Assembly (NCBI GenBank): GCA_038740145.1
Contig: JAVYMB010000001.1
Coordinates: 1-29,680 of the forward strand
Direction: 5' to 3'
Length of the DNA: 29,680 nt
Source of the DNA: Candidatus Norongarragalinales archaeon
GTDB lineage: Archaea; Micrarchaeota; Micrarchaeia; Norongarragalinales; Norongarragalinaceae
Part shown: piece by piece, positions 1-29,680 of the stretch
Position numbering within the stretch: the first letter of the stretch is position 1
Layout: each line of letters starts with the position of its first letter
The notes under the pieces: model-generated
The model's input: only the letters and a program-made list of their open reading frames with translations
Database searches by the model: none
Told to the model about the DNA's origin: nothing
Translations under genes and position numbers: made by a program

Positions 1-58
1 GTTGCAGGAGTGGAAACAAAAAAGCCAAAATTATCAAAAAACTTATTACGCCGCGCAT
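1..58 (-). CDS. 5' end of a probable secreted/membrane protein running off the window edge (partial)
   Basis: Minus strand ATG at 58 reads MRGVISFLIILAFLFPLLQ to the edge, a typical signal-peptide pattern (basic residue then hydrophobic run). Divergent from the ORF at 163. Too short for the ORF track. Confidence 0.55.
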   Translation of the reverse strand, partial: MRGVISFLIILAFLFPLLQ

Positions 59-122
59 TCCGCACGCCCGCGCTTCAGCTTTGCAGCGTAGTCCGCTTTG
101 CTGAATTACTTTTACCGCGCGG

Positions 123-130
123 TTTATTAA
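123..130 (+). promoter_or_regulatory. Putative TATA box for the ORF at 163
   Basis: TTTATTAA about 33 nt upstream of ATG 163, within a short divergent intergenic region. Confidence 0.4.
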
Positions 131-162
131 AACGAAACTCGTAACCGCAAACGGCGTCCTTT

Positions 163-936
163 ATGACTTCGCCGAAAACACCTTCGGTCAGCGTGTCTCG
201 CTCTTTCGCTTTGTTTTTCGCAGCATTCGCGTTGCTCGCTTTACTCGCGCCAAGCGCTTGCCGTGCTTACACTGACTATTCTTTCGTAGTCACTGCAAGA
301 ATAGACGAGAATGGAAATGCGCACGTTATCGAGAAAAGCGTTTTTAATTTGGATACGGCGGCTGAGCGAGAAGAGTTCGACAATTACCAAGGGCTCGGAA
401 AGACGACTATCGCGGATTGGCGTAAGTTTAGTAAAAACATCCGCTACCACTTTACTGGTTCAGTAACGAATCCGCGAATCATCGCAGCGCGCGAATTCGA
501 GATAAGCGCTTCCGCCGCCTCTGTTTCGGTCGAGTATGACGTAGTCGGTGTTTTCACAACTGAAAAAAGCGGCGGCAGAATTACAAGGTACTTTCTAAAC
601 ACGGAAAAATTAGCTTTCGGCGGTGCTGGAAGCAAAGGCGAAATCAGCCTCGGCAACAACGCGAAATTCGTTTTAGAGCTTCCGCTGGACGCGCTTGAGA
701 TAGAAACGATTCCAAGCCCCGGTGTTGCGCGCCCTCGGCGGAATGCGCTTGAGTGGCGTGGACCGATTGTCGGTAGGTGGGACGTGCGCTTCAAGCGAGA
801 AAAACCGCTTACGAGCGAGGTAAGCGAGTTTTTCGTTGAGCTTTACGAACAACTATCCTCTTGGTGGACCTTGCTGATTCTTGCCGCGGTTTTTTTCGCA
901 CTTCTCGCCTTCAAACTAGTCAAAGGAAGAAAGTAG
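163..936 (+). CDS. Hypothetical secreted, C-terminally membrane-anchored protein
   Basis: N-terminal signal peptide (FALFFAAFALLALLAPSACRA), beta-rich body starting ARIDENGNAHVIEK, C-terminal TM helix with basic tail (WWTLLILAAVFFALLAFKLVKGRK). Overlaps the convergent rfcL end by 21 nt. Confidence 0.8.
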   Translation: MTSPKTPSVSVSRSFALFFAAFALLALLAPSACRAYTDYSFVVTARIDENGNAHVIEKSVFNLDTAAEREEFDNYQGLGKTTIADWRKFSKNIRYHFTGSVTNPRIIAAREFEISASAASVSVEYDVVGVFTTEKSGGRITRYFLNTEKLAFGGAGSKGEISLGNNAKFVLELPLDALEIETIPSPGVARPRRNALEWRGPIVGRWDVRFKREKPLTSEVSEFFVELYEQLSSWWTLLILAAVFFALLAFKLVKGRK

Positions 937-2160
937 TTCTACTTCTTCGCTCGATAATTCGAAGAACGACGCGAAGCCAGGCGCGCGCCTTAAGAAAACC
1001 ACTGTTTCAAGCGCTTGTTTGCGAGAGCAGTGGAGCGACGCCATTATTTTCGCGAGAATACCCGCAAGAAGAGCCCGGTTTTTCTTCGACTCGCCGAGCG
1101 CCTTCAACACAGTCGGGAAAGAATACTGGATAAAGTGCGGCTTTCCGCCGCCGCGAGCTGACGCCGTGGCAATGCCTCCGCAAGCTAGTGCACGCGCGTA
1201 CTTGAGCAACGTCCAGTTTTGCGAACGTCGAATGCGCGCTTCGAAAACGCTTGCTTTCGACAAAGCGTCGAACGCATTTGCTCGCTCCCGCGCGCCGCCG
1301 TCTTCTTTTTCTGCAAACTCGCGAGGAATGTTTTCTTCGAGCCACCGAAGCAACAAGTCCAAATCCGCTTCACTCGCTTCGCTCGCGCGCACAGCGTCGT
1401 CGAACGAACGCGCATGAAAAATCGCTCGCAGAGTTTCGAAAACTCGTTCTTGCCTGTCGCGGTTACCGAAGGCTGCGTCCGCTTCAACTTCTCCGATTGC
1501 GCAAGCCACCTGCAAGTCGTTGATCGCAGCGCGCAAGTCGCCGCCAGCGCGTTGAGCGAGAGCTTCAAACTCTTCTTGCTTGAAATTCTTGAATCCTTCG
1601 TCGAAAGCGATTTTCGCGAGCGTCGCAGCTATCGCCCTCCAATTCACGCGCTTGAATTCAATCAACAAACAGTATTGACGCAATGGCGCCAGCCGTGGTT
1701 CCCACGCGTTTTCGGCAGCGAGAATAATTGGGAACGCTCGTTTTTCGAGTACTGGCGCTAGCGCCGCCGCGATAGTTTTTCCTCCCTCGCTTCGCGCCGC
1801 CCTGTCGAAAACTGCGTCAACTTCGTCTACAAACAACAAGCGCCGCATTCCATACAAATCGCAAGCGCTTTCAGCGCAGGGCAAAACCCGCTTCACGAAG
1901 TCACCAGTGCCGCGGTCACTGCTTGCGTTAGACTCGCTTAACGCCCAATTCATTTCAAGCGCGAGCGCCCGCACAAGCGCGGTCTTTCCGCTTCCCGTAG
2001 GCCCCCAAATCAACAAGGGTTTTCCTCGCTTGCCTCGCCGCCAGTCTAACGCCCACTTTTTGATTGTTTCTCGCGCTTCCTCGTTTCCAGCGACTTCACC
2101 AATGCTGCACGGCGCGTGCTTTACAATCCATAACTCGCTGGTTTTTGCCGAACTAGGCAT
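916..2160 (-). CDS. rfcL: Replication factor C large subunit
   Basis: N-terminal WIVKHAP (W.EKY.P-like), Walker A GPTGSGKT, Walker B FVDEVD, GGDLRAAINDLQ, WLEENIP motif of archaeal RFC-L. Confidence 0.92.
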   Translation of the reverse strand: MPSSAKTSELWIVKHAPCSIGEVAGNEEARETIKKWALDWRRGKRGKPLLIWGPTGSGKTALVRALALEMNWALSESNASSDRGTGDFVKRVLPCAESACDLYGMRRLLFVDEVDAVFDRAARSEGGKTIAAALAPVLEKRAFPIILAAENAWEPRLAPLRQYCLLIEFKRVNWRAIAATLAKIAFDEGFKNFKQEEFEALAQRAGGDLRAAINDLQVACAIGEVEADAAFGNRDRQERVFETLRAIFHARSFDDAVRASEASEADLDLLLRWLEENIPREFAEKEDGGARERANAFDALSKASVFEARIRRSQNWTLLKYARALACGGIATASARGGGKPHFIQYSFPTVLKALGESKKNRALLAGILAKIMASLHCSRKQALETVVFLRRAPGFASFFELSSEEVELLSSFD

Positions 2161-2196
2161 AAATTTAATTTAACCGCCGCGCTGTAAATAAACTTT

Positions 2197-3387
2197 GTGT
2201 TAATCGGAATCGTCGGCAAGCCGTCGACGGGAAAATCGTCGTTGTTCAACGCGCTCACTCACGGGCACGCGGCAGTCGCGAACTATCCGTTTACCACGAT
2301 TGATCCGAACAAAGGCGTCGCCTTCGTGCGCGTGAAGTGCGCTTGCACGGAACTAGGCGTGAAGTGCAAGCCTCGCTTCGGTTCTTGCGCGAACGGTGTG
2401 CGCTTAGTCCCAGTCAACGTCGTCGACGTCGCAGGGCTCGTCGAGGGTGCGCACGAGGGACGCGGTAAAGGAAACCAATTCCTGAACGATTTAAACGCAG
2501 CGGACGCCCTGGTCTGCGTCGCCGACGCCGCTGGCGCGACTGACGACGGCGGAAACGCTTGCGCGCCTGGCACGCATGATGCTGCGCGGGACGTGCGAAT
2601 GGTTGAAAGCGAAATCGATTACTGGATTCTCGGAATCCTGAAGCGAAACCTAGCGAAAGCGAAAGGCAAACGTTTCGATGATTTCGCAGCGCTGCTCAGC
2701 GGAATTCGAGTCAACCGCGATTTGCTTAAACACTGTGTTGACGCGTTAGGACTCAGCGAAAATACTGCTGAGTGGAAAAACGAGGCGCAACTGCTTGAAC
2801 TTGCGCGTGCGCTTCGCAAGCGAACGAAGCCTCTGGTAATCGCAGCGAACAAGATCGACTTGTCGCCAGCGGCCGCCGGCGTCGAAAAATTGAAGAAAGA
2901 ATTTAGCGATTACACCGTCGTGCCAATTGCTGCCGACGCTGAACTAGCGCTTCAACGCGCTCGCGAAAAAAACTGGATTGAATACGACTCAGCTGCGGAG
3001 CGCCCTGAAATCAAGATTGTTGCGCGAGAGCAAGAACTCGACGAGCGCATCGAGACGGCGTTGCGCTCGATTGAGGAGCATGTTTTGCGCAAGTGGGGCT
3101 CGACTGGAGTGCAGCGACTCTTGGAAGCAGTTGTTTTCAAGACGCTTGGCTTCATAGTCGTATTTCCAGTAGAGGACGAAAAGCATTTCGCCGATCACTT
3201 CGGAAACGCGCTTCCAGACGCGATTCTGCTTCCAAAAGGCTCGACGCCGCTTGCACTCGCGGAAGCAATTCACTCGGACTTGGCTAAGCATATGCTTTAC
3301 GCCGTCAACGCCCGCAACAAGATGCGGCTAGCTCACGATTACGCCTTGCAAAACGGCGACGTGATTAAAATAGTTTCGGCGAAGTGA
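2197..3387 (+). CDS. ychF: YchF/Obg-family GTPase (archaeal) with C-terminal TGS domain
   Basis: G1 GKPSTGKS, G2 YPFTTIDPN, G3 DVAGL, G4 NKID; TGS-like C-terminus (GSTPLALAEAIHSDL...LQNGDVIKIV). GTG start. Confidence 0.93.
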   Translation: MLIGIVGKPSTGKSSLFNALTHGHAAVANYPFTTIDPNKGVAFVRVKCACTELGVKCKPRFGSCANGVRLVPVNVVDVAGLVEGAHEGRGKGNQFLNDLNAADALVCVADAAGATDDGGNACAPGTHDAARDVRMVESEIDYWILGILKRNLAKAKGKRFDDFAALLSGIRVNRDLLKHCVDALGLSENTAEWKNEAQLLELARALRKRTKPLVIAANKIDLSPAAAGVEKLKKEFSDYTVVPIAADAELALQRAREKNWIEYDSAAERPEIKIVAREQELDERIETALRSIEEHVLRKWGSTGVQRLLEAVVFKTLGFIVVFPVEDEKHFADHFGNALPDAILLPKGSTPLALAEAIHSDLAKHMLYAVNARNKMRLAHDYALQNGDVIKIVSAK

Positions 3388-3388
3388 T

Positions 3389-4246
3389 GTGTCGCGCGTG
3401 TTGTTTTCTACAGCGGGAATTCCTCTTCAGTGCCGCGGCGGAAGCGTGGAAGGAATAGCGTGCGTTCGCAAGCTCGGTTTAGACGCGATGGAGCTTGAAT
3501 ACGTGCGCGGAGTCAAATACAACTCTGCGCTCGCCCAAAAAATCGGTGAAGCCGCTGCTAAACACGAAATTTCTCTATCGTGCCATGCGTCGTATTACTT
3601 GAACCTCCTAAGCGACGACCCGAAGAAAAAAGCGTATTCTAAACACTTAATTCTCGAAAGCGCGAGAATGTTGAGCGGCGCCGTCGCCGCTGGCGCTCCA
3701 CACGGAGAAGGCGGTGGACGCGTGGTTTTCCACGCGGGATATTTCATGAAGAAGGATCCCGCGCAAGCTGCGCGAGAAATGCGTGAGGAATTCAAGTTTT
3801 TGCTAGCGAAAAAACGCGAGGAGCACCTTAAAGTTGTTTTCGCTCCAGAGTTGACAGGGAAACCGAGCGCGTGGGGTTCGCTTGACGAATTATGTGCTTT
3901 GTGCAGCGAGTTTTCGCTCGGCGACTTCAACCCTTGCATCGACTTCGCGCACCACCTTGCGCGAGGAAACTCGCTTAAAACTCAAGATGATTTTGAGGCT
4001 GTGTTGAACAAAATTGCGAAAGCTTTAGGCGCAAACGCGCTTCGTTCTCTTCACTGTCATTTTTCCGGAATCAATTTTTCAGCAAAAGGCGAATCAAATC
4101 ATTTAGCGATTGCCGCGAACTCGCCGCCTTTTACTCTGCTGGCTCGAGCGCTGAAAGCAAAGCATTGTAGTGGCGTGATTGTTTGCGAATCACCCAACAA
4201 CGAGGAAGATGCTTTAGAGATGAAACGTATTTACTTGAAGTCGTAG
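3389..4246 (+). CDS. nfo: Endonuclease IV family AP endonuclease (TIM barrel)
   Basis: Metal-ligand motifs HASYYLNL, VFHAG, PELTGK, CIDFAH, HCHFSG, ICES. One nt after the ychF stop. Confidence 0.9.
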   Translation: MSRVLFSTAGIPLQCRGGSVEGIACVRKLGLDAMELEYVRGVKYNSALAQKIGEAAAKHEISLSCHASYYLNLLSDDPKKKAYSKHLILESARMLSGAVAAGAPHGEGGGRVVFHAGYFMKKDPAQAAREMREEFKFLLAKKREEHLKVVFAPELTGKPSAWGSLDELCALCSEFSLGDFNPCIDFAHHLARGNSLKTQDDFEAVLNKIAKALGANALRSLHCHFSGINFSAKGESNHLAIAANSPPFTLLARALKAKHCSGVIVCESPNNEEDALEMKRIYLKS

Positions 4247-4315
4247 CCTTAAACGCAATCATAATTAAGGCGGTGCGGCAAAACAATTAAAAACAATTTT
4301 AAGTTTCCAGTTTTT

Positions 4316-5152
4316 TTGGCGTCGCGGTGTTTGAACGTGGTTTTCGACATTTCGCAACATCTTTCCGGCTACAAGAAAGAACTTTACGTAGCGAAAAAAC
4401 TCGCTCGCGTAGCCGGCGGAATCGTCCTCGACGAATGGGGACTAGAAAAAATCGGATTGAAGCCCGGCTACAAGGAAAAACACGAGTTCGTTACCAGCGC
4501 GGACTTGCATTCCGAAATGGAATTAATCGAGGGCTTGCACGCCGCGTTTCCCGACCACAGCATTCTCAGTGAAGAAAAAGGCTATTTGCGTAGGGGCAGC
4601 GACTATTTGTGGCTAATTGATCCGCTTGATGGAACGACGAACTATGTTTCGCACAACCCTTACTGGTGCGTGAGTATCGCCCTCGCTCGCAAGGAAAAAC
4701 TCCTCGTAGGCGTTGTTTTCGCGCCTGCGCTCAAGGAAATGTTCGTGGCGATTCGCGGCCGCGGAGCTTTCCTCGAGCGCTCGCGCATTCACGTTGCCCG
4801 CGAGCGAGATTTGGAAGACGCCCTAATTTCGCTTGGCGCGCCCCGCCAATTCATCAATGCGGGACAGCAACGAGTCTTTTCGGCGATTGCGGAGTCTAGC
4901 AAGCACTTGCGTTGGTTTGGAAGTGCTGCGCTAGACCTAGCCTACGTAGCGTGCGGCCGCATTCACGCTTGCGTTCGCGCTTCAATGCCAAAGCCGTGGG
5001 ACCTAGCTGCCGGCGCCTTGCTCGTGAGTGAAGCAGGCGGAGTAGTTACAGATTTCAATGGTAATAAGTGGCGTCCAGAGTTGCGCAACGTCATCGCTGC
5101 AAACCCTCGGTTGCACAAGCACTTGCTTGAACTAGTCGAGAAAGCAAAATAA
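4316..5152 (+). CDS. suhB: Inositol monophosphatase (SuhB/FIG superfamily)
   Basis: VTSAD, SEE, WLIDPLDGTTNY, GSAALDLAYVACG, WDLAAGALLVSEAGG. TTG start; exact start uncertain. Confidence 0.92.
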   Translation: MASRCLNVVFDISQHLSGYKKELYVAKKLARVAGGIVLDEWGLEKIGLKPGYKEKHEFVTSADLHSEMELIEGLHAAFPDHSILSEEKGYLRRGSDYLWLIDPLDGTTNYVSHNPYWCVSIALARKEKLLVGVVFAPALKEMFVAIRGRGAFLERSRIHVARERDLEDALISLGAPRQFINAGQQRVFSAIAESSKHLRWFGSAALDLAYVACGRIHACVRASMPKPWDLAAGALLVSEAGGVVTDFNGNKWRPELRNVIAANPRLHKHLLELVEKAK

Positions 5153-5174
5153 CCCTTCGTTTCGGCGTTTTTTT

Positions 5175-6299
5175 CTATTTTTTCTTTCCGGCGGCTGTAA
5201 CGCGTTCCCGCGCGATGCGACGCGCGATCTCGCGCGGATTTTTTTTCGTACGCAGCGCTTCCTCCATTACGAGGCGAGTGTTGCGAACGATTTTTTCTTC
5301 AACAAGGCGAAACATTTCTTGCTCGCTTTTGCCGACGAACTCGCAGTAAGAACTAATGACTCCCCCTGCGTTTGCGATGACGTCGGGAACGAAAACTATC
5401 CCGCGGCGCCACAATTCTTCTTCGATTTCTTCACCGACTGGAATGTTGGCGGCTTCAACTAGTAGTTTGCACTTTACGGCGTTCTTGTTCGACTCGTTAA
5501 TCGCGTCCGGGCGCGCTCCAGGAATCAAAACAGTTACAGGCAAACCGAAGAGCGCTGTCGCCTCGAGTTTTTTCGCGCTCGCGCTTTCGTAAGCGACAAC
5601 AGTCTTTTTTTCTTGTTTTGTCTGCAGCAAGCGCTCGAAATCAAGCCCTCGCTCGTCGTAAACCGCTCCTTTCGAGTCGCTTACACAAACCACTCGGCAA
5701 CCGGCTTCGGATAGAAATTTCGCAGCGAAAGTGCCGACGTTTCCGAATCCTTCGATTGCGACTGTCGCGTTTTCTGGAGCGATTCGCATTTCTTCTAGAC
5801 ACGACAACGTGCTTTTTGCGACTCCAAATCCAGTGCTGCCGAGTTCGTGAGGCAACCCTCCTTTCGCCTTGCTTTTTCCAGTGCATGCTTTCGGCGTTCC
5901 AACCTCGTCTGCGAACGCGTCCATTTCAACTTCAGTGGTATTCATATCTGGGCCAGCGACGTATTTTTCTGGCACGAGTTGCTTGACGCGGCGCGCGAAC
6001 GCGCGAATGAGGGCGTCTTTGTTTACTTGCGCTGCATCGTGCGGATTGCGGTTTCCAACATCAATTCCGCTTTTCGCGCCACCGAACGGTAGCTCTGCGA
6101 GCGCGTTCTTCCAAGTCATCGCGCGAGCGAGGCGGAACACTTCTTCGCCGCTAACGTTTTGTGCAAGGCGAATCCCACCTTTTCCCGGCCCAAGGTTTGT
6201 ATTGTCGATGCAGAGGAAGGCTAGCAGTCCCGTTTGCGCATCGCTTACTTGCAGAAAGCACTCTGGACCAATTTCGTCCGTCTTTATCATCGCAGGCAT
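5175..6299 (-). CDS. gdhA: Glu/Leu/Phe/Val dehydrogenase (short, glutamate dehydrogenase-like)
   Basis: KGGIR, MTWK, GGAKSG, GPDMNT, Rossmann EGFGNVG, EAAN, PDVIANAGGV. SD-like GGTGA just upstream of ATG. Substrate not certain. Confidence 0.85.
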   Translation of the reverse strand: MPAMIKTDEIGPECFLQVSDAQTGLLAFLCIDNTNLGPGKGGIRLAQNVSGEEVFRLARAMTWKNALAELPFGGAKSGIDVGNRNPHDAAQVNKDALIRAFARRVKQLVPEKYVAGPDMNTTEVEMDAFADEVGTPKACTGKSKAKGGLPHELGSTGFGVAKSTLSCLEEMRIAPENATVAIEGFGNVGTFAAKFLSEAGCRVVCVSDSKGAVYDERGLDFERLLQTKQEKKTVVAYESASAKKLEATALFGLPVTVLIPGARPDAINESNKNAVKCKLLVEAANIPVGEEIEEELWRRGIVFVPDVIANAGGVISSYCEFVGKSEQEMFRLVEEKIVRNTRLVMEEALRTKKNPREIARRIARERVTAAGKKK

Positions 6300-6431
6300 T
6301 CAATCACCGTTGTGGTCAGCTGCCCAGAAAGAATAAAGAAAAAAAGCATGGGGCTTAAAGTAAGCATTAATTTAGGTTGACGCCATTTAAACTTATTGCT
6401 TGCATCGCTTGGTTTTTGCGGCGGGATTTCG

Positions 6432-7685
6432 TTGGTTATTCACTTCGCACACCTTGCAGACGTTCACTTAGGCGCTTTTCGCGACTCTAAATTGCGCGAA
6501 CTCAATCTTGAAGCGTTTAAGCGTTGCCTTACTGAATGCATTGAAGCGCGCAAGCGAGGCGCCCTCGACTTCATTGTCATCGCCGGAGACTTGTTTCACG
6601 TCGCGTTGCCAGAAATGCGCATCGTCGATGAGGCAACGAAAGCCATGAAGGCGGCTAGCGACGCCGGCTTGCGCTTGTATTTAGTATACGGAAGCCACGA
6701 TTATTCGCCGACCGCAGCGAGTATAATCGACGTTCTCGCGAGCGCCGGCGTCCTCCGCAAGATTCACTCAGACGACGCCGCGCATCCTGAAATAGTTGTT
6801 GATGAAGCGACTGGCGCGCTCCTCGCTGGTGCTTGCGCTCGCTCGCTTGGACTCGAGGCTTCGTTTTTTGAGAAAGCAAATTGGAGCGAGTTCGAGAGAG
6901 CGACGCCTCCAAAGATTTTCGTTTTTCACAGTGCGATTGACGAGCATAAACCATCGTTTTTGGCGTGCAGTGAAGGCATTCCGCTCGCGCGATTCCCGAA
7001 GGGTTGCGCTTACTACGCTGGCGGACACGTTCACTCCCGCGCTGAAATCGATGAAACCGCACGCGGCTACGGCAAAATCGTTTTTCCAGGGCCTTTGTTT
7101 GCGGCTGACTATAGAGACCTTGAGCAAGCAAGCCGTGAATCTCCGGGTTATTACGTAGTGGAAATAAGCGGCGGCACGCCGCGCATAGAGTTTAAGCCCG
7201 TGCGCTTGGCTGACGTTGTTTCAATCGAGTTCAACGCCGCAGGCAAAAGCGCTTTCGAGGTTAACCGCGAACTCCTCGAAAAAACATCAGTGATTGACGC
7301 GGCTGGAAAAATTGTTTTGTTGCGCGTTTTCGGCGTGCTCCGCGAAGGAAAGCCAAGCGAAGTGGATTTCGCGTCTGTACGCAAAGCCTTCGTCGAACAA
7401 GGCGTTAAAACTGTTTGCATCAATCACGCGCAACTCGCGGCGCGCGAAGCCGTGGTGCAGCGCGCGCAAGGCGCAAGCAGGAGTGAAATCGAGGAACGCG
7501 TTTTCGCGAGCGCTGCCGCGGCTTTCAAGACGAAGAATGCGTTCTTGAAGGAAAACAGTGTTCAAATCGCGCGCGAGTTGCTGCGCGTCTTAAGTTGCCA
7601 GCGATTCGAGGAAGTGAAGGAAAAAAAGGCAGATTACGAAGCGCGCCTAGTGCGCGAAGCAAGCAAAATCTTGCGGTTGGTTTGA
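6432..7685 (+). CDS. mre11: Mre11 DNA double-strand break repair nuclease
   Basis: Phosphoesterase motifs ADVHLG, AGDLFH, GSHD, FHS, GGHVH; directly upstream of rad50. Start placed at TTG 6432 (LVIHFAHLAD); the track's ORF opens at 6396. Confidence 0.92.
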   Translation: MVIHFAHLADVHLGAFRDSKLRELNLEAFKRCLTECIEARKRGALDFIVIAGDLFHVALPEMRIVDEATKAMKAASDAGLRLYLVYGSHDYSPTAASIIDVLASAGVLRKIHSDDAAHPEIVVDEATGALLAGACARSLGLEASFFEKANWSEFERATPPKIFVFHSAIDEHKPSFLACSEGIPLARFPKGCAYYAGGHVHSRAEIDETARGYGKIVFPGPLFAADYRDLEQASRESPGYYVVEISGGTPRIEFKPVRLADVVSIEFNAAGKSAFEVNRELLEKTSVIDAAGKIVLLRVFGVLREGKPSEVDFASVRKAFVEQGVKTVCINHAQLAAREAVVQRAQGASRSEIEERVFASAAAAFKTKNAFLKENSVQIARELLRVLSCQRFEEVKEKKADYEARLVREASKILRLV

Positions 7686-7686
7686 C

Positions 7687-9705
7687 GTGAAATTGTTGTC
7701 GCTTGAACTAAAAAATATTCGGAGTTACTCAAGCGTGCGCATCGACTTTTCGAGCGGAGTCACTCTTTTCGAGGGAGACATAGGGTGCGGCAAGAGCACG
7801 TTGCTTTACGCGATTGAATTCGCGTTGTTCGGGCTCGGCGACTTGAACGCGGGCTTTCTCCTCAGGCACGGCGCCGCGAATGGTTTCGTCAAGCTTCGAA
7901 TGGAAATTCTTGGTAAGGAATATTATTTCGAGCGCACGCTGGAACGCAAGCGAGGCGGAGTCCAGCAGGGAGTAGCGTCGATTTCAAGCGAAGGAAAGCG
8001 CGTGGAATACGCGCCGCGCGAAATGCGCGCTGCTGTACTCAAGATTCTTGGTTTCAACGAGCCGCCGAATCCGCGGGCGACGAGTTGGATTTATCGGTAC
8101 GCCGTGTTCACGCCGCAGGAAGAAATGAAGTTCGTTCTCGCTCTCGACGATGAAGAGCGGTTGAACACTCTGCGCAAAGCGTTCGGAATCGAGGACTACC
8201 GCACGGCTCGAGAAAACGCGGCTCTAGCCGCACGCGAAATAAAAAGCGTTGAACAAAGACTGGAAGGCGAGCTCGCAGACTTGCCGGCTCTCGAAAAAGA
8301 AAAGACGGAAAAACAGAATAAATTAGGCGAAGCGCGCGCGAAACTCGCTTGCCTGCGAGAAAAGGAATGCGTTGCTGAGCAACAACTCGCCGCGGCAAAA
8401 CAAGTGTTAGTTGAATTGCGCGAGCGTGCTAAAGCAGTGGAAGGCGTGGCCAAGGAAGTTCCGCTCCTTCAAAAAAGGCTTGAAGAAAAACGAGTGGAGC
8501 GAACCCTTACCGAAACTGAGTCCGAAAAACTACGCAAGCAAATCGCAAGCGATGAAATTGAGCTTGCGGAAGCAAAGAAAAAAACGCTTCCTCCATCGAA
8601 AAGCGAAGCTCTACTCAAAGCCGAGTTGGATTCGGTTAGAAAAAAAGCGAGCGCGCTAGCTGTCGAATGCGGCGCGCTCAGCACAAAACTATTGGAAATC
8701 GAGGAGTTGGAAAAGAAAGGCGTTTGCCCTACTTGCGAGCGCCCGATTTGCGGCGCGGATTTCGCAGCAAAGAAAACAACTCTTCGCAGCCAACTAAGCG
8801 AGAAAACTAAGGCGCGCGAGGAAAGCGATGCGCAGCAGCGCTCGCTCGAGGAAGCCCTTGAAGAGTTTCGTGAGGCGGCGCTCGCTGCAGAAAAAGCCGC
8901 GGCGTTGGAGTCGAAACTCAACGATTACCGTGAGCGCGAAAGCGCGGCGCGCGAAAAAGCCGAGGGTTTGGCGAAAGAAATTTCCGCGCTTGAAACGCAA
9001 CTCGCGCAAAAACGCAGTGAACTCGAAAAAAATTTTGGACTGCGTGAAAGCTTGGCGCAAGCGGAACGAGAGCAGAACGCGCTGGAAAACCAAGTGCGCG
9101 CGGCAGCTGCGGCGCGAGGCGCAGCAGAAAGCGAGGTCGCTCTCATCGAAGCACGATGCCGTGAACTCGCCGCGCGCGTAGAAGAAAAACTCTCTAAGCG
9201 CGCTGAGCTCGAAGACACGCGAGAAAAGCGCGTTTGGCTGAGCGAGTGCTTTGTGCCGGCGCTTGAATCAATCGAGCAAAGCGTCCTCGCTTCGATTCAA
9301 GCGGATTTCGACGCGGCGCTTCAACAATTCTTTTCGCTTCTCGTCGAAGAAGAAGGTTTAAGCGTTCGAGCAAGCGAAGCGTTCGCGCCTTTGGTGACGC
9401 AAGACGGGTTTGAGCAAAGCGCGGACGCGCTAAGCGGAGGCGAGAAAAGCGCGCTTGCGCTTGCTTATAGGCTGGCACTCAACAAAGTCGTGCGGTGTGC
9501 GACTCCGTCGTTGAAGGAAAACTTGTTGATTCTCGACGAGCCGACCGACGGGTTCAGTAAGGAACAACTCGAGCGAATGCGCGACGTTCTTGATGCGGTG
9601 GCAGCAGAACAGGTTTTATTGGTTAGTCACGAACGCGAACTCGAGGGAGTTGCTGACCGAGTTTACCGAATAATTAAAGAGGGCGGCGAAAGTAAAATAG
9701 CGTGA
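7687..9705 (+). CDS. rad50: Rad50 ATPase (SMC-like)
   Basis: Walker A GDIGCGKST, Q-loop TPQEE, coiled coils with central zinc hook CPTC, signature LSGGE, Walker B ILDEPT, H-loop VSH. GTG start 1 nt after the mre11 stop. Confidence 0.95.
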   Translation: MKLLSLELKNIRSYSSVRIDFSSGVTLFEGDIGCGKSTLLYAIEFALFGLGDLNAGFLLRHGAANGFVKLRMEILGKEYYFERTLERKRGGVQQGVASISSEGKRVEYAPREMRAAVLKILGFNEPPNPRATSWIYRYAVFTPQEEMKFVLALDDEERLNTLRKAFGIEDYRTARENAALAAREIKSVEQRLEGELADLPALEKEKTEKQNKLGEARAKLACLREKECVAEQQLAAAKQVLVELRERAKAVEGVAKEVPLLQKRLEEKRVERTLTETESEKLRKQIASDEIELAEAKKKTLPPSKSEALLKAELDSVRKKASALAVECGALSTKLLEIEELEKKGVCPTCERPICGADFAAKKTTLRSQLSEKTKAREESDAQQRSLEEALEEFREAALAAEKAAALESKLNDYRERESAAREKAEGLAKEISALETQLAQKRSELEKNFGLRESLAQAEREQNALENQVRAAAAARGAAESEVALIEARCRELAARVEEKLSKRAELEDTREKRVWLSECFVPALESIEQSVLASIQADFDAALQQFFSLLVEEEGLSVRASEAFAPLVTQDGFEQSADALSGGEKSALALAYRLALNKVVRCATPSLKENLLILDEPTDGFSKEQLERMRDVLDAVAAEQVLLVSHERELEGVADRVYRIIKEGGESKIA

Positions 9706-9714
9706 TTCGATTCC

Positions 9715-10551
9715 ATGACGCTCAAACAAATAACGGTTTCCGCGGCGGTATTGCGATCGTTGTTCAAGCCTGCGCCAGACTCTTACAAGGGACAAAACGG
9801 AGCGCTTACCATCATCGGTGGAAGTCGCGAGTACCACGGCGCTCCAGTGTTTGCCGTCCGCGCCGCTAATCGCTTTGTCGACTACGTCTTTTTTTACTCG
9901 CCGTTCGGCTACAATTGCGAACTCGTGCGAGGCTTGCGCAAGCGAGTCGCTGAAGTAATGGTCGTGGGACGTGATCGCCTGGACTTCGCGGTTTACAAGA
10001 GCGACTGCATCCTCGCGGGAATGGGGCTGCGGCCAGACAATCAAACAAAAGCCTTTATCGAATCGCTGATACGCCGATACAAGGACAAAAAATTCGTTCT
10101 CGACGCAGGCGCGTTGCGAGTAGTTGAACCGCGAAAACTCGGTGCGAACGTTCTCGTTACGCCGCACGCGGAAGAGTTTCGCGCGTTGTTCGAGTGCGAG
10201 GCGACGCCTGAAAACGCGGCGCGTTGCGCGCGCAAGTTTGGCTGCGTGATTTTGTTGAAAGGGCGTTTTGACTACGTCGCTGACGGCAAGCGTCTTGCCG
10301 TAAACCGCACGGGAAACGCGGGAATGACTAAAGGCGGCACTGGCGACGTGCTCGCTGGACTCGCGGCGGCGCTCGCCTGCAAAAATGATTTGTTTACGGC
10401 TGCTTGCGCAGCCGCGTTCGTTAACGGCGTCGCGGGCGACTTGTTGTTTAAACGACAAGGGTTTAACTACAACGCGAGCGACTTGATTGAAGCGTTGCCT
10501 GAAGCGTTTGCGAAAGCGCAGCGTGCGGCGCGCGGTAGAAGGGCGCATTGA
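9715..10551 (+). CDS. nnrD: NAD(P)H-hydrate dehydratase (stand-alone YjeF C-terminal domain)
   Basis: YKGQNG..IIGGSREYHGAP, VLDAGAL, TPHAEEF, LKG..D, GNAGMTKGGTGDVLAG. No epimerase domain attached. Confidence 0.92.
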   Translation: MTLKQITVSAAVLRSLFKPAPDSYKGQNGALTIIGGSREYHGAPVFAVRAANRFVDYVFFYSPFGYNCELVRGLRKRVAEVMVVGRDRLDFAVYKSDCILAGMGLRPDNQTKAFIESLIRRYKDKKFVLDAGALRVVEPRKLGANVLVTPHAEEFRALFECEATPENAARCARKFGCVILLKGRFDYVADGKRLAVNRTGNAGMTKGGTGDVLAGLAAALACKNDLFTAACAAAFVNGVAGDLLFKRQGFNYNASDLIEALPEAFAKAQRAARGRRAH

Positions 10552-10552
10552 A

Positions 10553-10870
10553 ATGGATTTGAACGCCTCGCTCGTTGGCTTGACGAGCCACTTTCCTTCA
10601 AGCGTAGAGTTGTTTTCGCTTCCTTGGTGGGCGTGGATTGCGGCTGCTGTTGCCCTCTTCTTGTTCGCCGTCGTTGTAATAAAACTCGTGAAAAAAATTT
10701 TAGTCAACACCGTGCTAGGGTTAGCTGCTCTCTTACTAGTAAATTTTTTCGGCAGTGGTTACGGCGTTACGATTCCAATTAATTTGGTGACCCTTGCAGT
10801 CAGCGCGTTGCTCGGCTTGGCGGGAGTTGGCGCGCTCATACTCTTGGCGTTGTTCGGAGTCAAGGTTTAA
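10553..10870 (+). CDS. BofA-like small membrane protein (pro-sigmaK processing inhibitor family)
   Basis: ATG 10553, 1 nt after the nnrD stop. 105 aa with K.LVNTVLGLAALLLVNFFG....IPINLVTL....LLGLAGV, the BofA family pattern. Confidence 0.75.
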   Translation: MDLNASLVGLTSHFPSSVELFSLPWWAWIAAAVALFLFAVVVIKLVKKILVNTVLGLAALLLVNFFGSGYGVTIPINLVTLAVSALLGLAGVGALILLALFGVKV

Positions 10871-10913
10871 GAGCGCGCGTTTTTTTGTAGCTGCCTCTAC
10901 TCTTTAGGTAAAT

Positions 10914-11984
10914 TTATTCTGCGTCGCCAATGCCGTTTTCCGTGACTGTAAAAATGCATTCGTTGTCCGGCAAGTTCGGCGAATCAACGAGTTTCGCGAT
11001 TCGCCGCGTTTCCTTGCTGCGGCGCAAGTAAACACGGTATGTGGAACTGTGGGCTAACACGTGGCCGCCGATTGGTGCAGTCGGGTCGCCAAACAAAATG
11101 TCCGGCTTATCCATGACTTGGTTTGTCACATATACTGCGATGTTGTACACGTCTGCCAAGCGCAAAAGCGAGTGAACGTGCTTGTTCAACTTTTGTTGTC
11201 GCGCGGCGAGCGTGCCCCTTCCTACGTAGTCGCTGCGAAAAGACGCGGTGAGTGAGTCGACGATGACGAGTTTCACGTTGTTTTTCTTTATTACTTCGTC
11301 GAGCTTGTCGACGACTAGCATTTGGTGGTCGCTGTTGTAAGTGCGCACGTAGTGGATGTTTTTGAGCACGGTTTCTGGGTCGAGGCCTTGCGCCATCGCG
11401 ATTTGCGCTACGCGTTCCGGGCGAAAAGTGTTTTCGCTGTCGACGAAGGCGACTGCGCCTTCGAGCCCGCCTTTGTCTCGCGGTAACTGTGCGTTGACGC
11501 ACAATTGGAAAGCGAGTTGCGTTTTGCCGCTTCCGAATTTTCCGAAGCACTCGGTAATCGCCTGCGTTTCTATTCCTCCGCCGAGGAGAGCGTCGAGTTC
11601 TTTACTGCCTGTCGTGATTTTTTCGATTTTCCTTCGGCGCTCGAAAACATCTACTCCTGTTTCGAAACCCATTTCGAGAGCGTCTCGCGCTGCGTTGATT
11701 GCCTTGATTGCGGATCCTTCGCTTATTCCGGCAACTTCGCATAATTCGATCGGCATGCTGTACGCGATGCTTTCAAGCGAGTCGTAACCAGCGTCTTCGA
11801 GTTTTTTCGCAATGCTTTCACCTACCCCTGGCAACTCGCGGATGCTGGTTATTTTCTTGCGCGTCTTAGAATTCGTTTTTTCGCTTATTTTTTCTTCGGC
11901 AGCAGCCTCAATCGAGGCATTTTCGCCTTCCTTCTCTTTCGCCACCCTATATCCCCCCGCGGCAACGAGCCTTCTTTCAGGCAT
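10914..11984 (-). CDS. radA: DNA repair and recombination protein RadA
   Basis: HhH ELPGVG, Walker [46 protein letters not shown]. Start at ATG 11984 with upstream GGTG; charged ~40-aa N-terminal extension. Confidence 0.97.
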
Positions 11985-12079
11985 TTTCGCCGCACCATTT
12001 CGCCTTCGTCGAAAGAGCAGTTGATTATTAACGCCGTAATTAATAAGTTTTCGGGAGCGTGCTTCCAGTGAACAAACAG

Positions 12080-13054
12080 TCAACCCAACTTTTTCACAAA
12101 TGCAGCGAGTCGTTGTTTTTCGCTTTCATCGACTTTACAGACAACCACGCCGCGCCTGGGTTGTCCGTAAGCAACTACGCTGTGCAACGGCGCGAACAAC
12201 ACAGCGGGAATGAATGCGTAGTCTTCTTCGCCTATCACGCGCACGAAAACTTTGCCGCCTCGCCGCAACGCTCGCTCGATACTGCGCGCCAACGAGCGCG
12301 TTATCGTACCTCGAGGGTTGCGGCAAACGATTTCGCGTCCCCGCACTCGCTCGATTCCAAGCACGGGATCGCCACGGCGAGTTTTTTCGTCGAAAACCAA
12401 CACGTCGGCATCTAGGTGGTCGAGAGTGCGCGCAACCACGTCGCCAACGAGGATTATCTTCGTTGGTTTGTAAAGCCGAATCGCTCGCCCCGCGCGCTTA
12501 GCGTCAGGGTAAAGGGTTCCAAAGGGGCGCTTCGCGAAAGCGCGGAGCGCTGGCGTTGCTTTAAGCGTGCGCTTGAACAACGAGCGATACAAAAAACCGC
12601 GTCTGTCTTCTTCCCCGCCGCGCATTCGCGTGCTTGAAATGTGCTTGCGGTCTTCGCTTAAAACGAGTGGGCACAAAACAATTTTTAGGGGGCGGAGTCC
12701 GCGCCGCCGTCGAGCGCGGTTGATAAGGCGCGCGCCAGCAACGGTTTCGCTAGTGCAGACTATTGCTTGGTAGCCGTCTTGCAGCGTTGGACCACAAACA
12801 TCGTGGAGTTCGTAGATTCGCGCTCGCTTGAGCCAACCTTTTTTCTTTAAAAAATTTTTAAGCGCGGCTTTGCGTTCAACGAAAGACTGCACTATTCGCG
12901 CGTAATTTTTTTTGCGCGTCATTTGCTGGACAGTTAAACCGATGAGGACGCGCTCGCCAACCGCGAAGGCTTTCGCTAACAATGCTTCGTGTCCTTTATG
13001 TAGCCTGTCGAAAGTGCCGCCAGTCGCGACTAATCGAAACTTTTTCATACTCAT
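12080..13054 (-). CDS. coaD: Fusion: archaeal phosphopantetheine adenylyltransferase (PPAT) + GTP-dependent dephospho-CoA kinase (DUF359)
   Basis: N-domain [11 protein letters not shown] (HxGH), GLT, ISST. C-domain VGD, DEKTRR, NPRGTI, VIGEED, YGQP.RG. Start at ATG 13054 or 13048; the track's extension to 13174 is low-complexity promoter DNA. Confidence 0.88.
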
Positions 13055-13057
13055 TGG

Positions 13058-13181
13058 TTTAATGCGGCGAGTCGGTTTAAATGTTTTTGAACGCCTTCTT
13101 CTCAGCTTTTTAAACCGCGTTTTAAAACACTGCGGTCGGCGTTTAAGAGCTCTTTTTAAAGCGGTTTTAAACACGTCTTTA
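13058..13181. repeat. Cluster of roughly helically phased TTTAA(A) tracts with an imperfect inverted repeat
   Basis: TTTAAA at 13076, 13109, 13121, 13155, 13166; TTTAA at 13058, 13142. TTTAAACCGC (13109) versus GCGGTTTTAAA (13161); palindrome AAGAGCTCTT at 13145-13154. Confidence 0.55.
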
Positions 13182-13203
13182 GTGGAAGCGAAGCAAGCGT
13201 TGG

Positions 13204-13211
13204 TTTATAAA
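13204..13211 (+). promoter_or_regulatory. TATA box upstream of the small ORF at 13277
   Basis: TTTATAAA preceded by purine-rich GAAGCGAAGCAAG; expected TSS near 13233. Confidence 0.55.
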
Positions 13212-13276
13212 CCCTTTACACCAAACTTTTAGCCTTGCTCCCAGTGCAAGCGGGATGCGAGGGAGGTGCCGTTAGC

Positions 13277-13327
13277 ATGGCATTCTCCGGAATAATGCCC
13301 GCCGACTTGTTCGACGAGCTCGACTGA
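13277..13327 (+). CDS. Candidate 16-aa small protein MAFSGIMPADLFDELD
   Basis: GGAGGTG at 13262-13268, 8 nt before ATG; TATA box upstream; T6 tract at 13341-13346 downstream. Confidence 0.45.
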   Translation: MAFSGIMPADLFDELD

Positions 13328-13521
13328 ACCGCGCGTCCAGTTTTTTCAACGAAACGCGCTTTTGGGTCGAATCACCGCCTTATGAAAGCAAGCGGAAAAA
13401 CTTGACTGCCGCGCGCCTCGCGCACCACTAGTTTTTACTTTTTTTCGCTCGAATTCTTTTTATTCTCACTTTTCTTTAAAGATACGCAGAAAATATTCGA
13501 GGCTTTCGGGAGGTAACGCGC

Positions 13522-14019
13522 ATGGGTTTTGTTTCAATGACTATATGGGTTTTCTTAATGCTTTTAGCAGTCGGCATTTACACTAGCTTGCTTGCGTTGC
13601 TTAAGCCTAAAGAAAAGCAGTATTATGGAATGCTTAAACTCGGAGTCTTCCTAGCGGTTTTCGACTTCTTTTTCGAGAGTTGGGGCGCCGCCGCAGGTTA
13701 TTGGGTGAGCAAGGGCTCGCTGTTGCCCCTAAACTTTTTCAGCGTTCCAGGCTTTGAAGGAGTGCCTTTCGAAGTCTTTGTGATAGCCTTGTGCGCTGGC
13801 GCTACTTACGCGTTGTTGTTCCCGAAAAAATTTGATTGGCGCATCGCGCTTCCAACAAACTTTCTCATCGCATGCATCGGAGCCGGCATAGAGTCGCTTC
13901 TGATTTCTTCTGGCAACCTCGTTTACAAAGGTGGTTGGACTAGCGTGCACGCTCTTCTCGCCTACTTCGCCGTCTTCCTACTTTTAAACTGGGTTAATGC
14001 GAAGTATTGCGGTGACTAA
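13522..14019 (+). CDS. Hypothetical multi-pass membrane protein
   Basis: About 5 hydrophobic segments with an internally repeated E-x6-G-x-[WL]-x pattern (FESWGAAAGYWV; IESLLISSGNLVY) and VPFEV, loosely like lycopene-cyclase-type TM domains. Family not certain. Confidence 0.75.
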   Translation: MGFVSMTIWVFLMLLAVGIYTSLLALLKPKEKQYYGMLKLGVFLAVFDFFFESWGAAAGYWVSKGSLLPLNFFSVPGFEGVPFEVFVIALCAGATYALLFPKKFDWRIALPTNFLIACIGAGIESLLISSGNLVYKGGWTSVHALLAYFAVFLLLNWVNAKYCGD

Positions 14020-14052
14020 TCGTTTAATAGGCGCGTCCACGTAACGTTTGAC

Positions 14053-15513
14053 GTGCGCCGCTTAGTAGTTTGTTTCTTCGCGTTCGCTTCTCTTGCTTCA
14101 ATGCTCGCTAGCGCAGCGACTCCGCTTTCTCAGTGCAGCTCGCTTTCAAGCGGCGACTACGTGCTCGTGCAAGACGTTTATGCCGCGCCACCTGGGACCG
14201 ACTGCTTCGTCGCAAGCAGTGCTGGCGTCTCCTTGGATTGCGCTGGCTTTCGCGTCGTCGGCTCGCAAGGCGGCGTCGGATTCAAAAACCCTGGTTTCGC
14301 AAACGTCGCCTTACGCGGCTGTACAATTCAAAACTTTAGCGTCGGCGTGAGTTTCGAGGGAAGCACAGCGTTTTCAGGCGGAAGCATTGCCTCCAACGCG
14401 GTTTCAGGGACTTCAACTTCATTAAAAATAATTAACGCTCGCTCGCTATCGGTTTCGCAAAACTCTTTTTCTGGAGTAGTGCAAGCGTCGTCTTCAAGTG
14501 AATTGGTTTTTTCTTCAAACACTCTCAACGCCGTAGAACCCGGCGCCCTCAAACTTGAGGGGGTCACTTCGTCGATTTTCTCGAGCAACGCCGTATCAAG
14601 CGGCGGCGAGTACGCGCTGTGGGCGACTGCTTCATCAAGCAACTCTTTTCAAGGCGGGAGTTTCGCCGGTGCCACTACTGATGCTTTGCTTGACTCGTCG
14701 CCGCCGAATAGTTTTACCGAAACCAATTTTTTTCACGGCAGCGTCGCCTTCGCTGGCTCGAGCGACGGCGCAGTGTTTAAAGATTGCGCTCTTGACGCTG
14801 CTCGCTTGCGCTGGCTTTCAGGTGCCGCGCGCGTCACCGTGAAAAACAGCGCTCGAGTGCGAACGCTTGACGCAAACGGCGTTGCAGTGGAAGGCGCGAG
14901 CGTAAACGCTACCGCAGCAGACGGCGCCTCGCTTTTTTTTGGTTGGACGAACGCTGCAGGGTTGACTGACTGGTTTGAAGTAATCGTTTTTCAAGGCAGC
15001 GAAAGCGATGGCTCAACTCAATCGTCTTACCTAGTGCGCGCAAGCAAGAATGGCTTTTCATCCAGCGCTACCGAGCACTCGTCGCCCAAGAAAGAGACGA
15101 CGCTTTACCTCGGCGCCTCGCCTTCGCCGATTCCAAGCGCTTCTGCTTCGCCAGCAGCTTCCCCAAGCGCTTCAATCGCGGCGTCGCTTTCGCCGACTTC
15201 GCGCGCTTCGCCTTTCGCGTACCCCTGGCTTTCGGGAGCGAGCGTTTCGCCGGCGGTGGTTGACGCGAGCGCGGCGGCTTCGCCGGTTGTGAGTGAGGCG
15301 TTGCTTTCAGTGCGGGGGGTTGGCGTCGGCGAGGCTGCTGCCGAGCTTGGCGCTGAAATTCCAGATTACGCTCGCACCTCGCCTAGCCCTGCTCTTTCGT
15401 GCGTTTGGTGTGGAGTCGCGAGTGCCGCGCCGTGGTGGGCTTGGGTTGGCGGCGCATTCGCGGTAATCGCCTTGTTTTTGCTGGCGCGGCGGCGAAGACA
15501 AAGTTTAACTTGA
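14053..15513 (+). CDS. Cell-surface parallel beta-helix (NosD/pectin-lyase-like) protein with Ser/Pro linker and C-terminal anchor
   Basis: Signal peptide; C..L.SG.YVL..D...C.....VSLDCAG beta-helix cap; repeating I..N..S strands; Ig/transthyretin-like DANGVAVEGASV...TNAAG segment; SPSP-rich linker; TM + RRRR. GTG start. Confidence 0.8.
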   Translation: MRRLVVCFFAFASLASMLASAATPLSQCSSLSSGDYVLVQDVYAAPPGTDCFVASSAGVSLDCAGFRVVGSQGGVGFKNPGFANVALRGCTIQNFSVGVSFEGSTAFSGGSIASNAVSGTSTSLKIINARSLSVSQNSFSGVVQASSSSELVFSSNTLNAVEPGALKLEGVTSSIFSSNAVSSGGEYALWATASSSNSFQGGSFAGATTDALLDSSPPNSFTETNFFHGSVAFAGSSDGAVFKDCALDAARLRWLSGAARVTVKNSARVRTLDANGVAVEGASVNATAADGASLFFGWTNAAGLTDWFEVIVFQGSESDGSTQSSYLVRASKNGFSSSATEHSSPKKETTLYLGASPSPIPSASASPAASPSASIAASLSPTSRASPFAYPWLSGASVSPAVVDASAAASPVVSEALLSVRGVGVGEAAAELGAEIPDYARTSPSPALSCVWCGVASAAPWWAWVGGAFAVIALFLLARRRRQSLT

Positions 15514-15576
15514 TAACTAAACGTGGTTTTGATTTTGGCTCTTAAAGCCGAATCCGATGCTTCCTGCGCCGCACCA

Positions 15577-15905
15577 TCAAAACCGTATTTTTCTCGGCGG
15601 CGCACCGTACTTCAACGTGATTTTGTTTCCTGAAACGCTTACGACTAAACCGACTTTTCTATAATTTAGTTGCGGGTCGGGCGTAGCGCTTCTAGCCGCA
15701 TTTATTTTTGCTTGGTCAGGCGTTAATTTTTTAATTAAAGGCAATATCCCGTTTATTTCTTTTAGTGTTAACTTTCTAGATAAGTGCAGGTGGACTACCC
15801 TGCGTCCTAAGACGGGTGCTTTTCCACCACTTCTACTTGGGAAACCTTAATTCCAGCTTTTCCAAGTATTTTGCGCGCGCCTTCAATCACTGGCGTTAAA
15901 ACCAT
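15577..15905 (-). pseudogene. Frameshifted small gene (~109 aa if rejoined by -1 shift); pseudogene, recoded gene or assembly error
   Basis: ATG 15905 with SD AAGGTG reads MVLTPVIEGARKILGKAGIKVSQVEVVEKHPS* (TAG 15807-15809). The -1 frame is open from ~15846 to TGA 15577-15579 (...APVLGRRVVHLHLSRKLTLKEING...KITLKYGAPPRKIRF). Confidence 0.55.
15789..15828. repeat. Hairpin resembling an IS200/IS605-family element end
   Basis: GGTGGA...TCCACC closing ACCC/GGGT and GTC-CTAA-GAC. Minus strand AAGCACCCGTCTTAGGACGCAGGGTAGTCCAC resembles, from memory, the hairpin + GGGTAGTTCAC ends of tnpB/IscB elements. No transposase in the window. Confidence 0.35.
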
Positions 15906-15948
15906 TTCCGCACCTTCTTTTTTCTCTGCAAGTTTTTCAACAAAAACC

Positions 15949-15976
15949 AAAACAACGATATTAAAACAACAATATT
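15949..15976. repeat. Tandem 14-bp direct repeat in a divergent promoter region
   Basis: AAAACAACGATATT (15949-15962) immediately followed by AAAACAACAATATT (15963-15976), one mismatch. Confidence 0.6.
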
Positions 15977-16020
15977 AACTTATGCCTGTTTTATTTTTTC
16001 AAATAATTGAAGGCGGTTGA

Positions 16021-16566
16021 ATGGAGTTATTCGAGTGCATCGAGTTGCGTCGCAGCGTTCGCAATTTTGAAAACAAAAAAATTCCGGAAAGCGCAATCCA
16101 AAAAATTTTGAGTGCGGCAGTGCAAGCGCCGAGCGCGAGGCACGTGCTGCCGTGGAAATTCGTGGTGATTGAAAGCAAAGCGAAATTGCGTGAAATCAGC
16201 GCGTTCGTGGTAAAGCGTTACGGGTTGCTTGGGCGCGCGCTTGACTTAGCTTGGCTGCGCGGAAAAACCGTGTTTCACGACGCGCCCCTCGTTGTTTTAA
16301 TCGTTTGCAAGGAAAACGTTAAGTGGGCGCGAGAAGATTCCGCGCTCGCCGCTGAAAACGCGTTTCTCGCGGCGCGAGCGCTAGGCATCGGCTCGTGCTT
16401 CATTGGAATGGCTCACGTTTTAAACGATGACGAAAACGCGTTGCGCGCCGCCGGCGTTCCCGCGGGACACAAGATTTTCGCGGCGCTCGCGTTCGGCTTC
16501 CCGAAAGGCGGCAAGTGGCCTGAAGGCGAACGGCGTGCAGTGAAAATCGTGAAGCGCTTCAAGTAG
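16021..16566 (+). CDS. Nitroreductase family (FMN-dependent) protein
   Basis: RRSVRNF, APSARHVLPWKF, DSALAAENAFLAARALGIGSCFIG, ALAFGFP. GCGGTTGA upstream of ATG. Confidence 0.92.
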   Translation: MELFECIELRRSVRNFENKKIPESAIQKILSAAVQAPSARHVLPWKFVVIESKAKLREISAFVVKRYGLLGRALDLAWLRGKTVFHDAPLVVLIVCKENVKWAREDSALAAENAFLAARALGIGSCFIGMAHVLNDDENALRAAGVPAGHKIFAALAFGFPKGGKWPEGERRAVKIVKRFK

Positions 16567-16583
16567 TTTTAACTCGTTGCTAG

Positions 16584-17804
16584 TCACTGTTTTTCGGTTA
16601 CTTGCACTTCGTGAGTCGCGATTCCCCCGGGATAGCGGATTATTGTTTTCGGTGGAATTTCGTACTGCGCTGGAAACTTGTCCGTCGTAAAGCCGATTTC
16701 GTACTCGCCAGGCCCTACTTTAAAGAATGCTTCGCCTCGCGCGTCCGTAGTTTCAAGAAACGGCCGCTTGCCTTCAGTTCCTTGTTTGAGTACCGCGACT
16801 TCCACGCCGGCGATTGGGCCTGATTTTGAATACACTTTGACTTTAATGCCGAGGGGAATGCAGGCGTATCGCGTGACGCATCCTTTCTCGTCGCGCTCGT
16901 CAATTAATGCGTTGCCTTGTTGTTCGCAGGCGCGGCGTTCGTCACCACTAGGCATTTGCACGAAGGGACATTTGATTGGTTCAAGACACTGGAGAGTGCG
17001 CATAACCCCGCTTTTTTGCTTGCTTGCCTTCTTGAGTCTCCAGTTCAAACTCGGCGTTTTAGCGTTGGCGTAAACTACGTACGCGAGCGGGTTTTCGTCA
17101 GTTGGTTGCTTGACGCAAACCGTCCACTCTCCCGCCGTCTTGCTTATTACCGTGAATTCAACGCACGGTTCGGCTCCACCGCTGCCAGCGCCTTTCTTCA
17201 TTACGGATGCGTCGGACGGAGCTTCTTTTGAAATGCGTGCGCTTTTGAGAATAGTTGGTTCTTCTTTGTTAGTCCAAACGTCGCTAGCCACAAGGTCCTG
17301 CCCTACTGAAGCGAACAAGGCGTTAAGGAAAAACGCTAAGTCCCAGTCGCCAGCGTGCGGTTTCGCGTTGTCGAACGCCAAATCCGTTTCACTCATTTGT
17401 TGTGACGGAACCAGCACTCCGTCGTCCAAGTAAAGCGTTGTTTTCGCCCACGAAACCGCTTCAGGCTTGGACTCGTCGGCTGCACGCAGCAATCCAAGCA
17501 ACGCGCGCTTGTTGCCGCACTTTTTTTCTTCCTCGAAAAAATATTGCACGTTGATTAAGAAGTTTTCTTCGCCTAATTTGTTGGAAAACTCGTATTCGAG
17601 TTTAAGCGGAACGAGTTTTGATTCTGAAGTCGGCGACGGGCTTGGCGAAGGCGACGGCGAGGCGGCTACCGCCGCGAAGCTCGGTGCCGCGGAAGGAAGT
17701 ACGCTTGGCGCCTCGTTCGGCGCGGCCGGCGCTTGTTGTTGTGTGCAGCCGGCTAAAAGCAAAACAAGCGCCAGAATTGCGATTGCGAAAACATCTTTTT
17801 TCAA
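16584..17804 (-). CDS. Putative lipoprotein with Ser/Pro linker, Cys-rich module and C-terminal prealbumin/carboxypeptidase-regulatory-like domain
   Basis: MKK..hydrophobic..LLLAGC lipobox; SPSPSPSPSPT; CP...C...DEKGC..YAC; GPIAGVEV...TTDARGEAFFKVGPGEYEI. TTG start with GAGGGG SD. Confidence 0.8.
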   Translation of the reverse strand: MKKDVFAIAILALVLLLAGCTQQQAPAAPNEAPSVLPSAAPSFAAVAASPSPSPSPSPTSESKLVPLKLEYEFSNKLGEENFLINVQYFFEEEKKCGNKRALLGLLRAADESKPEAVSWAKTTLYLDDGVLVPSQQMSETDLAFDNAKPHAGDWDLAFFLNALFASVGQDLVASDVWTNKEEPTILKSARISKEAPSDASVMKKGAGSGGAEPCVEFTVISKTAGEWTVCVKQPTDENPLAYVVYANAKTPSLNWRLKKASKQKSGVMRTLQCLEPIKCPFVQMPSGDERRACEQQGNALIDERDEKGCVTRYACIPLGIKVKVYSKSGPIAGVEVAVLKQGTEGKRPFLETTDARGEAFFKVGPGEYEIGFTTDKFPAQYEIPPKTIIRYPGGIATHEVQVTEKQ

Positions 17805-17909
17805 AGCAACCCCCTCTTCGTTTTTTGTTATCTGGTTTTCATTAGCCCTTACTTGGAACGCGTTTTTAAAACAACGCGGTTTGGTTTAGTGGTTTGATTC
17901 AACAATTCG

Positions 17910-18848
17910 TCAAACGAGTTTCGTTTGCTTTGGCTTCGCTGACGCAGCGAGCCAAGGTTTTTGTTCGTCCGGCTCAGTTTTTTGTTCCACTTTTTCTTCA
18001 ACTGTTTTTTCTTTAGGCCCTGCGTGGCTTTGGTTAAACGGGCGAGCCGTCGTTTCAGGCAATCCACACTTGACGCCGCTGGCTTCGCCGGTTCGCGTTG
18101 CCGCGCACCTTTCTACGTACTCACAGTAATCGCACCACCAACGCATGTCTTGCCGCAGCTTCGCTTCAGGTTCAGGCGCCTTGTCTTCGAGAAGCGCTTT
18201 GTGAAGCGCCGCAAAACGCGCTATGCCTTCGCTTGCAACCCGCTCGTCGTAAGAAACAGAGAAAACAACGCTGTTGAGCGTGTTTTTCTCGACGTAAAGC
18301 AACGCGCCTTCGCGCATTCCCGTTGCATGCAAGTAAAACTGTAACTGCGCCGCGTGGTGTTTGCTTGGACTTCGCGGCAAGCGCGCAGCGCTCTTGACTT
18401 CGACTAAAACGGTCTTGCCGCTTACTTTCAAGAGTAGTACGTCGTCGACTCTTCCCGAGATTACGAAGTCGCCACAATTTATGGAGCAAGGCATTTCGCT
18501 TTTGAGTAGCTCAACTTCAGGCGTTTTCTCGCTCTTGAAGACGTGCACGATGTAGTCGTGCAAAATGTTTCCGGTTTCGAACAAGCGACGTTTCTCGGCG
18601 TCGAACTCTATTGGAAACTTGAACGAAAACCAAGTTTTGCGCAGGCAGGCGCCGACTTCGCTTGGATAATAGCGCCCAACTTGCTTTGGCTTCGATTCGC
18701 GGTACAAGTGCTTGTCTAGGAGCGCGTTGAAGTCGAACAACTCGTTTCGCGCAACGCAGCCCTTGTTTTCAGCGTCAGCCACGGTTAATTGTTTTCCTCT
18801 GCGCGCTTTTAATCCTTGCTTGGGACGTGTTCCAGTGAAGCGACGCAT
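17910..18848 (-). CDS. Solo Cas4-like PD-(D/E)XK nuclease with 4Fe-4S cluster
   Basis: YPSEVGACLRK (Cys1), GNILH, SGRVD, VEVKS, QLQFY, CDYCEYVERC (Cys2-4). No cas1/cas2 or array nearby. True start may be GTG 18782. Confidence 0.85.
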   Translation of the reverse strand: MRRFTGTRPKQGLKARRGKQLTVADAENKGCVARNELFDFNALLDKHLYRESKPKQVGRYYPSEVGACLRKTWFSFKFPIEFDAEKRRLFETGNILHDYIVHVFKSEKTPEVELLKSEMPCSINCGDFVISGRVDDVLLLKVSGKTVLVEVKSAARLPRSPSKHHAAQLQFYLHATGMREGALLYVEKNTLNSVVFSVSYDERVASEGIARFAALHKALLEDKAPEPEAKLRQDMRWWCDYCEYVERCAATRTGEASGVKCGLPETTARPFNQSHAGPKEKTVEEKVEQKTEPDEQKPWLAASAKPKQTKLV

Positions 18849-18908
18849 TAAAATTATTGCGGCGACTAAATTTTCGCGGTGGTTTTTCGGATGCCGGTTG
18901 CTTCAGCG

Positions 18909-19409
18909 ATGCTGGCGCGAGAACGCGGTTTTTTGACGCGGGAATTCAAAGAAATTCCTGTGGAAGAAAGAGCGTGGCGAGCGGTTCGCCCCTTGTTGAG
19001 TTTGGGCGAACGCTCGTTCGGCGAAGCAGAGTTCGAGATGATGCGCGCGGACGAAGCAGAAATTCAAGCGGCGATTAAGGCTGGAAACTTGCTTCCTTAC
19101 ATTGAATTTCGTAATGCGCGTAGCGCCGAGCTTGAAGCCAAGCGCAGGGAATTGTTGAAGCAGGATTTCAGCGAGTGGCGGCACGCCGTGTTGTTTGAAG
19201 AAGCGGTTCGAGCGCGGTTGACTCGCGCGCAACAAGAACGCTCGCTATCTTTGTTTCGCGCGAAGGCGCGGGAGTTGCTTGCTCGACGCAAGAGAATGGA
19301 AAGCATTCTAGCTTCAAACGGCGCCTACTACGGAAACCGTTCCGCGGCGAGTTTTTGGGCTTCGTTGAACGAGTGGTGCCGCGCCCATTTGGCTTCTCTT
19401 CAAGTTTGA
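18909..19409 (+). CDS. Hypothetical all-helical protein
   Basis: Charged helical 166-aa ORF from ATG 18909; its TGA overlaps the TTG start of taw1 (TTGA, 19406-19409), suggesting translational coupling. Confidence 0.65.
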   Translation: MLARERGFLTREFKEIPVEERAWRAVRPLLSLGERSFGEAEFEMMRADEAEIQAAIKAGNLLPYIEFRNARSAELEAKRRELLKQDFSEWRHAVLFEEAVRARLTRAQQERSLSLFRAKARELLARRKRMESILASNGAYYGNRSAASFWASLNEWCRAHLASLQV

Positions 19410-20389
19410 GGGAAACGCCTTTGGATTCGGTCGTCAGCGAAAAAGACTTGCAGCGTTTGCAGCGCGCCGGTTACGCCTTTATAGGCGATCACAAGCATTC
19501 AGCAGTAAAGACGTGTACGTGGACGCGTAATTCTTTAGTCGGCAAAGGCGTTTGCTACAAGCAAGCGTTTTACGGAATCTCAAGCCATCGTTGCCTGCAA
19601 ATGACGCCGTCGCTTTCTTTTTGTACGCACTCTTGCTTGTTTTGTTGGCGCGACACGCGCATTACGTTTCCAGAGTGGCGCGGCGGCGTGGACGAGCCAG
19701 CGCAAATAATTGACGAGTGCCTAGCGGCACAGCGAAAACTCCTTGTAGGCTACAAAGGAAACGAAAACGCTGACCAAAAAAAAGTGTGTGAAGTGTTTCA
19801 ACCGAATCAAGCTGCGATTTCGCTTGCCGGCGAGCCAACGCTTTACCCTTTTCTCGGAGATTTAGTGAAAGAGTTTCGCAAGCGCGGCTTTACCACGTTT
19901 CTAGTAACAAACGGAACGAACCCCGCCGCGCTTGAACGCTTGGCTGACGAAAAAGCGTTGCCGACGCAGTTGTATGTTTCGTTGTGCGCGCCTGACGAAG
20001 CAACTTACAAGAAAGTCAACGCTCCCTTGATTAAAGATGGCTGGACTCGGTTGAACGAGACGCTCGAACTCTTTGCCTCGCTGAAAACTCGTCGGGTTGT
20101 TCGCTTGACTTTATGCAGGGGCTTGAACTTGAAAGACGCGGTTGGTTACGCGCGCTTAATCGAAAAAACCGGCGCGGAATTCGTTGAACCAAAGAGTTAC
20201 ATGGCTGTCGGGTTTTCGCGCGCGCGCCTCGGCGTCGATTTCATGCCTCGCCACGAAGAAATAATGAGTTTCGCTCGCGAGCTCGCCGTCGAAAGTGGCT
20301 ACGTTCTCGCGGGAGAACAACGCGCGTCGCGCGTGGCGTTGTTGTGCCGCGATGCTGACGCTGAGCGAAACAGGTTAATCAAGCGTTGA
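19406..20389 (+). CDS. taw1: 4-demethylwyosine synthase (radical SAM, Taw1/TYW1)
   Basis: HSAVKTCTW, CYKQAFYGISSHRCLQMTP, CTHSCLFCWR (CxxxCxxC), SLAGEPTLYP, FLVTNG, EPKSYMAVG. Start moved to TTG 19406. Confidence 0.95.
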   Translation: MRETPLDSVVSEKDLQRLQRAGYAFIGDHKHSAVKTCTWTRNSLVGKGVCYKQAFYGISSHRCLQMTPSLSFCTHSCLFCWRDTRITFPEWRGGVDEPAQIIDECLAAQRKLLVGYKGNENADQKKVCEVFQPNQAAISLAGEPTLYPFLGDLVKEFRKRGFTTFLVTNGTNPAALERLADEKALPTQLYVSLCAPDEATYKKVNAPLIKDGWTRLNETLELFASLKTRRVVRLTLCRGLNLKDAVGYARLIEKTGAEFVEPKSYMAVGFSRARLGVDFMPRHEEIMSFARELAVESGYVLAGEQRASRVALLCRDADAERNRLIKR

Positions 20390-20395
20390 CTCTGT

Positions 20396-21172
20396 TTACG
20401 AGTTCGCGAACGCCTCGTCGATTTTTTCTTGCGGCCAACCAGCGCCAAGCAATGCTTGCCGAATCGCGTCGTCGCTCGCACCTTGACTGCGGGAAGCGCG
20501 GATGTAGCCGATGAGCTGCTGCGTTGCTGGGTCGAGCATTGGTGGTATTTTCGGCGCCCTCGGCACGGGCGGGCTCCTGCGTTCAGGTAGTTGCGGCCGG
20601 TAGTCGTCGGAAGACGGAGCCATTGGTTGAACTGGCCGTGCGGCTTGCCTTTCGCTTGCCTGAATTGCTTTGCTTTCCTCCGTCAAGCGGGCTTTCCTGC
20701 CTATGAAGTAGTAAAGCGCTATTCCGAGCAAGCCGAGTAAAGTTATTACGGCTCCCCATAGTATCTTCCATTCCGAATCGTTTTTAGCATTGATTATTTC
20801 GATGAGGAACCAAATCCAGAGGATAAGCGAAACGAGCCCGATTATAGCCGCTATCGCGATTATGAGTATGCCCGCGCCGAGCATCGCGCCGAAGATTCCG
20901 AGTGCTCCCGCGGCATTCGAGCTGGCCGTCGAATGAGTGGTTTTGCATTGCGCCGTGCCATATGCTTCCTCACATCCAGCGGCGCAGGTCTTGCTTTTAA
21001 TCCAATTGCTTCCATCGTAAGCACACGACTGCAGTTCATTTCCTACGCAGCGTTTTTCGTAAGGCGTGCAGACGGTTGTGATCGTGGTTGTAGTTGGCGC
21101 GACGTCTGTAGTTGCTGGCTGACTGTCAGCACAGGCGTTGGCGTAAGCGTTGCTTGCGGAGAGTAAGAGCAA
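20396..21172 (-). CDS. Membrane protein (Thr-rich linker, Cys-rich module, PLDc_N-like hairpin, Pro-rich segment, helical C-domain); probably the C-terminal part of the upstream gene
   Basis: CTPYEKRC...C...C...C; WIWFLIEII...KILWGAVITLLGLLGIALYYFIGRK (PLD nuclease N-terminal-like); IRQALLGAGWPQEKIDEAF. No convincing start of its own; overlaps the upstream ORF by 130 nt. Confidence 0.7.
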   Translation of the reverse strand: MLLLSASNAYANACADSQPATTDVAPTTTTITTVCTPYEKRCVGNELQSCAYDGSNWIKSKTCAAGCEEAYGTAQCKTTHSTASSNAAGALGIFGAMLGAGILIIAIAAIIGLVSLILWIWFLIEIINAKNDSEWKILWGAVITLLGLLGIALYYFIGRKARLTEESKAIQASERQAARPVQPMAPSSDDYRPQLPERRSPPVPRAPKIPPMLDPATQQLIGYIRASRSQGASDDAIRQALLGAGWPQEKIDEAFANS

Positions 21173-22779
21173 ACAGTCGGCATCGTGTCGCCGTATGACT
21201 GAGCGTAACCGAACGATGCGGTGGGTTCAGGGTAATAGTATTTTCCTACTATTACGTTGTCGTAGCGCGGGCCGTTAGTACACGCGGTAAGCGCTAAATC
21301 GTATTCTCCTTCTTGCGCGGCGTAATCGGTTTTTTGTCCTTTGAATACTTCGCGACCATTTTTTAGGTTGATGACGTTGACTGTCACACCGTTCGTCTCG
21401 TCGTAAATCGTTCTGATTCGGTGCCAGGTGTTGAGCTCGATTTCGCATCCAGCGTCCAAAAACTTTTTACGTGGGTAGTGTAGTTGCAAGCTTCCACGAC
21501 CGTACCCGCGGAGAGTGTGCCCATAAACAATCGTGTCTCCCGAATACAAGTAGGTGTTCACGTTTCCTTGGCAGTCGCCCCTACTGACTGTGTATTCGTC
21601 GGACTGCATCCAGAATGAGCCGCCGTTTACGTCCACTTTATTTTTCGAGAACAGTTTGCTGGCGTCCCACTCCGCGCGAGGATCGTCTTGCTGCAAATAG
21701 CCGTTCACTTCCCTCCAGTAACCAGTTTTAGGCGTCCACTTATCGGCGTAATTGCCATCATTGAAGTCATCGAAAAACTCGAAAGTGGCGCTTCCATTGC
21801 TTTTGCTTGGCGCGGCCGCGTTTCCGTAATACAAGTAGAACGCATACCCTGCCGGCGTTATCTTTTGGTCGACTTTTACCCAAACGTTGGCGGCGGAGCC
21901 GTCGGCTTTGCTTTCAATCCAGTAAGGGAGTTCGGTTAATCCGTCGCCGCTCACAAAGCGCAAGTCTGCGAAGTCCGTACGCATTCCTTCATCGTGCTTC
22001 ACATTCAACAAAACTTGGTGTCCGCTTTTAGTGCTTCCGCTCGCCACTTTCACTGTGACTTGTTTTCTTCGTTTGAATTCTTTGTTCCACCACGGTTCGG
22101 GCGGCGCAACGTAGTAGTCGTACAACTGCTTGATTTCCGCGTCGCTGAGCGCGCGGTCGTAAACCGTTACTTCGTCAATCAGTCCAGCCCAGTACTCTTC
22201 GTAGCCGACTTGTCTTCCGATGTAAGCCGCTTCCATTTTGACATTCCAATCTTTGTCTTGTATTCCAGCGAGTTTTCCGTTGTCGTACAATCGCGCGGTT
22301 GTTCCGTCGTAAGTCAAGCAAACAAACTTCCATTCGTTTGCCGTCCAGGATTCGGGTAGTGTGATGTCGTCGCTTATTCCTCCTCCGTAAAGCATTTTGC
22401 CTCTTCTTCCAATGAACATCGCTCCTCCACGGTAGTTGCTTCCGTAAGATGCTATCCAACCCCACCCTTCGCTAGTTGAAACTGGTTTTCCCCAACCGCA
22501 AAGCGTCCTCGGACGTTTTTTGTCTGGAAAAGAGGCCGGCTTGCGTAAGTCTATGTAGTTATTTACTCCGTTGAACTGCATTGCCTTGCTGTCTTTTATT
22601 CCTCCGTCTACGCATGTTGCGCCGATTATGTTGCCTTCTGCCAAGCCGCAAGTATCCTTCGCAGTACAGTCGTTAAATGAGTAACGGGCGACAAGTCCTT
22701 GAAAAACGAATTCCGCGTTAGCTAATGGCAGCAGCGCGCCAACCCATAAAAAAAATAGAATCACCATGCTTTTCTTCAT
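21043..22779 (-). CDS. Secreted LamG/concanavalin-like + DUF2341 domain protein (frameshifted near 21125)
   Basis: ATG 22779 with GAGGT SD; signal peptide; LamG (W.FVCLTYDG...LYDNG, IDEVTVYDRALS); DUF2341 (DFADLRF...LPYWIE...VWVKV...YYGN...FFDDF). Last ~25 codons look off-frame. Confidence 0.85.
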   Translation of the reverse strand: MKKSMVILFFLWVGALLPLANAEFVFQGLVARYSFNDCTAKDTCGLAEGNIIGATCVDGGIKDSKAMQFNGVNNYIDLRKPASFPDKKRPRTLCGWGKPVSTSEGWGWIASYGSNYRGGAMFIGRRGKMLYGGGISDDITLPESWTANEWKFVCLTYDGTTARLYDNGKLAGIQDKDWNVKMEAAYIGRQVGYEEYWAGLIDEVTVYDRALSDAEIKQLYDYYVAPPEPWWNKEFKRRKQVTVKVASGSTKSGHQVLLNVKHDEGMRTDFADLRFVSGDGLTELPYWIESKADGSAANVWVKVDQKITPAGYAFYLYYGNAAAPSKSNGSATFEFFDDFNDGNYADKWTPKTGYWREVNGYLQQDDPRAEWDASKLFSKNKVDVNGGSFWMQSDEYTVSRGDCQGNVNTYLYSGDTIVYGHTLRGYGRGSLQLHYPRKKFLDAGCEIELNTWHRIRTIYDETNGVTVNVINLKNGREVFKGQKTDYAAQEGEYDLALTACTNGPRYDNVIVGKYYYPEPTASFGYAQSYGDTMPTVCSYSPQATLTPTPVLTVSQQLQTSRQLQPRSQPSARLTKNAA

Positions 22780-22862
22780 TAGACGTACCTCGTTTTCAGC
22801 TTCAAACAAAATCATTGCTATACGTTTACATCTTTTTAACCGCTTTGGAACCGCGAAGCAAT

Positions 22863-23255
22863 TCATTTTTCAACGAACTCAAGTAGGACGCACCTGTCGC
22901 GTGGCCCATCGAGTTCCATCAAAATGACGCGTTGCCAAGTGCCTAAAACTAACTCGCCGTTTTTGACGAAAAAAAACCTTTCGCTTCCCGCGATTGCGCT
23001 GCCTAGATGCGCGGCGGCGTTGTCGTCGATTTCATCATGGCTCCAGCATTGTTTGCGCAATTCGCTGAAATACTTTTCGTAATCCGCTGCGATGTTGGGC
23101 TCGAACTCGTTTACGATTAGTGCGGCAGTGCAGTGCGGCACGAAGACGAACAACACGCCGTCCCGCCATTTTTCGCGGCGCACGATTGCTTCGACTTCGC
23201 TCGTGACGTCAATCGCTTGAATTTGCTTGCTTGAAGAAACCTTGAATTCTTTCAC
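22863..23255 (-). CDS. yjbQ: YjbQ/UPF0047 family (secondary thiamine-phosphate synthase-like)
   Basis: DVT..V, FVPHCTAALIVNE, HDEIDDNAAAH, LGTWQRVILMELDGPR. Start placed at GTG 23255; the track's ORF opens at 23300. Confidence 0.9.
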   Translation of the reverse strand: MKEFKVSSSKQIQAIDVTSEVEAIVRREKWRDGVLFVFVPHCTAALIVNEFEPNIAADYEKYFSELRKQCWSHDEIDDNAAAHLGSAIAGSERFFFVKNGELVLGTWQRVILMELDGPRDRCVLLEFVEK

Positions 23256-23275
23256 CGTGCTTTCGCCTCTCTCGC

Positions 23276-23833
23276 CTATTTCTTTAAACTCGCCCACCAA
23301 ACCGCGTTTTTTCTTTTGCCTAGTTTTGAGAACAAGCGTTTCGCGCTTTTGGTTTTCAAGCGTTTCGCGATGCGTTTACGCCAGTCTAGAGCTAAAACAA
23401 AGCCGCGGCTTTCGTATTCCGCGGCTTGAAATGCGCATTCCAGCAAGTCCGCGTCGCGAGCAATCGGCGAAGAGTATTTTTCGGCTAAGTCCTCGAAATC
23501 TTTTTTTAGTTGCGGCGGCAGTAACGCGAATTGTTCTTTGCGCGCGCGGGCTTCTCCTTTCTTGGCGTCCAAGTATCGTTGGCTGACTTTGTGCAAATCG
23601 AGGAGTCGCGCTTCAGGCAAGTCGTGAATTAACAAGGAAAAAGCGTATTCTAAGGCCTCGTTCCGCGTTTTTCCTTCCAAACGCGCGAGTATGAACGCAA
23701 TGAGCGCGGCTCGTTGCGAGTGTTCGGCGACGCTTTCCGGCGCGCGCACGCCGGCAAGCCACCACCCACTTCGCTTTACGAATTTCAACGCTCCAGCTTC
23801 ATGCAAAAATCTAGCGAGGTTAGCCACGACCAT
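23276..23833 (-). CDS. HD-domain 5'-deoxynucleotidase (YfbR/HDDC2-like)
   Basis: LK.VKRSGW, ESVAEHS, HDLPEAR..D, DADLLEC. Confidence 0.88.
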   Translation of the reverse strand: MVVANLARFLHEAGALKFVKRSGWWLAGVRAPESVAEHSQRAALIAFILARLEGKTRNEALEYAFSLLIHDLPEARLLDLHKVSQRYLDAKKGEARARKEQFALLPPQLKKDFEDLAEKYSSPIARDADLLECAFQAAEYESRGFVLALDWRKRIAKRLKTKSAKRLFSKLGKRKNAVWWASLKK

Positions 23834-23856
23834 CTTACTCTTTTAGTGTTTATTTA

Positions 23857-24678
23857 TCAAACGCCGCAAGTAATGCGCAAGGCGTCGCGCACGCCTGGCG
23901 CGAGTCCGAAAATCGTTATTAGTAAAAGCAAGTAAACGCGCGCTTCGCTTCCTTCTTTTGTTTCCCGTCTAAAAACTTCCACGGCAAGGTAAACAAACGC
24001 GACTTTCACTATTAAAAACAAAAACGGCCCGCCGACGGAGAACAAAAAGTTGCCGACAACGTGTTGCTCGACGTATCCAGCGAACTGCACGCCCCAAAAC
24101 GTAGCGCTTCCATCGAGGCACTGCGCGAAGAACGTCAATTCTTCGATTCGAGTGGTTTTGATGCGACGCTTAAAGTCCAACCGCGTCAAAAAAAAAGCGG
24201 CGATTAACGCAGTGCCCGTAATCGCAGTTAGGACCGCCCAGTTCTTGAACAACAAAACTAGGGGGAAGAAAACGAGGCCGGCGAAAACAACGCCGAAGTT
24301 AAAGAGTGTTTTTTCGAAACAGTGTTTTGCTTTGCAACGCCGTGCGAAAGCAATTCCCGCGGCGACGAGAATGAATGTTAGCACGTAAATATACGGCGTC
24401 ACGAAAGGGTAAACTTCGAAGCCAAAAATTGAAACTGCGCGCGGTAGCCAGTGCGCGTCTTCCCACACTCGCAGCGAGCTGCCGAAAACCACGAATGGTA
24501 AGACTGCGAAAAAAAACTTGTCGTTACTCTTTATTTCGAAGTGTTGCAAGCCGCGGTAAATCAAGTACGCTGCGAGGAGGGCCAGCCCAGCGAAGACGAG
24601 AGTGTTAACGGCATTGTAAGGCGCGTAATCGCTCGAGCGCGTTATTGGATTGACGAAATATTCTTGGAGCCAGTCCAC
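23857..24678 (-). CDS. DUF63 family archaeal membrane protein
   Basis: YN.VNTL, LPFVVFGSSLRV.ED, VTP.IY, LDGSATF.GV...Y.EQHVV, GLAPGVRD; about 8 TM segments. Confidence 0.85.
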   Translation of the reverse strand: MDWLQEYFVNPITRSSDYAPYNAVNTLVFAGLALLAAYLIYRGLQHFEIKSNDKFFFAVLPFVVFGSSLRVWEDAHWLPRAVSIFGFEVYPFVTPYIYVLTFILVAAGIAFARRCKAKHCFEKTLFNFGVVFAGLVFFPLVLLFKNWAVLTAITGTALIAAFFLTRLDFKRRIKTTRIEELTFFAQCLDGSATFWGVQFAGYVEQHVVGNFLFSVGGPFLFLIVKVAFVYLAVEVFRRETKEGSEARVYLLLLITIFGLAPGVRDALRITCGV

Positions 24679-24682
24679 GCAA

Positions 24683-25333
24683 TCAACTTTTACAATTATT
24701 TGAACGGCAAGCTTTTTTTATAACGCACTCGCAACAACGCGGCTTGCGCGGCAAACACGTTTGTTGTCCGTGTAAAACGAAGAGTTCGTTGACGTTCAAC
24801 CAGTAATGCTTTGGAATCAGCGCTTCGAGTTCGAATTCCGTTTTTTCAGGCGTCTTTGTTTTAACCCACCCGAGGCGGTTTGCAACGCGGTGGCAGTGGA
24901 CGTCTACGGGAATCTGAGGCAAGCCGAAGGCATAAACGCGCACGCACCCCGCAGTTTTCCGTCCAACTCCCGGCAGCGAATCTAATTCTTTCATAGTCTT
25001 TGGAACTTCGCCACGATATTTCTCGTGAATTATTTTCGCCATTTGCTTGATGCGCTTGGCTTTGCCTTTGTAAAAATTAACTGGCTTAATCAAGGCCTTT
25101 ATTCTAACAAGCGGCGCAGCAGCGAGTTTTTTTGGCGTTGGATAAACTGCAAAGAGGGCGTCGCTGACTTGCGCAGTGACTTCGTCGCGCGTGCGCGCGC
25201 TGAGCATCGTCGCAACGAGGATTTGAAAAGGCGTTTCGTGCTTGCGTCTGGCGAATGATTCCAGCGCCGTGTGGCTTTTGTAGTGCGCGGCGAGGCGGCG
25301 CAACACTAAACCAACGACTCTCTTTGAAACCAT
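24683..25333 (-). CDS. nth: Endonuclease III (HhH-GPD glycosylase/AP lyase, 4Fe-4S)
   Basis: PFQILVATMLSARTRD, HhH LPGVGRKTA, catalytic VDVH, C-x6-C-x2-C-x5-C. Confidence 0.95.
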   Translation of the reverse strand: MVSKRVVGLVLRRLAAHYKSHTALESFARRKHETPFQILVATMLSARTRDEVTAQVSDALFAVYPTPKKLAAAPLVRIKALIKPVNFYKGKAKRIKQMAKIIHEKYRGEVPKTMKELDSLPGVGRKTAGCVRVYAFGLPQIPVDVHCHRVANRLGWVKTKTPEKTEFELEALIPKHYWLNVNELFVLHGQQTCLPRKPRCCECVIKKACRSNNCKS

Positions 25334-25345
25334 TAAGCGTTGCCT

Positions 25346-26152
25346 TTACGCTAAGAGAGCGGCACCGATTGCAGTTGCGTACTCGCCGTTCTTAGGGTAA
25401 ACCGAATTGACTCCAAAAATTTTTGCGGCAGCCGCGCTTCGTTCCCTAAAGAACTTGTTTTTCGCTGCAACGCGTCCAGTAAAAACGATTTTGTTGAACC
25501 CAGCGCTTTTCGCGGCGAAGGCGGCGGACACTCCGACGCTTTCACCTACGAGCGCGATTATGCTTAACGCTACGTCTTCCTTCTTCGGCGTGCCAGCTAG
25601 CGTCGCTACTTTACCTAAGTTCGCGGCAGTCGCAGTCGGTGGAACGACACCGATTGGCCCCCCAATTACTTCGTTGACTGTAAGGTCTAAGCGCGGCTTA
25701 CCTCGCTTCGCGAAAGACTCTAAATCGCTGGCGCGGCGTTGAAGCAACAACTTCGCTAGCCCGTCCAGCGTTCCGCCGCCTATTCCAGTGCCGCCAACGT
25801 GCTTCACGCTCGCGCCGTCCACCGCGACGAAAGGCGTTCCAGTGCCTACGTTTGCGCACAAAAACTTTTTTTCTCTCGACAAGAACGCAGCTCCAAGTCC
25901 AATGCATTGTATTTCGTCTACTCGCTTGAACCCGCTGCAAGACGCCATTCTCTTGCCTCCAGTGCAAGCGAACAATGGGCGCGCGCTCGCGCTCGTGTTT
26001 TCAGCGACGAATTCCTTGAGCACGGCATTCGAGTATTCGTTGCTTGAAACCGAGCGCGTCGCAGTCAAGTTTTTGTTTTCGAGAATAGCTAAATCCGTGT
26101 TCGAAACGCCGGCATCTACACCTACGCGTACTTCACTCACCGTCAAACCCAC
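25346..26152 (-). CDS. coaW: Type II pantothenate kinase (CoaW/Fumble, ASKHA fold)
   Basis: GVDAG, DEIQC (catalytic Glu position), NVGTGT, GGTGIGGGTL.GL, DL.V, TAANLGK, VGE.V, GEYATAIGA; matches the Staphylococcus-type PanK-II motif order. Confidence 0.85.
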   Translation of the reverse strand: MGLTVSEVRVGVDAGVSNTDLAILENKNLTATRSVSSNEYSNAVLKEFVAENTSASARPLFACTGGKRMASCSGFKRVDEIQCIGLGAAFLSREKKFLCANVGTGTPFVAVDGASVKHVGGTGIGGGTLDGLAKLLLQRRASDLESFAKRGKPRLDLTVNEVIGGPIGVVPPTATAANLGKVATLAGTPKKEDVALSIIALVGESVGVSAAFAAKSAGFNKIVFTGRVAAKNKFFRERSAAAAKIFGVNSVYPKNGEYATAIGAALLA

Positions 26153-26167
26153 CGCAAGTGTTACGCA

Positions 26168-27793
26168 CTAGAATTTAATAAATCCTGCGGACGACGCAGC
26201 AAAGCCAGCAAGCGCGAGGACTACGCCGACCAAGCCTTCCCCGCTGATGACGCCTGCTGCGGCGAGCCGCCATAACTCTGTTTTGCGCGCCTTGTCGACC
26301 ACTAATCGAATCAAGCCGCCTGCGAATAGCGGCGCACTGAGTTCGATTGGAACGTACATTCCGATTCCGAAGGCAACCGCAATCACGCCTAAACCAAGGC
26401 GCAGCGCGAAAACCGTGAGCAACGCGCCGAATAACAATCCAGTCAGTAAAAAGTTAGAGAGCGCGGACGCGGAAACGATTTCTTTGACTGCAATCGCTTG
26501 CGGTGCTGGAAGGTTTACCGAACCGATTCCTTGCGCTTTGTCAAGCGCAATCAAAACAACTCCTATAACGAGCGATGCGGCGACTACGCTGAGCAACTGG
26601 ATTTTGAATTGGTTTCGCGGGTTCGCGTGCAGCACCGCGCCTGCCTTCAAGTCTTGCAGAAAATCGCCTCCCATTCCCGCAGCGATGCACACGACTGCAG
26701 CGAGCAAGACGAGTGGGACGATGTTGAAGCCGAACGCTATCTTTGCCGCGATGAGGACGATGAGCGCGAAGATTTCCATTGGGTCGACATTCATTTCGCC
26801 CGTCACTCGCGCGCCAACATAAGCCATCGCAAACGCTCCAGCAATCGCGATTATTGATAATGCAAGGTTCATTTCAGTGATTACGGTGAGGGCTCCGACG
26901 CAAGCGATTAAAGCGGCGCCAGCCCAGCGCTTAGGCAAACCCCAATCAGCATTTGTGAAGTCGCGAAAGATTTTCTTGAATTCAGGCAATCCTTTCAACA
27001 AGAAAAACGCGAGCGCGGCACCGATAACGATTCCAACGCCGATTGGCTTTGCGAAGCCGGCGAGCGCAACTGCCTTGTCCGAAAAAACGCCGTTCGCGAT
27101 GAACCAAGGCGTCAGCAAAAAGTAAGACGCGGTTGCGCCGAGGAACCACGCGCACGTGAAAATCGGTCCGATGAGGAAGCCGCCTGCGAATGGAATCAAG
27201 GAAATTGAAGAGCCGAAAGAGAAAAAACGCGCAGCCTCTATTTTCAAGGTTTCCAGGTTTACGAAGCCAGGAATTGCTTTAAAGTAGTCGCGCGCCGCGC
27301 TGAACGCAGCGCCGACTGCGAACGATGCTGCGAGCGTCTTTGCTTTGCTTCCGCCTTCGTCTCCAGCTTGAATTAGTGCTGCTGCCGCTTGTCCGTCTGG
27401 AAAAGGCAGTCGCTCGGTTTCAATCAAGTGCTTGCGCAGCGGAATTGAAAACAATACGCCTGCGACTCCGCCGACGAGTGCTGCGACAGTAATTTCAAAA
27501 ACGCTTACTCGCAGTCCAAGCATCCAAATCGCGGGAATCGTGAAAATGACGCCCGCCGCTATAAGCCCGCCCGTGCTTCCAGCGGTTTGCATTACTACGA
27601 TTTCTCGCGCATTCGTTTTCCCGAGAACCGTCAAAACAGCGAGTGAAACCAGCGACGTAGTGACGATTGGCCAGTACACGCCGCCGATTTTGAGTCCAGC
27701 GTAAGCGGAATACATGCAAACGAGAATCGCGAGAACGCAGCCGAGCAAAGCCGCGCGCAATGTCAACTCGTCATTTTTCTTGATTTTTTCCAC
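26168..27793 (-). CDS. OPT (oligopeptide transporter) family protein
   Basis: ELTLRA..LG, YAGLKIG, QTAGS.G, GVIFTIPA, LPFPDG.AAA, DLKAG..L...PR.Q, PAPQA, GIGMYVP, GVISGEGL. Start placed at GTG 27793 so that it does not overlap trm5. Confidence 0.92.
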   Translation of the reverse strand: MEKIKKNDELTLRAALLGCVLAILVCMYSAYAGLKIGGVYWPIVTTSLVSLAVLTVLGKTNAREIVVMQTAGSTGGLIAAGVIFTIPAIWMLGLRVSVFEITVAALVGGVAGVLFSIPLRKHLIETERLPFPDGQAAAALIQAGDEGGSKAKTLAASFAVGAAFSAARDYFKAIPGFVNLETLKIEAARFFSFGSSISLIPFAGGFLIGPIFTCAWFLGATASYFLLTPWFIANGVFSDKAVALAGFAKPIGVGIVIGAALAFFLLKGLPEFKKIFRDFTNADWGLPKRWAGAALIACVGALTVITEMNLALSIIAIAGAFAMAYVGARVTGEMNVDPMEIFALIVLIAAKIAFGFNIVPLVLLAAVVCIAAGMGGDFLQDLKAGAVLHANPRNQFKIQLLSVVAASLVIGVVLIALDKAQGIGSVNLPAPQAIAVKEIVSASALSNFLLTGLLFGALLTVFALRLGLGVIAVAFGIGMYVPIELSAPLFAGGLIRLVVDKARKTELWRLAAAGVISGEGLVGVVLALAGFAASSAGFIKF

Positions 27794-27857
27794 AATCTCG
27801 CCGAAGCAATTTTTTTCAAGCAAACGCCTTTTATTTCGCAGCACATTAAAAACCTTC

Positions 27858-28892
27858 ATGCGCTCGACGCTTGCCGTAAAAATCGCTTGCCGCGACGCGG
27901 AGCGCGCAAGGCGCGAACTCGTTGCAGCGAAAGCGCTTTGCGGCGACTTGGTGCCTGAACGAAGTAAAAAATTCGTTTTTTTTCCAGTAACCAAAAAAAT
28001 TTGTTTGAACGTTCCTCATTCTTTCGAGAGAAAACGCTTTAAAACCCGGAACCGCATTCGCGGCTTTAAAGAGCTGCTCGCCGAATTTTTGAGTGCGCGA
28101 GAACTCGCAGCCGTGATTAAGAGTTTCGACGTCGTAGGTGAAATCGCCGTCATTCAAGTTCCGCAGCGGCTCGCGAGTAAAGCCAAGCGAATAGCGCAAG
28201 CGTTGCTTGCGTCAAACAACCGAATTAAAACGGTTTTGCAAAAAACAAGCGGCAGGCAAGGCGATTTTCGATTGCAGCGCGTGCGTTGGCTTGCGGGCGC
28301 ACGTCGCTTCACCACAATCCACAAGGAAAACAATTGTTTGCTCCGCGTGGATTTGCGCCGCACTTACTATTCGCCGCGGTTGAGCACCGAGCGCGCTCGC
28401 GTGGCATCACTCGTCAAGCAAAACGAGAGAGTCTTGGTTCCATTCGCTGGCGTTGGGCCATTCGTCCTTCCGATTGCGCGGCAAGGCAAAGCAGCTGAAG
28501 TCGTTGCTATTGAATTAAACCCGGCGGCGGCGCGGTTGTTGAAGGAAAACGTTTGCTTGAACCGCGCCAGCGACCGAGTGCGCGTCATTCAAGGAGATGC
28601 CGCGCGCGTAATGGCGTCGCGCGAGTTTCGCGGTTGGGCGGACAGAATCGTAATGCCCCTCCCCCACACTGCACGCTCGTTTCTACCAAGCGCTTTAAAG
28701 GCTTTAAAGCGCGGCGGAACAATTCACTTTTACAGAATCGTTTTAAAAACGCAAGGCGCCACAGAACTCGAACGCGAGGCGCGAGAGGCGTGCGCTCAAG
28801 CCGGTAAGAAGTTCAAGAAACTTGGTTCACGCAGGGTAATCGTTTTTTCTCCGAGTCGCGCGGAATTCGTTTTGGACTTCAAAGTTTTTTAA
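27858..28892 (+). CDS. trm5: tRNA G37 methyltransferase, aTrm5/Taw22 family (SAM-dependent)
   Basis: N-terminal D1 domain, SFDVVGEIAVI, YYSPRLSTER.R, PFAGVGPF, IELNP, IQGDA, RIVMPLP, G.IHFY. Start at ATG 27858. Confidence 0.9.
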   Translation: MRSTLAVKIACRDAERARRELVAAKALCGDLVPERSKKFVFFPVTKKICLNVPHSFERKRFKTRNRIRGFKELLAEFLSARELAAVIKSFDVVGEIAVIQVPQRLASKAKRIAQALLASNNRIKTVLQKTSGRQGDFRLQRVRWLAGARRFTTIHKENNCLLRVDLRRTYYSPRLSTERARVASLVKQNERVLVPFAGVGPFVLPIARQGKAAEVVAIELNPAAARLLKENVCLNRASDRVRVIQGDAARVMASREFRGWADRIVMPLPHTARSFLPSALKALKRGGTIHFYRIVLKTQGATELEREAREACAQAGKKFKKLGSRRVIVFSPSRAEFVLDFKVF

Positions 28893-28926
28893 ACACTCGC
28901 ATTTCGCCGACGCTTTTTTTTTCAAG

Positions 28927-29220
28927 CTACTTGTTCTTGATTAATTCTAGTAACCCGTCGATGCGCTTGTTTAAGTAGTCGTAATCTATTTTCTCGTCGA
29001 CTTCTTCCTTTATTTCCGCGAGCGTTGCTTTCAAGTGAACGGCGTGGCGTTCAACGCGAGAAATCTTGTCTTCAAGCACGCTCGTTTCCTCGAGCACCTC
29101 AGTCTTGAAGCGGTGGACTGTTTTTACTAGGAGGAGAAACAACGCCGTACAGCAAACAATCAATACTACCGTGACTCCGTCGAATTCAAGCGCTAAAAGT
29201 TGTGGATGAACTAACGTCAC
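28927..29220 (-). CDS. Small bitopic membrane protein with coiled coil
   Basis: One N-terminal TM segment followed by a heptad-rich helix; GTG start overlaps the upstream TGA. Confidence 0.7.
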   Translation of the reverse strand: MTLVHPQLLALEFDGVTVVLIVCCTALFLLLVKTVHRFKTEVLEETSVLEDKISRVERHAVHLKATLAEIKEEVDEKIDYDYLNKRIDGLLELIKNK

Positions 29221-29492
29221 GCCAAAGCAACCTCTTTCTTCGTTAAAAGCAAGTTCGTCGCTTCGCTTAATCGCGCTTCCGCTTGCCGCAAGCCTGCTTT
29301 TTTGGATTGAACTCGGCGCAACGCGATAGTTTCTCGGTGGATTTCTTTGAGCGCGGCTTCAGCGTACTCTATTCGCTGCATCGATCGCGATAGCGCGGCT
29401 TGCGTTTCGCGCATTGCTTGCGCGGCATCCCACCACAAAGCAGCTCCAAAGCCCAAAAACCCGAATAGAATGAGTTGTTCCGCTAAAGCCAT
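29217..29492 (-). CDS. Small bitopic membrane protein with coiled coil
   Basis: N-terminal TM segment (LILFGFLGFGAALWW) followed by a helical segment; TATA-like TTTTTTAA ~25 nt upstream. Confidence 0.7.
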   Translation of the reverse strand: MALAEQLILFGFLGFGAALWWDAAQAMRETQAALSRSMQRIEYAEAALKEIHRETIALRRVQSKKAGLRQAEARLSEATNLLLTKKEVALA

Positions 29493-29516
29493 TAGAGTAA
29501 CGCAACGCTTCCGCGG

Positions 29517-29524
29517 TTAAAAAA
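29517..29524 (-). promoter_or_regulatory. Putative TATA box for a leaderless transcript of the 29492 gene
   Basis: Minus strand TTTTTTAA ending 25 nt before ATG 29492, the spacing expected for TSS at the start codon. Confidence 0.35.
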
Positions 29525-29680
29525 CGTTTTCAGTATCGCGGCGCAGTCAAGCGCGTTTAGCTTGCGCTTTGAATTGGCTTAACTGGAATCACGTATTTCG
29601 GGAAAACGAGTTTGCCTAATGGTTTTGCCGTCTTGCTTCTAACCGCGCTGCTTTGGCGCATCACCGCGACTAATCGTTAG

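Follow-up and report, generated by a model that had tools for sequence, protein, structure and literature searches.

The stand-alone 16-codon open reading frame at the centre of this report is, on comparative grounds, a real, conserved and unannotated locus of the window, by which we mean the whole stretch of 29,680 nucleotides that was analysed, taken from a Candidatus Micrarchaeota MAG of 756 kb and 80% completeness. The reading that we favour, and to which we would give about an even chance, is that of an independently transcribed small RNA with a dual function, acting both as a message and as a functional RNA. The last ten codons of the frame are frozen at the DNA or RNA level, and for this reason the transcript probably works in both capacities. 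The features to which an earlier note had drawn attention are all present in the sequence, namely TTTATAAA at 13204, the inverted repeat CTTGC/GCAAG, GGAGGTG at 13262, an ATG at 13277 opening the frame for MAFSGIMPADLFDELD, and a T6 tract at 13341. Within a single sequence such features are not clearly beyond chance, and it is because of its conservation that we take the locus as real. Gene callers miss open reading frames this short. The coordinates of the locus and of its surroundings are collected in Table 1.

Table 1 Features of the microORF 1 locus and its immediate neighbourhood (positions refer to the window)
Feature	Position	Strand	Remarks
Conserved block, consensus TTTACCGGAAGCGAGGCGGGATTCGG	13165..13203		Directly 5' of the TATA box; invariant alignment columns
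Archaeal TATA box TTTATAAA (13204-13211), putative	within 13202..13213	+	Perfect 12-nt palindrome GGTTTATAAACC
Initiation region CCAAACT..TAGCCT	13222..13235	+	Invariant columns; predicted transcription start near 13231
5' hairpin H1	13234..13261	+	C-rich arm / G-rich arm; RNAalifold consensus, in all five species
Shine-Dalgarno sequence GGAGGTG	13262..13268	+	Complementary to 16S 3' end CACCUCC; 8 nt before ATG
Helix H2	13262..13288	+	Shine-Dalgarno sequence with codons 3-4 (UUCUCC), AUG with CGU; predicted in all five species
MicroORF 1	13277..13327	+	16 codons + stop TGA, peptide MAFSGIMPADLFDELD; 15 codons in G004
MicroORF 1 product	13277..13327	+	Predicted; (M)AFSGIMPADLFDELD form, allowing for Met removal / N-acetylation
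32-nt block	13294..13325	+	Identical in 5/5 species; one A, codons 7-16, first base (T) of stop
Hairpin H3	13320..13370	+	Basal helix UCGACU (13320-25) / GGGUCGA (13365-70), in the MFE structure of 5/5 species
Mini-ORF 2	13382..13405	+	MKASGKT in G000; no Shine-Dalgarno sequence; frame conserved, peptide not
GC hairpin CGCGCG-N3-CGCGC	13410..13423	+	Followed by T5 (13432-36) and T7 (13439-45)
165-aa membrane protein gene	13522..14019	+	Downstream neighbour in 4/5 species; own Shine-Dalgarno sequence GGAGGT and TATA-like boxes

The conservation in relatives on which the earlier note had made its proposals depend was found, in that both the peptide frame and a block at the RNA level are kept in five species of one genus. 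An order-wide search of 68 genomes with degenerate codon patterns for the peptide tail recovered the element in all five species of this Micrarchaeota genus (G000 to G004) and in none of the 63 other genomes. BLAST of the intergenic region against 40 relatives returned nothing outside the genus, only its four other species, with identities of 75-83% across approximately 13141-13349, and the same four relatives gave the only matches when some 185,000 species representatives were searched. A metagenome scan yielded one real contig match, whose element does not differ from the G003 one over the stretch read, while the remaining six of its seven matches were due to chance. When a covariance model of 13230-13331 was run over the order, the genus scored 94-127 bits and the next best match 26.6 bits; the weak matches inspected sit inside long open reading frames. 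A 30-mer match in G027 and a DLFDELD match in G036, both inside long genes, were likewise set aside as chance, as was one internal DLFDELDK match in the order search. The element is single-copy, and what looked like a second copy in G002 was the overlapping end of a neighbouring contig. In all five species conservation of the intergenic block exceeds that of the coding genes on either side, in which third codon positions reach only 48-68% identity, with the qualification that the five carriers amount to about four independent lineages and the statistics are thin.

The region upstream of microORF 1 has the layout of a putative archaeal promoter. The sequence GGTTTATAA is invariant in all five species, and the position of the TATA box about 27 nt before a conserved TAGCCT suggests that it serves this role. 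The usual archaeal distance from TATA box to start is the basis on which we place the predicted start of transcription. Because the box is palindromic and has no clear BRE on its left side, the direction of the promoter is given here as a presumption, and activity of the box in both directions is conceivable, as in each of the four genomes for which data exist the upstream neighbour is a minus-strand gene. Conservation also covers the 40 nt left of the palindrome; the consensus of this block is followed in four species and has diverged in G000, and the block is a candidate regulator site or BRE region.

The GGAGGTG in front of microORF 1 is the sole 7-mer of its kind in the window, where 0.89 would be expected by chance. 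It had been called the window's best Shine-Dalgarno (SD) sequence, a description that holds narrowly, given the GGAGGT of the membrane protein gene downstream. SD sequences are in real use in the source genome, where nine of the 30 occurrences of GGAGGTG sit 4-10 nt before long open reading frames and the 16S rRNA ends in CACCUCC (contig C6). The motif reads GGAGGTG in every species but G003, which has GGGGGTG and in which pairing with the anti-SD through G-U would still be possible, and its spacing of 8 nt from the start codon in most species is 1 base shorter in G003 and 1 base longer in G004. The ATG is invariant in all five species. It opens peptides that read MAFSGI-, MAFSGQ-, MAFSEQ-, MAFSQQ- and MAFSQ-, each followed by MPADLFDELD. 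Codons 2-4 carry three substitutions, each of them confined to the wobble position (GCA/GCC, TCC/TCT/TCG). Variation is free in codons 5-6 and absent from codons 7-16. The reading frame is kept through a 3-nt in-frame deletion in G004, and the stop falls at the same codon throughout, as TGA in three species and as TAG in two. The earlier suggestion of a regulated microprotein gains support from this comparison, in which SD, ATG, frame and stop position have all outlasted an indel and a TGA/TAG swap, and microORF 1 probably encodes an acidic peptide of 15-16 residues. In helix H2 the wobble sites that vary in codons 2-4 are either unpaired or terminal, and RNA structure could therefore explain the pattern as well as selection on the peptide; the tail, being free of substitutions, carries no synonymous/non-synonymous information.

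The predicted peptide would consist of a conserved MAFS head, a variable linker of 1-2 residues and the invariant MPADLFDELD tail. Drawn as a helix, the tail would place L11, F12 and L15 on one face between Asp and Glu residues, in the pattern of a short docking motif. Hydrophobic residues on one face between acidic ones are typical of docking motifs, and a docking role for the tail is what we would suggest. The C-terminal tails of the ribosomal stalk proteins, ...GLxxLFG in archaeal aP1 and ...GFGLFD in eukaryotic P1/P2, offer no more than a lead, in that they too have an acidic stretch whose very C-terminal end is an amphipathic motif containing Leu-Phe. The aP1 of the source genome, however, ends in ...AEGLAALFG and the microprotein in ...PADLFDELD, with only LF shared. 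No other PADLFDELD-like peptide and no near-copy of the 32-nt block was found in the genome, and comparison of the 30-aa TTG-extended frame with PDB and Pfam gave no match. The idea that the tail is a mimic or fragment of another protein was rejected, as the genome holds no similar peptide and aP1 ends differently. With 16 residues, the product would be about as short as functional peptides are known to be.

Over the tail codons, comparison with two control genes indicates that the 32-nt block is under nucleotide-level constraint beyond the needs of the peptide. All nine degenerate codons among codons 8-16 are identical in the five species, in a run of nine codons and 32 nt that terminates at the first base of the microORF 1 stop. 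Both controls were drawn from the same five genomes. In the membrane protein gene 27 of the 103 amino-acid-invariant degenerate codons are identical in all five, with a longest run of three; for EF-1alpha the corresponding count is 112 of 346, with a longest run of five codons and a longest invariant run of 16 nt in 1305. At the per-codon rates of the neighbouring gene (0.26) and of EF-1alpha (0.32), nine consecutive identical codons have a probability of approximately 5e-6 to 3.5e-5. Codon bias was rejected as the cause of this invariance because the block spells Pro and Ala with CCC and GCC, the least frequent of their codons in the genome (shares of 13% and 16%); the GAG in it is the minor Glu codon. 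The block holds CGAC three times with an exact period of 9 nt (13303, 13312 and 13321), a perfect 8-nt palindrome, CGAGCTCG, and the near-palindrome GACGAGCTCGAC, a 12-mer of which 10 of 12 positions are palindromic. A k-mer scan of the genome, which is 80% complete, found no complementary stretch of at least 14 nt elsewhere, and the three complementary 13-mers that it contains are none of them at gene starts.

Folded as a single sequence, the 118-nt stretch 13230-13347 is no more stable than its shuffles (z of -0.53 on the + strand and -1.59 on the - strand), and the structures described here were examined across the five species. The CTTGC/GCAAG hairpin (13234-38/13246-50), which had been proposed for the 5' end, is not conserved, with 68% of cells paired and 254 of 500 shuffles as good. 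It is replaced as the 5' hairpin by H1, in which 85.7% of cells are paired versus 77% in shuffles (5 of 500 as high) and 37-57% in slid controls. The covariation score of H1 was 0.35 versus 0.22 (13 of 500 shuffles), with two pairs changed on both sides in an alignment of only five sequences, which suggests some modest covariation; its predicted dG ranges from -7.7 to -15.9 kcal/mol among the species.

Helix H2 would sequester both the SD and the start codon. In the alignment 94% of its cells are paired, and eight of its 11 pairs never vary. Partition-function folding put the probability that the SD is paired at 0.82-0.99 in all five species, the local dG being -11 to -13 kcal/mol. The alternative helix GGCAUU/AAUGCC reaches 93% of cells paired. 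Of the switchable hairpin that the earlier note had described, the ability of both helices to form and the predicted pairing of the SD were upheld, but covariation was found in neither, as H2 has no compensatory change and no pair of the alternative is changed on both sides; the GCA to GCC change breaks one pair in each of them. Folding models thus leave a switch between H2 and the AAUGCC helix possible.

The last codons of microORF 1 pair with the invariant GGGUCGA, and the basal helix of H3 consequently encloses the stop codon in the predicted fold. Being invariant, this basal helix yields no covariation. Its distal stem carries the T6 tract (13341-46) and has a predicted stability of -18 to -25 kcal/mol in G000, G003 and G004; in G001 and G002 the stem is deleted. 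The tract, which had been singled out behind the microORF, is therefore missing in two of the five species and, lying inside H3, is not a conserved terminator. The invariant 32-nt block, H1 with its modest covariation and the conserved helix around the stop together speak for the other suggestion made previously, that of an unannotated non-coding RNA. The search of Rfam that had been recommended for it returned nothing: with Rfam 15 no covariance model reached its gathering score anywhere in the window, and at E up to 10, over 13000-13560, none matched the microORF or its conserved 3' blocks. No tRNA was found by ARAGORN.

Conservation extends into a 3' region of about 100 nt, which includes a GGTCGAA block. 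In mini-ORF 2 the sequences TATGAA and CTTGA are invariant and in frame in all five species, the frame comprising 7, 7, 10, 11 and 10 codons, and it is kept through length changes of 9-12 nt; the significance of this conservation is uncertain, the probability of its arising by chance being roughly 0.04-0.1. The stop of mini-ORF 2 always lies 4 nt before the GC hairpin, such that translation might control formation of the hairpin, whose arms are invariant and whose loop varies (CCT, CTT, TTC). The hairpin together with the T-runs is the probable 3' end of the transcript.

A plausible mode of action can be outlined for the dual-function RNA. Transcription would start about 27 nt past the conserved TATA box, near 13231, and the 5' end of the transcript would fold into the conserved hairpin of 13234-13261. 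The SD and AUG would be taken up in a helix with codons 3-4, such that initiation of translation is probably held low or made conditional. Codons 7-16 would most likely also offer the RNA a surface for pairing or for protein binding, and the 3' part, with mini-ORF 2 and the GC hairpin, would complete a transcript of roughly 110-215 nt. A more specific version, in which the 32-nt block is dual-coded for the MPADLFDELD docking tail and for an RNA pairing or protein-binding surface, with H2 deciding which activity is expressed, is possible, and we put it forward tentatively. If correct, the DPANN archaea would have their first dual-function RNA, and the product would be among the shortest functional stand-alone peptides known in archaea. 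No archaeal genomes are smaller or less understood than those of the DPANN group.

Several of these observations could also be brought together without a peptide. In a purely non-coding structured small RNA, GGAGGUG would be one strand of H2, the AUG and the stop would be incidental and the 32 nt would form a functional single-stranded or protein-binding stretch. Such an RNA would account for a block that is invariant at wobble positions and spelled in rare codons, for the conservation of H1, H3 and the 3' blocks, for the pairing predicted for the SD in all species, and for the coincidence of the variable positions in codons 2-4 with unpaired or terminal positions of H2. We nevertheless think it unlikely, faced with a perfect 7-nt SD at ideal spacing before an invariant ATG, a frame kept over a 3-nt indel, a stop held at the same codon despite a change in its sequence and an invariant block that ends exactly at that stop; Rfam offered no match, and no target complementarity was found. 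The coding signs of microORF 1 could conversely be taken at face value, with the locus a plain microprotein mRNA devoid of RNA function and the 32 nt either a DNA-level site (for a regulator on the 12-mer near-palindrome) or an outcome of sampling few genomes. The perfect 8-nt palindrome and the 12-mer with 10 of 12 positions palindromic within the block fit the former and the mere four or so independent lineages the latter. This account is quite unlikely in our estimation: the invariance covers 32 nt and reaches beyond the palindrome, EF-1alpha from the same five genomes never rises above 16 nt, and the block is flanked by conserved RNA helices in which its 3' end takes part.

The earlier note had further considered a cis-acting leader peptide or attenuator controlling the membrane protein gene at 13522, which lies on the same strand and is adjacent in four of the five species. 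Two short open reading frames and a GC hairpin before T-runs, with the mini-ORF 2 stop 4 nt from the hairpin, are in keeping with such an arrangement. The proposal was rejected, and we regard it as very improbable, because G004 retains the whole element despite 3.5 kb between microORF and membrane gene (occupied by a convergent 768-aa gene and an Lrp-like gene), because the membrane gene has a TATA-like box and SD of its own, and because no microORF-like ORF was found upstream of its homologues in nine other genera. In G004 the 3' blocks and the GC hairpin likewise stay beside the microORF and not beside the membrane gene. The T-runs start 8-32 nt past the hairpin and double as the TATA of the next gene, no terminator-like site was scored, and the peptide has no run of regulatory codons. 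That the locus might be non-functional, either an intergenic remnant that evolves slowly or an ORF arisen by chance, was already disfavoured and is in our view scarcely credible; its single-sequence statistics are indeed unremarkable, but the block is better conserved in the five species than the coding genes that flank it. A recent transfer of the segment among the five genomes is argued against by the diverged flanks inside the element.

By analogy, the locus probably belongs to a known kind, the small-protein-encoding and probably dual-function sRNA. Spot 42 of Escherichia coli is a dual-function sRNA that encodes the 15-aa protein SpfP, and its coding sequence overlaps the pairing region (PMC12612679). 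The element described here would resemble it as a small independent transcript with a 15-16-codon ORF laid over a nucleotide-constrained region, in which structure competes with translation. Spot 42 is, however, bacterial and Hfq-dependent, with known targets and a known partner (CRP), whereas the present locus is archaeal, has no sequence relationship to it and has a transcript that is predicted. Within the archaea, sRNA154 of Methanosarcina mazei has a 20-aa ORF conserved within the genus and was proposed to be dual-function (PMC11456600). With this and other spRNAs the locus would share the character of an archaeal intergenic small transcript bearing a tiny ORF conserved only within a genus. 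The ORF of sRNA154 is leaderless and its RNA targets are known, whereas microORF 1 is SD-led and occurs in a DPANN archaeon; the two show no homology. The bacterial attenuator leader peptides encoded by trpL, pheL and hisL have 14-16 codons. MicroORF 1 is similar to these in length, in its position upstream of a same-strand gene and in having hairpins nearby, but differs in that it contains neither runs of regulatory codons nor a terminator/antiterminator pair, that the downstream gene is separable from it (G004) and has its own promoter-like box, and that its peptide sequence is conserved, as is usually not the case for leader peptides.

Micrarchaeota are small symbiotic archaea, and where genomes measure about 1 Mb or less, a genus-specific gene that has been kept intact is likely to be of importance to its bearer. 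The dual constraint on codons and on nucleic acid would make the locus a clean natural case of coding and RNA functions sharing one sequence. Metatranscriptomic and peptidomic work on Micrarchaeota co-cultures also gains a concrete target from it, with a 51-nt ORF, a 32-nt block and a defined peptide to look for, its reach being limited by a narrow distribution in one genus of uncultured archaea.

The length of the conserved stretch, about 280 nt, also brought SRP RNA and RNase P RNA into consideration as identities for the element; both were rejected, since the genus has them at other loci. The archaeal SRP RNA model of Rfam itself had no match in the whole genomes of G000, G001 and G002 and scored below threshold in G003:C6:23356-23623 and G004:C14:510-776 (80-83 bits versus a cut-off of 96.5), meaning that the SRP RNA of the genus is either divergent or often unassembled. 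A C/D-box sRNA was rejected because the CUGA at the stop is lost in G003 and G004.

The downstream 165-aa membrane protein belongs to no Pfam family, and its weak match to the CBO0543 family lies below the cut-off. On the upstream side the gene at 12080-13051 (-) fuses phosphopantetheine adenylyltransferase (PPAT) with a GTP-dependent dephospho-CoA kinase (DUF359), the enzymes of the last two steps of CoA synthesis. This fusion is the upstream neighbour in G000 and G002, and other genes take its place in G001 and G003, all of them on the minus strand. Two G002 contigs (C7/C51) overlap by about 190 nt exactly at the element, and on the upstream side contig C68 of G004 stops about 70 nt short of the predicted start. 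Such assembly breaks at or near the element, together with the differing upstream synteny, may point either to a hot spot of rearrangement or to a sequence that is difficult to assemble. Beyond the membrane protein gene, positions 14053-15513 (+) encode a probable surface protein of 486 aa, in which a signal-like N-terminus is combined with a NosD/right-handed beta-helix domain, a stalk rich in Ser, Pro and Ala, and a membrane anchor at the C-terminus.

What the first reader, a model, noticed from the sequence alone, without database searches (positions are those of the whole stretch)
25346..27793. OPT transporter coupled to a type II pantothenate kinase: candidate CoA/pantetheine salvage system in an archaeon
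Seen: an OPT-family transporter ends 15 nt before a PanK-II gene on the same strand, and a PPAT-DPCK fusion lies 12 kb away. Established: most archaea make 4'-phosphopantothenate with pantoate kinase + phosphopantothenate synthetase rather than PanK; type II PanKs are bacterial/eukaryal and accept pantetheine-like substrates. Inference: the OPT imports pantetheine or a related peptide-like CoA fragment, and PanK-II -> PPAT -> DPCK completes CoA in three steps without CoaBC, which suits a host-dependent cell. This would be a new substrate class for OPT transporters.
Basis: partly seen in the sequence, partly recalled or inferred. Interest (0 to 1): 0.7.

Follow-up and report, generated by a model that had tools for sequence, protein, structure and literature searches.

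The report
Archaeal transporter-kinase pair for coenzyme A salvage
A small host-dependent archaeon keeps an OPT-family membrane transporter gene directly in front of a pantothenate-kinase-like gene, and comparison with hundreds of relatives indicates that the pair imports and phosphorylates a ready-made coenzyme A fragment (most likely pantetheine) in place of the missing middle steps of coenzyme A synthesis.

Summary
An OPT permease (26168-27793, minus strand) ends 15 nt before a type II PanK-like kinase (25346-26152, minus strand). A PPAT-DPCK fusion lies 12 kb away.

The genome is a 756-kb Micrarchaeota (DPANN) MAG, 80% complete. I found no PanB, PanC, PPS, pantoate kinase or CoaB in it, but it does have HMG-CoA reductase, so it needs CoA.

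In 61 genomes of the order:
- All 16 with this OPT have it directly upstream of the kinase. None of the 16 has PanC or CoaB.
- The 6 with the kinase but no OPT all have PanC, and 5 of them have CoaB.
- Outside the genus, no other window gene stays within about 8 kb of the pair.

The pair recurs in another Micrarchaeota family and in 33 of 80 metagenomic OPT loci. Five of those loci are PPAT-OPT-PanK clusters.

Caveats:
- Yeast Opt1 was shown in 2025 to import pantetheine-glutathione disulfides, so the substrate class is not entirely new.
- The kinase belongs to a distinct subfamily with His where human PanK3 has the pantothenate-contacting Arg207.
- Some Micrarchaeota keep the OPT without any PanK.
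- First readers of this scan noted OPT-PanK pairs in two other genomes. Neither note has a follow-up.

The parts
26168..27793 (-). OPT-family permease, 541 aa from GTG 27793 (the open frame extends to TTG 27994). Proposed importer of pantetheine or a pantetheine disulfide.
   Evidence: PF03169, E 1.4e-56, model positions 1-621 of 623. About 13-16 hydrophobic spans. AF2 model pLDDT 84; its only PDB fold match is barley Yellow Stripe 1, 7wst, E 3.6e-13. It is the single OPT gene in the genome.
26153..26167 (-). 15-nt spacer between the OPT stop (TAG 26170-26168) and the kinase GTG 26152. The spacer is 27 nt if the kinase starts at GTG 26140.
   Evidence: Sequence read. The median OPT-to-kinase gap in 33 metagenomic pairs is 108 nt, with a minimum of 12.
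25346..26152 (-). Type II PanK-like (Fumble family, ASKHA) kinase, 268 aa. Proposed pantetheine/pantothenate 4'-kinase.
   Evidence: PF03630, 69.1 bits against a cut-off of 28.5; NF009842, E 1.6e-50 but below its cut-off. Profile against PDB: S. aureus type II PanK, E 1e-33, full length. AF2 pLDDT 86; top Foldseek hits are all S. aureus PanK-II, TM 0.77. Conserved D13, E80, G103-T106 and G125-T128; invariant H118.
12080..13174 (-). PPAT-DPCK fusion. Phosphopantetheine adenylyltransferase spans about residues 44-196 and the archaeal GTP-dependent dephospho-CoA kinase (DUF359) spans about residues 205-363. These are the last two steps to CoA.
   Evidence: PF01467 plus PF04019. NF001985, 154.7 bits against a cut-off of 104; NF041125, E 6e-26. 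PPAT-arCOG04076 fusions and the DPCK activity of TK1697 are described in PMC6650551.

Best explanation
The OPT permease and the PanK-II-like kinase form a two-gene uptake-and-trapping module for a CoA precursor that already carries the cysteamine part. The most likely cargo is pantetheine or its disulfide (pantethine or a mixed disulfide).

Proposed steps:
1. The permease imports the compound. Proton symport is assumed from the family.
2. The kinase phosphorylates the 4'-hydroxyl to give 4'-phosphopantetheine.
3. The PPAT-DPCK fusion 12 kb away converts that to dephospho-CoA and then CoA.

The module replaces pantothenate synthesis and the CoaBC steps, which this Micrarchaeota lineage lacks.

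Shown:
- the gene families and folds;
- the conserved gene order;
- mutual exclusion with PanC and CoaB;
- PPAT-OPT-PanK clusters elsewhere;
- the cell's need for CoA.

Inferred:
- the identity of the transported molecule;
- the kinase's substrate and activity;
- co-transcription of the two genes.
For: 1. Families and folds are as stated.

2. Own genome: no PPS, CoaB, PanB or PanC. The only flavoprotein is UbiX and the only GHMP kinase is mevalonate-kinase-like. HMG-CoA reductase is present.

3. Order-level sample of 61 genomes:
- The kinase is in 22 and the OPT is in 16. In all 16 the OPT lies directly upstream on the same strand.
- CoaB is in 0 of 16 pair genomes. Seven of these are at least 90% complete.
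- CoaB is in 5 of 6 kinase-without-OPT genomes.
- PanC is in 0 of 16 pair genomes and 6 of 6 kinase-without-OPT genomes.
- PPS is in 0 of 61.
- DPCK is in 14 of 16 pair genomes.

4. Outside the genus, no other window gene lies within about 8 kb of the pair, so selection acts on the pair itself.

5. The kinase tree interleaves OPT-linked and PanC/CoaBC-linked kinases. It is one orthologous kinase used in both settings.

6. Context elsewhere ties the kinase to CoA:
- PanC lies directly upstream of it in G045.
- PPAT lies directly downstream of it in a Bathyarchaeia MAG.
- Five metagenomic loci carry PPAT-OPT-PanK on one strand, with PPAT at 134 bits against a cut-off of 104.

7. From the OPT side, 33 of 80 metagenomic OPT loci carry the kinase downstream. 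These lie on both sides of the deepest split of this OPT clade.

8. No other recurrent neighbour turned up.

9. Four further pair-bearing genomes lack CoaB.

10. Precedents: yeast Opt1 imports (phospho)pantetheine as glutathione disulfides, and type I/II but not type III PanKs phosphorylate pantetheine (PMC12406275). B. subtilis salvages cysteinopantetheine via TcyJKLMN and CoaA (PMC11487621).
Against: - No biochemical or expression data exist, and no sequencing run was listed for the locus.
- The kinase scores below the NCBIfam equivalog cut-off. It has His at the position of S. aureus R113, which by my alignment corresponds to human PanK3 R207. R207 contacts pantothenate (PMC8366970). Some PanK-II homologues are known pseudo-kinases (human PANK4; paper title seen).
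- Close OPT orthologues (47-55% identity) occur in other Micrarchaeota families with no PanK-II, type III PanK or CoaB in the genome. The OPT therefore does not strictly need this kinase.
- Many relatives have DPCK but neither OPT nor PanK.
- Absences rest on MAGs that are 68-97% complete. Related genomes are not independent samples.
- An unchecked scan note reports an OPT next to coaBC and pantoate kinase in another genome (e1-4995691).
Confidence: 0.66

Rival explanations
1. The OPT imports pantothenate (vitamin B5). The kinase makes 4'-phosphopantothenate, and the cysteine-addition and decarboxylation steps are done by unrecognised, non-homologous enzymes.
For: The same kinase family works with PanC and CoaBC in sister lineages, so it probably accepts pantothenate. 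Pantothenate is the commonest external CoA precursor.
Against: CoaB (PF04127) is absent from all 16 pair genomes of the order, from 4 further pair genomes, and from all 23 OPT-bearing genomes of the phylum sample. The same model finds it in 14 of 14 control genomes and in 5 of the 6 relatives that have the kinase but no OPT. Lineages that do use pantothenate have no OPT. No non-homologous replacement for CoaB or CoaC is known to me.
Confidence: 0.1
2. The OPT is a general oligopeptide (or glutathione or metal-chelate) importer. Its position next to the kinase reflects shared regulation or a historical accident, not a shared substrate.
For: Characterised OPTs carry tetra- and pentapeptides, glutathione or metal-nicotianamine complexes, and the only solved relative is an iron-phytosiderophore carrier. 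OPT orthologues exist without any PanK in three other Micrarchaeota families, with unrelated neighbours. DPANN cells need amino acids.
Against: The adjacency survives complete loss of surrounding synteny and OPT divergence down to 28-33% identity. Within the order the OPT is never found without the kinase: 0 of 39 kinase-less genomes have it. The OPT is sandwiched between PPAT and PanK in five loci. Presence of the pair excludes PanC and CoaB.
Confidence: 0.1
3. The cargo is 4'-phosphopantetheine, dephospho-CoA or CoA-derived fragments. The kinase only re-phosphorylates the portion that arrives dephosphorylated, or it acts on another OPT cargo altogether because the His-type kinase is not a true PanK.
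For: Yeast Opt1 carries both pantetheine and 4'-phosphopantetheine conjugates. OPT-only Micrarchaeota have PPAT and DPCK but no recognisable PanK, which fits import of the phosphorylated form. The Arg-to-His change at the substrate-contact position is invariant in 83 of 84 family members.
Against: If the phosphorylated form were the main cargo, the kinase would be dispensable. Yet it is retained in a tight pair across deep divergence. The contexts with PanC and PPAT argue that the kinase is a genuine CoA-pathway enzyme.
Confidence: 0.12

Closest known systems
Yeast Opt1/Hgt1-dependent non-canonical CoA route (Wedman et al. 2025, PMC12406275)
   Same: An OPT-superfamily permease supplies pantetheine-type precursors. 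These enter CoA synthesis after the PPCS/PPCDC steps, so the early enzymes become dispensable.
   Different: In yeast the cargo is a glutathione mixed disulfide, the transporter is a broad glutathione/peptide carrier, and it is not genetically linked to the kinase. Those authors state that Opt1 appears to have no orthologues outside yeast. Here the permease is a distant prokaryotic OPT (orthology to Opt1 was not tested). It is hard-wired next to the kinase and is found in genomes that lack CoaBC altogether. Most archaea are not known to make glutathione (my own knowledge).
Staphylococcus aureus type II pantothenate kinase CoaW (PDB 2ews, 4m7x)
   Same: Same length and ASKHA fold: profile E 1e-33 over the full length and TM 0.77. 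Same phosphate-1 Asp, catalytic Glu and GTGT/GGG motifs.
   Different: 25% identity. It scores below the NCBIfam equivalog cut-off. It has an invariant His where S. aureus PanK has R113, which by my alignment corresponds to human PanK3 R207. It forms a separate clade with archaeal and gut or rumen bacterial members.
Bacillus subtilis cysteinopantetheine salvage via TcyJKLMN plus CoaA (PMC11487621)
   Same: Import of a pantetheine disulfide, followed by PanK, PPAT and DPCK, bypassing pantothenate synthesis.
   Different: That system uses an ABC cystine transporter acting promiscuously when de-repressed. It is not a dedicated gene pair, and its kinase is type I.
Barley Yellow Stripe 1 (7wst), the only solved OPT-superfamily structure
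   Same: Same overall fold (E 3.6e-13, TM 0.62).
   Different: 18% identity. YS1 carries Fe(III)-phytosiderophore. Nothing links the archaeal protein to metal uptake.
Archaeal CoA pathway of Thermococcus kodakarensis (PoK, PPS, CoaBC, PPAT, GTP-DPCK; PMC6650551)
   Same: Same PPAT and DUF359 DPCK for the last two steps. PPAT-DPCK fusions were already noted in uncultured archaea.
   Different: PoK, PPS and CoaBC are all missing here. Entry is through a kinase of the bacterial/eukaryotic type together with a transporter.

Membership tests
OPT oligopeptide transporter family (PF03169, TC 2.A.67) | Full-length match to the family profile above the curated cut-off | tested here: met
   192.9 bits against a cut-off of 25.8, model positions 1-621 of 623. 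The NCBIfam OPT models score below their cut-offs (143.7 against 182.5).
OPT oligopeptide transporter family (PF03169, TC 2.A.67) | Polytopic membrane protein with the OPT/YSL fold | tested here: met
   About 13-16 hydrophobic spans. AF2 pLDDT 84. The only significant PDB fold match is barley YS1.
OPT oligopeptide transporter family (PF03169, TC 2.A.67) | Proton-coupled uptake of peptides or peptide-like chelates | not testable with these tools
   Needs transport assays.
Type II pantothenate kinase (CoaW / Fumble, PF03630, NF009842) | Family profile match | tested here: inconclusive
   Pfam Fumble is met (69.1 bits against 28.5). The NCBIfam equivalog NF009842 is not met (172 bits against 234). 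Relatives in PPAT-OPT-PanK clusters reach 223-227 bits.
Type II pantothenate kinase (CoaW / Fumble, PF03630, NF009842) | ASKHA fold with phosphate-1 Asp, catalytic Glu, and GTGT and GGG nucleotide motifs | tested here: met
   D13, E80, G103-T106 and G125-T128 are invariant in the family alignment. The top Foldseek hits are all S. aureus PanK-II, TM 0.77.
Type II pantothenate kinase (CoaW / Fumble, PF03630, NF009842) | Arg that contacts pantothenate (human PanK3 R207, S. aureus R113) | tested here: not met
   His118 aligns with S. aureus R113, and His is found in 83 of 84 family members. The role of R207 is taken from the PMC8366970 figure legend. The equivalence of S. aureus R113 and human R207 rests on my own alignment from memory.
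Type II pantothenate kinase (CoaW / Fumble, PF03630, NF009842) | Phosphorylates pantothenate and pantetheine | not testable with these tools
   Only context evidence is available: PanC, PPAT and CoaBC association.
Pantetheine salvage route (PanK, PPAT, DPCK without CoaBC) | All three enzymes are present | tested here: met
   The kinase at 25346-26152 and the PPAT-DPCK fusion at 12080-13174.
Pantetheine salvage route (PanK, PPAT, DPCK without CoaBC) | CoaB/CoaC and pantothenate or phosphopantothenate synthesis are absent | tested here: met
   None was found in the own genome (80% complete), in its 4 congeners, or in 11 further pair genomes of the order. The absences rest on incomplete MAGs.
Archaeal PPAT and GTP-dependent DPCK (NF001985; DUF359/arCOG04076) | Profile matches above the cut-offs | tested here: met
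   NF001985, 154.7 bits against 104. PF04019, 95.5 bits against 25.

The most novel reading that the evidence does not exclude
An old clade of archaeal OPT permeases would be the first dedicated pantetheine/pantethine importer known in prokaryotes. It would be ancestrally coupled to a His-type 'pantetheine kinase' subfamily of PanK-II. Together they would form a portable two-gene module (three genes with PPAT) that lets DPANN and other uncultured archaea discard pantothenate synthesis and CoaBC. In lineages that kept the OPT but lost the kinase, the same carrier would bring in 4'-phosphopantetheine.
Probability: 0.5. Interest if true: 0.78.

Novelty: new variant of a known kind. Interest (0 to 1): 0.68.

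Why it matters
How cells take up pantetheine and 4'-phosphopantetheine was described as unresolved as recently as 2025 (PMC12406275). Only two carriers are known, and neither is dedicated: yeast Opt1 and the B. subtilis cystine ABC system. I know of no prokaryotic OPT whose physiological substrate has been characterised.

A conserved OPT-kinase operon that excludes PanC and CoaBC gives a concrete, clonable candidate for a dedicated CoA-precursor importer. It also explains how many DPANN archaea obtain CoA from a host or community. It defines a large, uncharacterised His-type branch of type II pantothenate kinases in archaea and in gut and rumen bacteria. The hypothesis can be tested directly by complementation and uptake assays.

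Tried and rejected
- The one Flavoprotein (PF02441) hit in the genome could have been CoaC. NCBIfam shows it is UbiX, next to a mevalonate-kinase-like GHMP kinase. It is therefore neither CoaC nor pantoate kinase.
- I tested whether the adjacency is mere residual synteny. Within the genus the whole neighbourhood is conserved, but beyond it only the pair persists, so I rejected this.
- I looked for another recurrent partner of the OPT in loci without the kinase. The neighbours are TPR proteins, a glycosyltransferase, a lyase, a peroxiredoxin and others, with no pattern.
- I asked whether the long PPAT ORFs of OPT-only genomes hide a replacement kinase. The extra domain is the known DUF84 NTPase.
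- Type III PanK was not found in the OPT-only genomes.
- A sequence search of the PDB with the OPT gave nothing. Only the fold search found YS1.
- No public sequencing run was listed for the locus, so co-transcription could not be checked.
- Literature searches for Micrarchaeota or DPANN CoA salvage, or for OPT-coaW links, found no prior description of this pair.
- At phylum level, absence of CoaB from OPT-bearing genomes is not informative on its own. CoaB is rare overall (19 of 301), so about 1.5 overlaps would be expected by chance.
Full report
**What is in the window**

Two co-directional minus-strand genes occupy 25346-27793.

- The upstream ORF is open from 27994, but its likely start is GTG 27793. 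It matches Pfam OPT over the whole model (E 1.4e-56). It has about 13-16 hydrophobic spans. An AlphaFold model (pLDDT 84) has one significant fold match in the PDB, barley Yellow Stripe 1, which is the only solved OPT-superfamily member.
- Its stop codon (TAG, 26170-26168) lies 15 nt before the GTG of a 268-aa ORF.
- That ORF matches Pfam Fumble above its cut-off. It also matches the NCBIfam type II pantothenate kinase model at E 1.6e-50, but that score is below the equivalog cut-off.
- A profile of the kinase and its relatives aligns end to end with S. aureus type II PanK structures (E 1e-33). The AlphaFold model (pLDDT 86) gives those structures as its top Foldseek hits (TM 0.77), followed by yeast CAB1 and human PANK1-3.
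- At 12080-13174 (minus strand) there is a PPAT-DPCK fusion. PPAT (NF001985) scores above its cut-off, and the DPCK part is DUF359, the archaeal GTP-dependent enzyme (PMC6650551).

**The organism and its CoA genes**

- The window also encodes RadA, Mre11/Rad50, Trm5b and Taw1.
- Named relatives are Candidatus Micrarchaeota, and some are labelled Norongarragalinales.
- The assembly is 756 kb in 105 contigs and is 80% complete.
- It contains one Fumble-type kinase and one OPT.
- I found no phosphopantothenate synthetase, CoaB, PanB or PanC.
- The only flavoprotein-family hit is UbiX. The only GHMP kinase resembles mevalonate kinases, not a pantoate kinase.
- HMG-CoA reductase is present, so the cell uses CoA.

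**Conservation of the pair**

I searched 61 genomes of the same order.

- The kinase occurs in 22 genomes and the OPT in 16.
- In all 16, the OPT lies immediately upstream of the kinase on the same strand. These genomes span two families and six genera. OPT identity is 56-79% and kinase identity is 40-85%.
- Within the genus the whole neighbourhood is syntenic. Outside it, none of the other 27 window genes lies within about 8 kb of the pair. What is conserved is the pair itself.
- In a 301-genome sample of the phylum, the pair appears again in a different family (G251 and G266), with an OPT only 28-29% identical to this one.
- A metagenome scan that started from the OPT found the kinase directly downstream in 33 of 80 loci, with a median gap of 108 nt. 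Of the rest, 37 loci lack it and 10 are cut too short to tell.
- In an OPT tree, pair-bearing loci lie on both sides of the deepest split, and the kinase-less groups are nested inside. This suggests an old association with later losses.

**Complementarity with the canonical pathway**

This is the strongest argument. Counts are for the 61 genomes of the order.

| Genome class | n | PanC | CoaB | DPCK |
|---|---|---|---|---|
| Kinase with OPT (pair) | 16 | 0 | 0 | 14 |
| Kinase without OPT | 6 | 6 | 5 | 6 |

- Seven of the 16 pair genomes are at least 90% complete.
- The archaeal PoK/PPS route is not used in this order: PPS was found in 0 of 61 genomes.
- Four more pair-bearing genomes reached through other loci also lack CoaB.
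- Missing CoaB in all 16 through incompleteness alone is vanishingly unlikely. These genomes are related, however, so they are not 16 independent trials.
- The kinase tree interleaves OPT-linked and PanC/CoaBC-linked kinases, and well-supported branches force at least two switches. One orthologous kinase therefore serves either a complete pantothenate pathway or the OPT-linked short pathway.

**Context that ties both proteins to CoA**

- In G045, PanC sits directly upstream of the kinase.
- In a Bathyarchaeia MAG, PPAT follows the kinase directly.
- Five metagenomic loci carry PPAT, OPT and kinase in a row on one strand, with the PPAT above its NCBIfam cut-off. Here a permease lies between exactly the two enzymes that turn pantetheine into dephospho-CoA, which is hard to explain unless its cargo feeds them.
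- The kinase family also occurs fused to an ECF-type vitamin S-component. This is a second, independent pairing of the kinase with an uptake protein.

**Most likely mechanism**

1. The OPT imports pantetheine, or its disulfide, which is reduced inside the cell.
2. The kinase phosphorylates it to 4'-phosphopantetheine.
3. The PPAT-DPCK fusion completes CoA.

The shown parts are the gene families and folds, the conserved gene order, the complementarity with PanC and CoaBC, and the cell's need for CoA. The inferred parts are the cargo, the kinase's activity and specificity, proton coupling, and co-transcription. I put this explanation at about two in three.

**Literature**

- Most archaea use PoK/PPS, and PPAT-DPCK fusions occur in uncultured archaea (PMC6650551).
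- Type II PanK is usually described as eukaryotic plus staphylococcal (PMC7883664).
- Uptake of pantetheine and 4'-phosphopantetheine was called unresolved until yeast Opt1 was shown to import them as glutathione mixed disulfides. That paper states that Opt1 appears to have no orthologues outside yeast, and that type III PanK cannot phosphorylate pantetheine (PMC12406275).
- B. subtilis imports cysteinopantetheine through a cystine ABC transporter (PMC11487621).
- I found no paper describing an OPT-PanK operon or CoA salvage in Micrarchaeota.

A dedicated, genetically linked prokaryotic system is not.

**Caveats and loose ends**

- *His in place of the substrate-contact Arg.* The kinase family has an invariant His (H118; 83 of 84 members) where S. 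aureus PanK has R113. By my own alignment this position corresponds to human PanK3 R207, a residue that contacts pantothenate (PMC8366970). The family is therefore a distinct subfamily, and I do not file it as an equivalog of CoaW. The catalytic Glu is retained.
- *OPT without the kinase.* OPT orthologues (47-55% identical) exist in three other Micrarchaeota families. The five genomes I checked, all at least 92% complete, have PPAT (fused to a DUF84 NTPase) and DPCK. They have no PanK-II, type III PanK or CoaB. Either the carrier also brings in the phosphorylated precursor, as yeast Opt1 does, or a kinase is unrecognised, or the OPT has a broader role.
- *DPCK without OPT or kinase.* Many relatives have DPCK but neither OPT nor the kinase.
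- *Missing evidence.* No expression data could be obtained. All absences rest on MAGs.

**Earlier scan notes**

First readers recorded OPT-PanK-II pairs in two other genomes (e1-4696736 and e1-3819156). They also recorded ECF-S/PanK-II pairs, and one OPT beside coaBC and pantoate kinase. None of these notes carries a follow-up report. I treat them as leads only, and they agree with the distribution found here.

**Verdict**

It is a new variant of a known kind. Pantetheine salvage through PanK, PPAT and DPCK is known, and OPT-mediated import has one eukaryotic precedent. A conserved archaeal OPT-kinase module that replaces PanC and CoaBC has not, to my knowledge, been described.

Noticed in passing
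proteins P0050, P0055, P0058, P0063: Proteins of 440-454 aa with an N-terminal ECF transporter S-component (PF12822) fused to a C-terminal PanK-II-like domain of the same kinase family. This is a physical fusion of a transporter and the kinase.
   Followed up: partly
G299, G248, G189, G150, G226 (loci L127-L131, L136-L140, L221-L224): These Micrarchaeota genomes (at least 92% complete) have an orthologous OPT, a PPAT-DUF84 NTPase fusion and DPCK. No PanK-II, type III PanK or CoaB was found, so their entry point into CoA synthesis is unexplained.
   Followed up: partly
L065:2696-4049 (Bathyarchaeia MAG, genome G065): The PanK-II-like gene is followed directly by PPAT. No CoaB was found in that 2.2-Mb genome, which suggests pantetheine salvage outside DPANN as well.
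   Followed up: no
L046:1049-1879 (G045): The kinase downstream of PanC matches the query in two different reading frames (pieces at 1071-1388 and 1668-1862 against 1403-1651). It is also a very long branch in the tree. It probably carries frameshifts or assembly errors.
   Followed up: no
window 27714-27870: The longest Trm5b ORF (from ATG 27714, plus strand) overlaps the 5' end of the OPT gene. The Trm5b family match begins at residue 53, so its real start is probably near 27870. That leaves a short A/T-rich divergent intergenic region.
   Followed up: no
relatives G006, G008, G009, G013 and others: About half of the order's genomes that lack both the kinase and the OPT (21 of 39) still encode the DUF359 DPCK. 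A third, unidentified way of acquiring late CoA precursors must exist.
   Followed up: no
G000 contig C2:1563-4434 (loci L002, L003): A mevalonate-kinase-like GHMP kinase lies about 1.3 kb from a UbiX flavin prenyltransferase. HMG-CoA reductase is on contig C23. This is consistent with an archaeal-type mevalonate pathway in this reduced genome.
   Followed up: partly
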